Source: a virus | Lineage: Duplodnaviria; Caudoviricetes | IMG/VR virus record: IMGVR_UViG_3300031211_000007 | Location: 1-52,664 of that record | DNA length: 52,664 nucleotides | Strand: one strand, 5' to 3' | Shown here: positions 1 to 52,664 of the stretch, piece after piece | How the letters are laid out: each line of letters begins with the position of its first letter | Position numbering within the stretch: the stretch's first letter is position 1 | Program-made: the position numbers and the translations under genes | The notes under the pieces: generated by a model | What the model was told of the DNA's origin: nothing | Databases searched by the model: none | Seen by the model: the letters and a program-made list of their open reading frames with translations, nothing else

Positions 1-6
1 ACACTA

Positions 7-384
7 TTATACTTTCAATACATATGCTTTACAGAAGTTTTTCATAACTTCATTAATATTTTTAACTCTAACCAAACCTTCATTTGCAAAGGTGTATAAT
101 GGTTTATCTTTTTCGAGGTACTCATCGCTGCTGTCTTCCGTGTTAACCCTTAGCAAATTTGAATTTGTCTCTCTCATCTCTTCAATCAATTCGTTGTGGG
201 TGTCAATGTAACCTGAATCGGTTTTGCCTATTGTCTCAAGGTCTAACATCCCTGCCCATACTTTAGCCACATCGTTTGAAATAAACCAAGTTTCATCTCC
301 TTTGCTACTTTTAGTAAATGAAAATCTATAGTCGAACGGTAAAACTAATGGTACTAAATCTAATATGGTTTCTTTTTTTAACAA
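7..384 (-). CDS. hypothetical protein
   Basis: 125-aa ORF whose start overlaps the upstream stop; no recognisable motif. Confidence 0.75.
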   Translation of the reverse strand: MLKKETILDLVPLVLPFDYRFSFTKSSKGDETWFISNDVAKVWAGMLDLETIGKTDSGYIDTHNELIEEMRETNSNLLRVNTEDSSDEYLEKDKPLYTFANEGLVRVKNINEVMKNFCKAYVLKV

Positions 385-626
385 CTATTTCCATAATAAA
401 ATACTTTGTTTATTTGTTTTAGTGTTTCTTTGCTCGGTTCGTCTTGTAAGACCTCATGACTCCTTTGCTTATGAAGTAAGCAGTTATTCTCAAAAGTCAT
501 ATCATTGGACATTACTTTATCTTTCACTTCCCTCCACTTAACGGATGTTGGCAAACCTTCGAACTTCATATACATATAATCTTTGATGTTAATGTCATTG
601 ATTCTAATCAGGGTTTCTTTTTTCAT
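378..626 (-). CDS. hypothetical protein (start revised to MKKETL)
   Basis: ATG at 626 follows the conserved leader of promoter 645-690; the track's start at 647 lies inside the promoter. Confidence 0.75.
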   Translation of the reverse strand: MKKETLIRINDINIKDYMYMKFEGLPTSVKWREVKDKVMSNDMTFENNCLLHKQRSHEVLQDEPSKETLKQINKVFYYGNSC

Positions 627-644
627 TGTGTTTTGATTACGATA

Positions 645-690
645 CAAATATAAGAATAATATCTTGTTTATTATGTTAATGAAATGTTAA
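645..690 (-). promoter_or_regulatory. repeated cassette promoter, copy 1
   Basis: TTAACA-TTTCA-TTAACA-N21-TATATTTG on the minus strand; TAnnTTTG is the Bacteroidota primary-sigma -7 element. Confidence 0.85.
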
Positions 691-692
691 AA

Positions 693-962
693 CTATAAAT
701 GGGTAGTATGTCCACAATCTAAGCATTCGATATAAGCTTTACCGCCTTGAGTTACCGCCACGGTCTCATCAGCTAACATCATCCAACGAGTTTCTTTTTT
801 ATTAGTTATCCCCTCGTCTTTACAATTAGGACATTCAGCATCCCCAAGCCTTTCTTTCATTGTAGGCATATATTTAGTATCAACTAAATTAGGGTATGCA
901 CTTTCAAGTACCTCTTTGTCATTCTTCATCGGCTTAAGTACCGCTTGATAAAACTTTGCCAT
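693..962 (-). CDS. zinc-ribbon protein (start revised to MAKFYQ)
   Basis: CPNC...CLDC pairs; ATG at 962 follows promoter copy 2. Confidence 0.75.
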   Translation of the reverse strand: MAKFYQAVLKPMKNDKEVLESAYPNLVDTKYMPTMKERLGDAECPNCKDEGITNKKETRWMMLADETVAVTQGGKAYIECLDCGHTTHL

Positions 963-986
963 TATCTTGTGTTTTTGATTACAATA

Positions 987-1032
987 CAAAGATACGAATA
1001 ACATTCGGTTTAAACTGTTAATGAGATGTTAA
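987..1032 (-). promoter_or_regulatory. repeated cassette promoter, copy 2
   Basis: TTAACA-TCTCA-TTAACA-N21-TATCTTTG. Confidence 0.85.
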
Positions 1033-1034
1033 AT

Positions 1035-1316
1035 TTATTCACTATAAAAGTCTGGGTTATTTACGTGCTGGTTATAGTATTCTTTAATCTCTTCAATGCT
1101 TTCCTTAAATTCATCTGTCAAGGTTATAACATCCCCATTTTCTCCACGCTCTTCGATGCATTCTTGATGAAGGTCAAATATACCCTTTAACCAATTATTC
1201 TCTGCCTGAAGCAAATCTAATGCCCTTTTACTGTATAGATACTCTTCAACTAATATCTCTTTCTTAACCCTTAATAATGATTTAACATTCTTGTTGCTTT
1301 TATCTAGTTCGCCCAA
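1035..1316 (-). CDS. hypothetical protein
   Basis: 93-aa ORF with TTG start downstream of TATCTTTG (1333-1340). Confidence 0.7.
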   Translation of the reverse strand: MGELDKSNKNVKSLLRVKKEILVEEYLYSKRALDLLQAENNWLKGIFDLHQECIEERGENGDVITLTDEFKESIEEIKEYYNQHVNNPDFYSE

Positions 1317-1332
1317 TTTAATAGTGTTTAGG

Positions 1333-1385
1333 CAAAGATAACAAAATTAAATGTAATATCAAAGGTTTAGGACACTTTCGTGTAC
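1333..1385 (-). promoter_or_regulatory. second-type promoter with ACAC-N4-GTGT-CCTA element
   Basis: TACACGAAAGTGTCCTA upstream of TTTG...TATCTTTG; the same element recurs at 1775-1826. Confidence 0.6.
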
Positions 1386-1388
1386 TAT

Positions 1389-1421
1389 AAAAAAAAGGGA
1401 TAGCCCACAACAGCTATCCCT
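1389..1421 (-). terminator. intrinsic terminator
   Basis: AGGGATAGC/GCTATCCCT stem followed by a U-run on the minus strand. Confidence 0.7.
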
Positions 1422-1448
1422 CACACTAATCAAAACACAGAATAAACC

Positions 1449-1754
1449 CTATTTGTTTTGTATTTCCTTTGCAATATCTTTTAAGTGATTATGGAATTTA
1501 GTAAAGTCTTCCAAACTCTCCCTAACCGTAAAGTTACTTTTATATAATGGGTCTTGAATATAAGTAGTTACCTGCTCATCCACATCAAATTCGTTAGCTA
1601 TCTCAATAAAAGACTTAGTGTTGAGGTCTTCAAAATAAAATATCATATCTACACCACCATCAGTCCATTTCTCAATCTCAGCTGAGTTCCCGTGAATCTC
1701 ATGTATTATAAAATCATTACTCTCTAAAACCTTAATTAATTCATCTCTACTCAT
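1449..1754 (-). CDS. hypothetical protein
   Basis: 101-aa ORF with its own promoter and a downstream terminator. Confidence 0.75.
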   Translation of the reverse strand: MSRDELIKVLESNDFIIHEIHGNSAEIEKWTDGGVDMIFYFEDLNTKSFIEIANEFDVDEQVTTYIQDPLYKSNFTVRESLEDFTKFHNHLKDIAKEIQNK

Positions 1755-1774
1755 AGTATTTATTTTTTAGTTCA

Positions 1775-1826
1775 CAAAGATAATAAAAACCTAGGACTCT
1801 TCCAAGCCCTAGGACACTTTTGTGTA
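1775..1826 (-). promoter_or_regulatory. second-type promoter with ACAC-N4-GTGT-CCTA element
   Basis: TACACAAAAGTGTCCTA upstream of TATCTTTG. Confidence 0.6.
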
Positions 1827-1828
1827 TA

Positions 1829-2389
1829 TTAGTAATTTTGTATTTGTGTTAGTTTGAACTCAGCCGTATATCTACCGCCGTTATGTTTTCTACAGCAATT
1901 CCCACAGGCTGATAGTCTCTTTTTTCTTCTGTGGCTTGCAGTTTCCTCACCGCAATTATGACACTTTAACGTGTATTTAGATTTATTTACATCTACTTTA
2001 GTACTCCCACATCTTTCCCCATCACATCCGATTGATAATGCAATAGTCCTCCAATGCCAATCGTGGTTGGATTTACCTCTAATCTCTTTGTCTATTGCGT
2101 GGGCTATTTCGTGTAGCATTGTATTTTCCCAATCCGCAAGTGTCTCACTAGAGTTTTGAATTAACCACATAGATAATTTTATCTTTTTATCAACTAAGGT
2201 AGTAACACCTAAACCTTTACGTATACGTCTTGAACTACATACGCCAAAAGAACTTTTTTTATTGTTAAATTCGAATCTCCAATTTAGCTTATTCATGTTG
2301 AATACTTGACCCTGAACCTCAAAGTCTGTAGCCATTAATTTAGATGTCATTTCTCTAACTTTCGATAGTGTAAAATCTTGTTTTCTCAT
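1829..2389 (-). CDS. SprT-like zinc metalloprotease
   Basis: FGVC, TMLHEIAHA, NHDWHW and C-terminal CHNC/CGNC zinc ribbon. Confidence 0.85.
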   Translation of the reverse strand: MRKQDFTLSKVREMTSKLMATDFEVQGQVFNMNKLNWRFEFNNKKSSFGVCSSRRIRKGLGVTTLVDKKIKLSMWLIQNSSETLADWENTMLHEIAHAIDKEIRGKSNHDWHWRTIALSIGCDGERCGSTKVDVNKSKYTLKCHNCGEETASHRRKKRLSACGNCCRKHNGGRYTAEFKLTQIQNY

Positions 2390-2412
2390 TGTGTGTGTGT
2401 TTGATTATGATA

Positions 2413-2458
2413 CAAAGATACAAATAATATTTAGTTATTTATGTTAATGAAATGTTAA
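2413..2458 (-). promoter_or_regulatory. repeated cassette promoter, copy 3
   Basis: TTAACA-TTTCA-TTAACA-N21-TATCTTTG; first TTAACA supplies the TAA of the upstream gene. Confidence 0.85.
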
Positions 2459-2694
2459 ATAATTTTACCAATGTATTTATTGATGTCATTGCCCGCCATT
2501 TGTTTAGCCCTTGCAATAAATTCATTACGGCTAACATACATTAGAGTATCTTTAACTTTCTCATCAAACCAATATGATACTCCCTCATCTTCCGTATGTT
2601 CCAGCAGAATATCGTTTGTGACGTTATATAAACCATCACTCATACCAATCCCTTTATTTAAACTGAATTGACCTACTTTTCTTAAAATTTCCAT
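2455..2694 (-). CDS. hypothetical protein
   Basis: 79-aa ORF between promoter copies 4 and 3. Confidence 0.75.
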   Translation of the reverse strand: MEILRKVGQFSLNKGIGMSDGLYNVTNDILLEHTEDEGVSYWFDEKVKDTLMYVSRNEFIARAKQMAGNDINKYIGKII

Positions 2695-2720
2695 AGTGTA
2701 AATGTGTTTTGATTACAGTA

Positions 2721-2766
2721 CAAAGATACAAATAACATCCTGTTTATTATGTTAATGAAATGTTAA
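2721..2766 (-). promoter_or_regulatory. repeated cassette promoter, copy 4
   Basis: TTAACA-TTTCA-TTAACA-N21-TATCTTTG. Confidence 0.85.
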
Positions 2767-2785
2767 AGTTTAAATTAATTCACTT

Positions 2786-2852
2786 AAAAAAAAAATAGGC
2801 GTAGGTTGGAGTCTACTCTTCCAGTGTTGATGTTACACTGCGCCCGTCGTCC
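2786..2852 (-). ncRNA. candidate ~67-nt structured small RNA
   Basis: GC-rich island directly after promoter copy 5, no ATG ORF, three stems (GGC/GCC, CAGUGU/ACACUG, GUAG/CUAC), ends in U10. Confidence 0.6.
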
Positions 2853-2856
2853 AATA

Positions 2857-2902
2857 CAAAGATAAGAATAAACATTGGTTATTTGTGTTAATGAAATGTT
2901 AA
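2857..2902 (-). promoter_or_regulatory. repeated cassette promoter, copy 5
   Basis: TTAACA-TTTCA-TTAACA-N21-TATCTTTG; lacks the protein-gene leader seen in the other copies. Confidence 0.85.
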
Positions 2903-2918
2903 AACTATTAAAATTAAA

Positions 2919-2975
2919 TTAACAAACCTTTAACAGTTATTTGCATTGTAGAACCTATTAATATTTCTATCTTTG
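2919..2975 (+). promoter_or_regulatory. repeated cassette promoter, copy 6 (divergent)
   Basis: TTAACA-AACCT-TTAACA-N32-TATCTTTG. Confidence 0.8.
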
Positions 2976-3001
2976 TATCATAATCAAAACACATTTACAC
3001 T

Positions 3002-3121
3002 ATGGGAATTTATGAAATTGAGACTTTAATTGAGGTTAGTGACGTTGACGGAGTTTGGAGTATGTTAAATGATATGGGCGACCTTGAAGGAATGGCTTAT
3101 ATTGAAGGGAAATACTTTTAA
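3002..3121 (+). CDS. 39-aa acidic peptide (not in ORF track)
   Basis: MGIYEIETLIEVSDVDGVWSMLNDMGDLEGMAYIEGKYF; fills the space between promoter copies 6 and 7. Confidence 0.7.
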   Translation: MGIYEIETLIEVSDVDGVWSMLNDMGDLEGMAYIEGKYF

Positions 3122-3174
3122 CAAAATATTAACACTTTTTTGCATTACAGAACCTATTAATATTTGTATCTTTG
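3118..3174 (+). promoter_or_regulatory. repeated cassette promoter, copy 7
   Basis: TTAACA-AAATA-TTAACA-N32-TATCTTTG. Confidence 0.8.
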
Positions 3175-3199
3175 TATCATAATCAAACACACAAAAACT

Positions 3200-3346
3200 A
3201 TGAACACTATCAAAAACCAAGTTAAAAGTTACTTAACTCACTTAAAAGTTTATTTAGAACTTTATATTTTTGTTTTCTTTGTTGTAACTGCATTACTCGT
3301 TGTAATGGCTTATTTAAACTTTTTTATTAATGAATTGTTATTTTAA
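3200..3346 (+). CDS. 48-aa single-pass membrane protein (start revised to MNTIK)
   Basis: hydrophobic LYIFVFFVVTALLVVMAYL; ATG after the conserved leader. Confidence 0.7.
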   Translation: MNTIKNQVKSYLTHLKVYLELYIFVFFVVTALLVVMAYLNFFINELLF

Positions 3347-3388
3347 CACTTCATTAACAATTTAAACTAAATATTATTTGTATCTTTG
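3343..3388 (+). promoter_or_regulatory. repeated cassette promoter, copy 8
   Basis: TTAACA-CTTCA-TTAACA-N21-TATCTTTG. Confidence 0.85.
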
Positions 3389-3418
3389 TACCATAATCAC
3401 ACACAAAAACCCAATACT

Positions 3419-4078
3419 ATGAATACTCAAAACACAAATTTCTTAGATTTCTTACTTACTTTAAACGGTTTAAATGGTGCTTCAATAGTTAGTATCAAAG
3501 ATTATTTCGTAGATGCTAACAGAAAAGCGAGTAAATGCATTGTAAGTGGTTACAAAAACATTACTATCAATGTCAATGTCAATAGAGAGAGACAAAAAGA
3601 CAAAAACAAAGAAACTCTATTGAATTTAGATAGAGAAGCATTTTTTAATCAGTTTGTTAATGGCAAAGATGATAAATTTACTTTTGACGTATTCAATAAG
3701 GCGGTAAACGCTTTAATTGACCAAACTACAAAAGTAGGTGGTAAATTATCAAATGGTAAAATTAAAACCGAAAGAACAAACGGACAGCAAAATCAACTAG
3801 ATACTTATACAAATATCAGCAAAGGCTTAAAAATACATAACGAGACAAAGCAAGTTTATATAAGTGGTAACTTTCAAACTTCTAGCAAATCAGATAAAGG
3901 AAATTTACCACAATACAGAAAAACCAATAAGCAAACCAAAACTAAAATTCAGGATATTCTTAAAAATGAACTAAATTTAAAGAGTTTTCAATATAGAACT
4001 TTAGTATTAAGTAATACGGAACTAATTAAAACCTCTGGCGTTCAGTTTAACGGACAAAAAATTACTATCGGACTGTAA
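3419..4078 (+). CDS. hypothetical basic protein (start revised to MNTQN)
   Basis: 219-aa ORF after promoter copy 8. Confidence 0.8.
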   Translation: MNTQNTNFLDFLLTLNGLNGASIVSIKDYFVDANRKASKCIVSGYKNITINVNVNRERQKDKNKETLLNLDREAFFNQFVNGKDDKFTFDVFNKAVNALIDQTTKVGGKLSNGKIKTERTNGQQNQLDTYTNISKGLKIHNETKQVYISGNFQTSSKSDKGNLPQYRKTNKQTKTKIQDILKNELNLKSFQYRTLVLSNTELIKTSGVQFNGQKITIGL

Positions 4079-4119
4079 GTAAACTATATCTGAAACAAGT
4101 CCTTACAAACCATTAAAAT

Positions 4120-4148
4120 GAGCCTATTAAGTTAGGCTTATTTTTTTT
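4120..4148 (+). terminator. intrinsic terminator
   Basis: AGCCTA/TAGGCT stem followed by a T-run. Confidence 0.6.
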
Positions 4149-4215
4149 ACCTTATAATAAAAACTTTAACACTATATAGTTGCATATGTCAAGAATCCAT
4201 ATAAGACGTTCTAAC

Positions 4216-4443
4216 TACCCCTCCCCCCGCAGGAGACCCTATATACCCCTCCCCCCGTATACCCCCTTACGTATACCCCTATAGGGTCGCTCATATATGG
4301 CAGTCGGACCTACACGTAAATTTTTTTCAGAAATTTTTAGCAAATCTTAAGACCCCTTTTTTATACGTCGAAACATTACCCCTAAAAAAAAAAGGCACCC
4401 CTTCTTATATACAGAATCCAAAATTTTTTTCAGAAATTTTTTG
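4216..4443. repeat. non-coding C-tract / ACCCCT repeat region, candidate replication origin
   Basis: about seven ACCCC(C)T motifs, duplicated TACCCCTCCCCCCG, duplicated AAATTTTTTTCAGAAATTTTT. Confidence 0.55.
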
Positions 4444-4461
4444 GCCCTTTTTTAAGGTCGG

Positions 4462-4493
4462 TTTGTATATGTGGATTCTTTTACGTATATTTG
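4462..4493 (+). promoter_or_regulatory. canonical Bacteroidota -33/-7 promoter
   Basis: TTTG-N20-TATATTTG. Confidence 0.7.
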
Positions 4494-4519
4494 TCTCCTA
4501 ACATTAAAAAGATATCATT

Positions 4520-4690
4520 ATGATTGCAACAGCTTTAATTGTTACAGCATTCTTTTTCACATTCAATGTGACATGGGATAAGATATATTTCAAGAGATAT
4601 AATTGGGTAAACAATTTACTCCTATCTTTATTAACCACCCTTATTATGTTTTACATACTTGATTTGGCATATACTTATTGGTATGTTTGA
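4520..4690 (+). CDS. 56-aa membrane protein (not in ORF track)
   Basis: MIATALIVTAFFFTF...LLLSLLTTLIMFYILDLAY; two hydrophobic segments. Confidence 0.65.
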   Translation: MIATALIVTAFFFTFNVTWDKIYFKRYNWVNNLLLSLLTTLIMFYILDLAYTYWYV

Positions 4691-4691
4691 T

Positions 4692-4784
4692 ATGATGATG
4701 AATCGGGATATCAACTGGAATTACAATATGGTCCTTTCGGCTGTGTTTGTTGTTCTATATATCATAATGAGTTCATTAAATTAA
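4692..4784 (+). CDS. 30-aa membrane peptide (not in ORF track)
   Basis: MMMNRDINWNYNMVLSAVFVVLYIIMSSLN; tightly packed between neighbours. Confidence 0.5.
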   Translation: MMMNRDINWNYNMVLSAVFVVLYIIMSSLN

Positions 4785-4790
4785 ATTGCT

Positions 4791-4967
4791 ATGTTTTTAC
4801 TACAGATATTTATGATTACTTTCCTTTTGCAAATGTTTATTTTAATAATCTTGACCTTATCTATATTTGGTGAGGTTAAATGGAAGTTTGTTTTATTATT
4901 TTCCATTTTTGTTGCGGCGGTATGTACCTTTGTTGTTTACGTATTGAAAGATGTGTTAATGCTGTGA
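4791..4967 (+). CDS. 58-aa two-TM membrane protein (not in ORF track)
   Basis: MFLLQIFMITFLLQMFILIILTLSIFGEVKWKFVLLFSIFVAAVCTFVVYVLKDVLML. Confidence 0.65.
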   Translation: MFLLQIFMITFLLQMFILIILTLSIFGEVKWKFVLLFSIFVAAVCTFVVYVLKDVLML

Positions 4968-4990
4968 TACTTATATATAAATCATAGGTT

Positions 4991-5299
4991 ATGGGAAATA
5001 CATTGAATGGTGTTGCAAGTAGTATTGCACGTTTTAGCAAAGAGGTATTGGTTAAGGTAATACCAGCACATGATAAGTTAAAGCATTTTTATATTGGTGC
5101 ATTGGGATATTATTTATTTGATATGTTCTTTGATTGCTTTACATCGCTTATTATGGTGCTATGTGGTATTGTTATATCGGAGATAGCTCAAAAGTTATCT
5201 GGTGGTAAGAATGATTTTAAAGAGATTGTGTTAGATATTATATTTACGATATTGCCAGCTTTGTTGAGCAATGTTGTTATTGAGTATGGATTAGTTTAA
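4991..5299 (+). CDS. membrane protein, VanZ/DUF2279-like
   Basis: HDKLKHFYIG...SEIAQK...DIIFT pattern with three hydrophobic segments. Confidence 0.65.
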   Translation: MGNTLNGVASSIARFSKEVLVKVIPAHDKLKHFYIGALGYYLFDMFFDCFTSLIMVLCGIVISEIAQKLSGGKNDFKEIVLDIIFTILPALLSNVVIEYGLV

Positions 5300-5317
5300 T
5301 TATTTAAAAAGAGGTAA

Positions 5318-5677
5318 ATGGCTACAATATTAAAGAAGAATTTGGTTAGGGAAACAACTGAGGTGGTACATGATAAAGAAATCATTGTTACATTGACCGT
5401 TGACCAAGAGGTTGAATTAAAGCTTAAGGGTACTAGGGGTTCTGGTGAGACCATAGGTATCAAAGAGTTATATGAACAGTTATATGGGTCTATTGAGGCT
5501 CAAAAGAGAGATGGACCTATAAGTACTTCTACGGTTAAATCTAAGAAAGGTGATAATAAGATGATTTCCCTATATGATTTAAGGACTCACAATGCGATAT
5601 CTACTTTAGATGTTGAGACATTATCTAAATTTGATGGTATCATTAAAAATTTGATAGATAGTCACAAAAAAAGTTAA
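5318..5677 (+). CDS. hypothetical protein
   Basis: 119-aa ORF. Confidence 0.75.
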   Translation: MATILKKNLVRETTEVVHDKEIIVTLTVDQEVELKLKGTRGSGETIGIKELYEQLYGSIEAQKRDGPISTSTVKSKKGDNKMISLYDLRTHNAISTLDVETLSKFDGIIKNLIDSHKKS

Positions 5678-5751
5678 AATCTTAGCAATTATACATAAAC
5701 ACCTGATTTTTAGGGTGATAATTTTATATTTATATAGTATACAATACAATT

Positions 5752-6030
5752 ATGTGTAATGTTGCCAAAGCTAAGAAATTATTAAAAAAAGTAAAAGACA
5801 GAACTGAAAGGGACTTATATTGCTTAAGAAATGCTTCATTAGAGTCTGTAAAGGTGGACTCTGACATGCTACCTACTATTGAAATCATGTGTAATGGCGG
5901 TGGATATAATTCTCCCTTGTATGAGGTTGACGGTAACATAAAGCTTAAGTACTTAAGTGATGAGAACAGTAAAACTTTGGCTTATCTAGCCTCTGAATAT
6001 TCCATCGTATTTGATTTAAGTAAACTTTAA
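5752..6030 (+). CDS. hypothetical protein
   Basis: 92-aa ORF preceded by TATTTATA (5727-5734). Confidence 0.65.
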   Translation: MCNVAKAKKLLKKVKDRTERDLYCLRNASLESVKVDSDMLPTIEIMCNGGGYNSPLYEVDGNIKLKYLSDENSKTLAYLASEYSIVFDLSKL

Positions 6031-6048
6031 CGTTTTAAAATATGATTT

Positions 6049-6630
6049 TTATTTCTTCTTAGTGGGTCTTTTTCTTTTGGCCTTTACTTTACCTTTATTC
6101 TTTTTTTTCTTTTTACGTTTCCATGTGGGTTTACCCAGCGTTTTGCTACGCAGTCCTTCATCGATTAGGTTTCTATCAACACCTAGCTTCTCGTTAAGTA
6201 TTTTAACGTTTAGTTTCCATTTAATCTTAGACCTTTCTTTATGTTCTTGGAAGCAGAATCCGACATATTTTTCTACGTCTTCCTTTTTCCATTTATTTAC
6301 TTTAGCTATGTGCGCATAGGCTTCTTTCTTTTTACCTATTGCTATGGTCCTACCTATATGTTTAACTTGATGACATCTAGGACATAGGCTTACTAATCCT
6401 TTAAGTAATTGTACACCATCTTTTTGGTAAATCCAAATTTCATGACATTCTAAATCATGTCTGTAACCTTGATTTGTACCCACGTCTTTACATATCTCGC
6501 ATTTGTGATTAGCTTTTGCGTAAGATTGTTTTCTAAGTCTATCCCATTCTTTTTTTGGTAATATGCTTCTGACGTTGGAGTAGAAGGATGTTGATGGGAC
6601 CAGTTCTATTTTAAGTTTTATTTTCGACAT
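6049..6630 (-). CDS. HNH endonuclease
   Basis: CEIC...LECHEIW...LCPRCHQVKH; Lys-rich C-terminal tail. Confidence 0.85.
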   Translation of the reverse strand: MSKIKLKIELVPSTSFYSNVRSILPKKEWDRLRKQSYAKANHKCEICKDVGTNQGYRHDLECHEIWIYQKDGVQLLKGLVSLCPRCHQVKHIGRTIAIGKKKEAYAHIAKVNKWKKEDVEKYVGFCFQEHKERSKIKWKLNVKILNEKLGVDRNLIDEGLRSKTLGKPTWKRKKKKKNKGKVKAKRKRPTKKK

Positions 6631-6657
6631 ATACTAATAAATATATGCGAGGTGCGA

Positions 6658-7140
6658 TTATGGTTGTATTCTCTGTAAAGTGTTTGAGTTGTATACTAAA
6701 AAGTCTTTAGTAAATTTATATCTTGGGACCATCCATCCTTTTGTTTCTGACGCTGGGTCACCAGCATTATCTTTAAAGATAAAATTTTGTTTATATTTTT
6801 CTATGATATCGAGTAGTTTATTCTTTCTTATATACCAGATTTCGTTAAGGTTTATGAAATAAGTTACAAACCATTCGGCTTCGCTAACCATGATACCAGA
6901 TTTTTTACCTCTACATTGCACCTCTACAAAAATATTACCAGTATCCCATGTTGGTTTGCAGAATAAATCTGTCTTTATTTCGTATTTTATATTTTTACCT
7001 TTCCTTCGTATAATGGCATCATATCGATTATCATCATTTTTGGATATCAGTTCACCACCAAGTTTTTTAAGGTGATTGATGACAAAGTCTTCCCCTTCCT
7101 TGCCCTCACTGAGGTCTTCTCTAAAACTGTAGTTCGCCAT
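6658..7140 (-). CDS. PD-(D/E)XK nuclease-like protein
   Basis: GKEGE...YD...YEIKTD...TGNIFVE...KSGI motif set. Confidence 0.7.
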   Translation of the reverse strand: MANYSFREDLSEGKEGEDFVINHLKKLGGELISKNDDNRYDAIIRRKGKNIKYEIKTDLFCKPTWDTGNIFVEVQCRGKKSGIMVSEAEWFVTYFINLNEIWYIRKNKLLDIIEKYKQNFIFKDNAGDPASETKGWMVPRYKFTKDFLVYNSNTLQRIQP

Positions 7141-7218
7141 AAGAAATTTTATTTAAAGATAACCCTTATTTATAAAAAAATCAAGATATTTATAGTAGTA
7201 AGCAGACAATAAAAGACA

Positions 7219-7473
7219 ATGAAAGATAAAAAAAGGATAGTGGCGTTTATTTATAAGTTATTCATGATAGTGTTGATATTATCTCAGATATATTTACTGA
7301 TATTCCCTGTTGTTAATTTATTCACGATATTAACCAATCTTGTTTTGATAGTATATTTAAGTTTTAGGTTTTACCTATTACATAAATTATGTGAGAATAC
7401 AGATAAGATAAATAAGAGCGTAATACGTTTGATTGAGACCTATTGCGAGGGCTGTGATAAGGAGTCTGAGTAA
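7219..7473 (+). CDS. two-TM membrane protein
   Basis: two hydrophobic helices; TATTTATA at 7187. Confidence 0.65.
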   Translation: MKDKKRIVAFIYKLFMIVLILSQIYLLIFPVVNLFTILTNLVLIVYLSFRFYLLHKLCENTDKINKSVIRLIETYCEGCDKESE

Positions 7474-7474
7474 A

Positions 7475-7747
7475 TTAAAATTTAAAATTCGATAAATGTC
7501 GTTCCGTTAGTTTTTTAGCTAAATCGGTATCGATATTGAATACGTTAGTTATGGCTGCTATGATATCAGCTGATACCATTGCATGGTTTAGTGTATTGCT
7601 AGTTTTATAATACTTCTTAGTTTGACGTATGTAACCTTTGGGTATTATTATAGCGCTACTCCACTTACGTTTTTCATTTCGAATTCTTTTTATTCTAAAT
7701 TCTTTTGAAATAAAATCGGTTATTATATCTTCTATTGTTTCTCGCAT
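7475..7747 (-). CDS. hypothetical protein
   Basis: 90-aa ORF; TATTTATA on minus strand at 7751-7758. Confidence 0.65.
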   Translation of the reverse strand: MRETIEDIITDFISKEFRIKRIRNEKRKWSSAIIIPKGYIRQTKKYYKTSNTLNHAMVSADIIAAITNVFNIDTDLAKKLTERHLSNFKF

Positions 7748-7815
7748 AGTTATAAATACTTGCCAAATATTTAAAAAAGTAGTATATTAGGCAATAAACT
7801 AAAAAATTAAAATTT

Positions 7816-8133
7816 ATGGAATTAGAAATTAACAGTGATGGACTAGATAAGTTATTATCAGATAAAGAAATTGTAATAATTGACTTTTGGGCACCTTGGT
7901 GTGGTCCTTGTAAGACGTTAGGTCCTATCGTAGAGGATGTTGCTGAGAGTAACACTGATGAAAATGTTGCTATTACTAAGGTAAATGTTGATAACGACAG
8001 TGCGTTGGCTAGGACTTATGGTGTTAGGAGTATACCTACAATAGTATTTATTAAAGAGGGTGTGGTTGTAGACCGTACAGTGGGGGTTAAATCCAAAGAT
8101 GAGATAGAAGAGATTATAAAAGGCCTTAAATAA
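7816..8133 (+). CDS. trxA: thioredoxin
   Basis: DFWAPWCGPCK, GVRSIPT. Confidence 0.95.
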   Translation: MELEINSDGLDKLLSDKEIVIIDFWAPWCGPCKTLGPIVEDVAESNTDENVAITKVNVDNDSALARTYGVRSIPTIVFIKEGVVVDRTVGVKSKDEIEEIIKGLK

Positions 8134-8140
8134 TGTACTT

Positions 8141-8165
8141 AACCCCTCTGCTAGAGGGGTTTTTT
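8141..8165 (+). terminator. intrinsic terminator
   Basis: AACCCCTCT/AGAGGGGTT stem plus T-run. Confidence 0.8.
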
Positions 8166-8188
8166 ATTTTATTAAGATATTTAATAGT

Positions 8189-8524
8189 ATGAGTAAGAAG
8201 TTAATTATAAATGAAAAGCAGTTGAAGGTTATCGAGTCGCATATTAATGAGACGGTGGCCAATGTTAAGTTGAATAATAGGATTCAGGATTTTCTTGAGG
8301 CTGATTATGAACCTAGTGTTGGTGTTAAGCAGGTTGCCAATGAATTTTATAATCAACCATTAATTAAGAAGAAAATAGACGGTAGTTCTATAACCCCTAA
8401 GGCCTTATCTGAGTATCTACAACATAAGTTTGCTGGATTACCTGTATCGCAGATAAATGATAACATCAAAGGGTGGTATTATGGCGATTACGATAGGGAG
8501 ATAGGTATGCGAAGAAAGAAATAG
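8189..8524 (+). CDS. hypothetical late protein, possibly head-associated
   Basis: N-terminal IINE and HINE motifs. Confidence 0.75.
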   Translation: MSKKLIINEKQLKVIESHINETVANVKLNNRIQDFLEADYEPSVGVKQVANEFYNQPLIKKKIDGSSITPKALSEYLQHKFAGLPVSQINDNIKGWYYGDYDREIGMRRKK

Positions 8525-8545
8525 TTTTTTTTTTCGATAAAAGTT

Positions 8546-8588
8546 AAACCCTATCTTACACAGAACGTAAAAGATAGGGTTTTTTTTT
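8546..8588 (+). terminator. intrinsic terminator
   Basis: AAACCCTATCTT/AAGATAGGGTTT stem plus T-run. Confidence 0.7.
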
Positions 8589-8661
8589 GAAATTAATGGT
8601 GGTGTAATTATGATTTAGCTGGTAGATTTTATATTTATTATAAAGACATAAACGTAAGATT

Positions 8662-8994
8662 ATGAGAAATACAAACCAGAGTTTTAGTACGTTGGGAGAT
8701 AAATTTTCAGGTAAAATACACGAGGCTTTTAAAAAGAGTTCATTAAATAAATTATATTCTGATATTGAAATTGACCGTATAATAACGTATAACGAAATTC
8801 TTGGGGAATTTATAGATTTAGGTTACCAAGAATTATATAATGAGTTTGAAACTAGAATTTGTTTGGGTGAGTGCCCTAATTTAATTTTAAAATCATTGAT
8901 AACCAAAAATGATGAGTATAAGTCGACCTTAGGGTATCTATTAAGCCAGATTGAATATTTTATTGATAAAGATTTAATGGAATTTTTCAAATAA
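8662..8994 (+). CDS. hypothetical protein
   Basis: 110-aa ORF; TATTTATTA at 8632. Confidence 0.75.
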   Translation: MRNTNQSFSTLGDKFSGKIHEAFKKSSLNKLYSDIEIDRIITYNEILGEFIDLGYQELYNEFETRICLGECPNLILKSLITKNDEYKSTLGYLLSQIEYFIDKDLMEFFK

Positions 8995-9045
8995 AACTTA
9001 CTTATTTAGATTTTTTCGTTTATATTTGTCTATTAAAACATAGTT

Positions 9046-10458
9046 TTGGGTAAAAATAAGAATCCAATTAAACGTATAGAATTTCTTGCGAAGAGATTCA
9101 ATGTGTTTGATTTAGAAGACATCGAGAGTTTATCTGAGAATGATAATATATCAGATGATGGTATTCATTACGTTGAAGTTCGTGATGATGGTGATGAGGA
9201 TAACCCAATATATGCTTTACATAGTTTTAATGAGCGTAAATTAGCTAATGAGGGTATCAAGGTACCTAAAAACATAAGAGTGGCTGATTTTGTCTTTATG
9301 GATATTGTGAGGACGGACCCGACTGAACATAAGGAGTATGTTCAATGGATGTTGACTACCTTTACTAGATTTATTAAAGAATCGGATTATACTTCCGCTT
9401 TAATGTTTGTAAAAGAAGATTTGTGGATGGCCACTGAATATCTTAAAGTGTTTCATAAGCAGAAGAACAAGCCTATATTTAAAGAGTTATGTTCTAGGAA
9501 TCGAGCATTTAAAGATATATCGGACCCATCTAACATTAACAACTATAAGAGTTTATCTCAGTTGTTTGATGCTGTTGACCCTCATATTGAAAAGGACGTA
9601 AGTAAGTTAGAGAAGGATTTAAGGAATATGGTCACGCTAAAGTTAGGTGACATACCTTATGAAGATAGAAAAGTTATGGTTTTTACACCATTGAGTGTAA
9701 AATCTAGTAGGTTATTTGGTGGATTAACTAATTGGTGTACAACTGCTAGTAAAGACAGTTATAATAATTATGTTAATCAAAAAACACCTTTTAAGACTAA
9801 AAGTAAGTTATATATAGTCATATTTAAGACGTATTTTTTAGAAGATACTGACCCTAATAAGACTCATGAATTATATCAACTTCATTTTGAAACTTATATG
9901 TTTATGGACCGAAAGGATAGGCGTATTCAGAATGTAGGTAAGTTGATTGAGGGTAATGATGGGTTAAGTAAGTTTTTCTATCACATTTTATATAAAATGG
10001 CGGTAAAAGCTGGTAAAGAAGAGCGAAAATATGTAGATATTCTATATGGTTTTGGATTTACGGATATTTTATTTGATATATTGCCTAGTGACACTAGTAC
10101 TATTAAATACATCGATTATAATATTGGTACTACACCAAACCTTAGTAGATTAAAAAACACTGTGTTCTTTTATCTGTATAATACTGGGTTGACAGAATTA
10201 CACCCTAGTATAGGTGGCCTTGATAAATTGAGTATTTTGTCTTTGCCGCATAATAAGTTGGCTACTTTACCTAAAACAATAGGTAAATTAAATGAGTTAA
10301 AATTTTTAAATTTGTTTGGAAATGAATTAAAGGAGCTGCCAGAAGAAATTAAAATGTTAGATGAGTCTAATGGTGGTTCATTAAGATTTTTGAGTATTAA
10401 TAATGATTTAGTTGACATGGCCCAAGCTTTGTTACCTAGTGTAGAAATTAACAAGTAA
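9046..10458 (+). CDS. leucine-rich-repeat protein with large N-terminal domain
   Basis: 23-aa LRRs (LPKTIGKLNELKFLNLFGNEL); TNWCT motif; TATATTTG at 9021; TTG start. Confidence 0.85.
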   Translation: MGKNKNPIKRIEFLAKRFNVFDLEDIESLSENDNISDDGIHYVEVRDDGDEDNPIYALHSFNERKLANEGIKVPKNIRVADFVFMDIVRTDPTEHKEYVQWMLTTFTRFIKESDYTSALMFVKEDLWMATEYLKVFHKQKNKPIFKELCSRNRAFKDISDPSNINNYKSLSQLFDAVDPHIEKDVSKLEKDLRNMVTLKLGDIPYEDRKVMVFTPLSVKSSRLFGGLTNWCTTASKDSYNNYVNQKTPFKTKSKLYIVIFKTYFLEDTDPNKTHELYQLHFETYMFMDRKDRRIQNVGKLIEGNDGLSKFFYHILYKMAVKAGKEERKYVDILYGFGFTDILFDILPSDTSTIKYIDYNIGTTPNLSRLKNTVFFYLYNTGLTELHPSIGGLDKLSILSLPHNKLATLPKTIGKLNELKFLNLFGNELKELPEEIKMLDESNGGSLRFLSINNDLVDMAQALLPSVEINK

Positions 10459-10514
10459 ACATTACCCTCTTTATGTTTATTTGTTATTAATAATAAGTAA
10501 ATAAATTAAATGAA

Positions 10515-11051
10515 ATGGAATTAAAAGACATTACTTGGAAAAGAGTAAACCATGGTTCAATTAACGAACCATTAATCGATTATTTAGAAAAAATGATTGA
10601 TGAGCAACACGAATTAGGTGATAAACTTAAGATTTGTGTAGGTACTGATTCCCAAAAAAGAGGGAAGGGTTTTAAGTATGCTGTTGCTATAATTGTTGAA
10701 ATGAAAAAGCCTATGGGTAAAGTAAATAATGAAACTATTTACAAAGGTTTAGGTGCTAAAGTAATTTCAGGAGTGTTTCAAGAAAAATACAGACCAACTA
10801 TTAGGGAAAGAATGTTGAAAGAGGTTCAATTATCTATCAACGTATGTTTCCACATACTTGATTTAGTTGAGCTGTATGACATTGATTTGGAAATACATGC
10901 CGACGTAAACCCTAACCCATTATGGGCATCTAATGTTGCTTTTAGTGAGGTTGTAGGTTTCTGTAAAGGTATGCAGTTAACTTATAGAGTAAAACCGAAT
11001 GCGTACGCAGCCTCAAGTGGCGCAGACAAGCTGTGTAACAGTGGTTCCTAA
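10515..11051 (+). CDS. RNase H-like YkuK (DUF458) family protein
   Basis: CVGTDSQ...EIHADVN...KPNAYAASSGAD. Confidence 0.85.
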   Translation: MELKDITWKRVNHGSINEPLIDYLEKMIDEQHELGDKLKICVGTDSQKRGKGFKYAVAIIVEMKKPMGKVNNETIYKGLGAKVISGVFQEKYRPTIRERMLKEVQLSINVCFHILDLVELYDIDLEIHADVNPNPLWASNVAFSEVVGFCKGMQLTYRVKPNAYAASSGADKLCNSGS

Positions 11052-11103
11052 TTTTTTAGATTTTTATCTGTTTTGGTTATATTTATAATAAAACATTAAA
11101 ACC

Positions 11104-11316
11104 ATGGCAGATAAAAATCCTAAAATAGTTAAGATACAAGAATCTAAATTAATTAATCTAATCAACGACCTTGTTGAAGAAGCAATCGTTGAAAGAAACT
11201 TGGTACCCGCTGAGAGTAAACCTAAGACTAAGAAAGTAACTGTTACTGAATCTCAGTTAAAGGAATTACAAAAAAAAGGTATTAAAATAAGTAACATTAC
11301 TAAAAAAAAAAGTTAA
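11104..11316 (+). CDS. 70-aa late protein; candidate -1 extension to 11522
   Basis: TATTTATA at 11080; ends ACT AAA AAA AAA AGT TAA with the -1 frame open to 11522. Confidence 0.75.
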   Translation: MADKNPKIVKIQESKLINLINDLVEEAIVERNLVPAESKPKTKKVTVTESQLKELQKKGIKISNITKKKS

Positions 11317-11522
11317 ACGAGAATAACTCTATCCCAAGTCATGAACTATTAAACGGTTCTAGTGGTTCAGTTCAAGATTCAGCCGAAGACATAGCTAGAA
11401 TCTTGTCTACCAATAATGATTATAAACCAACTTTATTTGGTAATGAGACGGCCCTAGAATTAGTAGATAAGTTAGTTGACCAACTGAACAATAATTGGCA
11501 GGCTTTTAAAGAACAAATGTAA
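11310..11522 (+). CDS. -1 frame extension of the 11104 gene (no usable start of its own)
   Basis: KLNENNSIPSHELLNG...NNWQAFKEQM open frame after the A10 tract. Confidence 0.55.
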   Translation, partial: KLNENNSIPSHELLNGSSGSVQDSAEDIARILSTNNDYKPTLFGNETALELVDKLVDQLNNNWQAFKEQM

Positions 11523-12030
11523 GCGGACAAAACAACGCCTTGCCTTATTACATGAGAAGGTAGCAAACAAACGCAAAGATTTTTTGCACAAAACATCTAC
11601 TAAGTTAATCCGTGAGAACCAAACGATTTGCTTAGAGACACTCGCAGTAAGTAATATGGTTAAGAACCACAATTTAGCGCAAGCAATTACCGATGTAAGT
11701 TGGTCAACTTTTGTAACTATGTTAGAATACAAAGCTGATTGGTATGGTAAAAACATCCTAAGAATAGGACGTTTTGCACCGTCAAGTAAAACTTGCTCTT
11801 GCTGTGGAAATATAAACAAAGAACTCACACTTAAAGACCGTGAATGGACTTGTTCTGTGTGTACTTCTGTTCTTGACCGTGATGTAAATGCTTCCATAAA
11901 TATTAAATCTTTTGCTTTAAAAAATAATTTGAGTGGGGAACACACTCTTAAAAATCAGGACGAACTGTTGACGTTAGTCAAAGTGCTGACTCCTGAAGCC
12001 CATCCCATCGCCTCTGGCGTGGGTGGGTAG
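11521..12030 (+). pseudogene. tnpB: 5'-truncated TnpB (RuvC-II, zinc finger, RuvC-III only)
   Basis: KRTKQRLALLHEKVANKRKDFLHK...ICLETL...SSKTCSCCG...WTCSVC...DRDVNASINI; in-frame stop just upstream, N-terminal half absent. Confidence 0.9.
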
Positions 12031-12035
12031 TTCAC
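11995..12035 (+). mobile_element. IS200/IS605 right end
   Basis: GAAG-hairpin(CCCATCCCA/TGGGTGGG)-TAGTTCAC; exact 41-bp reverse complement of 13163-13203. Confidence 0.85.
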
Positions 12036-12259
12036 TTGTTTAATAATTTCTTATAACTTTGCTTTGGCACAAAACGTTTAGGTACACCTATACCATATAC
12101 AAAAATGTTTTGTAATATTGGTGGTACATATGTAAAATGAGACATAAGCTCAAATTCTTTACTTGACTTTGAATCGTTGTAGTCTTGTAACTTATTATTT
12201 AATTTAATAAGTATTTTTTCTATTTCATTGCTGATATTTAATCGTCTATTAAATTTAAA
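12032..12259 (-). CDS. open frame without a canonical 5' start, terminated within the IS right end
   Basis: ...NISNEIEKILIKLNNKLQDY...QSYKKLLNK; the TGA lies inside the element end. Confidence 0.4.
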   Translation of the reverse strand, partial: FKFNRRLNISNEIEKILIKLNNKLQDYNDSKSSKEFELMSHFTYVPPILQNIFVYGIGVPKRFVPKQSYKKLLNK

Positions 12260-12567
12260 TTATACGTACTGGCCACCTTAGTTAGTGCGACCCTTAACTT
12301 TGATACTACATCATCTATTTTTGAACCATCATTATCGTCAACCATGAAATATCTTTCCCACAACCAACCTCTTAATTCACTTAACATTTCAAAAGTATTT
12401 ATGAACTCTTTTTTATTCTTAACCTCATTAAGGAGGTGGTTAGAATAGTTCAGTATGTGAACGGTTGCTGATAATTCAACAAAATCACCACGTTCATCAT
12501 TGCTATTAGCCCATACCTCAACTTCAAATAAGGTTTTATTATTATCATTTCTTAAAAATAGTACCAT
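12238..12567 (-). CDS. hypothetical protein
   Basis: 109-aa ORF in a tight operon. Confidence 0.75.
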   Translation of the reverse strand: MVLFLRNDNNKTLFEVEVWANSNDERGDFVELSATVHILNYSNHLLNEVKNKKEFINTFEMLSELRGWLWERYFMVDDNDGSKIDDVVSKLRVALTKVASTYNLNLIDD

Positions 12568-12568
12568 A

Positions 12569-12997
12569 TTATTGTCTCATAAAATTAATTAAATACTTAG
12601 TTATGTTTTTGGCACCTTCTGGATTTGCACTATGTACGGTCCACTTTGGTAACGTTACGTCATTATCTAAACAATAATCTACTAAGTATTTTGCACAGTC
12701 CATTCCAGTTTTCTCTTTGGAGTTCATTTCGGAAGACCATTTATTATAATCACCGTATCTTTCAACAGGTGTGTAGTGTTCATCAGCTAAATCATGGTCA
12801 AAAGATATTTTATCTGGTAAACCATTAGTTTCTATCCAATTCTTGAACTCATTATAGTTTTTGACCCATATAACACCCTTTCTATGGGCTTCAAACTCAG
12901 GACAGAATTTAGTTAAGAATTCAGTATCTTTTGGGTCTCGATAATCATCAAGCCACAGTAAAACGTCTTTCACGATATTATTGTTTTGATGAATCAC
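12569..12997 (-). CDS. cyclic-phosphate-processing receiver-like domain protein
   Basis: LWLDDYRDP...ISFDHDL...TGMDCAKYL...VHSANPEG. Confidence 0.8.
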   Translation of the reverse strand: MIHQNNNIVKDVLLWLDDYRDPKDTEFLTKFCPEFEAHRKGVIWVKNYNEFKNWIETNGLPDKISFDHDLADEHYTPVERYGDYNKWSSEMNSKEKTGMDCAKYLVDYCLDNDVTLPKWTVHSANPEGAKNITKYLINFMRQ

Positions 12998-13391
12998 TAA
13001 TCCATCTGATTAATAATTTACCTTCCACCTCTACATTAAAATCAGCGTCACCCATATCATCTACAGGTACCTCGAAATTAACTGTTTGTTCTTTTAGGTC
13101 GGCGTAGTAATATGCAACACCTTTCCTAATAAATCTAAGTCTGGCTTTAGGTTTTTGTTTATGTGAACTACCCACCCACGCCAGAGGCGATGGGATGGGC
13201 TTCGGAGGTCATAGACTCACCTAATGGCAACGCCTTACTCCGTTTTTGTTTTATATCCGAGTCAGTTCCTGAACCAGATAGTATTGGTTAATCATTACCT
13301 TTGTCGCTTACATCCCACCCACGTAAAAGCGATGGGTGGGTTTTACGCTCCGTTTATATAAATCTTTTTTAATTTCATTCTTATTCTCCAT
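12978..13391 (-). pseudogene. 72-aa hypothetical gene interrupted by an IS mini-element
   Basis: removing 13163-13357 restores MENKNEIKKDLYKQKPKARLRF...SSKQ in one frame. Confidence 0.85.
13163..13357 (-). mobile_element. 195-bp non-autonomous IS200/IS605 element (LE + omegaRNA-like region + RE)
   Basis: inserted 3' of TTTAT, LE hairpin preceded by AAAA, RE hairpin preceded by GAAG and ending TCAC; no tnpA or tnpB. Confidence 0.85.
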
Positions 13392-13392
13392 A

Positions 13393-13542
13393 TTATTTGT
13401 TATTTATGAAACTTTTAGCTAAAGTATTTGATAGGTTTACTAACCCTTTTCTTGAATCAGGGTTTTTTAGCATCCTTGTTGTGTCAGTTATATTTGGGTT
13501 ATTAATCAAGGCCACGTATATCTTCTCAGCTAAACTTTCCAT
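13393..13542 (-). CDS. 49-aa hypothetical protein (not in ORF track)
   Basis: MESLAEKIYVALINNP...; TATATTTG at 13556-13563. Confidence 0.65.
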   Translation of the reverse strand: MESLAEKIYVALINNPNITDTTRMLKNPDSRKGLVNLSNTLAKSFINNK

Positions 13543-13590
13543 ATATTATTTTAAACAAATATATCGAAAATAAATTAATTAAACAAGTTT

Positions 13591-14316
13591 TTAGTGACCT
13601 CTGTTTGAAATTAGGTAGTTTGGTGATATTCTACTGAACCCTAGTTTGTTCCAGAATTCAATGCTTGCTGACTTAGGGGCTACAAGGATAGAGTTAGCAT
13701 CCTTAAATAAAGGCCATAGTTCATTTACCGCTTGAGATATTATGTGTAATTCCTCGTACTCCTTTTTAAATTTAATACCTGTGATTTCTATGACATCCTT
13801 TTTAGTAGGCGACGGAGATACTACTATTAAACCAGCTTTCCTACCGTTATAATTAACTAAAACGTTTATAGATTCTGGATTTTCGTCAACCACCTTTAGG
13901 TCAACATCTTCTCTAAGAAACTTTTTAATGACTTTCTTTGTGGATTCATTTGTAGCTTCTTCCATCTTTTTAAGTTTGGTATAGTACTTAGGGTCTTCAA
14001 ATATGTGGTCTTTTGCTATCTCGTATGCAACGTTTTTATCTGAAGTGTGTTCCATTTCTACCTTAACGCCAGCTTTAATTTCATCGTTGATTACGTTTAC
14101 TGGTACTTGGTGTTTCTTAGCAATATCTTGAACTGGTAAATTATCGGCCAAACCACCTATGACTTTATTTTTATCCTTAGGGTCATCCTCACCTTTATCT
14201 TGAATAGGCTTTTTGTTAGGGCCGCCACCGATTATATTGTTTTTAGATTCTTTATCTTTAACTGGTTTATCGGTTGGTAGGTTATTTATGTCCTTAGATT
14301 TACTTTCGTTTTTCAT
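13591..14316 (-). CDS. DUF5661-like domain protein with GNAT-like C-terminus
   Basis: GVKVEMEHT...IAKDHIFEDPKYYTKL; SIEFWNKLGF. Confidence 0.7.
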   Translation of the reverse strand: MKNESKSKDINNLPTDKPVKDKESKNNIIGGGPNKKPIQDKGEDDPKDKNKVIGGLADNLPVQDIAKKHQVPVNVINDEIKAGVKVEMEHTSDKNVAYEIAKDHIFEDPKYYTKLKKMEEATNESTKKVIKKFLREDVDLKVVDENPESINVLVNYNGRKAGLIVVSPSPTKKDVIEITGIKFKKEYEELHIISQAVNELWPLFKDANSILVAPKSASIEFWNKLGFSRISPNYLISNRGH

Positions 14317-14355
14317 AATATATACTTTTAATTCTTTATCACATTAATAAATACT

Positions 14356-14381
14356 AAAAAACCCGCTAAAAGCGGGTTTTT
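14356..14381 (-). terminator. intrinsic terminator (bidirectional shape)
   Basis: AAAAACCCGC-TAAAA-GCGGGTTTTT. Confidence 0.8.
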
Positions 14382-14393
14382 GTTTTAAAGTAT

Positions 14394-17300
14394 TTATTTA
14401 GGATTACTAACCTTTGTCTTAATGCCACTCTTGGCGGTGTAAGATAGTTTGATATTACCACCTTCTTTTAGGTTACCATCCATAACCTCATCAGTTATAG
14501 GGTCCTCAACGTACTTCTGAATTGCTTTCTTAAGTGGTCTAGCACCATATTCTTTATGATACCCCTCTTTAGCAATGTAATCCATAGCACTCTTATTCAC
14601 TTGCAAGTAATAATTTAACTCGCTTACCCTACTTTTAACAATATCAATTTCGTTTTTAATTATTTCATTGATATCTGTTTGTTTAAGTGAATTAAAGATG
14701 ATTGTTTCATCTATCCTATTTAAAAATTCAGGTTTAAATTTATCTTTTAAAGCCTTTTGAATTATTGATTTAGCACGTTCTTCCTCGTTTATAATAGAGT
14801 TCTTGGTCTCAAAACCAATGCCCTTACCAAAATTACTTAACTCTCTAACACCAATGTTAGAAGTCATAATAATGATTGTATTCTTAAAGTCTACCTTCCT
14901 ATCATTACTGTCAGTTAAATAACCTTCATCTAGAAGCTGTAACATTAAGTTGAAGATGTCTTCATGGGCTTTCTCAATTTCATCAAATAAGATTACAGAA
15001 TAAGGTCTACGTCTAACTGCTTCAGTAAGTTTACCCCCTTCTCCGTATCCAACATAACCTGGGGGTGCTCCAATTAATTTAGTCATGGAGAATTTTTCCA
15101 TGTACTCTGACATATCTACCTTTATTAAGGATTCTTTATCACCGAATACCTGTTCAGCAATTACTTTAGATAGATGTGTTTTACCTACACCTGTTGGACC
15201 TAAGAAGATAAAAGAACCCATTGGTTTATATGCGTTTCTAATACCTAATCTACTTCTTCTAATACATTTAGATATCTTACTAACTGCCTTATCTTGACCG
15301 ATAACGATATCTTTCAAGTCTTTCTCAAGGTTCTTAAGAGTGTTGGCCTCTACTGACGTCAATTTGGTTAATGGGATACCTGTCATAGTTGATATTACAG
15401 TTTCTACCATTTCACTAGTTATCTCCGTAAAGTTAACTTCATTATTATTTTCCCACTCAAACATCATGTTTTCAAGCTCTGTCTCTAACTTTAATCTATC
15501 GTTTTTAAGCTTAGCGGCATCTTCAAAGTCTTGCTGTTTGATGACAGCTTTCATCTCTTCTTGAATATCAACTATCTTATCCCTTATAGTTTTTATTTTT
15601 TTAGGTAGCTTAACGTCTATGTTGGTAAACGCACCAGTTTCATCCATTATATCAATGGCCTTGTCTGGCATAGCTCTATCAGACACATACCTGTCAGCTA
15701 ATTTGATAATTAGGTCAATGACCTTATCACTGTACTTAACTTTATGATAATTTTCGTAATTATCTTTTATGTTGGTTAGAATATCTTTAGTCTCGTCTAA
15801 AGATGGTTCTCTAACTAGAACTTCTTGAAACCTTCTTGTTAAAGCACCGTCAGTTTCAATATTTTCACGATATTCATCCAATGTTGTAGCACCTATGATT
15901 TGAATTTCACCTCTAGCTAAAGCTGGTTTAAAAATATTAGATGCGTCTAGCGCTCCTGATGCGCCACCAGCACCTACTATGGTGTGTAACTCATCAATAA
16001 ACAAAACAACATCGGTGTTGTCTTTAAGTTCTTCTAAAATAGCTTTCATTCTCTCTTCAAATTGACCACGGTACTTAGTACCTGCAACAATAGAAGCTAA
16101 ATCTAATGAGAATATGCGCTTACCTAATAATGGTTTAGGTGCGTCACCACTGTTTATTAATAAGGCCAAACCTTCTACTATTGATGTGTTATGAGTCACA
16201 ACATAATTATCCGTGACATATAAGTGGTTCTCATCTTCAATTTTAATACACTTAGCCTCTTTAACACCAATAAAATTAATATCGGTAATATTATTTTTAA
16301 GAGTGTCTGAATATTGATAATTTAATGGAAGTCGCTCTATTTTTCTTTGTAACCTAAATAAATTTCTAGGGGTTTTATACCTAATTGTTAAAACGTAAGA
16401 TAATTGCCCTTTTTTACGTTCATCTTTATAAGTGAAAAAAGTTTGTTTTTCTTTAATTTTTGCTACACCACCTATAGACCAAATTAATTCTTGAATATCT
16501 TTTATTAATTGTTGACTAACACTAGAATATTGAATTGTACCTGTTTCTGTTACCGTACCATCTGAATCTAACAACCCTTGTAATAAACTAATTTTTTGAT
16601 TAAAAGAACCATTTTTATATTTTTCTGGTATAAATTTGGTTTCAGATTTTGTTTCAGTCAAATTTAATGAATTTGTTTCTTTTAATAATGGATGTACCCT
16701 ATCATTCTTATAATGTCTAGTTCTAGCCTCTAAATATTTAGAATCACTTAAACCTAATCTATAAGAATTTGTTTTATTTTTAACTTTATTTAAGTTTAAT
16801 TGATAATCCTCACCAATTATTTCACTTACTAACTCAGGGATTTCAATATCAGCACTTGTAAATGATAATTCACTTTTACCAAAATGACCATCACCCAATA
16901 ATAACCCCATTAAATATGGGTCAATTATATAATTCTTATTATTTTCAATTTTAGAAAAGAGTTGATTTGATACTAAAGGAATTTTCAGTTCATAATTAGT
17001 GTTTTCGATTTTATCCTTTATATCAAGGGTATTGATAGTTGACCATGTGTGGTTTCTATTTTCGCCTTTTGGAATTCCATATACTTGCCATAAATGTTCA
17101 CCACATGCTTCAGTACTCCTACCATCTTTAAATGTTATTTGATAAATATCTTTCTCACCTTGTGGATAGGTACCAATTACCTTAGTTACGTCACCATTAG
17201 GTGTTAAAACATCATCACCAACTTCTATTTCACCCATAGTAGTCCAACCATTAGGTGTAAGTATTTTAGCTGTTAGAGGTTGTGCCTTACCCACACCAGC

Positions 17301-17972
17301 TTCACCAATCAGCACTGGGTTATTTTTCTTTCTTCTAGATAATATTGCTGTGACTCTTCTAATCTCATCACCTCTGCCCACAACTGGGTCGATTCTGTTT
17401 TCGGATGCTGCTCTAGAGATATCTCTACAAAAATTATCTAGTACTTCAGTTTTAGAAGAGTTTTTGGATTTTCTTTTTTTAGGGTTATTAAGTGGAATGT
17501 TCTCAAACTCACTATCGGTTGGTTCATTTATGTTGTTTTCGGGTTCCATTAGTAATTGTTTAAAAGTTTTATAATTCATTTTAAGTTTATTGAACGATTT
17601 TTGTGCATCACACTTCGTTTTAAGTAGCGCTAACATCAAATGCTTTTCTGAGATAAGATTCTCATTCATATTATCACACTCTTTCTTCATTTGATTGATT
17701 AAAAACTTAGTAGACTCACTAGGTAATATCTCTGGTGAAGAACTATAAGCTTTATTTGTATTTATAACACTATTAGTTAAGAGTGAATCAACTTGGTCAA
17801 ATAAACTTTCAATATTGAAATTCGCATTCATCAATATTTGATAAACAGCATTGTCGGCATGTAAAATAATCGATAAGGTTATGTGCTCTGGTCTTATTTT
17901 ATTGTCTTCATAATCTTTAGCACTACTCATAGCACCTCTCATAATTTCACTTAACGTTTTATTGAATTTCAT
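14394..17972 (-). CDS. clpC: ClpC-type AAA+ chaperone with intein
   Basis: Clp-N repeats, GEAGVGK|T, FIDELH, UVR coil, GPTGVGKT, GARPL. Confidence 0.95.
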   Translation of the reverse strand: MKFNKTLSEIMRGAMSSAKDYEDNKIRPEHITLSIILHADNAVYQILMNANFNIESLFDQVDSLLTNSVINTNKAYSSSPEILPSESTKFLINQMKKECDNMNENLISEKHLMLALLKTKCDAQKSFNKLKMNYKTFKQLLMEPENNINEPTDSEFENIPLNNPKKRKSKNSSKTEVLDNFCRDISRAASENRIDPVVGRGDEIRRVTAILSRRKKNNPVLIGEAGVGKAQPLTAKILTPNGWTTMGEIEVGDDVLTPNGDVTKVIGTYPQGEKDIYQITFKDGRSTEACGEHLWQVYGIPKGENRNHTWSTINTLDIKDKIENTNYELKIPLVSNQLFSKIENNKNYIIDPYLMGLLLGDGHFGKSELSFTSADIEIPELVSEIIGEDYQLNLNKVKNKTNSYRLGLSDSKYLEARTRHYKNDRVHPLLKETNSLNLTETKSETKFIPEKYKNGSFNQKISLLQGLLDSDGTVTETGTIQYSSVSQQLIKDIQELIWSIGGVAKIKEKQTFFTYKDERKKGQLSYVLTIRYKTPRNLFRLQRKIERLPLNYQYSDTLKNNITDINFIGVKEAKCIKIEDENHLYVTDNYVVTHNTSIVEGLALLINSGDAPKPLLGKRIFSLDLASIVAGTKYRGQFEERMKAILEELKDNTDVVLFIDELHTIVGAGGASGALDASNIFKPALARGEIQIIGATTLDEYRENIETDGALTRRFQEVLVREPSLDETKDILTNIKDNYENYHKVKYSDKVIDLIIKLADRYVSDRAMPDKAIDIMDETGAFTNIDVKLPKKIKTIRDKIVDIQEEMKAVIKQQDFEDAAKLKNDRLKLETELENMMFEWENNNEVNFTEITSEMVETVISTMTGIPLTKLTSVEANTLKNLEKDLKDIVIGQDKAVSKISKCIRRSRLGIRNAYKPMGSFIFLGPTGVGKTHLSKVIAEQVFGDKESLIKVDMSEYMEKFSMTKLIGAPPGYVGYGEGGKLTEAVRRRPYSVILFDEIEKAHEDIFNLMLQLLDEGYLTDSNDRKVDFKNTIIIMTSNIGVRELSNFGKGIGFETKNSIINEEERAKSIIQKALKDKFKPEFLNRIDETIIFNSLKQTDINEIIKNEIDIVKSRVSELNYYLQVNKSAMDYIAKEGYHKEYGARPLKKAIQKYVEDPITDEVMDGNLKEGGNIKLSYTAKSGIKTKVSNPK
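16188..17285 (-). mobile_element. class 3 intein (366 aa) with LAGLIDADG endonuclease, in ClpC Walker A
   Basis: starts AQP, ends VVTHN|T; HLW, AKC, THN (WCT triplet); GLLLGDG and GLLDSDG. Confidence 0.9.
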
Positions 17973-18075
17973 CTATATATGTTATTTGTTCAAGGCAAAG
18001 ATACATAAATTATTCCAAAAAACAAGTTGTTTTCTCTTTCATTTTATAGTATATTTGATTTAAAATAGAAATAAT

Positions 18076-18513
18076 ATGTTAATAAAAAAGAAAGTGGATG
18101 GTGATATTGTAAGAAGTCATTACAAGTCATCTAATTTGCTGGTCTCTGAATACGACCAGACTAACAAGGATTTAACCATTACATTTAAAAACGGTGGTCA
18201 GTATAAATACATAGATGTATCACCTACTGATTATATGCGTTTTGAATTGGCTGACAGTCAAGGTAAGGTTCTGAATTCAAAAATAAAACCTAATTATAAA
18301 TTTGAAAATCTTGGTAAGGTTGATGTATCATTGATGATTGAAGAAATTAACAAGGTTGATAACGAAGAAAAGAAAGAATATCAAGGTGTTGTGATATCTG
18401 CAATGAAAGGTATGATTCAAGATTGGGATGATAATGATGAAGAATTCTCAGACGCTAAACTTGATAAGGTTGTTAAATTTATTGAAAAGTATAAAGAAAA
18501 AATAAATTCATGA
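18076..18513 (+). CDS. KTSC domain protein
   Basis: SSNL...YD...LTITFKNGGQYKY...ADSQGK; TATATTTG at 18050. Confidence 0.85.
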   Translation: MLIKKKVDGDIVRSHYKSSNLLVSEYDQTNKDLTITFKNGGQYKYIDVSPTDYMRFELADSQGKVLNSKIKPNYKFENLGKVDVSLMIEEINKVDNEEKKEYQGVVISAMKGMIQDWDDNDEEFSDAKLDKVVKFIEKYKEKINS

Positions 18514-18674
18514 TAGATACGGAATGGTTATATCAATATTTAGAAGAAGAATCTTTACATTATTTAACTCAGCACGACCCATATGATGGGGTTGTTAGTG
18601 AATTTTATTTCAATACTTTTGCTGAGATAGACCATTATGTTGAGAAGTATAACATACCAGTTACATTAAAATAG
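18510..18674 (+). CDS. 54-aa hypothetical protein (not in ORF track)
   Basis: ATGA overlap; MIDTEWLYQYLEEE...; ends 4 nt before thyA. Confidence 0.65.
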   Translation: MIDTEWLYQYLEEESLHYLTQHDPYDGVVSEFYFNTFAEIDHYVEKYNIPVTLK

Positions 18675-18678
18675 AAAT

Positions 18679-19740
18679 ATGAACAATAGAATAGATTACG
18701 AATACATAGACTTAATTAATGACATTTTCGTTAACGGTAGAGAAAAAGGTGATAGAACTGGAACTGGAACTAAGTCTGTTTTTGGTCGAGAGATAAGGCA
18801 TAATATGGCTGACGGTTTCCCTCTGTTGACAACCAAGAAAATGCCATTTAGGATTTTAGTAACAGAGTTAATATGGTTCCTAAAGGGTGATACTAACATA
18901 AGGTATTTAGTTGATAACGGTTGTAATATTTGGAACGGCGATGCCTACAAAGGATGGGTTAGAGGCATTAAAGACACCTATACTGAAAAATCTGAACTAA
19001 GGGAAATTGACTGTTTTTTAAAAGGTGACGGTAAAGCACCGTCCTTTTTATTAACTCAGAAAGAGTTTCTTAATAAAATAAAAACGGACAATGATTTCGC
19101 TAAGAAATATGGAGAGCTAGGACCCATATATGGTGGCCAGTGGAGAAAGTGGGGTGATGAAAACATTGACCAAATAAAAGATTTAATACATAATCTTAAA
19201 ACAAACCCAGACTCTAGGAGGCTTATGGTTAACGCTTGGAATGTAAGTGATATTGGTGATATGACATTACCGCCATGTCATTATGGTTTTCAAGCGTATA
19301 CTAGAGAATTAAGTGATAAAGAGAGGATAGGGTACCTTGGTAATAATGTAGCAGACATTAATCTTGCGCCAGTTGAGGACTTGATTAGGTTTTGTGACGA
19401 GAATAACGTTCCTACTAGAGCAATTTCATTAAAATGGAATCAACGTTCAGTTGATACATTTTTGGGCTTACCCTTTAATATTGCTTCTTATGCATTATTA
19501 TTACTTCTATTAAGTAAGGAAGTTAATATGGTACCTGAAGAGTTGATTGGTAGCTTAGGTGATGTCCATTTATATAGTAACCACATTACTCAAGCAAATG
19601 AGTTGGTAACAAGAATCCCTTTCGATTTACCTAGTGTCACAATAAACGACTCATTTGATATTGACAATTTAGGGTTTGGAGATTTTACTCTAAATGGTTA
19701 CGAAAGTCATTCTGCAATTAAAGCTCCTTTATCCAATTAA
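18679..19740 (+). CDS. thyA: thymidylate synthase
   Basis: DRTGTGT, LGPIYG, LPPCH, QRSVDTFLGLPFNIASY, GDVHLYSNH. Confidence 0.97.
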   Translation: MNNRIDYEYIDLINDIFVNGREKGDRTGTGTKSVFGREIRHNMADGFPLLTTKKMPFRILVTELIWFLKGDTNIRYLVDNGCNIWNGDAYKGWVRGIKDTYTEKSELREIDCFLKGDGKAPSFLLTQKEFLNKIKTDNDFAKKYGELGPIYGGQWRKWGDENIDQIKDLIHNLKTNPDSRRLMVNAWNVSDIGDMTLPPCHYGFQAYTRELSDKERIGYLGNNVADINLAPVEDLIRFCDENNVPTRAISLKWNQRSVDTFLGLPFNIASYALLLLLLSKEVNMVPEELIGSLGDVHLYSNHITQANELVTRIPFDLPSVTINDSFDIDNLGFGDFTLNGYESHSAIKAPLSN

Positions 19741-19829
19741 TACAATTATAAGGGTCTAAGGTTACATTACTTGCTCAAAATATTGATTTTAATATATTTT
19801 CATATATTTATATAGTAAAAGGTATAATA

Positions 19830-20060
19830 ATGAGAAATCTTGAGCAAGTAATTCACCCTGCGGCTGATGCTAATTTTGATGAGTATGTTTATATTAAAGT
19901 GTACGCATCTAGCGCTGCTACGCCTACTATTAATGGCACAGAAGTCGGATTGATTGCAGGTGTAACTTTAGATATATTAGTCAAAACAATAAGTTCAACG
20001 GCTAATACTTTTGTAATAGGTTATAAGAAAATGATACCACCTAAAGTAATAAACGGATAA
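19830..20060 (+). CDS. hypothetical late/virion protein
   Basis: 76-aa beta-rich ORF after TATTTATA (19805). Confidence 0.7.
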   Translation: MRNLEQVIHPAADANFDEYVYIKVYASSAATPTINGTEVGLIAGVTLDILVKTISSTANTFVIGYKKMIPPKVING

Positions 20061-20075
20061 AAAACAAAACAAATA

Positions 20076-20924
20076 ATGAAAAATAATATTAGACCAACTA
20101 GTTTAAAAGGTAATGACCAAATAAAAAGAATGAGAGGGTTAATGGGAATGGCACCTATTAATGAAGACACTAAAACTTCTGTCGTTGAATTAACTAAGAA
20201 AGGTCCTGATGGTAAAATTTATGGTATTGTTAGAGAGAACCATAAATATTTTATTAAAGTAACTGATAAATCTGAAAACTTAATCGCCGAGGATTTTAAT
20301 TACATCGGTGGTCTAAAGAATAAAACTGATAAGGCTTATGATAGTTACTCTCAAGCGACTAAACAATTAAACCTTAAGTTTATCAGTCTTAACGAAGCTT
20401 TAGGTAAAAAAGATTCTATCAACGTATTAAAAAATGACAGCTTACTAAACGAAAACTCTGATTGTTATTCGGAAAGCCCTAAACCTAGTCAACCTGACAC
20501 GCCACTTGGTACTGTTAAGACTATGGGTGGTAATGAAGGTCATGATGAAGAAATTGCTTCTGATAATGACACCGTTAAAGAATATGGTGACAGCATCAAT
20601 GAAAAAGCTGAAAAAGATGATGAGTATAAAAAACTATTCAACGCTGAGCTAAAGAAAATGGGTCACGAACCAGAAGACTTTGGTAAGCTTTCTGATAAAG
20701 AGAAAAAAGATTTATTTGATACGCTTGATAAAAAGTGGGATTCTGATAAAGAAAAAAAATACTCTGATTCTGACGCAGAGGAAAATGTTGAATTAAGTGA
20801 AAGTGAAAAAGCTATTGACGCTATCATTCTTGAAATGATAGGTGAGTCTACAAATGGCCTTAAGATTACTACAGCTATTAATAACATTATTAAAGGTGAA
20901 GGTAATTCAAAAAAAAAAGCATAG
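20076..20924 (+). CDS. hypothetical head-module protein; candidate -1 fusion to 21988
   Basis: many L/I-x-E motifs; ends TCA AAA AAA AAA GCA TAG. Confidence 0.8.
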   Translation: MKNNIRPTSLKGNDQIKRMRGLMGMAPINEDTKTSVVELTKKGPDGKIYGIVRENHKYFIKVTDKSENLIAEDFNYIGGLKNKTDKAYDSYSQATKQLNLKFISLNEALGKKDSINVLKNDSLLNENSDCYSESPKPSQPDTPLGTVKTMGGNEGHDEEIASDNDTVKEYGDSINEKAEKDDEYKKLFNAELKKMGHEPEDFGKLSDKEKKDLFDTLDKKWDSDKEKKYSDSDAEENVELSESEKAIDAIILEMIGESTNGLKITTAINNIIKGEGNSKKKA

Positions 20925-20983
20925 CTGAAACTAAATATAAGTTAAAACTTGATGACCCATCTCCTGAGCCAGAAGCTAATGAG

Positions 20984-21988
20984 ATGGGTTCTTCTATTCC
21001 TGACGATAGCTCTTCTGAAGAGATGCTAGAACCTAGCGCAGAAGAACCTTCTGATAAACCTTTTGATGAAGAACCTTTTGATGCGGGTGTTGAAGCTGAC
21101 GAAGATGAAAACCCTGAAAAATACATACAACAGTTATCTGGTAAATTAGGTCAAAGCCTTAGAAGTTATACGGATGACCTAGCTGAACCTGATTATGATT
21201 TAGAGAAGTTTGCAATAAACTCTGTTTTATCGGCTACTAATTCAGGTGAAATGGATAGTGAGGACCAATCTGATATCATTCAAAAAGTAAAATCATCGTC
21301 TACTGATACAATTGATGATGAGTCTGATGATGATAATGAACCTGAAGTAGAAGATGATGATGTCGATAGTGAAGGTGGGTTAGATTTAGACGATATAGAT
21401 ATGGAAGAAGGTGATAACAAGAAAACTGTTTTTGCCGATTCTACTTTAGGTGTTGGTAACGGTGGTATGGAAGAAAATAAGTACTCAACTAATGAGTCTA
21501 AGGAAGGAACCGATGTTTTTAAAGATAAAATTAAAAATATGTTAAAAGAAAATTTTATAGATGAGTTTGAGATGATGACAACTCAACCTGAACCTCAAAC
21601 TAAGCCTAAAACCGAACCTAAGACTAAGCCTAACAGAAGGTCTAAACCTTGGAGAATAATCCCTGAACAGTTACCAGACCCTCAACCAAAGGCTGATGCA
21701 ACTAGTGTTAAATTCATAGATTCTAGTAATTTTAGTAGTGATGGTAATAGTGTTACTTTAACCTTTGATATTAAAGGTAAAAGATTTAACGGCGTTAACT
21801 TTACGAATAGCGGTCAAGTTGTTAGTAAACCATCAGAAGAAGATGAACCTTATGTTTACTTGTACACAACAGATATTTTAGATAACGGTAAACAATATAT
21901 GATTAACGTTTCTAAATATGGTGAACCAGATAACCACAGTAACCCTAGTTTTACTAACGGTAATAAACCAGAGATTAAAGAATTTTAA
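20984..21988 (+). CDS. acidic head-module protein, probably the C-terminal part of a frameshift fusion
   Basis: frame open back to the A10 tract at 20909-20918; PQTKPKTEPKTKP repeats. Confidence 0.75.
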   Translation: MGSSIPDDSSSEEMLEPSAEEPSDKPFDEEPFDAGVEADEDENPEKYIQQLSGKLGQSLRSYTDDLAEPDYDLEKFAINSVLSATNSGEMDSEDQSDIIQKVKSSSTDTIDDESDDDNEPEVEDDDVDSEGGLDLDDIDMEEGDNKKTVFADSTLGVGNGGMEENKYSTNESKEGTDVFKDKIKNMLKENFIDEFEMMTTQPEPQTKPKTEPKTKPNRRSKPWRIIPEQLPDPQPKADATSVKFIDSSNFSSDGNSVTLTFDIKGKRFNGVNFTNSGQVVSKPSEEDEPYVYLYTTDILDNGKQYMINVSKYGEPDNHSNPSFTNGNKPEIKEF

Positions 21989-22395
21989 TGGAAGAGTTAT
22001 ATCTAATATACATACATAAAATAGGTGCCAGTTATAGGGACATGTTTTTCTATGAATTTATATTTAGTGACGATATAGAATCAGTGGACGGTGAGGAATG
22101 GGATTCTTACCCAGCAAACGGTAATCCAAAACCACCATTTGATGATATGATATTGAAAGTAGGTAAAATAGCCGTTGATTTTGAGTTACATGTAGCACAA
22201 GACAACGAACTATTCTCAATGTACGACTCTATGGATGGTATAATACCTTTAGGTTGGCAAAATATTGACGGCCTAGACGAGTACCCAGAAGATAGAGTAA
22301 TATTCCCATTTGGGATGCCAATAAAAGACGTAGTAGACAAGCTTTACGAGAAAGATGTCGAAATGGAATTAGAAAATACAGACGACGATGAATAA
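21988..22395 (+). CDS. hypothetical protein
   Basis: TAATG-coupled 135-aa ORF. Confidence 0.8.
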   Translation: MEELYLIYIHKIGASYRDMFFYEFIFSDDIESVDGEEWDSYPANGNPKPPFDDMILKVGKIAVDFELHVAQDNELFSMYDSMDGIIPLGWQNIDGLDEYPEDRVIFPFGMPIKDVVDKLYEKDVEMELENTDDDE

Positions 22396-22747
22396 ATTAA
22401 GAAAAAAAATTGAAGAAGAGGGTGTTACATACTCAGTTACTAAAGATAGCTTAGAAGATATTAGCCCAGAATTAGAAAGAGCTGTTGAAGACGGTGACAC
22501 TGTTAAGGTAACTCAAAACGAAAGTAAGGGTGAAGAAAACGAAGATAATGAAGTGGATTCATTATATTCAGATGCTGATGATAGGGCCATTGAGTACGGC
22601 GTTAAAAATGAAGCTTTTAATAAGTTCTTAGAAAGTTTAGGTCAAAGCACATCACCTAAGGTTAATATAAATGAAAATATTTCTGAATCTGTTAACCCTA
22701 GAATAAAAAAGAGTGAATTAATAAACTACTTTAAAAACAAAAAATAA
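22388..22747 (+). CDS. hypothetical protein
   Basis: overlapping 119-aa ORF with INE/ISE motifs. Confidence 0.8.
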   Translation: MNKLRKKIEEEGVTYSVTKDSLEDISPELERAVEDGDTVKVTQNESKGEENEDNEVDSLYSDADDRAIEYGVKNEAFNKFLESLGQSTSPKVNINENISESVNPRIKKSELINYFKNKK

Positions 22748-23979
22748 TGGATAATAAAAGGATAAAACTTTTAGCTATCAGGTCTTTAAAAAAAGCTGAC
22801 GGTGAAAGTAAGTTAAATGAGAGTCGTATAAAATATGATGATAATCATAATGAAAGAATGGACCCTACTCTAGCTAAGCAACTTAGGGAGCGTAAACATT
22901 CTTTGGGTAATCACCCAGCTTTTCCAGAAGATGATGAAATGCATTTTGAAGAAAAGATGATGTCTAAGAGATTTTCTGATGTTTTAAAAAGGTTTAAAAG
23001 ACACCATGGCGTAGATGAAATTAATGTCAATGAGGTTACTAAAGGTCAAAGAGATTTGATGTTGAAAATAATCGATTTAGAAGAGTCTCACAAAGATGAG
23101 TTAATTCAAAAAGCTAAGGAGATGATTATGGAAGACTTTGACGTTGATGAAGGTGATTTAGTTATTGAAGCTGATTTAACAACAGATTTCACTTTAAATC
23201 TCGATAAAACTAAGATTAAGATGAACCCATCAACTGACATTGAATTTGATAGCCATGATGAGTTAGTCCAAGCTAATAAAGAAGTTTACAAACGTAGAAT
23301 GGTTAATGCTTTAATACAAGGTTCAGCCAAGAAGGTTAATCATATGTTTAATCTTATTGACGAGGACCTACAAGATATGGAACCTGTACTACCTAGTTTA
23401 TATTCTAAATTAATGTCTAGTGCAGATTACATGTATATGGTTCAAGATGATACTAAACCTAGAATGATAGGTGGTTTAGTTAATGTTGAATTCCCTAAGA
23501 CTGAAAATGATGTACCAAAGATAAAAGCTCAAGCCATTTGCTTACCTGTATTGATACATGAGATGGTCAAGGGTCTAATGGAAGTGTTAGCTTATCACAG
23601 CCTACCTAAAGACCCTAAGATAGCCCAGTTTGTTATCGATAAAGCCGACTTTATGTCTGCTGAGACTTGGGATATGAGATTAGGTCCACCTTTATGGGAA
23701 AAATTCTTGGATGCGTTACCTAGTGACGACTATAAATTAAAGCATCACGTGTTTGTTGATTTGGTCTCATTACCACCTGAGAAGTTTAATGATTGTTTCA
23801 GAGAAATCCTTATGGGTTCAAGAAAGGGTAAGGCTATTGTCAATGATATGTTGAATGATGTTAAAGACGAATTAATAGATGACGAGTTCGACAATGTGGT
23901 AGATAGAATAAGTGATGATGAATTTTTAGGTCCAGAGGATTTAGATAATTTAGATAGTGGAACTTGGTTTAATAACTAA
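22747..23979 (+). CDS. hypothetical protein upstream of terminase
   Basis: 410-aa ORF, TAATG-coupled; N-terminal KLNE. Confidence 0.85.
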   Translation: MDNKRIKLLAIRSLKKADGESKLNESRIKYDDNHNERMDPTLAKQLRERKHSLGNHPAFPEDDEMHFEEKMMSKRFSDVLKRFKRHHGVDEINVNEVTKGQRDLMLKIIDLEESHKDELIQKAKEMIMEDFDVDEGDLVIEADLTTDFTLNLDKTKIKMNPSTDIEFDSHDELVQANKEVYKRRMVNALIQGSAKKVNHMFNLIDEDLQDMEPVLPSLYSKLMSSADYMYMVQDDTKPRMIGGLVNVEFPKTENDVPKIKAQAICLPVLIHEMVKGLMEVLAYHSLPKDPKIAQFVIDKADFMSAETWDMRLGPPLWEKFLDALPSDDYKLKHHVFVDLVSLPPEKFNDCFREILMGSRKGKAIVNDMLNDVKDELIDDEFDNVVDRISDDEFLGPEDLDNLDSGTWFNN

Positions 23980-23999
23980 AATTCTATAAAATTAAGAAT

Positions 24000-24025
24000 A
24001 AAGGGCGCTAATAAGCGCTCTTTTT
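24000..24025 (+). terminator. intrinsic terminator
   Basis: GGGCGCT/AGCGCTC stem plus T-run. Confidence 0.7.
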
Positions 24026-24044
24026 ATTTTAGATAAGTTTAGCA

Positions 24045-24052
24045 TATTTATA
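24045..24052 (+). promoter_or_regulatory. late promoter motif TATTTATA (terminase)
   Basis: same motif precedes many structural genes. Confidence 0.65.
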
Positions 24053-24063
24053 TAGAAAGATAG

Positions 24064-25896
24064 ATGTTAACTGGAAATGAAATTTTAAATGAGTATACTA
24101 AGTGTTTAGTCGACCCATGTTATGCAATTACCGAATATTTAAAAACCTTTGATAAAACAAAAGAAGGGTTTGTTCCGTTCAAACTATTCCCTAAACAAAG
24201 AGATATTATAAAAGCCTATAAAAATCACAGGTTCACTATGGTTACTAAACCTAGACAGGCTGGTGTATCTACAACAACAGCTGCTTATGCCGCAGTAAAA
24301 GCTATATTCGCTGACCCTAATAACCCAGAGGCTATTCTAATTCTTGCAAATAAGCAAGATATGGCCTTTGAATTCCTTGATAAGATTAAAGATTTTGTTA
24401 ATCAATTCCCTAGATGGGCATGGGGGTCTGAGTATTATGGTACTGAAGAAAAAGAAAATAAAAAGATTTATTCAACTGAGTCTAAAAAAGAACTTAAATT
24501 ACCTAATGGTAGTAGAATTAGGGCTGTTGCTACATCTAAAAACGCATTAAGGGGTTTTACACCTACTTGGTTAATTATGGATGAGGCGGCGTTTATCGAA
24601 AACGGTGCTATTGTTTTTGGTACAGCTTTGACGGCTTTAGGTACTGGTGGTAGAGCTTCTTTGGTTTCTACACCTAACGGTATGGATTCGTTATACTACA
24701 AAACCTATGAACAGGCTATGAGTGGTGATAACGATTTTCATGTTATTGAAATGAAGTGGTATCAAGACCCTAGATATAACAAAGACCTGCGTTGGATTAA
24801 TGAAGATGATGATGATGATATTATAGAAGAGGTTAAGTTTACGAAAGAGGGTGATTCTGAGGAAAGTGTTAGAGCTATCCACGAACACTACGACAAAATG
24901 TTACAGAAAGGTTATAAACCTGAATCTAGTTGGTATCGTGAAATGTGTCGTGGTATGAACAACGATAAAAAGATGATTGCTCAAGAGCTTGATGTATCTT
25001 TTATTGGTTCTGGTGGTGCTGTTATTGACGATAAATACATCACAATGCAAGAAAAGGAGAATGTTATTGAACCTGAATTTATTTCTGGTGATGAAAAAGA
25101 AATTTGGATATGGGAGGAACCTAAAGAGGGACGTCAATATATTTTATCTGCTGATGTTGCTAGAGGTGATGGAGAAGATTCTTCAACTATAGTCATTATA
25201 GATTTTAATACCATGACTCAAGTTATGGAATATAAAGGTAAATTGAGACCAGACTTATTAGGTAATTTGGTTAATGAATATGGTAGAATATATGATGCAT
25301 TGGTGGTTGTAGATATTACTGGTGGTTGGGGTGTTGGTACTATTAACCGTTTATTAGATTTGGGTACACCTAATTTATACTACGCCGACAGTTCAAGCAA
25401 ACCTCTAGAAAAGAAGAGTAGAACCCCAAAGAATTATTCTGATGAAGGTAAATTCCCAGGTTTTAATGTAGGCGCTGGTCTCAGAGCGCCTATTGTAAGT
25501 CATCTAGAAATGATGGTCAGGATGAATGGCGTAAAAGTTAGGTCTAGAAGACTAACCTCAGAGATGAGAACGTTTGTATTTAAAAACGGTAGGGCCGACC
25601 ACATGGATGGGTATCATGATGATTTACTTATGGCTCTAGCTTATGCTTTATGGGTTGCTGAATACTCATTTAAAAAATTAAACGAATCTAAAGAGAAAAG
25701 TAAGGCTATGTTATCTGGTTGGATGGTTAATAAGGGTGAAGTTAGTAATGAGGAATATAGACGTAATGGTTTTACATCAAAAAAAGATAGAAAGAAGAAA
25801 TTAACCACGAAACAACCTAACTTTAGTCACACTGTAGCTAAGAATATGCAAGACCCTAAGGGTAAGTATATGTGGTTATTTAGTGGTTCAAGATAA
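24064..25896 (+). CDS. terL: terminase large subunit (T4 gp17-like)
   Basis: KPRQAGVST, LIMDEAAF, STPNG, ADVARG, HDDLLMA. Confidence 0.95.
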   Translation: MLTGNEILNEYTKCLVDPCYAITEYLKTFDKTKEGFVPFKLFPKQRDIIKAYKNHRFTMVTKPRQAGVSTTTAAYAAVKAIFADPNNPEAILILANKQDMAFEFLDKIKDFVNQFPRWAWGSEYYGTEEKENKKIYSTESKKELKLPNGSRIRAVATSKNALRGFTPTWLIMDEAAFIENGAIVFGTALTALGTGGRASLVSTPNGMDSLYYKTYEQAMSGDNDFHVIEMKWYQDPRYNKDLRWINEDDDDDIIEEVKFTKEGDSEESVRAIHEHYDKMLQKGYKPESSWYREMCRGMNNDKKMIAQELDVSFIGSGGAVIDDKYITMQEKENVIEPEFISGDEKEIWIWEEPKEGRQYILSADVARGDGEDSSTIVIIDFNTMTQVMEYKGKLRPDLLGNLVNEYGRIYDALVVVDITGGWGVGTINRLLDLGTPNLYYADSSSKPLEKKSRTPKNYSDEGKFPGFNVGAGLRAPIVSHLEMMVRMNGVKVRSRRLTSEMRTFVFKNGRADHMDGYHDDLLMALAYALWVAEYSFKKLNESKEKSKAMLSGWMVNKGEVSNEEYRRNGFTSKKDRKKKLTTKQPNFSHTVAKNMQDPKGKYMWLFSGSR

Positions 25897-25954
25897 ACAA
25901 GTCAATAACTTGACATATTTACAATATATAGTATCATTAATAAAATAAATTAAA

Positions 25955-27976
25955 ATGGCAGAAAAACCAACAGTATTTCAAAAATTAAGCAATGTCTTCG
26001 GTAAAGAGGGGATAAATCCAGAGGTTAAAAAAACCAATAGATATTCATTGGGTAATGGTACTGAATTACTAAAAACTAAATCAAAAGAGGAATACGAGAC
26101 TACTAAGTTGCAAGCTCAACAAGATAAGTACTTACAAGGTCAGTGGTCTAAAGTAGATGGTGAGCTTTATCAACAAGCAATACACTATGAAACAACTAGA
26201 GTTGGGTCATATTCGGATTTTGAAACGATGGAATTCTATCCAGAGATTTCTGCCACATTGGATATATTCATGGAAGAGTCTACAACCCCTAATGATAAGG
26301 GTGATGTAATAAACATATACTCTGGTAGTAAGAGGGTTAAAAGAATATTGCAGGATTTATTCATTAATAGATTAGACATACACACTTCACTACCTATGTG
26401 GTCTAGGAATTTATGTAAGTATGGCGACAACTTTGTACACCTAAACATTAATAGTAAAGCTGGTGTTGTTGGTGTTAGACAGCTACCTAACTTTGAAATC
26501 GAAAGAAGAGAGAATGACATTAGAGGTGTTATATCCCCATCGCAACTATCTGATGTAAATCAAGATGAGGCTAGAAATAAAACACAATTTTATTGGAAGA
26601 GAAATGAGATGACATTTCAATCATGGCAAATAGGTCACTTTAGACTATTAGGTGATGATAGGAAATTACCTTATGGTACTTCATTTTTAGAGAAAGCTAG
26701 GCGTATATGGAAACAATTGATACTGGCTGAGGATGCTATGTTAGTTTATAGGGTAACTAGGGCACCAGAAAGACGTGTCTATAAAGTTTATGTTGGTAAC
26801 ATAGATAATGAAGACGTTAGTGGTTATGTTGATGATATTGCTAATAGATTTAAGCGTACCCCACTTATTGACCCTCAAACAGGTCAAATGGATGTCAGGT
26901 ATAATCAATTAGGTATTGACCAAGATATTTTTATACCAGTTAGGGATGAAAATGCTCAAACCCCTATTGATACCTTACCTGGTGCTCAGAACTTAGACCA
27001 GATTGCTGATATTGAATACCTACAAAGAAAGTTATTTACGGCGTTAAGGGTACCTAAAACCTTCTTAGGTTTTGAAGAAGCTCAAGGTGAGGGTAAGAAT
27101 TTAGCATTGCTAGATATTAGATTTTCTAGAACAATCAATAGAATACAACAAGCCCTTTTACACGAGCTGAATAAAATTGCTATAATTCACTTACATTTAT
27201 TAGGTTTTACTGATGATTTAGATAATTTTACACTTACATTAAATAACCCATCTACACAAGCTGAAATGCTTAAAGTTGAACATACAGCGGCCAAGGTTAA
27301 TCTATATAAAGATGCAGTTGCTGATTCTGGAAATGGTTTTGGTGCAATGTCTATGACTAGGGCTAAAAGAGAGATATTAGGTTGGAGTGATGAAGAAATA
27401 AAACAGGATTTACTTGAACAAAGAATTGAAAAGGCTGCGGCTCAAGAGTTAGAAAACACAGGTAATGTTATTAAGAATACAGGTGTGTTTGATAACGTTG
27501 ATAGAGTTTATGGTGATATGGAAATGGCCAGACTAGGTGGTGTTGTTGATGAGGAAGGTGACGGACCCGATGGTGGTGGTGGTAACACTGGTAGTGTCGG
27601 CGGTGGCTTTGGTGGTGGCTTTGACGATAATGGTTTAGACTTAGATGATACTGACGTTGAAGACGGTGGTTTTGGTGATACCGAACCTTTAGATGACGCT
27701 GGTGCGGATAATGCCGATGTAGATACTGAAGACACCACTGATGAGTCTAAGAAAAAGAAAGGTAAGATAATTAACGAAAATTTAAAACGTAACCCTAAAA
27801 ATAGTTCAGTTAATAAATTCATTAACATGTTAGATGAGAGTAAAAAGGCTGAAAAGAAAAAGAAAAATGAGGTAACTAAATTTTATGATAAATCAGTTAA
27901 ATTTAACAAAACAATGGATTCTATGATAAATGAAATTGATGATAAATTGGGCGAGACTGAAGATATTAATGAGTAA
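25955..27976 (+). CDS. gp20: portal protein (T4 gp20-like)
   Basis: EDAMLVYRVTRAPERRVY, TLPGAQNL, LFTALRVP; Gly/Asp-rich tail. Confidence 0.95.
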   Translation: MAEKPTVFQKLSNVFGKEGINPEVKKTNRYSLGNGTELLKTKSKEEYETTKLQAQQDKYLQGQWSKVDGELYQQAIHYETTRVGSYSDFETMEFYPEISATLDIFMEESTTPNDKGDVINIYSGSKRVKRILQDLFINRLDIHTSLPMWSRNLCKYGDNFVHLNINSKAGVVGVRQLPNFEIERRENDIRGVISPSQLSDVNQDEARNKTQFYWKRNEMTFQSWQIGHFRLLGDDRKLPYGTSFLEKARRIWKQLILAEDAMLVYRVTRAPERRVYKVYVGNIDNEDVSGYVDDIANRFKRTPLIDPQTGQMDVRYNQLGIDQDIFIPVRDENAQTPIDTLPGAQNLDQIADIEYLQRKLFTALRVPKTFLGFEEAQGEGKNLALLDIRFSRTINRIQQALLHELNKIAIIHLHLLGFTDDLDNFTLTLNNPSTQAEMLKVEHTAAKVNLYKDAVADSGNGFGAMSMTRAKREILGWSDEEIKQDLLEQRIEKAAAQELENTGNVIKNTGVFDNVDRVYGDMEMARLGGVVDEEGDGPDGGGGNTGSVGGGFGGGFDDNGLDLDDTDVEDGGFGDTEPLDDAGADNADVDTEDTTDESKKKKGKIINENLKRNPKNSSVNKFINMLDESKKAEKKKKNEVTKFYDKSVKFNKTMDSMINEIDDKLGETEDINE

Positions 27977-28002
27977 AGTTGTTTTTTATTGCATATTGAC
28001 CA

Positions 28003-28010
28003 TATTTATA
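28003..28010 (+). promoter_or_regulatory. late promoter motif TATTTATA
   Basis: upstream of 28024. Confidence 0.6.
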
Positions 28011-28023
28011 ATAAAAAAGAACA

Positions 28024-28797
28024 ATGCAAAATTTTGGTCAAATACATGAAACTTTTAAGGATATTTTAATAGATGGAATCGTCGAAGGTAATAATAAAAA
28101 CAGAAAAGTTTTTAAAGCCTACGCTAAAACCCTTAAAGAGAATTCAACACTAAGAGTACAATTTGAAGTTTATGATAGTTTAGAGAATAAAGTAAATGAA
28201 GACTTGGAAAATTCTAAACTATTTGTTGATGAATGTTTATCTCTATTGAGTAAATTAGATGTTAATAAGGTTAATGAATGTAACAATAAACTAACTAAGT
28301 TTTTAAATAAGAACGGTTATATGTTAATTGAGGATTATGACAATAAAGAGTTACATGAGCACATCTATAGGTTAACCGTAACACCTAGGTCTGCTAAGAA
28401 TTTATCATCTATTGTTGAATCTAGAATGTACCTGAATAATTTCACAGGTAAAAAGATTATGACTGAGAACACTAAGGTTGAACCTTACACTAATAAATTC
28501 TTGGCTCCAATAATGATTGAGAAGTTCAATAAAAAATACTCTACTGTTTCAGAAAGTGAAAAGAAAGTTATTAGAACCATTATTAACGGTGATGAATCTC
28601 AAAAGAAAGACCTTTACAAAACAACAATAAGAGAATGTTTAGATGTTGTAAATACTAAATTGAAAGAGGAATGTTCAATTGAAGAAAAAGATACTTTTTT
28701 AAGAGTTAAAGATAAAGTACTAAGGTACGACTATAATCCAGAGACTTTTATTAGTGAAATGACTGAGCTTAGTTATTTAAAAGAAACATTAAATTAA
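28024..28797 (+). CDS. hypothetical head-module protein
   Basis: 257-aa helical ORF downstream of portal. Confidence 0.85.
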   Translation: MQNFGQIHETFKDILIDGIVEGNNKNRKVFKAYAKTLKENSTLRVQFEVYDSLENKVNEDLENSKLFVDECLSLLSKLDVNKVNECNNKLTKFLNKNGYMLIEDYDNKELHEHIYRLTVTPRSAKNLSSIVESRMYLNNFTGKKIMTENTKVEPYTNKFLAPIMIEKFNKKYSTVSESEKKVIRTIINGDESQKKDLYKTTIRECLDVVNTKLKEECSIEEKDTFLRVKDKVLRYDYNPETFISEMTELSYLKETLN

Positions 28798-28798
28798 A

Positions 28799-29098
28799 AT
28801 GACTCATATACTATTTCAAGCAGATGTAAACATAATTAATTGGTTAGTGCAGCAAGCGCCAGTGGTGGTTGTTATGGGTGCTGCTATATACTGGTTGGCT
28901 AATAGATTAAAGAAAGCTGAAAATGATAAAGACGAGTTAGCTAAAGACGTCATCAAACTTACAACCCTATGGGAAGAAAAGAGTGATGAGTTAGACGTTA
29001 AGAACGAAAAGTTAGGTGAGAAAAACACTAAAGTTAACGAAGAAATTTTAGTTTTATTAAGGGAAATAAAGATGATAGTTACTAAAAGAGGTTTATGA
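28799..29098 (+). CDS. single-TM coiled-coil protein
   Basis: APVVVVMGAAIYWLA followed by a charged coiled coil. Confidence 0.7.
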   Translation: MTHILFQADVNIINWLVQQAPVVVVMGAAIYWLANRLKKAENDKDELAKDVIKLTTLWEEKSDELDVKNEKLGEKNTKVNEEILVLLREIKMIVTKRGL

Positions 29099-29574
29099 AC
29101 AGTTTTATGGATAACATTTTTGGAAAGAAAAATGAAAATTACAATAAGGCCGTTGATGGTCTAAAGAAAATCAAAGATAAGTTTGATGGTTTAATTATGT
29201 CCTTCCCTGACGTTACTCCAATAGAGATTGTTTTAGTTACAGACACATGGCAAAAATTACCTAAAGAGATTTCTAAAGGGGTTGAAGTCATGATTCTTAA
29301 AACGAATATGAGTGAATGCAAAGTTTTTATTACTAGCTATGACCCATACTCTTATGTGATACCACATAAGCATGACGAAAGATATGAATATGGGTTAATA
29401 TTAGAAGGTACTATAATTAATGAAACCATTGGTTGTGAATATAAAAAAGGTGATGTTTATAAGTTTGGACCTAACGAGATGCATTACTTGGTTTCTGGCC
29501 CAAAAAAAGCTTTAGTTTATTCTTTACACTCTAAGAAGTCAAATTTAGATGATTACTTTCACCTATCCATATAG
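29095..29574 (+). CDS. cupin domain protein
   Basis: PHKHDERYEYGLILEG...GDVYKFGPNEMH. Confidence 0.85.
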   Translation: MNSFMDNIFGKKNENYNKAVDGLKKIKDKFDGLIMSFPDVTPIEIVLVTDTWQKLPKEISKGVEVMILKTNMSECKVFITSYDPYSYVIPHKHDERYEYGLILEGTIINETIGCEYKKGDVYKFGPNEMHYLVSGPKKALVYSLHSKKSNLDDYFHLSI

Positions 29575-29667
29575 ACAAAGCATTAAAATCGCTTAATAAT
29601 TTAGAGATATTAAAATAAAGTTTTACCAAATATTGACTAATCCATTTTTTTCCATTATACTTGAAGT

Positions 29668-30147
29668 ATGAAAAAAAGCAGAGGTACAGAGAAAGAAATA
29701 CAAATCGATAATAACTTAAATACACATTTTGGTTCCGTAGACAAAAACGACCCAAAGAGCATATATATCAAATTTAGTTCGTGGTCCAACACGATTAGTT
29801 ATGATGAAAGTAATAATTATAAGAGGATTATTACTGACCTAACTAAAAAAATTAAAAGTTATTTATATAGAGATATAAACACAGATATATTCCATAACGA
29901 TATAGTTATCGTGGATATGGATATGAGAGAGTCTGGGATATCAGGTGATAAACCTAGTTTCATGAGTTGCGAAGTGACTCTATATCAAAGAGGTAATTAT
30001 AAACTGAATAATAATACGTTGTTGGATGAAATGAATAAGTTAAGTGAAACCGCATGTAAAGAGATATTTAATAGACATCGACATTTCGAGTTTTATAAAC
30101 ATAAGGAAGAAGCACTAAAAGTAGCAAATGAAAGCCTAATCGTTTAA
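29668..30147 (+). CDS. hypothetical protein
   Basis: 159-aa ORF. Confidence 0.8.
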   Translation: MKKSRGTEKEIQIDNNLNTHFGSVDKNDPKSIYIKFSSWSNTISYDESNNYKRIITDLTKKIKSYLYRDINTDIFHNDIVIVDMDMRESGISGDKPSFMSCEVTLYQRGNYKLNNNTLLDEMNKLSETACKEIFNRHRHFEFYKHKEEALKVANESLIV

Positions 30148-30161
30148 GATTAGGCTTTTTT
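30132..30161 (+). terminator. intrinsic terminator
   Basis: AAAGCCTAATC/GATTAGGCTTT stem plus T-run. Confidence 0.75.
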
Positions 30162-30174
30162 TATTTTATTAACA

Positions 30175-30182
30175 TATTTATA
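30175..30182 (+). promoter_or_regulatory. late promoter motif TATTTATA (protease)
   Basis: upstream of 30199. Confidence 0.65.
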
Positions 30183-30198
30183 GACAAAGCATTTAAAG

Positions 30199-32010
30199 AT
30201 GACCAATGATTATAAAATATTAAGAGGTGGAAAAACTGGTAGCGGTTTATTGATTGAAGGTGACGCTGGTTTTATTGAACCTAGTGACATTAGAAATAAA
30301 TCTTTTATTTCAGAAGTTAATAAAGCTGGTAATGGCCTTGTTATGGCTGAACCGTTAGTTCTATTTGTAATTCTACAAAAATATGGTATTGAAAACAGAA
30401 ATGGTAGGATATATCCAGAAGACATTTTAAGGAGAGAAGCGAACAGATATCAAGAGTTAATTGACCAAAGATTATCTATTGGTGAATGCGTACCAAGAGG
30501 TACTGAAATATTTACTAAAGACGGTTGGAGGGAAATTCAGGATATGGTTATTGGTGATGAGATATTCACTTTAAATACTAACACTAATGAATTAGAAGTA
30601 CAATCAGTTTCTAGAACCACAGATAAAAAATATAATGATGATATGATTCATATATACAACTCTTCATCATTAGATATGTTAGTAACCAAAAAACATAAAA
30701 TTGTTTTATGGGATAGGAATGACAAGCCATATATTTTAACAGCTGAAGAATTATATGATAAAATTAATAATGGTGATTCTAAAGTCTCACATTCATATAT
30801 TAAAAATTCAGGTGAGTGGGTTGGTGAGGATTCTAAAAAAATAAATATCCCGAATTCGAATTATGAAATAGATTCTGAATTATGGGCTAGATTTCTAGGT
30901 ATATTTATCGCTGATGGTCATTGCTCTGGAACTAGAGGGGGTAAAAATAAAAATTCGGTTACTATTACTCAGGTTAAAAAAGAATCTTCAGAAAAAATAA
31001 TAAACTTATTAAATGAGTTACCATTTGAATATTCGATTAGTGATGATAGACAATTCATAATTTATGATAAACCATTATATAATTTTCTATTTGATTTAGG
31101 AAATTCCGAAGAAAAATATATACCTAATTACGCAAAAAATTGGAATGTTAATTTATTGAATATTTTATTAGATTGGATGCTTTTAGGGGATGGTAGAAAT
31201 AGAAGTGATAAAAATGGTAAATTAATGAAAGAATATTATACTATTTCAGATAAATTATCAGAAGACGTTTTTGAAATTATGCTTAAGATTTCTAATGGCG
31301 CAACTTTTAATACCCGCATACCAGAAGATAGGTATATTACAGATACTAAAATAATTAATGAAGAGGTTGAAACTGATGGGATGTTAGAATTAGTTAAACG
31401 TAAAGTTAAAACTAAGCGATTAATAGAAGCGTCTAATTCTAAACCATTGCATATCATTTCTGAAAGACGTTCTAAGGGGATTTCACTAGATACACGTTTT
31501 ACTAAAGCAGAAAAAATACCATTTAATGATAATGTTTATTGTGTTACTGTTGATAATGGAACTTGGTTAATGAGACATAATGGTAAAATTTCTTGGACAC
31601 ACAATAGTGACCACCCAGAGTCATCTGTTATTTCAAATAGAAATGTATCACATGAAATTAAAAAAATATGGTGGGAAGGTACAACCTTAGTTGGTGAAGT
31701 CGAAATCATCATGTCACCTGGTTTTATTAACCAAGGTATAATATCTTGTGAGGGTGACCAAATAGCTAACATGTTAAGAAAGGGAATCCGTGTAGGTGTA
31801 TCTTCTAGGGGTGTTGGTTCGTTAGATAATATAAATGGTAAATTAATTGTACAAGATGATTTCGAAATCATATGTTGGGATATAGTAACTAGTCCTAGTA
31901 CGCCAGGTTCTTATATGTTCAACAATAAGTCTGACGCACAGCCATTTATGGAATCTAAAATGAAGAAAGACAATCTATTAATTGATAAATTAAACAAGTT
32001 TTTAATTTAG
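30199..32010 (+). CDS. gp21: prohead core protease (T4 gp21-like) with intein
   Basis: NRNGRIYP, IGE|SDHP, VSH, GVSSRGVGS, DIVTSPS. Confidence 0.93.
   Translation: MTNDYKILRGGKTGSGLLIEGDAGFIEPSDIRNKSFISEVNKAGNGLVMAEPLVLFVILQKYGIENRNGRIYPEDILRREANRYQELIDQRLSIGECVPRGTEIFTKDGWREIQDMVIGDEIFTLNTNTNELEVQSVSRTTDKKYNDDMIHIYNSSSLDMLVTKKHKIVLWDRNDKPYILTAEELYDKINNGDSKVSHSYIKNSGEWVGEDSKKINIPNSNYEIDSELWARFLGIFIADGHCSGTRGGKNKNSVTITQVKKESSEKIINLLNELPFEYSISDDRQFIIYDKPLYNFLFDLGNSEEKYIPNYAKNWNVNLLNILLDWMLLGDGRNRSDKNGKLMKEYYTISDKLSEDVFEIMLKISNGATFNTRIPEDRYITDTKIINEEVETDGMLELVKRKVKTKRLIEASNSKPLHIISERRSKGISLDTRFTKAEKIPFNDNVYCVTVDNGTWLMRHNGKISWTHNSDHPESSVISNRNVSHEIKKIWWEGTTLVGEVEIIMSPGFINQGIISCEGDQIANMLRKGIRVGVSSRGVGSLDNINGKLIVQDDFEIICWDIVTSPSTPGSYMFNNKSDAQPFMESKMKKDNLLIDKLNKFLI
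30487..31605 (+). mobile_element. class 1 intein (373 aa) with LAGLIDADG endonuclease
   Basis: starts CVPRGTEI, TKKH block B, GIFIADG and MLLGDG, ends WTHN|S. Confidence 0.92.
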
Positions 32011-32144
32011 ATTTTAATAGCTTAAATACTTAATAATAATTTTTTTTACTAAAATCATGTGTTTTGTAGAAATAATACATATTTATTAAGTAAACACACA
32101 AAATTTACTGTGTAATAATTTAAATTATAAAAAATTATAACCAA

Positions 32145-33776
32145 ATGAAAGACGAAAAAAACAAGTCTATTATAGAAGAAGCCTTAGCGGAATTTAATCT
32201 TATTGAAGAGAATATAAATTCGAATACCAAAGAAATACTTCGTTCGGTTGCGAAGGAAGAAATTACAGGTTCGCTAAAAGAATCCTTGAATGAGGATGAT
32301 TATGATATCGAAGATATCGAAGATATCGAAGATGTTGATGCTGACAGTGATGTTGATGCTGACACTGACAGTGATGTTGACGTTGATGAATTACCAGTTG
32401 ATGATGCCGCTGAAGAAAGTGGCTCAGAAGAACTAGAACTTGATGACATGGATATGGACTCTGAGGAAGAAGGTGAAAGCCTTGACGGAGAAGGTAGCGA
32501 AGACTACGGAATGGACATGACAGGTGCATCAGACGAAGAAGTTATCTCAGTTTACAAAAAATTAAGCGGAGATGATGAAATTGAAGTTGTATCATCAAAT
32601 GAGGTAGTAATTACAGACCCAGAATCAGGTTCACAATATAATGTGAAGATGGATAAGGGTGATAGTCTTATCGACCAAGGCGAAATGGAAGCTTCTAGTT
32701 TAGAAGCTGAAGGTTACCATAAAATGGAAGAAGAAAATTATGAAATGGAAGATGGTGACCACAAAATGCAAGAAGAAGAAGATGAGGGTGTAGTTTACGA
32801 AATTGAGTTATCAGAAGAAGAAGATGACGTAAATGAAGAAACTAAAATTGGAGCTACCGCTGGAAACAGTAATAATCCACAAGTAAGTGATGTAAATAAA
32901 GGTTCAGATGTAGCTGCTGTTAACACAGGAGATATTGACAACCAAAAAGCATCTACTGACACTGAAACTTCAGGTGATAATCTTGAAGGTGGATTTGATG
33001 AAGAAGGACAAAACGGTAGTGGTGACGCTCACGCAGAACACGTTATGGAAATGGATAGTTTCAATGGCGGTGGAAGTGATGTCGAAGGAGCCGCAGCTGG
33101 ATTAGGCGAAATAATCGATGGTCTTAAAAAACTTATGAAAATGGGTGGAGCTGTCGGTCAAAGAGCTAAAAATGCTTTAATGGGTCTATCTAAAAATTCA
33201 GAAATGGATGAGGAAGAATCAATTGAAGAGCATATTCCAAAAGCTAAAGGTGAAGCGCACAGAGCACCAGCAAAAGCTGACATTGGTCAGCCAGTTGGAG
33301 CGGGAGCTAAGAATGTTAAAGGTGTTAAAGGTGAAAGTGTTGCAGAAAAGAAATTAGCTACAGCAATTTCAAAATATAACACACTTTTAGGTGAAGCTAA
33401 AAAGATTAAGGAAGAGAACGAAATGTTCAGAAACTCTCTTAAAGATTTTAGAAAGTCAATTACTGAGACTGCCGTATTTAATACTAACTTAACTTATGCT
33501 ACTAAATTATTTTTAGAGCACTCAACTACTTCAGAAGAAAAACAAAATATCTTAAGTAGATTTGATGAAGAGGTTAGTACAATCGGAGAGTCAAAGAAAT
33601 TGTATAAATCAATAAGCTCTCAATTAGGTGAAAAAACTCCTATCACAGAGTCAATTGAAAATAAATTAGGTTCTGAGAAAAGTACAAGTCAGTCAAATCA
33701 ATTAAATGAGACGACAGCTTATGTTGACCCAGCACAAAAAAGAGTTCTTGACTTAATGAAAAGAACAAATAAATAA
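32145..33776 (+). CDS. prohead scaffolding/core protein
   Basis: very acidic, C-terminal coiled coil, between protease and capsid; short in-frame tandem repeats at about 32300-32390. Confidence 0.8.
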   Translation: MKDEKNKSIIEEALAEFNLIEENINSNTKEILRSVAKEEITGSLKESLNEDDYDIEDIEDIEDVDADSDVDADTDSDVDVDELPVDDAAEESGSEELELDDMDMDSEEEGESLDGEGSEDYGMDMTGASDEEVISVYKKLSGDDEIEVVSSNEVVITDPESGSQYNVKMDKGDSLIDQGEMEASSLEAEGYHKMEEENYEMEDGDHKMQEEEDEGVVYEIELSEEEDDVNEETKIGATAGNSNNPQVSDVNKGSDVAAVNTGDIDNQKASTDTETSGDNLEGGFDEEGQNGSGDAHAEHVMEMDSFNGGGSDVEGAAAGLGEIIDGLKKLMKMGGAVGQRAKNALMGLSKNSEMDEEESIEEHIPKAKGEAHRAPAKADIGQPVGAGAKNVKGVKGESVAEKKLATAISKYNTLLGEAKKIKEENEMFRNSLKDFRKSITETAVFNTNLTYATKLFLEHSTTSEEKQNILSRFDEEVSTIGESKKLYKSISSQLGEKTPITESIENKLGSEKSTSQSNQLNETTAYVDPAQKRVLDLMKRTNK

Positions 33777-33806
33777 TAAAGTAAATTAAAATTAAATAAA
33801 TAAATT

Positions 33807-35609
33807 ATGTCAAATTTTTTAACCTCAGGTAAAGTTGGTAATGTAGGTCTTAACCACATGAAAACAATTCGTGAAAACACTATCAACAAATGGAATTCTT
33901 TAGGATTCTTAGATGGTCTTAAAGGTCACGTTAAAGAGAACATCGCTCAGTTATATGAAAACGAAGCTTCTCACTTGTTAAACGAGTCTACTGACGCTGG
34001 TGGAAGTTCAGGTTCATTCGAAACTGTTGTGTTCCCTATCGTAAGAAGAGTATTCTCAAAGTTATTAGCTAATGATATTGTATCTGTACAAGCTATGAAT
34101 ATGCCAATTGGTAAATTATTCTTCTTTGTACCACAAACATCATCTAGATATGACTCTGCTAGTGGTAGCTACGGTGACCCTTACAAAGACGGTCCTGAAT
34201 TCTCTGCTCACACTTCAATGGGTTCAGATGGTTTACCAGTTGTAAAAGGTGTTGATGGATATACTCCAACAAAATACCAAGAGAAAAACCTATATGACCT
34301 TTATTACAATGATGGATTATTTGATGCATCAAAAGGTGAAATAACAATTCAAACAGGTTCTCTTAACCTAGTAACGTTAAATGAAAGCGGTAAGTTTGAA
34401 GCTGCAAGTAATTTAGCTGAACTTCCAACTGGAACTGATGGTTCTTTAAGGAATGTCATTGTTCAAGTTTCTGGATTTAGTTCAGAGAACAAAGGAAGAT
34501 TAACTGGACCAGATGGTAACCCAATGGACACTGAATCTTTCATGGCATCTTTAAAAGTTACTAACAACACGTCTCTTGATTTAGATGACCAAGATGGTAA
34601 TGTAATTTTTGGTCAAGGGGAAGAAATTCCTTTCAGATTAGTAACTCAAAAATACGGTAAAGGTATTGTTGAATATAATGATGTGTGTGATGACGCTGGT
34701 GTTATCTACTTAGAATTAGATTTAACTCACCCAGTAGAAGCTAACGGAACGTCAACATACGATGGTTATGTAGGTGTTGAATCGGATGCGGATGTAACTG
34801 GATTAACTTCTAATGACTTTGCAGTATCATGGGCAGAATATGCTCCATTAGAACTTGAAACTGAAATGGGAGAAGTATCTTTCAAATTAGACGAAGTTGT
34901 TGTTTCTGTTGAAGAAAGAAAATTGAGAGCTACATGGTCTCCAGAATTAGCGCAAGATGTTAGTGCATTCCACAACATTGATGCTGAAGCTGAATTAACT
35001 GCAATGCTTTCTGAGCAAGTTGCTGCTGAAATTGACAGGGAAATCTTAAGAGACTTAAGAAAAGCTGCTGCATGGCAACTAAGATGGGATTGGAACGGAT
35101 GGAGAAAAGCTTCATTGGCAGCCAATGCTTATACTCAAAAAGACTGGAATCAAACTTTAATTACTAAAGTTAACCAAATTTCAGCACAAATCCACAAGTC
35201 TACTCTTAGAGGTGGTGCTAACTTTATCGTAGTTTCTTCAGAGATTTCTGCTGTATTCGATGATTTAGAGTACTTCCACGTAAGTGATGCATCTCCAGAG
35301 CAAGACCAATATAACATGGGTATCGAGAAAATCGGTTCATTATCAGGTAGATATCAAGTATATAGAGACCCTTATGCACCTTCATGGTCATTGATTATGG
35401 GACACAAAGGTAAGTCTTTATTAGATACTGGTTACATTTACGCACCATACGTGCCAATGCAACTAACACCTACAATGTATAACCCATTCAACTTTGCACC
35501 AGTTAAAGGTATAATGACACGTTATGCTAAGAAAGTGGTAAACAACAGATTCTACGGAGCTGTTAGAGTTGATGGATTAACAACATTTAACCCGAACGAA
35601 TTAAGATAA
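33807..35609 (+). CDS. gp23: major capsid protein (T4 gp23-like)
   Basis: VQAMNMPIG, RKLRATWSPELAQD, EIDREIL, YAPYVP, GIMTRY; LLNE|S maturation-like site. Confidence 0.97.
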   Translation: MSNFLTSGKVGNVGLNHMKTIRENTINKWNSLGFLDGLKGHVKENIAQLYENEASHLLNESTDAGGSSGSFETVVFPIVRRVFSKLLANDIVSVQAMNMPIGKLFFFVPQTSSRYDSASGSYGDPYKDGPEFSAHTSMGSDGLPVVKGVDGYTPTKYQEKNLYDLYYNDGLFDASKGEITIQTGSLNLVTLNESGKFEAASNLAELPTGTDGSLRNVIVQVSGFSSENKGRLTGPDGNPMDTESFMASLKVTNNTSLDLDDQDGNVIFGQGEEIPFRLVTQKYGKGIVEYNDVCDDAGVIYLELDLTHPVEANGTSTYDGYVGVESDADVTGLTSNDFAVSWAEYAPLELETEMGEVSFKLDEVVVSVEERKLRATWSPELAQDVSAFHNIDAEAELTAMLSEQVAAEIDREILRDLRKAAAWQLRWDWNGWRKASLAANAYTQKDWNQTLITKVNQISAQIHKSTLRGGANFIVVSSEISAVFDDLEYFHVSDASPEQDQYNMGIEKIGSLSGRYQVYRDPYAPSWSLIMGHKGKSLLDTGYIYAPYVPMQLTPTMYNPFNFAPVKGIMTRYAKKVVNNRFYGAVRVDGLTTFNPNELR

Positions 35610-35632
35610 TATCTTAAAAACGTAATGATAGT

Positions 35633-35664
35633 AAAAAGGCCTAGATTAAATCTAGGCCTTTTTT
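35633..35664 (+). terminator. bidirectional intrinsic terminator after capsid gene
   Basis: AAAAAGGCCTAGATT/AATCTAGGCCTTTTT. Confidence 0.85.
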
Positions 35665-35675
35665 ATTGTCATAAA

Positions 35676-35834
35676 CTAATACCCTTTAACTACTTTTAAA
35701 ATCACCTCATCTATAGTGGCACCTATTAACCCTCTATTATTTATTAAGGTTTCATTGTCAAATCCTCTCATTAACAATTTATTCCTTATATCAGTTTCAA
35801 AACTTTTCTTTATTTTAGCATCAAACTTATCCAT
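35676..35834 (-). CDS. 52-aa hypothetical protein (not in ORF track)
   Basis: MDKFDAKIKKSFETDIRNK...VVKGY. Confidence 0.6.
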   Translation of the reverse strand: MDKFDAKIKKSFETDIRNKLLMRGFDNETLINNRGLIGATIDEVILKVVKGY

Positions 35835-35836
35835 AG

Positions 35837-35992
35837 TTAATTGTTTTTATTATTTTCGTATATTTCATATCGTATAATAAGTAGGGTGAACATTATTAGA
35901 GCAAATCTACTAGGTTCTCTAGCTCCTTCAGGTAGAATGGCTATCATTAATAAACATAACGCTGTTAATACTATAGCGTATATTAATTTCAT
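35837..35992 (-). CDS. 51-aa membrane protein (not in ORF track)
   Basis: MKLIYAIVLTALCLLMIAILP...FALIMFTLLII. Confidence 0.6.
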   Translation of the reverse strand: MKLIYAIVLTALCLLMIAILPEGAREPSRFALIMFTLLIIRYEIYENNKNN

Positions 35993-35994
35993 AC

Positions 35995-36567
35995 TTATCT
36001 TATTAGGTGTACGAATTGTTCAAACAAATATAATTTTGGGAAAAAAGTGACTTTAATCGCATCAGATATATTAACCAGTATGATGATAATACCGATTAGT
36101 GTAAACAAGATGTCAATTATTAACGTTAAGACTTGCTCGTAGGTAAAGTCATTATCATCTGCATCATACCTTAACCAATTATCTCGACTAACGTATCTAT
36201 AATCTACATGTCTTTTATCAGATGTTGGTTTATCTTTTGATTTGACATAAAAAATGGTTTTAACACCATATCTTATAATAGTCATGAGTGATATTGCAAA
36301 TAATATCAATAACCAGTAAATAATGGCTTCAAAATATAGATATTGTTTAATGACAACAGGAGTTTCTTCAACTACAAAATCAACACCCTTTTCAGCAGAC
36401 CTCATTAATTTTTCAATGTAAGGTTTGGATATTTTAAGAATTTCACCACCGCTGGATGTAATTTCTGAGACGCTTACATCATTTGATGTATTGGTCCCTT
36501 CTGATTGATTAAATGACAGTACTGACAATGGTAATAACACCATAATTGTAATTAGTAATTTTTTCAT
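35995..36567 (-). CDS. membrane protein with signal peptide
   Basis: MKKLLITIMVLLPL signal plus two TM helices. Confidence 0.8.
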   Translation of the reverse strand: MKKLLITIMVLLPLSVLSFNQSEGTNTSNDVSVSEITSSGGEILKISKPYIEKLMRSAEKGVDFVVEETPVVIKQYLYFEAIIYWLLILFAISLMTIIRYGVKTIFYVKSKDKPTSDKRHVDYRYVSRDNWLRYDADDNDFTYEQVLTLIIDILFTLIGIIIILVNISDAIKVTFFPKLYLFEQFVHLIR

Positions 36568-36569
36568 AT

Positions 36570-36803
36570 TTACTTGTTTTCTTTAATTAATATATATCTA
36601 GCAAATTTAATTTTATCACCAAATCTGTTCACTCCTTTTTCAGTAACGGTTTTAATTTCATGTCCGTCTTTCTTCAGTTCTAATATGGTAGCCGCCAACC
36701 TAGTGTTGCCTAAGTGATTAATCGCATACTATGAAGTAATCGACTTTGATGAATGATTTCTCATTGCATCTAAAACTCTTTGTTTACGTGTTACTTTGCT
36801 CAT
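36570..36803 (-). pseudogene. winged-helix (HTH_39-like) gene with in-frame TAG at codon 25
   Basis: SITS*YAINHLGNTRLAATILELKKDGHEI...NRFG...ARY; TAG at 36729-36731. Confidence 0.75.
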
Positions 36804-36837
36804 ATATTTATTAGGTTACAAATATAAAAATAATCTT

Positions 36838-36993
36838 TTAGTTACGCAAGTTTTTATTAATTAATTCTAGTTTTTTATTTTCCATTTTATTAATCAAATC
36901 CAAAGACTTAACAACAGGGTTGGTCTCAACCCAGAATTTAGCCCTATTTAGTTCAGTGTTTAATTCATCCAATGACATTTTCTTTATCTTCAT
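36838..36993 (-). CDS. hypothetical protein (start revised to MKIKK)
   Basis: ATG downstream of TATTTTTG (37014-37021). Confidence 0.6.
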   Translation of the reverse strand: MKIKKMSLDELNTELNRAKFWVETNPVVKSLDLINKMENKKLELINKNLRN

Positions 36994-37081
36994 AATTAAA
37001 TTTATTACTCTCACAAAAATACATAAAAAAAAGGAGAAACGCAAGTCCCTCCCTTTTTATCTTAATTACATACTTTAATGA

Positions 37082-37460
37082 CTACTCATCATCAACCAAA
37101 TTGTCCGTATTTACATTTGACATATCTGTTGAATTCATTGCCGTTGCAAAATACATTTGCTTAGATTTAAGTCTGGTATTGTTAGCGCTTCTAGTTCCCA
37201 TTACATCGTTACTGTATTGCATGGTATTACCAGCCTTAATTCCCCAAGACTTAGCGGACTCTACAGCGTCTTTTGTTGTACCCATGAAGGTAACACCCCA
37301 GTTACTATCTTCCGCTTCACTGAACAACTCCTCAACGTCCTCAACGCTGTATTTCTTAGAGTCATTCTCGTCACCATCAGTTAAGATGTTAACAAAAACC
37401 CCGTCTTGCTTCTTACCTACCAAATCAAATGATTCACCAATGGCATCAAATAAAATGCAG
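37082..37460 (-). pseudogene. C-terminal half of a vWA-domain protein
   Basis: LFDAIG...ILTDGDENDS...TFMG; the N-terminal DxSxS part is missing. Confidence 0.7.
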
Positions 37461-37463
37461 AAA

Positions 37464-38885
37464 TTAACCCTTTCTTTGGTCAACTTGACTTGTGATATCA
37501 AAACTAATAATGTTTTGCATTGTCCTCACTTCAGAATTTGACGTAACTTTAACATCTAAATGATACCTAGTAGGTAATAAACTCTGAGTATCAAGTAGGA
37601 AGTAATTGTAATTAAACGCCCTATTAACTGGTGTGTAATCAATTACCGTGTATTCGGCCTGACCCTCTCTTGTATATAGTCTATATTCAATAGATGATAA
37701 CACTTCTTGGTCATTAGTAGTATAAGGTACTTTAGCCATAACCCTCACTTTCCTAATATCACCACGTTTTATTTTTTCTGAATCTTTAATACCTGATACA
37801 TTAAATTTGTAATTCTTAGGTGTTGAGTTGTCACTACCAATGCTATAGTATTCATTAGAGTCTTTTAATTCGAACTCTAATTCAATAGGTGGTCTAGTTA
37901 TACCGTTTACAGTAATTCCTTCCCAAATATCTTCATATAAAACACAACCTATTTCTGTAGTAGGTACGGTTAGTTCTATTGAATACACTCCTATGTCTTC
38001 ATGAGTTATGTCTGAAGAAGTAAAGGCTGAAAATGTCTCACCTAAATTATCTAATATTGTAACGCTCATACCAGACATTGAGTCTACGTCTGTTGGTATA
38101 CCTCTTAGATTAACATATAGGTAAAGTTTATTTGGTTTATCTAAATAAAAGTCAGCTCTGTCATCTTGTATTGAATTTTCATATCTAGTTTCAACGTATG
38201 GTTCATAAAAAGTTTGTGTATGTCTTGTAAAGAAACCTACGTACTGTAATTCTTCTCTAATTGTATTTTCTAATGACTCATCAAAAGCTAAACCTAAACC
38301 ATTATTTGTATTACCAGTTAAATAACCATTAACAATATCAGTAACATCAATCTCTAGGTTTTCATTACCATCCTCAAAACTTTGCGTCGCTAGAGTAGTG
38401 CCACTGGTCCATCCACTAAAGACACCATTACCATTATCCCAAGTATCACCATTTCTAGGTTGTAACCAATTAGATGGTTCTGTACTTGTCACCGTACTAT
38501 CACTGGATGTAAAGTATTTTTGACCAGCAAAGTCATAACCAACACCCTCATCCCATTCTTGATTGATTTCAAATAAATTCAAGTCGAAAGATGAAGCTCT
38601 ATCTTTACCGTCAGCAGTTTGACCACCTAATAGTGAGGTATCAAACGTACTGGTGTTAGTCATTTTTAGAGTATGTTTTAATTTAGATATATCAGGGTAT
38701 AAACCTTTGGTCCTTAAGTCTATTATACGTTGTACGTCAAATTGGAATAAATATCTGCTAAAGAATGGTTCGTCCTTTTCAACGTTACCGCCATAAAACA
38801 TTTCAGCTACAGGGTTTTTACCTGTATTTTCGGTTCTATTATATATAATTGTGTTGTTTCTATCAAAGTAAGTCCTGATTACCAT
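37464..38885 (-). CDS. putative virion structural protein
   Basis: 473-aa beta-rich ORF (SRYLFQFD, QEWDEG, EIDVTDIV, NNGL); late motif at 38898. Confidence 0.75.
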   Translation of the reverse strand: MVIRTYFDRNNTIIYNRTENTGKNPVAEMFYGGNVEKDEPFFSRYLFQFDVQRIIDLRTKGLYPDISKLKHTLKMTNTSTFDTSLLGGQTADGKDRASSFDLNLFEINQEWDEGVGYDFAGQKYFTSSDSTVTSTEPSNWLQPRNGDTWDNGNGVFSGWTSGTTLATQSFEDGNENLEIDVTDIVNGYLTGNTNNGLGLAFDESLENTIREELQYVGFFTRHTQTFYEPYVETRYENSIQDDRADFYLDKPNKLYLYVNLRGIPTDVDSMSGMSVTILDNLGETFSAFTSSDITHEDIGVYSIELTVPTTEIGCVLYEDIWEGITVNGITRPPIELEFELKDSNEYYSIGSDNSTPKNYKFNVSGIKDSEKIKRGDIRKVRVMAKVPYTTNDQEVLSSIEYRLYTREGQAEYTVIDYTPVNRAFNYNYFLLDTQSLLPTRYHLDVKVTSNSEVRTMQNIISFDITSQVDQRKG

Positions 38886-38915
38886 ATTAATCTTTATTAA
38901 TAAATATCTATTTAT

Positions 38916-39857
38916 TTAGTTAATTTTTATATTTTTAGATAAGAAGGACTCAAGGTTGAACTCTAATAAATCATCGATGTCGTTTGAACCTGATAAATCT
39001 TGTGGTTTCATACCTGGGTATGTGTGTACGTGATTTACGAATGCATTGATTAAAACTTTTAAGAATTCGATTAAGTTGTCACCATATACCAAAGGATGTG
39101 CATCTTTAACAATTCTCTGCAACTCTTCATCAGATATCATATTGTTTTGGTCATTTAAAGCAAATCTAGGACTTCCATTCTTATGTGTTAGTAGGTTAAT
39201 TTTATTACTAACAACATTAATAGCACCACCTATTTCGGTTTCTGTATTCTGTGTACCTCTTTTTAAGGTAGCATCGTGCTTTATTTGTATGTAAGAAGGG
39301 TTTACCTTGTTGAATTTAGGTATTTCACCCTTGGGTGTGTCAGACTCAAACTGCCCTGCTCTAATTAATACCTCTTTTTCTTTTAACCTAATGTCAGTGT
39401 TGTCCCTACCTTGTAATGCAATGTCTTTTAAGTCTGGATAAACACCCCTATTTTCAGGTATTGTAAATGGTGCTGGTTGTGGTTCTTTCACACCACTATC
39501 TAAAGCTGATTTTGATGAGAATAATTCACTATCTTTGAACAGTAGTTGAGGTTGGGATATGATTGGTCCCATGTACATTCTATCAATGTTAGGATTCTTA
39601 ACGTCTGGTATAAAAACTAACACACTTTCACCCACTTTAGGTATGACATGTAAAAATTTCTGTACCATAGGGAAAGCGAATGGAATATTATCTCTAGTAA
39701 CACTATCATCAATACCAGTAATCCTAGCTTTTATCCTATTAGCGCCAAGATTATCTTCATTTGATACAACTTTACCATAATAAAATACAGTGGTCTCTAG
39801 ACGTTCTCTAGCACCCTTATTGTATATACTACTACCACCAAAAGCAAACTTACTCAT
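38916..39857 (-). CDS. baseplate hub/spike protein (gp5/gpV-like OB fold)
   Basis: GKVVSNED...RIKARI...AFP...IPKVGESVLV; C-terminal HVH. Confidence 0.75.
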   Translation of the reverse strand: MSKFAFGGSSIYNKGARERLETTVFYYGKVVSNEDNLGANRIKARITGIDDSVTRDNIPFAFPMVQKFLHVIPKVGESVLVFIPDVKNPNIDRMYMGPIISQPQLLFKDSELFSSKSALDSGVKEPQPAPFTIPENRGVYPDLKDIALQGRDNTDIRLKEKEVLIRAGQFESDTPKGEIPKFNKVNPSYIQIKHDATLKRGTQNTETEIGGAINVVSNKINLLTHKNGSPRFALNDQNNMISDEELQRIVKDAHPLVYGDNLIEFLKVLINAFVNHVHTYPGMKPQDLSGSNDIDDLLEFNLESFLSKNIKIN

Positions 39858-39860
39858 ACT

Positions 39861-40058
39861 TTAAAATTTTAATCTTTCATCCAACACTTTTTTAGATGTT
39901 AAATATTCAGCGTCCATGTCATCTAACTTACCTTTCAGTTTGTTTATTTTAGTGGCAAGACTAGCAATTTCTAATTTAATAGCCTCATATTCCTGATGCA
40001 TCTCAATTTGAGCTGACCTTATCTCATTATTACTTTTATGTTCCCATTTATATTCCAT
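39861..40058 (-). CDS. small coiled-coil protein
   Basis: 65-aa ORF in operon. Confidence 0.7.
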   Translation of the reverse strand: MEYKWEHKSNNEIRSAQIEMHQEYEAIKLEIASLATKINKLKGKLDDMDAEYLTSKKVLDERLKF

Positions 40059-40059
40059 A

Positions 40060-40464
40060 CTATCTAATTACACCGTTACCAGAAGCAATATTTGTTGTAA
40101 CTCCTTGGCTAATTATTGGACCACCTAAATTACCGACACCAGTGGTTGTTACTTGAACACCAGGTGGTACAGCTATTTCTATTTTGGCGTCTAAAACTAA
40201 CGCATTAACAATTTCTTCAACCATTATAGATGTCATAGATTCCATTACATTACTATTTTCTGAAAATATATCACCAGACGGAGCGCCAGCTTCAGATTGC
40301 CTAGATATAACATTAGATGTTATTTTACGTGGACTTAAACCTGGCCTTAGGTTAGCGCCAACAACTAACAATTGAGGTGGTAATGGTTCTATTGGTTTTC
40401 TAGTTGCGTTGAAAGCGGCTTTAAGACTTTCAATAACTTTTGTCATTGAGCTTTTATTTGCCAT
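40060..40464 (-). CDS. hypothetical, possibly baseplate-associated
   Basis: 134-aa ORF with Gly/Thr-rich C-terminus. Confidence 0.75.
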   Translation of the reverse strand: MANKSSMTKVIESLKAAFNATRKPIEPLPPQLLVVGANLRPGLSPRKITSNVISRQSEAGAPSGDIFSENSNVMESMTSIMVEEIVNALVLDAKIEIAVPPGVQVTTTGVGNLGGPIISQGVTTNIASGNGVIR

Positions 40465-40470
40465 ATTATT

Positions 40471-41913
40471 TTATGTTAATCCAGATATATTTCTAAGTAT
40501 CTCAGTATCTACACCAACCAAGCTGCTTAGTTGTGCCTGACTATACTTAACTCTTTCTACTTGAGTTCTTATTATATTATCCGCTACTAGAGTTTTAATT
40601 TCTTTTAAAACCCTTTCCAGTAATATTGACACCACTGAATCACGAATTGTTCTTAACACTGAAGTTAGTAAACTTTTATTTTTAATCATGAATTCCTCTA
40701 TATCTTTAAATGTTTCTCCGTAAACAATTAAATGATTTAAAGCTAATATACCTATTAGTTTAGGTGATAATATAACACCTACGATAGAATTCATTATATT
40801 CCTTAACATCTCTTCAATAAGATTGACCTTAACGTTATACCTATCTCTACTGTCGACATTACTTGCTGACTCTTCGGCCAGAGAATCTAATGCATTTCTA
40901 ACAATCCTAGTCTTTCTTTCAATTAATTGAGGTGTTACAGTCTGAGTATTGAATTCATCTAGTTCACTATCTAAAGACTTTATTGACTCGAATGATATTT
41001 CAGACTCTACGTTATCGCATGTAGTTATAAGTCTTTTACCTTTGCTTTTCATTTCAGCCTTGCTCTCAATGTTTGATAGTTCTTCATTACTAAACTGAAA
41101 AAAACTATTATCTACTATTTCCTCTTCATCTAGGTTAATAACTCTATCTATTATCTCCTGAATTTTAATTTCATTCTCAATAGTGTTTTTATTTTTAGAA
41201 GTGTTCAGACTAATGCTACCAAATAAAGACTCTATAACTGAGTTTATTAATTTATTAGTCTCAAATAGTTTGATGCTGTCGATATAGTCGTTATTTATGT
41301 CGGTCAACTTACTATCCTCATAATTTGAACTAGGTTTAATGTTTAAGGTATTATTATTACCGTTAGATGTGGTTGCATTTTGTGTGAATCTGATGTTTAG
41401 TATATCTTCACCTAAAGTCTGATTCCCCCAAGAACTAGTACCACCGTTGTCTTGTATTACTTCGTATAAGAAAGTATTGAAGTCAGTGCTGTTGGTCCCA
41501 GAGTTTACATCATTGTAAAGCAATTTACCAGCCCCTGAATTTGGGTTCACCTTAAACTTATCTAGTAAATCTACTCTATCGATTTCCAAAGTAATTCCAT
41601 CCTGAACAAACGAATCTGGTAATGAAGGGTTAATACTACAACTAACGAGCGATTTTAAAGCCTCCTTAAGGGCCTTTTTAACATCTAACTCTATATCTTC
41701 TAGGTTATGGGTTAAAACGTCTATAAGGCCTTCCTTTAAAGGCTCAAAACCTATTAACGACTTAGTTAAGTCTAATAAGAAATCTAAACTGTTAGTTTCC
41801 TGTGAAATTGAGTCAATAGAATTTGTATTAGAGAATTTAGGGTAACCTTCTGAAGATACCCTTAAAGCCGCTATTTGAGCAAATATGTCAGATTTTTCTC
41901 TAGTAACATTCAT
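40471..41913 (-). CDS. hypothetical protein
   Basis: 480-aa ORF in operon. Confidence 0.85.
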   Translation of the reverse strand: MNVTREKSDIFAQIAALRVSSEGYPKFSNTNSIDSISQETNSLDFLLDLTKSLIGFEPLKEGLIDVLTHNLEDIELDVKKALKEALKSLVSCSINPSLPDSFVQDGITLEIDRVDLLDKFKVNPNSGAGKLLYNDVNSGTNSTDFNTFLYEVIQDNGGTSSWGNQTLGEDILNIRFTQNATTSNGNNNTLNIKPSSNYEDSKLTDINNDYIDSIKLFETNKLINSVIESLFGSISLNTSKNKNTIENEIKIQEIIDRVINLDEEEIVDNSFFQFSNEELSNIESKAEMKSKGKRLITTCDNVESEISFESIKSLDSELDEFNTQTVTPQLIERKTRIVRNALDSLAEESASNVDSRDRYNVKVNLIEEMLRNIMNSIVGVILSPKLIGILALNHLIVYGETFKDIEEFMIKNKSLLTSVLRTIRDSVVSILLERVLKEIKTLVADNIIRTQVERVKYSQAQLSSLVGVDTEILRNISGLT

Positions 41914-41919
41914 TAAATC

Positions 41920-42288
41920 TTATTCTTTACTTTTAGACTCGTTAATCATTTCTCTAATCTTAGCAAAACTATCGTTAGATACTACTTCTGGATTATTATC
42001 TAAAGCGGTTTTAATTTCACCACTAAATTTAATAATATCACTTTGAAGTCTACCTACATCTAATTTAGTTTTTATTGCAGAATCTTTAACCTTTAAAGCA
42101 TCAGTTTTAGCTTTGGCTACTTTAGCCCAATCATCTACATCTTCAGGTACCGAACCAACACCAATTTCATTAACGACCTTTTGAGCGTCAGTTATTTGAT
42201 TACAAGCGTTATTGTAGACTTCTTGTAACAATCCTTGAAGAGAACTGTTATCATTTATTTTTATTTCTTGTTTTTTACTTCTAGGCAA
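41920..42288 (-). CDS. hypothetical helical protein
   Basis: 122-aa ORF with TTG start. Confidence 0.75.
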   Translation of the reverse strand: MPRSKKQEIKINDNSSLQGLLQEVYNNACNQITDAQKVVNEIGVGSVPEDVDDWAKVAKAKTDALKVKDSAIKTKLDVGRLQSDIIKFSGEIKTALDNNPEVVSNDSFAKIREMINESKSKE

Positions 42289-42300
42289 AATCTTATATTT

Positions 42301-42409
42301 TTAATATTTGTTATACTTATTTAGGTTACCTTCATATATCATACCATTAATTTCCCTTGTAGTTGCCCACAATGGTTGTAAATTACTTAAAGCATTAATA
42401 ATACATGTG
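42301..42409 (-). pseudogene. C-terminal remnant of an HNH-type endonuclease
   Basis: TCIINALSNLQPLWATTREINGMIYEGNLNKYNKY with no in-frame start before the motif. Confidence 0.7.
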
Positions 42410-42471
42410 TTTATTTATAAATAGATAAAAACTTTATTTTTATTAAATACCTAAAAAAAAAAAGATAATAA

Positions 42472-43212
42472 TTATAAAAAACCCTTATCTATTTTATCAG
42501 CTTTAGTTAGCTCATATATTGTCTTATATCTCCGCATAGCAATCCTAATGTCTTTAGTTACTAACCCTGTGTATTCTCTAATTGTACTAAGTATGCTATT
42601 CTTATTGAATTTGGAACCGCCACTTAGTGACTCAAATAAAGTTTCCCAGTTTCCTAAAATAGAAATTAGAGCTTCGCCTACTTTACGTTCATTCTCTGTT
42701 AATTTCTTTTTACCCTCATCTTCGCCGTTTAACTCACTTTTAATCTCATCGCACATGGTATCTATTAAGTCGCTTAGCATATAATCGGTATCCGATAAAT
42801 GGTAAATAAACTCGTCCTTTTCATGCACCTTATTAATTGATGACGTGAACTCCAGCGTCTGCCTCATATTCTTCTCATCTTTAATCAATAATCCTAATAT
42901 ATAGTTTTTACATATAGTTCCGTAATACGAGTAAGCTCTTTTACCTTTTTCTGGTTTAAATTTATCAGCTTTTAACATAAGGTAAGAGAGTGTGTCACCA
43001 TGTAGGTTTTCAAAAGTATAAGTTTTCCTATATAATTTATAACGTCTAATAATAGACTCAATCATTGTATTAAAAGCAGCTCTTAAGTGCTTATTATAAA
43101 TTTTATCTCTTTTAATAGGGTCTTCTTCATTCAAAAACCTAACAACGGCTTCCTCTTCTTCAGGGCCAAAATATAAACCTTTGATTCTTTTACGTCCTCT
43201 TTTTTTTGCCAT
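42472..43212 (-). CDS. late-transcription sigma factor (T4 gp55-like)
   Basis: KFKPEKGKRAYSYYGTICKNY resembles gp55/sigma region 2.3-2.4. Confidence 0.7.
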   Translation of the reverse strand: MAKKRGRKRIKGLYFGPEEEEAVVRFLNEEDPIKRDKIYNKHLRAAFNTMIESIIRRYKLYRKTYTFENLHGDTLSYLMLKADKFKPEKGKRAYSYYGTICKNYILGLLIKDEKNMRQTLEFTSSINKVHEKDEFIYHLSDTDYMLSDLIDTMCDEIKSELNGEDEGKKKLTENERKVGEALISILGNWETLFESLSGGSKFNKNSILSTIREYTGLVTKDIRIAMRRYKTIYELTKADKIDKGFL

Positions 43213-44000
43213 TAAGATTTTTCTGTTTTTTCATAAAGGATATTTCTGTCATTGACGTGGAAATATTCTTTCTTAGCCAAAGATAACCACCATCTTGATT
43301 CATCTGGCGTTAACTCTTTTTTATAAGAGTTAAATAAGCTACCTTCTCTGTCATTTAGATGTTTATACCCTAATTTAGGGATAATCATCACTTTACATGA
43401 ATTGAATGTAAACCTTAATAGGAATTCACTTATAAAACTCAATTTCATGCTTTCTTTAAGTCCACCGAATTCTTGATATGCTTCTTTTAACATGGCCATT
43501 CCATCCATATTAAAATTTTGATACCTCAATAGTGCAGCATTATCCAACACACCCATTTCATCTGAGAATTGAGATGCCCATACAGCTTCGTTAGTGAACC
43601 CAATAAAATTGCTTTGAGGGTCCACGTCTAATATTATTGGTAGAAATATTTGAGTGTCAGTATAAACTTCTCTATACTTCACAACGTTACTTACCCATTT
43701 TCCACTTAACTCATCGTCTTGCTCTAAAAAGATAAACCATTTACTTTTGCAATTTTCAACACCTAGATTCATTTGAGCTTGAAAATCAGTTGATTTGTCA
43801 TGTTTAATAACATCAAAATTCAAATCGTAATTTTTCATTAAATCAGATAAAACACCATGGTCTTTATCGGTACCAACAACAAACATTACCGTATCTGGTT
43901 TTGTTTCTTGCATTGCTATCGACTTGATAGCATTATTAAGTAAAGTCTCGTCCACATTATAAAGAGGCGTGATTACTGTGATATCATTTTTATTTTTCAT
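43212..44000 (-). CDS. GT2 family glycosyltransferase
   Basis: ITVITPLYN, NLGVENC, FIFLEQDDE. Confidence 0.85.
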   Translation of the reverse strand: MKNKNDITVITPLYNVDETLLNNAIKSIAMQETKPDTVMFVVGTDKDHGVLSDLMKNYDLNFDVIKHDKSTDFQAQMNLGVENCKSKWFIFLEQDDELSGKWVSNVVKYREVYTDTQIFLPIILDVDPQSNFIGFTNEAVWASQFSDEMGVLDNAALLRYQNFNMDGMAMLKEAYQEFGGLKESMKLSFISEFLLRFTFNSCKVMIIPKLGYKHLNDREGSLFNSYKKELTPDESRWWLSLAKKEYFHVNDRNILYEKTEKS

Positions 44001-45117
44001 CTTTGTTTTCTTTTTCTTTTTCTTTAGTTATATCAATAAGTGCTTCAAACTCACTTCTTCTATTAGCAATTAGATTACCATATACACGTTTGATATTTTC
44101 AACTTGCTTATCTTCAGTGTATTGACCTTTAGATTTTTTAACACCTTCCATTAAGGTACTAGGTACATTATCTTCTAACCATACTCTCATGAACTCTGAC
44201 ACTAAATTAGGTATAGATAATTCGTTATTAGTCCAAACACCATTATCTTTCAAACTAATTTGTTGTTCATCCGAACTATCGTCTTCCATCCATTCAGGAA
44301 TCATAGCAGGTATCTTACCTATAACAGGTGTGTCACACTCCATAGCTTCAATAGGGAATGTTCCAAAACTGGATTCATCATCAACCCATATAGCTAGACA
44401 AGACTCACCTAGTTGCTCAGCAAACGTTTTTCTAGGTAAACCTCTAAGTTCTCTAAACGTAATCCATTTATACATTGGATGTTGTAAGTAGAACGACTTA
44501 ACCAATCTTAGTGCAGCTTTCTGGTCTCTAGTTACAATAGAGACAATCGGTTTTTTAATCTTATCAGTCGTTTTAAAGTACTCAGGTATTGACGGCGGTA
44601 TGATATGAGTGTCGATACTTGGAAATAGGTCTTTGATGTACTCTGACTGTCTTTCAGATGTTGTGATTACATCAGTAAAGCCAAAGTTTAAATCCCACCT
44701 ATTACCAATTGGTAAAAATTCTAAGATGTAAGAATAGGACTGTGAAAATACTATTTTCTTACATGGGAAGTCTTTTACTTGCTCCATTACGTTAGCAAAA
44801 ATCTCAGGTACAATAATGTAATCTATTGCAACTAGTTTTAAATTTTGTTGTTCAATTGAAACGTGTGGTAGTTTAGCGTACTCTTCACCTAACCATTCTT
44901 CAACGCCATGATAGTCATCTTTTTCGTGTAATATATGAGCTTTATACCCTAAATCATTTAAGACTTTAACGTGCTCGTATATATTAGCAATACCAGCAGT
45001 TGGGTTACCTTTTGTATCCAAAGTAAAGAAATATAAACCAAAATCTTTATTATCAATTTTACTTATAAATTCTTTTACTTGTACTTGTTTTTTTTCGTTT
45101 TCCATTTTTTTAATCAA
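43990..45117 (-). CDS. GT-B fold glycosyltransferase
   Basis: SSFGTFPIEAMECDTPVIG. Confidence 0.85.
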   Translation of the reverse strand: MIKKMENEKKQVQVKEFISKIDNKDFGLYFFTLDTKGNPTAGIANIYEHVKVLNDLGYKAHILHEKDDYHGVEEWLGEEYAKLPHVSIEQQNLKLVAIDYIIVPEIFANVMEQVKDFPCKKIVFSQSYSYILEFLPIGNRWDLNFGFTDVITTSERQSEYIKDLFPSIDTHIIPPSIPEYFKTTDKIKKPIVSIVTRDQKAALRLVKSFYLQHPMYKWITFRELRGLPRKTFAEQLGESCLAIWVDDESSFGTFPIEAMECDTPVIGKIPAMIPEWMEDDSSDEQQISLKDNGVWTNNELSIPNLVSEFMRVWLEDNVPSTLMEGVKKSKGQYTEDKQVENIKRVYGNLIANRRSEFEALIDITKEKEKENKDEK

Positions 45118-45460
45118 TTTTTTTTAATATCTTATAAAAAATTAGAGTATTATACGCTAATTTAAATTTTACATCGGTTTTAATTAGATTATTAGACCCC
45201 AACATTTCATCATGTTCGTCACTTGTACCACCAGCCATTGAGATATCGTCAATGAAATTTCTAATTATTTCATATCTCACGACGTTAACTTCTTTAGTGG
45301 TAGGTTCAGCAGCTTCAATTATTTTCGTCTTTACCAATTCATTATCATAGTTATATTCTTTATCCACTGTTTTAAATACATTATCTTTTTGACCATCAGC
45401 CACAAAGGCATCTAACTTTTCAAAGTCGATGTAATATAAATCTCCAAATATTTTAATCAT
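45110..45460 (-). CDS. hypothetical protein
   Basis: 116-aa overlapping ORF. Confidence 0.75.
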   Translation of the reverse strand: MIKIFGDLYYIDFEKLDAFVADGQKDNVFKTVDKEYNYDNELVKTKIIEAAEPTTKEVNVVRYEIIRNFIDDISMAGGTSDEHDEMLGSNNLIKTDVKFKLAYNTLIFYKILKKID

Positions 45461-46034
45461 TATTCATTATTTTTTTAAATTGCTCTTCATTATTTATAAA
45501 ATCTAATATTGATTCTAATGTATAATCAGACTCAGTATTTTCATTGTAAGTTGCTTCGATTTTAACTGAAATTTTACCTTCAGGTTTACTATCTAAAGCT
45601 ACTGGGTTTGCTGTAACTAAAACATCTACATCATCCCATAATTTCTTAGTATCAAGTGCGAATTTAATGCTATTACCAGTAAACCCTAGTTTTGATAAAA
45701 AGAATAGTGTTGCGGGTCTACTTTTATGTACGTCTCTACTTAATAATATAACCTCGTGTTCTTCGTAGTCGTTTATGTCGTTAATAAAACTGTTTAGAAT
45801 TGGACCGACATTTTTATATGATTGGTCAGCGTGTGCGAATATTTCCATTGGACTCTCGCTGTATAGAAACTTATGAAAAGCTTCCTGTGAGTCAAACTTG
45901 AAAAAACTGGCTAAGTCAAAGTCTTCTACTTTAACATCTTCTAAATCTTCACCGTAATATTTCTTATAAACGTACTTTAGTTGACCTACATAGTCTCTAA
46001 TTACTTCGTTTAATGTTATTCCTATCTGAGCCAT
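45453..46034 (-). CDS. 5'(3')-deoxyribonucleotidase-like HAD-fold protein, degenerate active site
   Basis: IGITLNEVIRD in place of IGIDxDGV; LLSR, TLFFL, ATYN. Confidence 0.6.
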   Translation of the reverse strand: MAQIGITLNEVIRDYVGQLKYVYKKYYGEDLEDVKVEDFDLASFFKFDSQEAFHKFLYSESPMEIFAHADQSYKNVGPILNSFINDINDYEEHEVILLSRDVHKSRPATLFFLSKLGFTGNSIKFALDTKKLWDDVDVLVTANPVALDSKPEGKISVKIEATYNENTESDYTLESILDFINNEEQFKKIMNND

Positions 46035-47154
46035 TTTTTATTTTTAATATACCACCTAAAAATAAAAAAGGTATATCTTTTTATTTATTATTCACTTTTA
46101 GTGAAAATTGGTTATAATTTATTATTATAAATGAGAGATTATTATGTGGACTACAATGCAAGAAAAGAAATTAAAAGAAATTTATTCAAATAAAACTAAT
46201 TTAGAAATAGCAACAATTTTGAATAAGTCTAAATCTTCAATTGACAATAAAGGGTATAGATTGGGTTTAAAAAAAAGTGAAAAATTTTTATTATGGAGAA
46301 ATAAAAAAGGTCACAAAACTAAAATAAATCTAGGTTATAGAGATTTAAATTATAATGAATTAAAAAAAATTTTTAATAAATATACTTCAATAAGAGAATT
46401 AAAAGAGTTTGATGAGCCAGCTTATCAATCTGCTCGTTTAAAAGGTTATTTAGATGAATTAACGTCTCATATGACCCCATTTAAATATAGTATCCCACAG
46501 ATGATTTTAGAAGACTTAATGAATCAACTTTTAAATTTAAAAGCATCATATAACAATCGAAAAATAATTAAACCATATGAACTAGATTTATATTACAAAG
46601 AATATAAATTGGCTTTTGAGTATCAGGGTAAATATTGGCATACTTTAGAAAATAATGATGAATTAAAAATATCTTTAACCAAGAATAAAAATATCACATT
46701 GATTCATATTTACGAAAAAAGTAGAAATTATATTAAAGATATTAAGAAACAAATTAATGATAATCTTAAACTAATAAATAAAACCACTGACTTAACTTTA
46801 AGAGAAGATGATGTTAACAAAATAAAAATAAATAATGTATATAATAAAATATATAATAAACAAAAATTATTTAAATTATGTAAAAAATATAATTCGTTTA
46901 ATGAATTTAAAAATAAACATGAGAAAGAATATAGAATGTTGTTGAAACTTAAAATTGTTGATGAAGCCGCTAAACATATGCCTGATAAAAAGTCTAATAT
47001 TAAATTAACAATAAATGAATTAAAAAAAATTATAAATAAATATAATAATTTAACGGATTTTAGAAAAAATGAATTGAGGATTTACAAACATTTAAAAAGG
47101 ACTAATAAAGATTATCTCATATCACATCTTAAACGTGAATAATGTTATTCCTAT
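46011..47154. mobile_element. endonuclease cassette bounded by 15-bp direct repeats
   Basis: TAATGTTATTCCTAT at 46011-46025 and 47140-47154. Confidence 0.75.
46144..47142 (+). CDS. free-standing homing-endonuclease-like protein (PD-(D/E)XK/Vsr-like)
   Basis: ELDLYYKEYKLAFEYQGKYWH; repeated KY-S--EF modules; antisense to the operon, very AT-rich. Confidence 0.8.
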   Translation: MWTTMQEKKLKEIYSNKTNLEIATILNKSKSSIDNKGYRLGLKKSEKFLLWRNKKGHKTKINLGYRDLNYNELKKIFNKYTSIRELKEFDEPAYQSARLKGYLDELTSHMTPFKYSIPQMILEDLMNQLLNLKASYNNRKIIKPYELDLYYKEYKLAFEYQGKYWHTLENNDELKISLTKNKNITLIHIYEKSRNYIKDIKKQINDNLKLINKTTDLTLREDDVNKIKINNVYNKIYNKQKLFKLCKKYNSFNEFKNKHEKEYRMLLKLKIVDEAAKHMPDKKSNIKLTINELKKIINKYNNLTDFRKNELRIYKHLKRTNKDYLISHLKRE

Positions 47155-47207
47155 TTTCATATTATTATTGTACGTATTTTTTGTCTAAAGTGAACAGAAT
47201 GTCTTTA

Positions 47208-47954
47208 TTATTTATCCATTACTTTATTTTCTACTTTATAGTTGATAAGCATTTTGGTTATCAATGGATTTCTTACAATGTCGTTTTCATTAAATTCAAA
47301 AAACCCTAACTCTTCAATAAACTTATGTCTATTGATAGCGTCATATAATCCACTTTGTTTACTGTCTTTGTATCTATCTGATTGGTCCATATCACCTGAG
47401 ATGATGTATTTAGACCCATACCCTATCCTTGTCAATAGAGTTTTCATTTGAGAAGGTGACATATTTTGAGCTTCTTCCATAACCAATATGGAATTATCAA
47501 TTGATTTACCCCTAAGGAAGCCCAGCGGTTCAATCATAATCTCTTCAGACTCTTCTAATTTTAGTCTATTTGGTTTACCTATTATTTTGTCTACGATATC
47601 AATTGATGATGCCATATGAGGTGCCATCTTTTCTTTTAAATCACCTGGTAAGAAACCTAGGTTTTCTTCAGCTTCTACAGCTGGTTTAACAATTAATATC
47701 TTATTGAATGAATTATCTCCATCTTGAAGTAGTTTCAAAGCTACGGCCATTGCCACATAACTTTTACCTACACCAGATGGACCTGAGCAGAATATGATTT
47801 CTTTTTCTTTAATTAAATTAGCATATTCTTTTTGTTTAACATTCTTACACTTTAAGGTAACTCTTTTAGTTAGTATCTTACTTGTCGGCTTACTTCTAGT
47901 AGCCTTTTGGTCTCTTTCTGTTTTTTCTGTCTTTTTTGGTTGTCTCTTTGCCAT
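47208..47954 (-). CDS. phoH: PhoH family ATPase
   Basis: GPSGVGKS, LGFLPGDLKEK, FLRGKS, EEAQN, GDMDQSD, DIVRNP. Confidence 0.95.
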   Translation of the reverse strand: MAKRQPKKTEKTERDQKATRSKPTSKILTKRVTLKCKNVKQKEYANLIKEKEIIFCSGPSGVGKSYVAMAVALKLLQDGDNSFNKILIVKPAVEAEENLGFLPGDLKEKMAPHMASSIDIVDKIIGKPNRLKLEESEEIMIEPLGFLRGKSIDNSILVMEEAQNMSPSQMKTLLTRIGYGSKYIISGDMDQSDRYKDSKQSGLYDAINRHKFIEELGFFEFNENDIVRNPLITKMLINYKVENKVMDK

Positions 47955-47988
47955 AAAAAAATGCGAGGCTTTTTTTAACCTCGCATTT
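47955..47988 (-). terminator. terminator-like hairpin directly before the phoH start
   Basis: ATGCGAGG/CCTCGCAT stem, then T-run, then ATG. Confidence 0.6.
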
Positions 47989-48019
47989 AATATATGTATA
48001 AAAAATAAAAACTAAACCA

Positions 48020-48997
48020 TTAACTAGATTTTTTACTCTCTTTATTCCTATAACGCTCTTCTAAAGCTTCTTGCCTGTATTTATCAAAAATGAATCTACC
48101 ATTGACTTCTGGTGTGGCTAAAAACTTTAACACATAGTGACCATTGTGTTCAATTATTTTGTCAAATTTATTTATAACATAAGAATATTCCATGCCATTA
48201 TCGGCGCCTATTGCTCTATCAGTTATAAAATCAACGCCGTTTATATCTAACATATTCACAGCTCTAGGGTTTTTACTTATCTTTTTAACCTCACTCAACA
48301 TCAATCTACTTTTTCTGTTGTATTCGTCAGGATATTTAGAAATATAAAACTCTAATAACTTACTTTCATCATTTATATTCCTAATCACTAATTTTTTAGC
48401 GTACTCTTCAATTTCAAATTTAGGTTTTAATTCTCTGGTAATGTTTATTGACCTACCAGTTTTCATATCAGACACCATATCGTGAAATGATATCTCACCT
48501 ACCGTTGACCCGTCACCTTCCATTCCAATAAGGTCAAATTTATCGTTGTTTTTTTCATATTCTTCAATTTCTTTTTCCTTTAAAATTTTTAGACTTTCAT
48601 TAGATATTTCATCATATGTAGATTTTGTTGTTTCCTCGTTATTAATAACTAACTCAACTTCATAATCGTCATACGAATCAACATTAACCTTTTTAAGGTT
48701 TCTTTTTTCGGAAGTAGTAGTTTCAGTTATTGGTATACCGTCTTCGTCATAACCACTTATCTTAGTTTTAAAATTTTCACTCTCATTTAATACTTTATAA
48801 GTTCTCCACCTTAAATCTTTTACTTCAGTCGTTATTTCACCCTTTAATAAGGCGTCGGCCATGGTACCTTGGTTCATAGTTTGAGATAATAAGCTTTCGC
48901 TATCAAACCCACCCGACTCTTTATTGAGTGAAGATTTTTCTACTTTAGACAATGCTAATGAAAGCATAGCCATTTTTCTTTTAAATTTATCTATCAT
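48020..48997 (-). CDS. hypothetical protein
   Basis: 325-aa ORF. Confidence 0.85.
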   Translation of the reverse strand: MIDKFKRKMAMLSLALSKVEKSSLNKESGGFDSESLLSQTMNQGTMADALLKGEITTEVKDLRWRTYKVLNESENFKTKISGYDEDGIPITETTTSEKRNLKKVNVDSYDDYEVELVINNEETTKSTYDEISNESLKILKEKEIEEYEKNNDKFDLIGMEGDGSTVGEISFHDMVSDMKTGRSINITRELKPKFEIEEYAKKLVIRNINDESKLLEFYISKYPDEYNRKSRLMLSEVKKISKNPRAVNMLDINGVDFITDRAIGADNGMEYSYVINKFDKIIEHNGHYVLKFLATPEVNGRFIFDKYRQEALEERYRNKESKKSS

Positions 48998-50043
48998 ATA
49001 CCTATTATTTTTTTTAAATCTGAAACATTATATTTTTCGAAAAACTTGTACTCTTTATTAATTGATTTTTTATACTTCTCGAAAAGGTTGTTCTCATTAC
49101 ATTTAACCTTAGTTTCATGCCAAGTGTTTTGATACCTATCAATTTTCTTGACACTGTTAAGTGGTAAATATTTAACCCCGTAACTGTTAGCTACCATCAT
49201 TAAGTGTAGGCTAGTACCAATGCACATATTACTATTAGCAATTACCTTAGTTATATTGATTATGTTTTTATCCTTAAATAATTTGACGTTGGGTAGATTG
49301 ATTTCTTTTTCCAACTCAGCCAATATTTTGTCGTCGTCATGTTCGTTACAATAAGCCACTGGTAATAGTATTACGTTTTCTACTTCACTTAACTTTATTA
49401 TTTCATTCTTCAACACCTCCTTAGATTCGAATTTAGCTTTACCCACTTGAATAACAACGTAGTCATCAAACAAATCATTTGTTAAGCTTTCTAAATTTAG
49501 TATTTCTCTAGTGAATTGACCTAAGTCTGGAAATGTTTTTACATTCTTAACACCTTTTTCTTTAACTAAGAAAGATGTCAGTGAATCTCTAGCGTATACA
49601 ATATCACCTTCATTAAATAATTTAGCTACTTGTGGTGCATTTGGCATTACACCACCAAATGATATAAACTTAACACTAAGATTTATATCCGAATCAAACA
49701 GTGATTTATCCACCATAAAAGGATACCTTAAAGTTCTGTCTATTGATTTTTTAAGGTTGTTATCTATAAAAGACTTTAAGCCACCATAAGCAGAGTTTAA
49801 AAACTCACCACCTCCAACGTATATTGTAACATCAGTGTAAATTTTACTTATTTCAATCATCTTACTGACTGGTATAACAACCCCACCTCCTAACTCTGTC
49901 ATATCAATGTCCACCAACCCAACATAGTAAAAGTCAACGTCTTTATCAGCATAAAGTTTGTTTAATAAATTACCATATAATATATCACCATAGTTATGTC
50001 TATCATGGGGTGCTAGACTAAAAATTGCAGTTCTTTTACTCAT
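48994..50043 (-). CDS. polysaccharide pyruvyltransferase family protein (start revised to MSKRT)
   Basis: NYGD, VGGGE, YARD, FPD, GTSLH. Confidence 0.85.
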   Translation of the reverse strand: MSKRTAIFSLAPHDRHNYGDILYGNLLNKLYADKDVDFYYVGLVDIDMTELGGGVVIPVSKMIEISKIYTDVTIYVGGGEFLNSAYGGLKSFIDNNLKKSIDRTLRYPFMVDKSLFDSDINLSVKFISFGGVMPNAPQVAKLFNEGDIVYARDSLTSFLVKEKGVKNVKTFPDLGQFTREILNLESLTNDLFDDYVVIQVGKAKFESKEVLKNEIIKLSEVENVILLPVAYCNEHDDDKILAELEKEINLPNVKLFKDKNIINITKVIANSNMCIGTSLHLMMVANSYGVKYLPLNSVKKIDRYQNTWHETKVKCNENNLFEKYKKSINKEYKFFEKYNVSDLKKIIGI

Positions 50044-50686
50044 TAATTTTAAAATATTTGTTTGACCTAATGTCATCTTTTATATAGTGTGGTTTAAAAT
50101 CATTTTTCCAAGCAACATAATTAAATGATAATTGGTCTCTAAAACTTCCTTTTATAATTTCACTCCACCATTCATCCATAATTTTATTAATTAAGTCTGT
50201 ATTCTTTCTTAATAAAACCCCGCCACATATTAAACCATTATTTTTCGGAAATCCTTCTGATTTATACTCACCTATTTGTTTATTGATTGTTGATTTCTTA
50301 TCTAAACCTTGAGACATGACCACTTTAGCTTCGTCATATATGCAATCTCTTTTATCAAATGTAGTGTGATTATGGTCAAAAACAACCATTTCATTTTTAT
50401 TATACAATTCAATGAATTCGACTATATTTTTAGTTTTAATACTACCATCAACCCAAATTGTTGTATCATACTCAGGTAAGAATTTATGTGGTAAAAGTTT
50501 AAATTGTTTGGCATTCAATACACTACTATTGAATTCTTCACCTTTAGATTTTCTTATTTCCCAACCTTTATAATACTTAGGGGTAATGTCATAATCTGTG
50601 TACATTATGTTACTAACACCATCAATTTCAGGTACCTCAAGTATTTTATTTTTATTTCCGTAAATAGCGCTATATATTACAATCAT
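50036..50686 (-). CDS. DUF616 (TOD1/MUCI70-like) glycosyltransferase
   Basis: YSAIYG, KLLPHKFLP, IWVDGS, RDCIYDEA, RDQLSFNY. Confidence 0.85.
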   Translation of the reverse strand: MIVIYSAIYGNKNKILEVPEIDGVSNIMYTDYDITPKYYKGWEIRKSKGEEFNSSVLNAKQFKLLPHKFLPEYDTTIWVDGSIKTKNIVEFIELYNKNEMVVFDHNHTTFDKRDCIYDEAKVVMSQGLDKKSTINKQIGEYKSEGFPKNNGLICGGVLLRKNTDLINKIMDEWWSEIIKGSFRDQLSFNYVAWKNDFKPHYIKDDIRSNKYFKINE

Positions 50687-51300
50687 TTTAGTTTTTCTTT
50701 GATTAAATTATGTAAGTTGACGTTACTAGTTGTTAAGTCTTTACAATATAACTCTACATTTATGTTATTACTTTTTAATAGGTTGACATAATAATTAAAT
50801 TTATCCTTTATTTCACCCACTTTTTTTATATCCACACCAACGTGTGACCCTAAAAAAATCTTAAAATCTTTATGAATCTTTTTATTGATAATGTCTTCCA
50901 TAAGTGGTAATTCGGCACCTTCTATATTAAACCTTAGTATATTGAAATTGTTCTTATAATTTGTTACATTTTTAATCATCCAGTCAGCGAATGAAACACT
51001 TTTAACTTCAATAAAATTTTTAGCGTCAACATTATTTTTACTTTCGTATATTGAATTTCCCTGACCGCTTTTTTCTAGAAAAAGTTTAACGTAAGAATCA
51101 CTATTAGAAATTGCTAAATTATTTATGTTAACGTTATTGTTATCACTAAACAACTCACATATATTTTCGTAAAACGGTTGATACGCCTCAAACCCATAAA
51201 TGTATGGGTCAACGTTTAAACCTTTAATATCTTCTAAAAACATTAAGGATTCAGCTCCATCAAACATGCCTAAATCAAAAAAATTGACCCTAGTTTTCAT
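50683..51300 (-). CDS. FkbM-like methyltransferase
   Basis: FDLGMFDG, YGFEA, NLAIS, RFNIEGAE. Confidence 0.85.
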   Translation of the reverse strand: MKTRVNFFDLGMFDGAESLMFLEDIKGLNVDPYIYGFEAYQPFYENICELFSDNNNVNINNLAISNSDSYVKLFLEKSGQGNSIYESKNNVDAKNFIEVKSVSFADWMIKNVTNYKNNFNILRFNIEGAELPLMEDIINKKIHKDFKIFLGSHVGVDIKKVGEIKDKFNYYVNLLKSNNINVELYCKDLTTSNVNLHNLIKEKLK

Positions 51301-51311
51301 ATCAATTTTTA

Positions 51312-51902
51312 TTAAATTCTGGCTAATACGGTTAAACCGTTATTATTTTTATAATGTTTTTCAATAACCCAACTTTTATTTACTTCTAAAAAATCTTCGA
51401 CCGCTGTCATTAGACCAACTTTACCCTTTTTCATTTCTTTCAATGTTTGTGAGGCATGTGAGTATATACTTTCATCTTTCCTACCAAAGCTTTCGGTGTC
51501 ATGTAGGATGATGTAGTTGGTTACCTTACCCTCGTGCAACTCCAATTCTTTACTTAATTGATTGTAGGTGTGTAGCGTGTCAATAAATAACATTTGAGTT
51601 TCTTCAATCTCAATGTTAAGTGTATCACCTAGAATAAAACTGAAATCTATCTCAGATGCTTCTAATAAGTTTACAGCTTTCAACATGTCATATGTTTTAG
51701 TAATGTCATATGATATCATTTTCTTTGGGTTAGCGACTCCTATTGCAATAGTAGAAGCACCCCATCTAACACCCATTTCCGTTACATGGTCAACTTCACT
51801 AGCGTACTTGCGTATAACAGGTAAGTGTTCATAAATGTCTTTTGATTTATAGACTATTGGTTTTGATTTATAACCTTTATATAATTCTTCAATTTTTTCC
51901 AT
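51312..51902 (-). CDS. class I SAM methyltransferase
   Basis: TEMGVRWGAST, LFIDTLHTY, ILHDT, NNGL. Confidence 0.85.
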   Translation of the reverse strand: MEKIEELYKGYKSKPIVYKSKDIYEHLPVIRKYASEVDHVTEMGVRWGASTIAIGVANPKKMISYDITKTYDMLKAVNLLEASEIDFSFILGDTLNIEIEETQMLFIDTLHTYNQLSKELELHEGKVTNYIILHDTESFGRKDESIYSHASQTLKEMKKGKVGLMTAVEDFLEVNKSWVIEKHYKNNNGLTVLARI

Positions 51903-51903
51903 T

Positions 51904-52617
51904 TTAATTTTTAAATTCTTTGTAAGTTGGTTTTATGTTACTAAATTCATAATTTATTTTTAAATAATGTTTAAAACCTAAATCTTTATAGGTTTTTATA
52001 TCCTCCACACCAGTAGTTCTCATGAACTTTTTAGATTGACCCTCATAGTGTATTATCGGAGAGCTGACTATGTATGCTAAATCAAAGCCTTTTAAATATG
52101 TTTGGTGAAATAAAAAGTCGTCACCGCAATATATTTTTAATTCTTCTGGTATTTGCGTGAAACATTCTTTTCTTATTGTGTAATCCCAACCTTGCATGTA
52201 TTTAAATTTGGGAACAATAGCATACATTAGTTTAGATTTAACATGGCTGTAATGAGGGTGATTTGTTGCGTGAACAGCAATACCAACTTCTTCCTCTTTG
52301 TGGAAGGTCTCAATAGTATCTAAAATAAAGTTTTTTGGTATTCTTACATCGTTGTTTAAAAAACATAACAAATCTTCATCGTAGGTGTTGGCAAACCAGT
52401 TCCACATTTTATTAACTGGTTCATTGTTTTCGTTAAAAATAATTTCAAACCTACTATCATTTATAGACTCTAAAAATTCTCTATTACCTTCTTCAGTTGA
52501 ATCTTGGTCGATTATGGTTACTTTAAAATTAAAATGGGCCTGCGCTCTCAAATCTGAAACACAGTCCCTTATAAAATTTAAGTTATTTAAGTTTAATATT
52601 AAAACTCTTATTGTCAT
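51904..52617 (-). CDS. GT2 family glycosyltransferase
   Basis: IIDQDS, FLNND, YCGDD, IIHY. Confidence 0.85.
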   Translation of the reverse strand: MTIRVLILNLNNLNFIRDCVSDLRAQAHFNFKVTIIDQDSTEEGNREFLESINDSRFEIIFNENNEPVNKMWNWFANTYDEDLLCFLNNDVRIPKNFILDTIETFHKEEEVGIAVHATNHPHYSHVKSKLMYAIVPKFKYMQGWDYTIRKECFTQIPEELKIYCGDDFLFHQTYLKGFDLAYIVSSPIIHYEGQSKKFMRTTGVEDIKTYKDLGFKHYLKINYEFSNIKPTYKEFKN

Positions 52618-52664
52618 TATTTTAAAACTTCTTTATATTCTTCTAGTATTTTATCAGCCACTTC
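52617..52664 (-). CDS. 3' end of an upstream gene (partial)
   Basis: EVADKILEEYKEVLK then TAATG overlap; resembles a GT-B C-terminus. Confidence 0.5.
   Translation of the reverse strand, partial: EVADKILEEYKEVLK

Follow-up and report, generated by a model that had tools for sequence, protein, structure and literature searches.

Why does one end of a phage genome fragment carry the same promoter-like repeat in front of one small gene after another, and does this repeat serve transcription alone or also the exchange of the genes behind it? The whole stretch of DNA that we analysed, called the window here, is a 52.7-kb fragment, about 15% complete, entered as IMG/VR record IMGVR_UViG_3300031211_000007. 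A sequence-only reading had described the locus as a recombination-built, integrase-free array of gene cassettes and likened it to the shuffled cassettes of T4-type phages. We consider, with a probability of roughly 80%, that the virus is a jumbo phage distantly akin to T4 and infects a member of the Bacteroidota, that the array forms the edge of a hyperplastic accessory region in its genome, and that the repeat of the array would be both a predicted transcription signal and a recombination patch. The proposed cassette repeat of about 65-90 nt would comprise two phased TTAACA hexamers, a fixed spacer of 21 (or 21 + 11) nt, a -7 box of the Bacteroidota sigma-A type (TAnnTTTG) and a leader rich in A and C. 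Behind it would stand either a small ORF or an equally small unit without an ORF, and some cassettes would have a nested terminator hairpin as well. Read from its sequence, the repeat would give all cassettes one common transcription signal, and its copies would be short homology patches at which the phage recombination machinery could exchange, delete and insert whole cassettes.

The virus and its relatives

The window comes from a salt-lake virus. Its PHROG matches include the major head protein, the portal, the head maturation protease and a large terminase of T4 type, the last with 26-31% identity to the terminases of T4-like cyanophages, Flavobacterium phage immuto and many T4-like coliphage records; judged by these proteins, the kinship to T4-type phages is distant. 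Complete relatives of the phage measure 340-360 kb and its own genome is roughly 350 kb, the virus being known from metagenomes alone. None of 10 terminase-related records, three complete jumbo genomes among them, showed the TTAACA-pair motif in array form, and the array is therefore lineage-specific; one isolated match in the related record G003 looks like chance, and the closest complete relative has another repeated promoter, which is not set in dense arrays. Each of the three complete relatives has an ORF of about 375 aa that belongs to the RecA superfamily and whose match is sub-threshold, so that it is only possibly UvsX-like.

Eight copies of one predicted promoter repeat

A search for TTAACA-N4-6-TTAACA-N15-40-TAnnTTTG returned exactly eight matches in the window and none in 100 dinucleotide-preserving shuffles, and these are the eight copies that the sequence-only reading had listed (Table 1). 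When a profile built from them was run over the 52.7-kb window, only the same eight were recovered, the next best hit having E = 0.03. Over 65-70 nt the copies show identities of 61-89%, their TTAACA hexamers recur every 11 bp, and all eight contain the -7 box TAnnTTTG, at a spacing of 21 nt in six copies and 32 nt (21 + 11) in two. Seven run into an A/C-rich GTAYYRTAATCAAAACAC-like leader and a gene whose ATG lies 18-30 nt past the -7 box, while the eighth, at 2857, precedes an ORF-less, GC-richer stretch with a terminal T-run. The leftward and rightward sets diverge between 2902 and 2919, and the stop codons of ORFs 2455-2694 (minus), 3002-3121 (plus) and 3200-3346 (plus) are TAA triplets within the first TTAACA of the next copy. 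The earlier description, with its seven leader-bearing genes, its divergence near 2910 and its three overlapping stops, was thus reproduced. The window part and 12 population loci, 13 sequences in all, contain 54 distinct copies, nearly all with a spacer of 21 nt and a few with one of 31-32 nt.

The canonical Bacteroidota sigma-A promoter combines a -33 TTTG with a -7 TAnnTTTG, the TTTG lying 19-21 nt upstream of the -7 box. A -33 TTTG was not found in the copies, where the slot holds the proximal TTAACA, or TTGCAT in the two copies with the 32-nt spacer, and recognition by unaided host RNA polymerase is therefore uncertain.

Table 1. Features of the array from left to right, with variation seen in population contigs (L numbers) and further remarks
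Position	Strand	Feature	Variation and remarks
7..384	-	Second ORF of the leftmost unit, 125 aa (TTG start) or 80 aa (ATG)	In L386, a 155-aa P-loop ORF interrupts or replaces it; final 114 nt alone remain in L413, L398 and L424
378..626	-	Cassette E, 82-aa ORF, no family
645..690	-	Promoter copy TTAACA-N5-TTAACA-N21-TTATATTTG, leader to 627, predicted to drive ORF 378-626	Homology breakpoints at window 627 (vs L371) and 660 (vs L386)
693..962	-	Cassette D, 89-aa CxxC...CxxC protein
987..1032	-	Promoter copy, leader to 968, predicted to drive ORF 693-962	Homology breakpoint at window 967 (vs L413 and L386)
1035..1316	-	93-aa ORF in cassette C	Behind TAnnTTTG box 1333-1340 without TTAACA pair (repeat family D4)
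1395..1422	-	Intrinsic-terminator-like hairpin and T-run, after ORF 1449-1754
1449..1754	-	101-aa ORF in cassette C, no family
1774..1813	-	Composite of terminator hairpin (1790-1813), T-run and -7 box TATCTTTG (1774-1781), no TTAACA pair	3' half matches hairpin-type copies of population contigs
1829..2389	-	SprT-like zinc metalloprotease, 186 aa, HExxH motif, first gene of cassette C
2413..2458	-	Promoter copy, predicted to drive SprT-like gene
2455..2694	-	Cassette B, 79-aa ORF, no family
2721..2766	-	Promoter copy, predicted to drive cassette B
2787..2856	-	ORF-less unit of about 60 nt, T-run at end, candidate small RNA
2857..2902	-	Promoter copy, predicted to drive ORF-less unit
2919..2975	+	Promoter copy, 32-nt spacer, predicted to drive 39-aa ORF 3002-3121	Third, degenerate hexamer TTGCAT in phase at the proximal slot
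3002..3121	+	39-aa ORF, no family
3118..3174	+	Promoter copy, 32-nt spacer, predicted to drive ORF 3200-3346
3200..3346	+	48-aa hydrophobic ORF, no family
3343..3388	+	Promoter copy, predicted to drive 219-aa ORF	Differing mosaics in L371 and L413, which point to gene conversion between copies
3419..4078	+	219-aa ORF, no family	No relatives in viral-contig searches; no usable ESM Atlas match
4115..4144	+	Terminator-like hairpin and T-run closing the rightward set

Cassette exchange among population variants

A metagenome scan yielded 11 contigs of the same phage population that carry the same array with differing cassette content and order. Their shared blocks match the window, or one another, at 93-100% identity (97-99% for long blocks). 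The orders seen include a-B-C-D-E, a-B-C-D-G-H-I, a-B-C-I-K-L-M-N-O-P-Q and U-K-L-M-N-S-O-P-Q, and cassette E stands at two array positions, elsewhere in L386 than in the window. Comparison of these variants shows, at the level of contig sequence, that cassettes have been exchanged at the repeats. With a repeat element taken as -55..+35 of a -7 box (19.3% of the sequence), 45 of 66 de-duplicated breakpoints lie inside elements (3.5-fold enrichment; binomial p = 8e-18), the 66 breakpoints not being fully independent events. The view of a recombination-built array, which an invariant gene order with breakpoints away from the repeats would have contradicted, is borne out by these data.

It could be argued that the repeats are merely co-regulated promoters, which promoter function by itself would keep alike, and that illegitimate recombination occurs anywhere while selection keeps the events that end between genes. 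The 21 breakpoints outside the elements, some of which cut ORFs (e.g., window 114 and 266-273), accord with this explanation and indicate that repeat-mediated exchange is not the sole process. However, we regard it as unlikely in view of the form of the exchanges. In L386 and L424, a repeat copy stands on either side of cassette S, whereas L413 lacks this cassette and has an in-register junction, with no bases gained or lost, that leaves exactly one hybrid copy; cassette I occurs with three distinct promoter copies in front of it (following C, H or D), with its switch point within the shared leader; and promoter copies are mosaics of one another. The breakpoint enrichment over the elements' share of the sequence argues in the same direction, that is, for recombination at the repeats themselves.

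The variants are metagenome contigs rather than phased genomes, and the D-E junction was found in the window record alone. For the 24 runs listed as containing the stretch (none an RNA run), the sequences used were Logan contigs, and those of four further runs break at the repeats, with a common alternative continuation at position 1010 in three of the four and at 2904 in three of the four. Chimeric joins made by metagenome assemblers at 65-nt repeats might in principle have created the cassette orders, since the copies have exact stretches of about 28 nt in common, contigs terminate within the array or close to it (the window at its start, L371 and L413 at their ends), and Logan contigs break at every repeat. 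We hold this to be very improbable, because junctions other than those of the reference recur in separate assemblies (C-I in four, N-S in three, U-K in two to three, I-K in two), the same alternative cassette follows I in both L416 and L436 at 99% identity, and the loose end at 1010 appears again in most of the further runs. In addition, cassettes G, H, U, S and T have no copy in the window, so that content truly differs and not order alone.

The crossovers lie at offsets of +1, +4, +12-14, +17-21, +31 and -15 to -17, with an overall spread from -55 to +32, as expected for homologous and not for site-specific exchange. Integrons consist of an integrase gene, attC sites and promoterless cassettes. 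Here as there, small genes without kinship to one another are lined up, each of them mobile on its own and bounded by conserved elements, but our cassettes differ in having their own promoters, no attC sites, crossovers spread over the repeat and no integrase found in the window. An integron-like process, with cassettes moved by a site-specific recombinase whose recognition site is the TTAACA pair or the hairpin, would suit the cassette-like boundaries and the short conserved direct repeats and hairpins at the borders, and Arbiol et al. (PMC2839356) speculated about a protein targeting the PeSL stem-loop. Nevertheless, the scatter of crossovers designates no single site, every cassette has its own promoter, and the 63 scanned window proteins, which represent about 15% of the genome, gave no match to a PHROG with an integrase or recombinase annotation; we therefore give this process scarcely any weight. 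The term "integrase-free" applies to this fragment and extends no further than the fragment.

Hairpins and comparison with known systems

Three window copies that we folded gave -1.5 to -2.1 kcal/mol (z about 0), that is, no stem-loop. At least three distinct copies in the population contigs contain a nested terminator hairpin, which lies past the first TTAACA and before the -7 box of the promoter; its 11-bp stem (-14.7 and -17.4 kcal/mol; z -5.2 and -4.8) includes the second TTAACA, and a U-run follows. The ORF-less unit at 2787..2856 has two paralogues in population contigs, with the common 5' end TATTGG and a 21-nt core GAAGAGTAGACTCCAACCTAC; it gave no Rfam match and no significant fold.

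Cassette shuffling at repeated promoters is already known from T4-type E. coli phages. Promoter-early stem-loop (PeSL) cassettes were described in T4-type phages, and in T4-type coliphages exchange takes place at their repeated promoter/stem-loop modules (PMC2839356, Arbiol et al. 2010; PMC4122927, Comeau et al. 2014). The mechanism that we propose would be the same, namely homologous recombination between repeated promoter/terminator modules. Both systems place small ORFan genes of a hyperplastic region behind copies of a strong promoter module of host type (its activity being predicted here). In both, cassettes have been inserted, deleted or replaced between near relatives, and crossovers fall within the module, some of them in the segment that separates the -10 equivalent from the ATG. 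Stem-loops of terminator type accompany the promoter (here in some copies), and the virus appears related to the T4 type, distantly so in our case. Excised cassette mini-circles and early transcription by unmodified host RNA polymerase also belong to the PeSL picture and would be predictions for our array. Compared with PeSLs, our repeat has a Bacteroidota-type -7 TAnnTTTG and two phased TTAACA hexamers in place of sigma-70 -35/-10 elements, the hairpin, absent from the eight window copies, is nested in the promoter where it occurs and has the second TTAACA in its stem, an ORF-less unit of about 60 nt is carried by some cassettes, and the carrier is a metagenome-only jumbo phage of about 350 kb. 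The likeness to PeSLs asserted by the sequence-only reading thus holds for recombination at a repeated promoter. The defining stem-loop is lacking in the eight window copies, but stem-loops are found in other copies from the population and in two further composite elements of the window.

These results would extend modular shuffling of the PeSL type beyond phages of Proteobacteria and cyanobacteria to an uncultured Bacteroidota jumbo phage, with evidence at the population level of natural samples rather than from two laboratory isolates. This suggests that repeated promoter modules are a general route by which large lytic phages trade accessory genes without a dedicated recombinase.

TTAACA boxes in Bacteroidia genomes

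The same box pair and spacing also occur in Bacteroidia, with 48 matches in 40 of 401 genomes versus one for the reversed control. The tally of spacers from N14 to N28 (5, 1, 1, 3, 1, 13, 22, 48, 6, 1, 1, 2, 1, 3 and 1) has a sharp peak at N21; one N20 match lies in the unpublished genome G199. Genes for histidine kinases or response regulators (receiver-domain) adjoin 7 of the 20 host loci examined, phosphate-transporter loci make up two of the 20 (DUF47 with PHO4; Na/Pi cotransporter), and other loci with the boxes encode envelope DUF1573 and thioredoxin-like proteins. The geometry fits the box layout of the OmpR/PhoB class, i.e., direct repeats that recur every 10-11 bp, keep a fixed distance and abut or replace the upstream sigma element. 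The equal pair and distance mark a small conserved class of Bacteroidia promoters. Probably, an OmpR/PhoB-class activator of host type binds at the TTAACA boxes, or they are another contact of the host RNA polymerase.

Zeng and Chisholm are said to have described, in 2012, T4-like cyanophages in which one or a few phosphate-acquisition genes are controlled by Pho boxes. Here, too, a T4-like phage would have placed the direct-repeat box of a putative host two-component response regulator before its own genes; unlike the cyanophage Pho boxes, the boxes stand on every cassette of an accessory array. We tentatively speculate that the array might be wired to a host two-component response regulator, so that the cassettes would fire only in a given nutrient or envelope-stress state, and that unrelated Bacteroidota phages (G011, G014 and G015) might share this switch. 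If true, one element would be regulatory plug, terminator and recombination site together. TTAACA-N5-TTAACA-N21-TAnnTTTG is, in any case, a sharply defined class of predicted promoters common to several phages and Bacteroidia genomes, which makes the putative host regulator, and the exploitation of such a regulator by phages, directly testable.

Gene content of the cassettes

Most of the cassette genes belong to no recognisable family: 35 of 37 pan-array proteins had no Pfam match at E<=0.01, and a PHROG scan of ten window array ORFs left nine without a match. The SprT-like protein (1829..2389) matched PF10263 with 36.6 bits against a cut-off of 25.6 bits, and the cassette D protein matched Lar_restr_allev (restriction alleviation) at E = 0.005, below the curated cut-off. 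The role in host takeover or anti-defence that the sequence-only reading proposed for these genes would be conjectural. With about 40 small genes and a quick turnover in a natural phage population, the array offers sensible candidates for host-takeover and counter-defence screens. Cassette I, which encodes a 62-aa membrane protein, replaces cassette D in L413, L386, L416 and L436.

Predicted promoter repeats in the window

The pattern TTAACA-N4-6-TTAACA-N15-40-TAnnTTTG has eight matches across the 52,664 bases of the window and none in 100 dinucleotide-preserving shuffles, and the scan confirmed the coordinates and strands of all eight copies proposed by the sequence-only reading. The likeness is wider than the pattern: over 65-70 nt the copies share 61-89% identity, and a profile made from them recovers these eight alone within the window. 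The second TTAACA is separated from TAnnTTTG (the -7 box) by 21 nt in six of the eight copies and by 32 nt in two, a difference of 11 nt, or one helical turn. As had been claimed, seven copies are followed by a shared leader and a small gene, the leader being G-poor and A/C-rich and the ATG lying 18-30 nt past the -7 box; downstream of the copy at 2857, the stretch is GC-richer, contains no ORF and ends in a T-run. The proposal that the upstream gene's TAA stop lies within the first TTAACA of the next copy in three cases was likewise borne out by the ORF and pattern positions. A sigma-70-type promoter scan was uninformative (19 found against 24 expected). We also observed a second repeat family, TACACRAAAGTGTCCTA...TTATCTTTG, one copy of which unites a CCTAGG...CCTAGG hairpin, a T-run and a -7 box.

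Positions of repeats and related features (window coordinates unless a contig is named)
Feature	Position	Strand	Basis or context
Promoter copies	645, 987, 2413, 2721, 2857	minus	pattern match
Promoter copies	2919, 3118, 3343	plus	pattern match
ORF-less paralogue	2787-2856		
ORF-less paralogues, population contig L413	11076-11140, 11481-11548		
Hairpin and -7 box element without TTAACA boxes	1774-1813		
Terminator	1395-1422		
Second repeat family	1320-1384, 1755-1826		before ORFs 1035-1316 and 1449-1754
Logan contig pieces	1-634, 627-1361, 1397-2423, 2397-2881, 2863-3190, 3164 onward		

Cassette orders in a natural population

One TTAACA, the -7 box and the leader served as the query of a metagenome scan, which returned 82 stretches. 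Among these are 11 contigs from separate assemblies that belong to the same population; in shared blocks, their identity with the window or among themselves is 93-100% (97-99% for long blocks). These contigs were set in the direction of the leftward transcript and split at the promoter copies, and the pieces were clustered.

Cassette orders in the window and the population contigs (a, ORF-less unit; in the window, B is ORF 2455-2694, D 693-962 and E 378-626, and C holds the 186-aa gene and ORFs 1449-1754 and 1035-1316)
Sequence	Order
window	a-B-C-D-E
L371	a-B-C-D-G-H-I
L413	a-B-C-I-K-L-M-N-O-P-Q
L386	a-B-C-I-K'-L-M-N-S-O-T
L424	U-K-L-M-N-S-O-P-Q-V-W
L435	L-M-N-S-P'-Q-X
L398	U-K-L-M-N
L399	T-P-Q-V
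L380	I-U-...
L416 and L436	I, then part of K'

Gene content and order are thus not invariant in these close relatives, as the cassettes differ among the 11 contigs. Judging from these orders, the array is far longer than the eight copies of the window, which itself begins inside the array, and its content varies within one population. Several cassettes have no copy at all in the window, so that content differs as well as order, and contigs that were assembled separately share non-reference junctions (four of them C-I, three N-S and two or three U-K). Logan contigs from four further runs break at each repeat, with one alternative continuation at position 1010 in three of the four runs and another at 2904, also in three of four. 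One contig of run X22 exactly skips cassette D by a join of 634 to 974; having 30 nt on its shorter side and nine mismatches, it was discounted. In a contig of run X20 that covers the T-run at 365-373, where ORFs 378-626 and 7-384 overlap, one base is missing at 373 (depth 66.5 of 66.5), and the reading frames there may therefore differ between variants.

Recombination within the repeats

Homology between the window and L371 ends at window position 627, the last leader base of the copy at 645, and homology with both L413 and L386 ends at 967, the last leader base of the copy at 987. Behind one shared promoter copy, the window carries cassette D and L413 carries cassette I; cassette I in turn has a different promoter copy in front of it in each of L413, L371 and L380, the switch falling within the shared leader ...GTAATCAAAAACACAA. 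Cassette E of the window takes another place in L386, the crossover lying in the promoter spacer, and cassette S has a repeat copy on both sides in L386 and L424, L413 being without S and having exactly one hybrid copy. Of the 66 breakpoints that remain after de-duplication, 45 fall within -55 to +35 of the base after the -7 box, an interval that makes up 19.3% of the compared sequence (binomial p=8e-18, indicative only because the events are partly dependent), in agreement with the expectation that content changes coincide with the repeats. The remaining 21 lie outside the repeats, some of them within ORFs, for example at window 114 and at 266-273, where L386 has an extra 155-aa P-loop ORF.

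The crossovers are in register and leave one hybrid repeat, their offsets are spread across the element (+1, +4, +12-14, +17-21, +31 and -15 to -17), and left-hand homology ends at -47 to -55. In-register, scattered crossovers with a single hybrid repeat are the signature that homologous recombination between short repeats would leave, and argue against a site-specific recombinase. The promoter copies are moreover mosaics of one another: the window, L371 and L413 have different versions of the copy that precedes the 219-aa gene, and these versions combine parts of other copies. All three complete relatives encode a RecA-superfamily ORF of about 375 aa, which is only possibly UvsX-like because its match is below the Pfam cut-off; none was found in the window, which represents 15% of the genome.

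Phage type and likeness to PeSL cassettes

The window is recorded in IMG/VR as linear with an estimated completeness of 15%, and its G+C content is about 31%. It encodes a large terminase, a portal, a head maturation protease and a major head protein, along with thymidylate synthase, PhoH, a Lon-like protease and HNH endonucleases. Its terminase shares 26-31% identity with the terminases of T4-like cyanophages, of Flavobacterium phage immuto and of numerous T4-like coliphage records; three complete, terminally repeated genomes of 340-360 kb are among the terminase relatives in IMG/VR. Bacteroidota sigma-A promoters have TAnnTTTG as their -7 box, and all six matches of a scan with this box plus the leader, in one genome per species, fell in Bacteroidota. 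The terminase and head genes, the 340-360 kb relatives and the Bacteroidota-type -7 box together indicate that the window comes from a jumbo phage, distantly T4-like, with a Bacteroidota host. The stretch is contained in 24 runs labelled salt lake metagenome, no RNA run being listed among them, and named phages gave no near-identity match to window 1-6000. In L137, L138 and L152, whose terminase is 97% identical, the match is limited to residues 176-610, which suggests that the 5' part of the gene is split or carries an insertion in these variants. A 1192-aa ORF at 14394-17972 matches a Lon-like ATP-dependent protease over residues 596-1182 (PHROG 4871, E=1e-228), and its N-terminal P-loop region matches terminase, primase and helicase-loader PHROGs.

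Arbiol et al. (PMC2839356) describe promoter-early stem-loop (PeSL) cassettes of T4-type phages as a strong sigma-70-like early promoter plus a terminator stem-loop in ORFan-rich hyperplastic regions, attribute insertions, deletions and replacements between phi1 and RB49 to recombination between PeSLs, and report crossovers mapped between the -10 box and the ATG; Comeau et al. (PMC4122927) carry these findings to other T4-like pairs. Like PeSLs, the array has a repeated, predicted promoter module and ORFan cassettes (35 of 37 array proteins lack a Pfam match at E<=0.01), and its breakpoints are concentrated in the module; its carrier appears to be distantly related to T4-type phages. Unlike PeSLs, its promoter is of the Bacteroidota type and the eight copies of the window appear to be without a hairpin. 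In other population copies, the first TTAACA is followed by an 11-bp stem, which takes in the second TTAACA, and a U-run, both ahead of the -7 box. As the varying cassette orders and the concentration of breakpoints in the repeats indicate, the sequence-only reading of a recombination-built, PeSL-like cassette array was right in its main point, and the finding is real, albeit a variation on a known principle. What is new here is PeSL-like shuffling in another host phylum, seen directly in a natural population.

TTAACA boxes and a host promoter class

The TTAACA boxes sit where the -33 TTTG would be expected. Nearly all of the 54 distinct population copies have a spacer of 21 nt and a few have 31-32 nt, and the two window copies with N32 contain a degenerate third hexamer in phase at the proximal slot. 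The motif was absent from 10 terminase-related records except for one chance-like match. The closest complete relative (G006, 360 kb) has a different repeated promoter, AAACTTGCACAGTAAATAAAT-N-TAnnTTTG, with a canonical TTG at the -33 slot and about 10 copies scattered from 50 to 118 kb, without dense arrays. Two loose DNA patterns were run over viral contigs; among the matches listed, most were single chance ones and only the records of L272, L023 and L047 were relevant. TTAACA-architecture copies number seven, on one strand, in the 131-kb viral record G011, and four each in the viral records G015 and G014. In G015 (the record of L047) and G014 (that of L284), the TTAACA pair is followed by spacers of about 30-32 nt with GC-rich hairpins before the -7 box, some of them followed by a T-run.

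In 401 Bacteroidia genomes, the N21 pattern gave 48 matches in 40 genomes (reversed control, 1), and N14-28 gave 109 (reversed control, nine in all). Counted from coordinates, the matches per spacer from N14 to N28 were 5, 1, 1, 3, 1, 13, 22, 48, 6, 1, 1, 2, 1, 3 and 1, one N20 match being in the unpublished genome G199. We observed that TTAACA-N5-TTAACA-N19-21-TAnnTTTG (host loci L441-L480) is a conserved Bacteroidia promoter class with 0-3 copies per genome, most often before DUF1573 secreted proteins and often beside histidine-kinase or phosphate-transporter genes. When 39 downstream ORFs were extracted and grouped, 15 had the DUF1573 motif GSCGCTVP (two of these were checked by Pfam), six encoded proteins with type IX secretion tails, five TlpA/thioredoxin-like proteins, three PHO4-like membrane proteins, two SixA-like phosphatases and two small Cys/Lys-rich secreted peptides, with six others including DUF47/PhoU_div, MoxR and BatD-like proteins. 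Seven of the 20 host loci examined adjoin histidine-kinase or receiver-domain genes, and two of the 20 are phosphate-transporter loci.

As far as sequence can tell, the distinctive promoter of the array would borrow this host promoter class, and what reads the TTAACA boxes is the point of greatest interest. Promoters activated by OmpR/PhoB-class regulators carry phased direct repeats at a fixed distance, which replace the upstream sigma element, and the TTAACA boxes presumably resemble the Bacillus subtilis PhoP box; a literature search for TTAACA as a response-regulator box found nothing usable. The candidate reader of the phage boxes may be an OmpR/PhoB-class host regulator, RNA polymerase itself or a phage protein.

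Cassette genes and ORF-less units

The 186-aa cassette protein is SprT-like (PF10263, above cut-off), an 89-aa zinc-ribbon protein has a sub-threshold match to Lar, and the remaining cassette proteins have no family in Pfam or PHROG. Searches of viral contigs brought up no relatives of the 219-aa and 186-aa proteins, nor was there a usable ESM Atlas hit for the former. That the cassette genes serve host takeover or anti-defence is a reasonable guess.

The ORF-less units are about 60 nt long and presumably promoter-driven; the three paralogues have a common 21-nt core and T-run ends. No significant structure was obtained when they were folded (z -1.0, -0.9 and +0.8), and an alignment fold, run with a mis-set range, gave a 4-bp invariant stem only. 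The tRNA and Rfam searches of the window were empty, as was a permissive Rfam search of 2600-3000. Summed Logan depth at window 2801-2940 is about 3-8 times that of neighbouring bins. Between the array and the next genes, window 4180-4470 is an odd non-coding stretch with C-runs (CCCCTCCCCCC twice), unusual for DNA of 31% G+C, and with two exact copies of AAATTTTTTTCAGAAATTTTT 103 nt apart.

Follow-up and report, generated by a model that had tools for sequence, protein, structure and literature searches.

Few phage-encoded small RNAs have known roles. The nut sites of lambdoid phages and the put RNAs of phage HK022 are promoter-proximal antitermination signals that act in cis, once per early operon. 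Viral solitary repeat units (Racr, the RNA anti-CRISPRs) are presented in the available text of PMC10651486 as promoter-proximal small RNAs with no cas genes nearby, and promoter-early stem-loop (PeSL) cassettes are described for T4-type phages in the accessible parts of PMC4122927 and PMC2839356.

Here we describe an element at positions 2786-2852 of a 52,664-nt stretch of viral DNA (the window; IMG/VR record IMGVR_UViG_3300031211_000007), which an initial annotation had read as a dedicated early small RNA, possibly a decoy for a host RNA-binding or defence protein. Like nut and put, it would be a short RNA with two adjacent hairpins, near a presumed early promoter that heads a terminator-containing array; it differs from them in that several copies occur per array, most of them with a T run and then a new promoter behind them, and in that the unit of the cultured phage Larrie has no downstream gene. 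The window copy has the setting of Racr, just past a promoter of a viral genome and without cas genes beside it, and the available text of PMC10651486 also has Racr as phage-encoded noncoding RNAs placed right past their own promoter, unlinked to cas and thought to titrate a host protein. By that same description, however, Racr are defined by their likeness to CRISPR repeats, which sets the present family apart: it is a predicted two-hairpin RNA with conserved junctions, carried by phages of different promoter types. With PeSL cassettes, as far as the accessible text of PMC4122927 describes them, the element shares its setting, namely a hyperplastic small-gene region with repeated promoter and terminator bounds in a phage with a T4-type terminase. 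PeSL are presented in the accessible parts of PMC4122927 and PMC2839356 as gene-cassette boundary motifs conserved within one phage group, whereas the element fills a slot, has a covarying hairpin and is conserved across unrelated phage groups. Searches of open main texts by motif strings, which returned unrelated primers only, and by topic found no account of the family; it is seemingly undescribed, and a prior description could exist beyond those texts and Rfam 15.

A promoter-driven slot in a cassette array

The window phage is large and tailed, and it encodes a large terminase of T4 type, a portal and a thymidylate synthase; the window is a fragment, approximately 15% complete by CheckV. 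The 24 sequencing runs listed for positions 1-6000 are all DNA runs of a salt-lake metagenome, from which the window itself may derive. Positions 1-3400 carry small ORFs with a repeated promoter region ahead of each. A 16-mer, TTAACATTTCATTAAC, is common to these small-gene cassettes: five minus-strand copies with at most one mismatch start at 675, 1017, 2443, 2751 and 2887, and at up to three mismatches there are 15 matches against 3.75 expected, a number reached by none of 100 shuffles. Downstream of each 16-mer lies a TATCTTTG-type box, which fits the TAnnTTTG promoter consensus of Bacteroidetes as given in the available text of PMC10309648. Four of the five copies lead into a UAAUCAAAACACA...AUG leader and an ORF. 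The fifth, at 2887-2902 with its TAnnTTTG-type TATCTTTG box at 2857-2864, leads into GGACGACGGGCGCAGUGUAACAUCAACACUGGAAGAGUAGACUCCAACCUACGCCUA and a T10 run (2852-2786) and into no gene. The next, separate promoter copy (2721-2766, with the 16-mer at 2751-2766 and TATCTTTG at 2721-2728) serves a downstream 79-aa ORF (2694-2455) without a Pfam match; this promoter copy marks the limit of the RNA unit and lies outside the RNA. The surrounding array thus has the repeated promoter and terminator motifs around variable small genes that mark the PeSL type, while the element fills one of its slots and forms no cassette boundary. Its unit is the first in the leftward array and adjoins a divergent promoter region.

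All features of the unit lie on the minus strand. From the position of the box we infer an RNA start a few bases beyond it, at about 2853-2851. The conserved 5' junction ACGGG (2843-2847), recognized from alignments, is followed by the variable hairpin P2 (2821-2842), recognized from covariation, which has a closing pair C2842-G2821, a stem CAGUGU (2840-2835)/ACACUG (2827-2822) apparent from both sequence and covariation, and a loop AACAUCA. Next come a purine linker AAGA (2817-2820), part of a (G/A)AAGAG segment conserved in alignments A1-A4, and a 3' hairpin, GUAG-ACUCCAAC-CUAC (2801-2816), which the alignments show to be near-invariant. The tail, GCCUA and U10 (2786-2800), contains a terminator-like run that is the presumed 3' end.

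The initial annotation had noted that this promoter copy is followed by a GC-rich, RNA-like stretch ending in U10 where the others have a protein leader, and each part of that description holds. The 57-nt stretch ahead of T10 (2795-2786) has a GC content of 0.544 against 0.25-0.27 in its flanks, which places it in the top 0.4% of 57-nt segments; it contains no ATG, although a TTG-started frame of 13 codons is present. The fold proposed at the same time was recovered in part. The minimum free energy structure of the window copy (-13.6 kcal/mol) contains a GGGCG/CGCCU closing stem and the CAGUGU/ACACUG hairpin, but it pairs GAG/CUC instead of GUAG/CUAC, and its stability does not exceed that of shuffled sequence (z = -0.21; equalled or bettered by 77 of 200 shuffles).

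A terminator scan of positions 1-4200 called canonical terminators inside the array at 1813-1790 and 1422-1395 and a further site at about 4115-4144, and left 2786-2816 uncalled. The only local hairpin at U10 is GUAG/CUAC, and no G+C-rich hairpin with a T run, as in an intrinsic terminator, was found there. Because the U run comes without such a hairpin and the scan is silent, the 3' end of the RNA is uncertain. GGGC/GCCU pairing can form in the window copy and may do no more than aid termination.

Among the nine ORFs neighbouring the element, a SprT-like protein is the sole match above the Pfam cut-off; HypA, Peptidase_M90 and Lar-like matches fall below it, and no Cas family was found in this set. 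The SprT-like ORF (1829-2389, minus strand; 186 aa; Pfam E = 4e-9) is of metalloprotease type with a cysteine-rich tail, and homologues with 31-40% identity adjoin RNA family members at L096, L134, L113 and L123, four loci that amount to three contigs since L096 and L134 are the same one. A small ORF at 693-1004 (minus strand) resembles the restriction-alleviation protein Lar weakly and below threshold (E = 0.005), and its homologues lie beside RNA family members in L103, L107, L130 and L131. Searches of IMG/VR through the SprT-like ORF or a 219-aa ORF returned no relatives.

Two other parts of the window may be recorded here. A 1192-aa ORF (14394-17972, minus strand) matches, with its C-terminal half, a PHROG annotated as ATP-dependent protease (E = 1e-228), and with its N-terminal part ATPase families named terminase, helicase loader or primase in PHROGs. 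The 440 nt at 4080-4519 contain no ORF of any length. They hold C-rich TA(C/T)ACCCC(T)CCCCC repeats, about four times at 4215-4290, and two copies of AATTTTTTTCAGAAATTTTT, near 4319 and 4420; TACCCCCT-type or G-rich tracts also occur just 3' of RNA family members in L140, L150, L152, L157, L164 and L198. Candidate roles for this ORF-free stretch are an origin, a packaging site and a further class of promoter.

A widespread family of phage elements

The initial annotation could not match the element to the consensus of tRNA, the hammerhead or the purine riboswitch, and database searches gave no match either. No family in Rfam 15 reached its gathering threshold on the element, and at E values up to 10 only chance-level matches appeared there (E = 3.5-8.4), none of them to a ribozyme or riboswitch model. 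ARAGORN found no tRNA or tmRNA in the window, nor did the Rfam tmRNA model find anything in it; across 16 loci, ARAGORN returned only an unrelated tRNA-Glu, in one of the 16. The element is thus like Rfam 15 families and like tRNA and tmRNA in its size and multi-hairpin shape, but has no significant match to them.

Judged by sequence comparison, the window element is one copy of a widespread putative RNA family that occurs in several unrelated phage lineages and that many phages carry in several copies, and we regard it as very probable that this is a genuine small-RNA gene family. Pattern and covariance-model searches together found well over 150 distinct copies in phage contigs. The 3' half of the element gave six BLAST matches in each of two of five related phage records, and in those two the matches sit just past a TAnnTTTG box and ahead of the next promoter. 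The pattern GTAGACTCCAMCCTAC followed by a U-rich tail occurred in 7 IMG/VR stretches and 37 metagenome stretches, yielding 51 distinct copies; with the tail constraint dropped, the pattern AGAGTAGACTCCNNCCTAC occurred in at least 119 IMG/VR stretches, yielding at least 115 distinct copies. An exact pattern that included the window copy's own P2 had no matches, and a megablast of window positions 1-8000 against the phage collection returned nothing.

We used two family models, of which R1 represents the 3' module and R2 is the second family model. The window copy, which is part of both seed alignments, scores 56 bits with R1 and 70.7 bits with R2. In the window, R1 recognizes a single copy, and no other match there exceeds 14.8 bits; in 44 pattern-derived loci it gave 85 matches, some overlapping one another, and in 80 loci centred on relatives' terminase genes (970,757 bases) it found no copies. 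Three loci (L105, L111 and L119) come from near-identical relatives of the window phage, with shared proteins mostly 92-100% identical. Four copies lie on one strand within 5 kb of L119, 0.4-3.3 kb apart and with genes between them. Since three of these lie past the window's left end, the window phage very probably has further copies. A comparison with type III antitoxin repeats, which the initial annotation had proposed, gave no likeness: the window has a single copy instead of a ToxI-like tandem array, and with the L119 spacing we found no tandem repeats directly upstream of a toxin gene.

Among cultured phages, a single one carries the family: Tenacibaculum phage Larrie (ON950054.1), the sole match to the window's form, with units at around 18.8 kb and 19.4 kb. 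The Larrie stretch that we fetched contains two strong R1 matches and a weak third (15.5 bits), and a search of the whole Larrie genome added a weak match near 41.2 kb. The second form of the family had no match in cultured phages, and neither form had a match on plasmids. About a fifth of the IMG/VR matches listed, as counted by eye, sit within a few hundred bases of the end of a locus or contig, and given such copies the family repeats appear to break metagenomic assemblies. One contig with several family copies also encodes a 388-aa ORF with a Cas12f1-like/TnpB TNB domain (L137:10596-11762), with no link to the RNA seen.

Conserved junctions flank a covarying hairpin

Family members share a common layout of GGG, a pyrimidine, the variable hairpin P2, a purine, AAGA(G), GUAG-ACUCCRNC-CUAC and a tail, with a minimal form of about 45 nt. 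The GGG junction is invariant in 22 of 22 rows of A2, a MAFFT alignment of 22 members fitted to no structure, and is present in most rows of A3 and A4. The closing pair of P2 is CG in 12 and UA in 10 rows of the MAFFT alignment; in a model-fitted set of 53 distinct rows it is CG in 30, UA in 19 and AU in 2, with two rows gapped; and in an independent IMG/VR set of 111 distinct rows, drawn from 100 of 115 new loci, it is CG in 79 and UA in 31. In none of these sets is a row unpaired at this position. Changes on both sides were found at all seven P2 pairs. In three alignments, 74-87% of P2 cells are paired, compared with 23-52% when the partners are slid by one to three columns, and the observed covariation score was reached by none of 500 shuffles of each alignment; these figures are to be read with the sequences being interrelated and the latter two alignments (A3 and A4) being fitted to the model. 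On the strength of the alignments, the P2 hairpin is real and strongly covarying, so that covariation among homologues, which the initial annotation had named as a check, is present. Since P2 keeps its pairing through two-sided changes, the constraint acts on the RNA.

This constraint bears on a reading in which there is no RNA function at all and the element is an emptied cassette, a PeSL-like recombination module or the DNA site of a protein. The array of small genes with repeated promoters does resemble T4-type PeSL cassettes as the accessible parts of PMC4122927 and PMC2839356 describe them, the phage has the T4-type large terminase and portal, and many of the listed copies lie at contig ends, as repeats do; for a DNA site, it also counts that GAGTAGACTC is a near-palindrome. 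Against these points stand the preserved P2 pairing, the constant orientation of the element to its upstream promoter, and the expectation that a remnant would not remain invariant across unrelated lineages that have no neighbour proteins in common. An operator, moreover, would be expected at a fixed promoter distance, whereas here the distance varies (23-33 nt between ACGGG and GUAGAC). We therefore consider a purely DNA-level or vestigial element improbable.

The 3' hairpin, P3, behaves differently from P2. It is 99% paired with almost no variation and, because its sequence is fixed, covariation is uninformative on it. Rare variants keep GUAGAC while pairing it with GUCUAU in another register, or lose CUAC entirely, which makes the primary sequence GUAGACUCC the most constrained part of the element. 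The closing stem, on the other hand, is not conserved across homologues, where its pairs are mostly G-U with the U-rich tail. Pairing between tail and GGG was possible in 9 of 53 copies, against 7.1 ± 1.5 for shuffled tails, and between tail and linker in 31 of 53, against 32.1 ± 1.4, so that neither shows an excess. We accordingly rejected the closing stem, and with it the three-way junction of the initial annotation, as a family feature. Translation of the TTG-started 13-codon frame is likewise unlikely, as the frame is not conserved and the 23-33 nt between ACGGG and GUAGAC fall in all three phases among homologues.

Invariant unpaired bases around a freely covarying helix are the conservation pattern of ribozyme and aptamer cores. 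In the family, unpaired GGG, AAGAG and ACUCC are invariant and flank a helix that covaries freely in both sequence and length, which, together with the small minimal form and a multi-copy, promoter-driven gene, would suit a new catalytic or ligand-binding RNA. Such an RNA could cleave itself, as a ribozyme, or bind up a small molecule, as an aptamer; the latter might serve as an RNA "sponge" sequestering a small-molecule signal of host immunity. The absence of any Rfam 15 ribozyme or riboswitch match even at E up to 10 speaks against this, as does the lack of covariation support for any tertiary pairing: inspecting the printed alignments by eye, we found no pairing of the loop with the 5' end, GGG or linker that held across subfamilies. 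We rate a new ribozyme or aptamer as rather unlikely.

The element is kept while promoters and neighbours change

We surveyed the flanks of the 54 distinct copies that had enough flanking sequence. A TAnnTTTG-like motif lies upstream of the 3' hairpin in 50 of them, at 30-97 nt and mostly at 30-57 nt; the pattern is loose, and a few of the 50 are probably false. Within 16 nt past the hairpin, 43 copies have five or more consecutive T and 11 do not. A co-directional ORF with its own promoter-like motif follows within 400 nt in 33 copies, such an ORF without the motif in 7, and none within 400 nt in 14. The orientation of the element to the upstream promoter is constant, and the promoter type itself changes: TATAAT-like boxes precede the RNA in L103, L107 and L133, and GATAAT-like boxes in a lineage of mostly ~60-kb contigs, four sampled contigs of which encode a GroEL-like protein.

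In the GATAAT-box lineage, which takes in L150, L152, L144, L149 and some 45 further IMG/VR loci, tandem paralogous proteins of 75-136 aa alternate with the RNA. These have no Pfam match and lie on the element's strand in 62 of 62 cases, and the units are separated by long inverted repeats, AAAGTGTGAC...GTCACACTTTT.

No protein neighbouring the RNA is common to different lineages. Among 1399 ORFs within 3 kb of the RNA at 160 loci, no cluster accompanies it across lineages as a partner protein would, and the largest cluster (50 loci) belongs to one lineage only and has no member in the window, its close relatives or Larrie. Relative orientation to the neighbours also differs. In the GroEL-type lineage, the flanking genes without exception run in the same direction as the element (62/62, 28/28 and 18/18). 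The Larrie unit diverges from one annotated gene, converges on the next and leads into a strong two-way terminator hairpin, behind which no gene lies. That the RNA is kept while promoter type, neighbours and orientation change points to a stand-alone RNA gene, and since the RNA is shared and the neighbour proteins are not, the RNA is the conserved unit and its promoter and neighbours are interchangeable. Comparison thus establishes family membership, the structure of P2 and independence from neighbouring genes, and lends support to the dedicated, promoter-driven small RNA that the initial annotation had seen in a single copy.

The same arrangement can be read in another way, by analogy with nut and put, as a cis-acting element whose nascent RNA modifies its own polymerase, alone or with a phage factor. 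The modified polymerase would pass the U run and the terminators of the cassettes, and the short RNA would be a by-product of unmodified polymerase. The window copy heads a leftward array beside a divergent promoter region, with the canonical terminators at 1813-1790 and 1422-1395 inside it, and no strong hairpin stands ahead of the U run, so that leaky termination is possible; two adjacent hairpins with conserved unpaired bases also resemble the layout of put. In the GroEL-type lineage, moreover, the constant co-directionality fits such a role, and the element is found some 0.8-2.9 kb downstream of a conserved gene of opposite orientation that encodes a small protein. A cis-acting role is hard to reconcile with the Larrie unit, which opposes both neighbours and ends at a strong terminator hairpin with no gene to be reached, or with the 14 of 54 copies that have no co-directional ORF within 400 nt and the 33 whose downstream ORF has a promoter-like motif of its own. 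Several copies per array, as in the 5 kb of L119, would also be needless for a single antitermination site. We judge a cis-acting signal unlikely.

In some loci (L103:1424-1612, L107 and L138:2108-2320), two family copies face each other, an arrangement that allows a helix of 11-14 bp to form between the two strands across the invariant core. Predicted folds of facing-copy regions are more stable than those of shuffled sequence (z = -3.1 and -3.0).

A base-pairing regulator is a further candidate, in which GUAGACUCC would be a seed for a complementary site, GGAGUCUAC, in host or phage RNA, and P2 a scaffold. It would explain why conservation peaks in a 9-11 nt primary sequence that stays fixed even where its pairing partner shifts register or is lost. 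An exact complement, predicted to form an 11-14 bp helix, lies 52-69 nt downstream in L103, L107 and one Larrie copy, but by inspection of the opposite strand these complements are a second, convergent copy with its own promoter-like sequence. Since they belong to convergent copies, they need not share a transcript with the element and are weak evidence for a seed. Sites complementary to the loop are no more frequent in the window than expected (33 matches, 32.9 expected), and nearly every GGAGTCTAC in the fetched loci and the whole Larrie genome is an element read on its reverse strand. A seed-based regulator, too, seems to us an unlikely explanation.

The variety of promoters also weighs on an RNA anti-CRISPR, in which the module would mimic the hosts' CRISPR repeat, resembling GAAGAGUAGACUCCAACCUAC, and trap Cas proteins. 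As with the RNAs that the available text of PMC10651486 describes, this is a promoter-proximal small RNA of a phage with no cas genes nearby, and it sits among early, anti-defence-like genes (Lar-like and SprT-like). But at least three promoter types suggest diverse hosts, which a single CRISPR repeat family would not be expected to span, and the conserved part extends beyond a repeat-sized 3' block to the junctions on both sides of the variable hairpin. We rate mimicry of a CRISPR repeat as very unlikely.

A proposed role in trans

The reading we favour, if tentatively, is that of an abundant early RNA that acts in trans by titrating a conserved partner. Driven by one of the repeated early promoters of the phage, the stand-alone gene would yield a transcript some 65 nt long that ends at U10. 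The RNA would comprise the GGG junction, P2 as a spacer hairpin free in sequence, the AAGAG linker and the near-invariant hairpin displaying ACUCCRNC. Made early and in quantity from several gene copies, it could act in trans, its invariant 3' module serving as a recognition surface that binds and titrates the partner, most plausibly a host RNA-binding or defence protein. From the comparisons we infer transcription, the RNA ends, action in trans and the partner; "early" is said solely because the promoter is the same repeat that precedes the small-gene cassettes. As a complete mechanism, read from sequence features, this account is plausible but by no means the probable outcome.

An RNA with a recognition module is favoured by the invariant displayed sequence and the conserved junctions, in an RNA carried by otherwise unlike phages. 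That no neighbour protein follows the RNA across lineages fits a host partner, without showing one. The co-directionality seen in the GroEL-type lineage counts against action in trans, as it would fit a cis-acting role equally.

An RNA kept nearly letter for letter across unlike architectures, promoters and neighbours must serve a need common to many infections. The family is directly testable, since the cultured phage Larrie carries copies. Should it prove to be a decoy, an antitermination signal or a new ribozyme or aptamer, a widespread RNA-based tool would be added to phage biology, and the same readings, if true, would account for many unannotated gaps in phage genomes.
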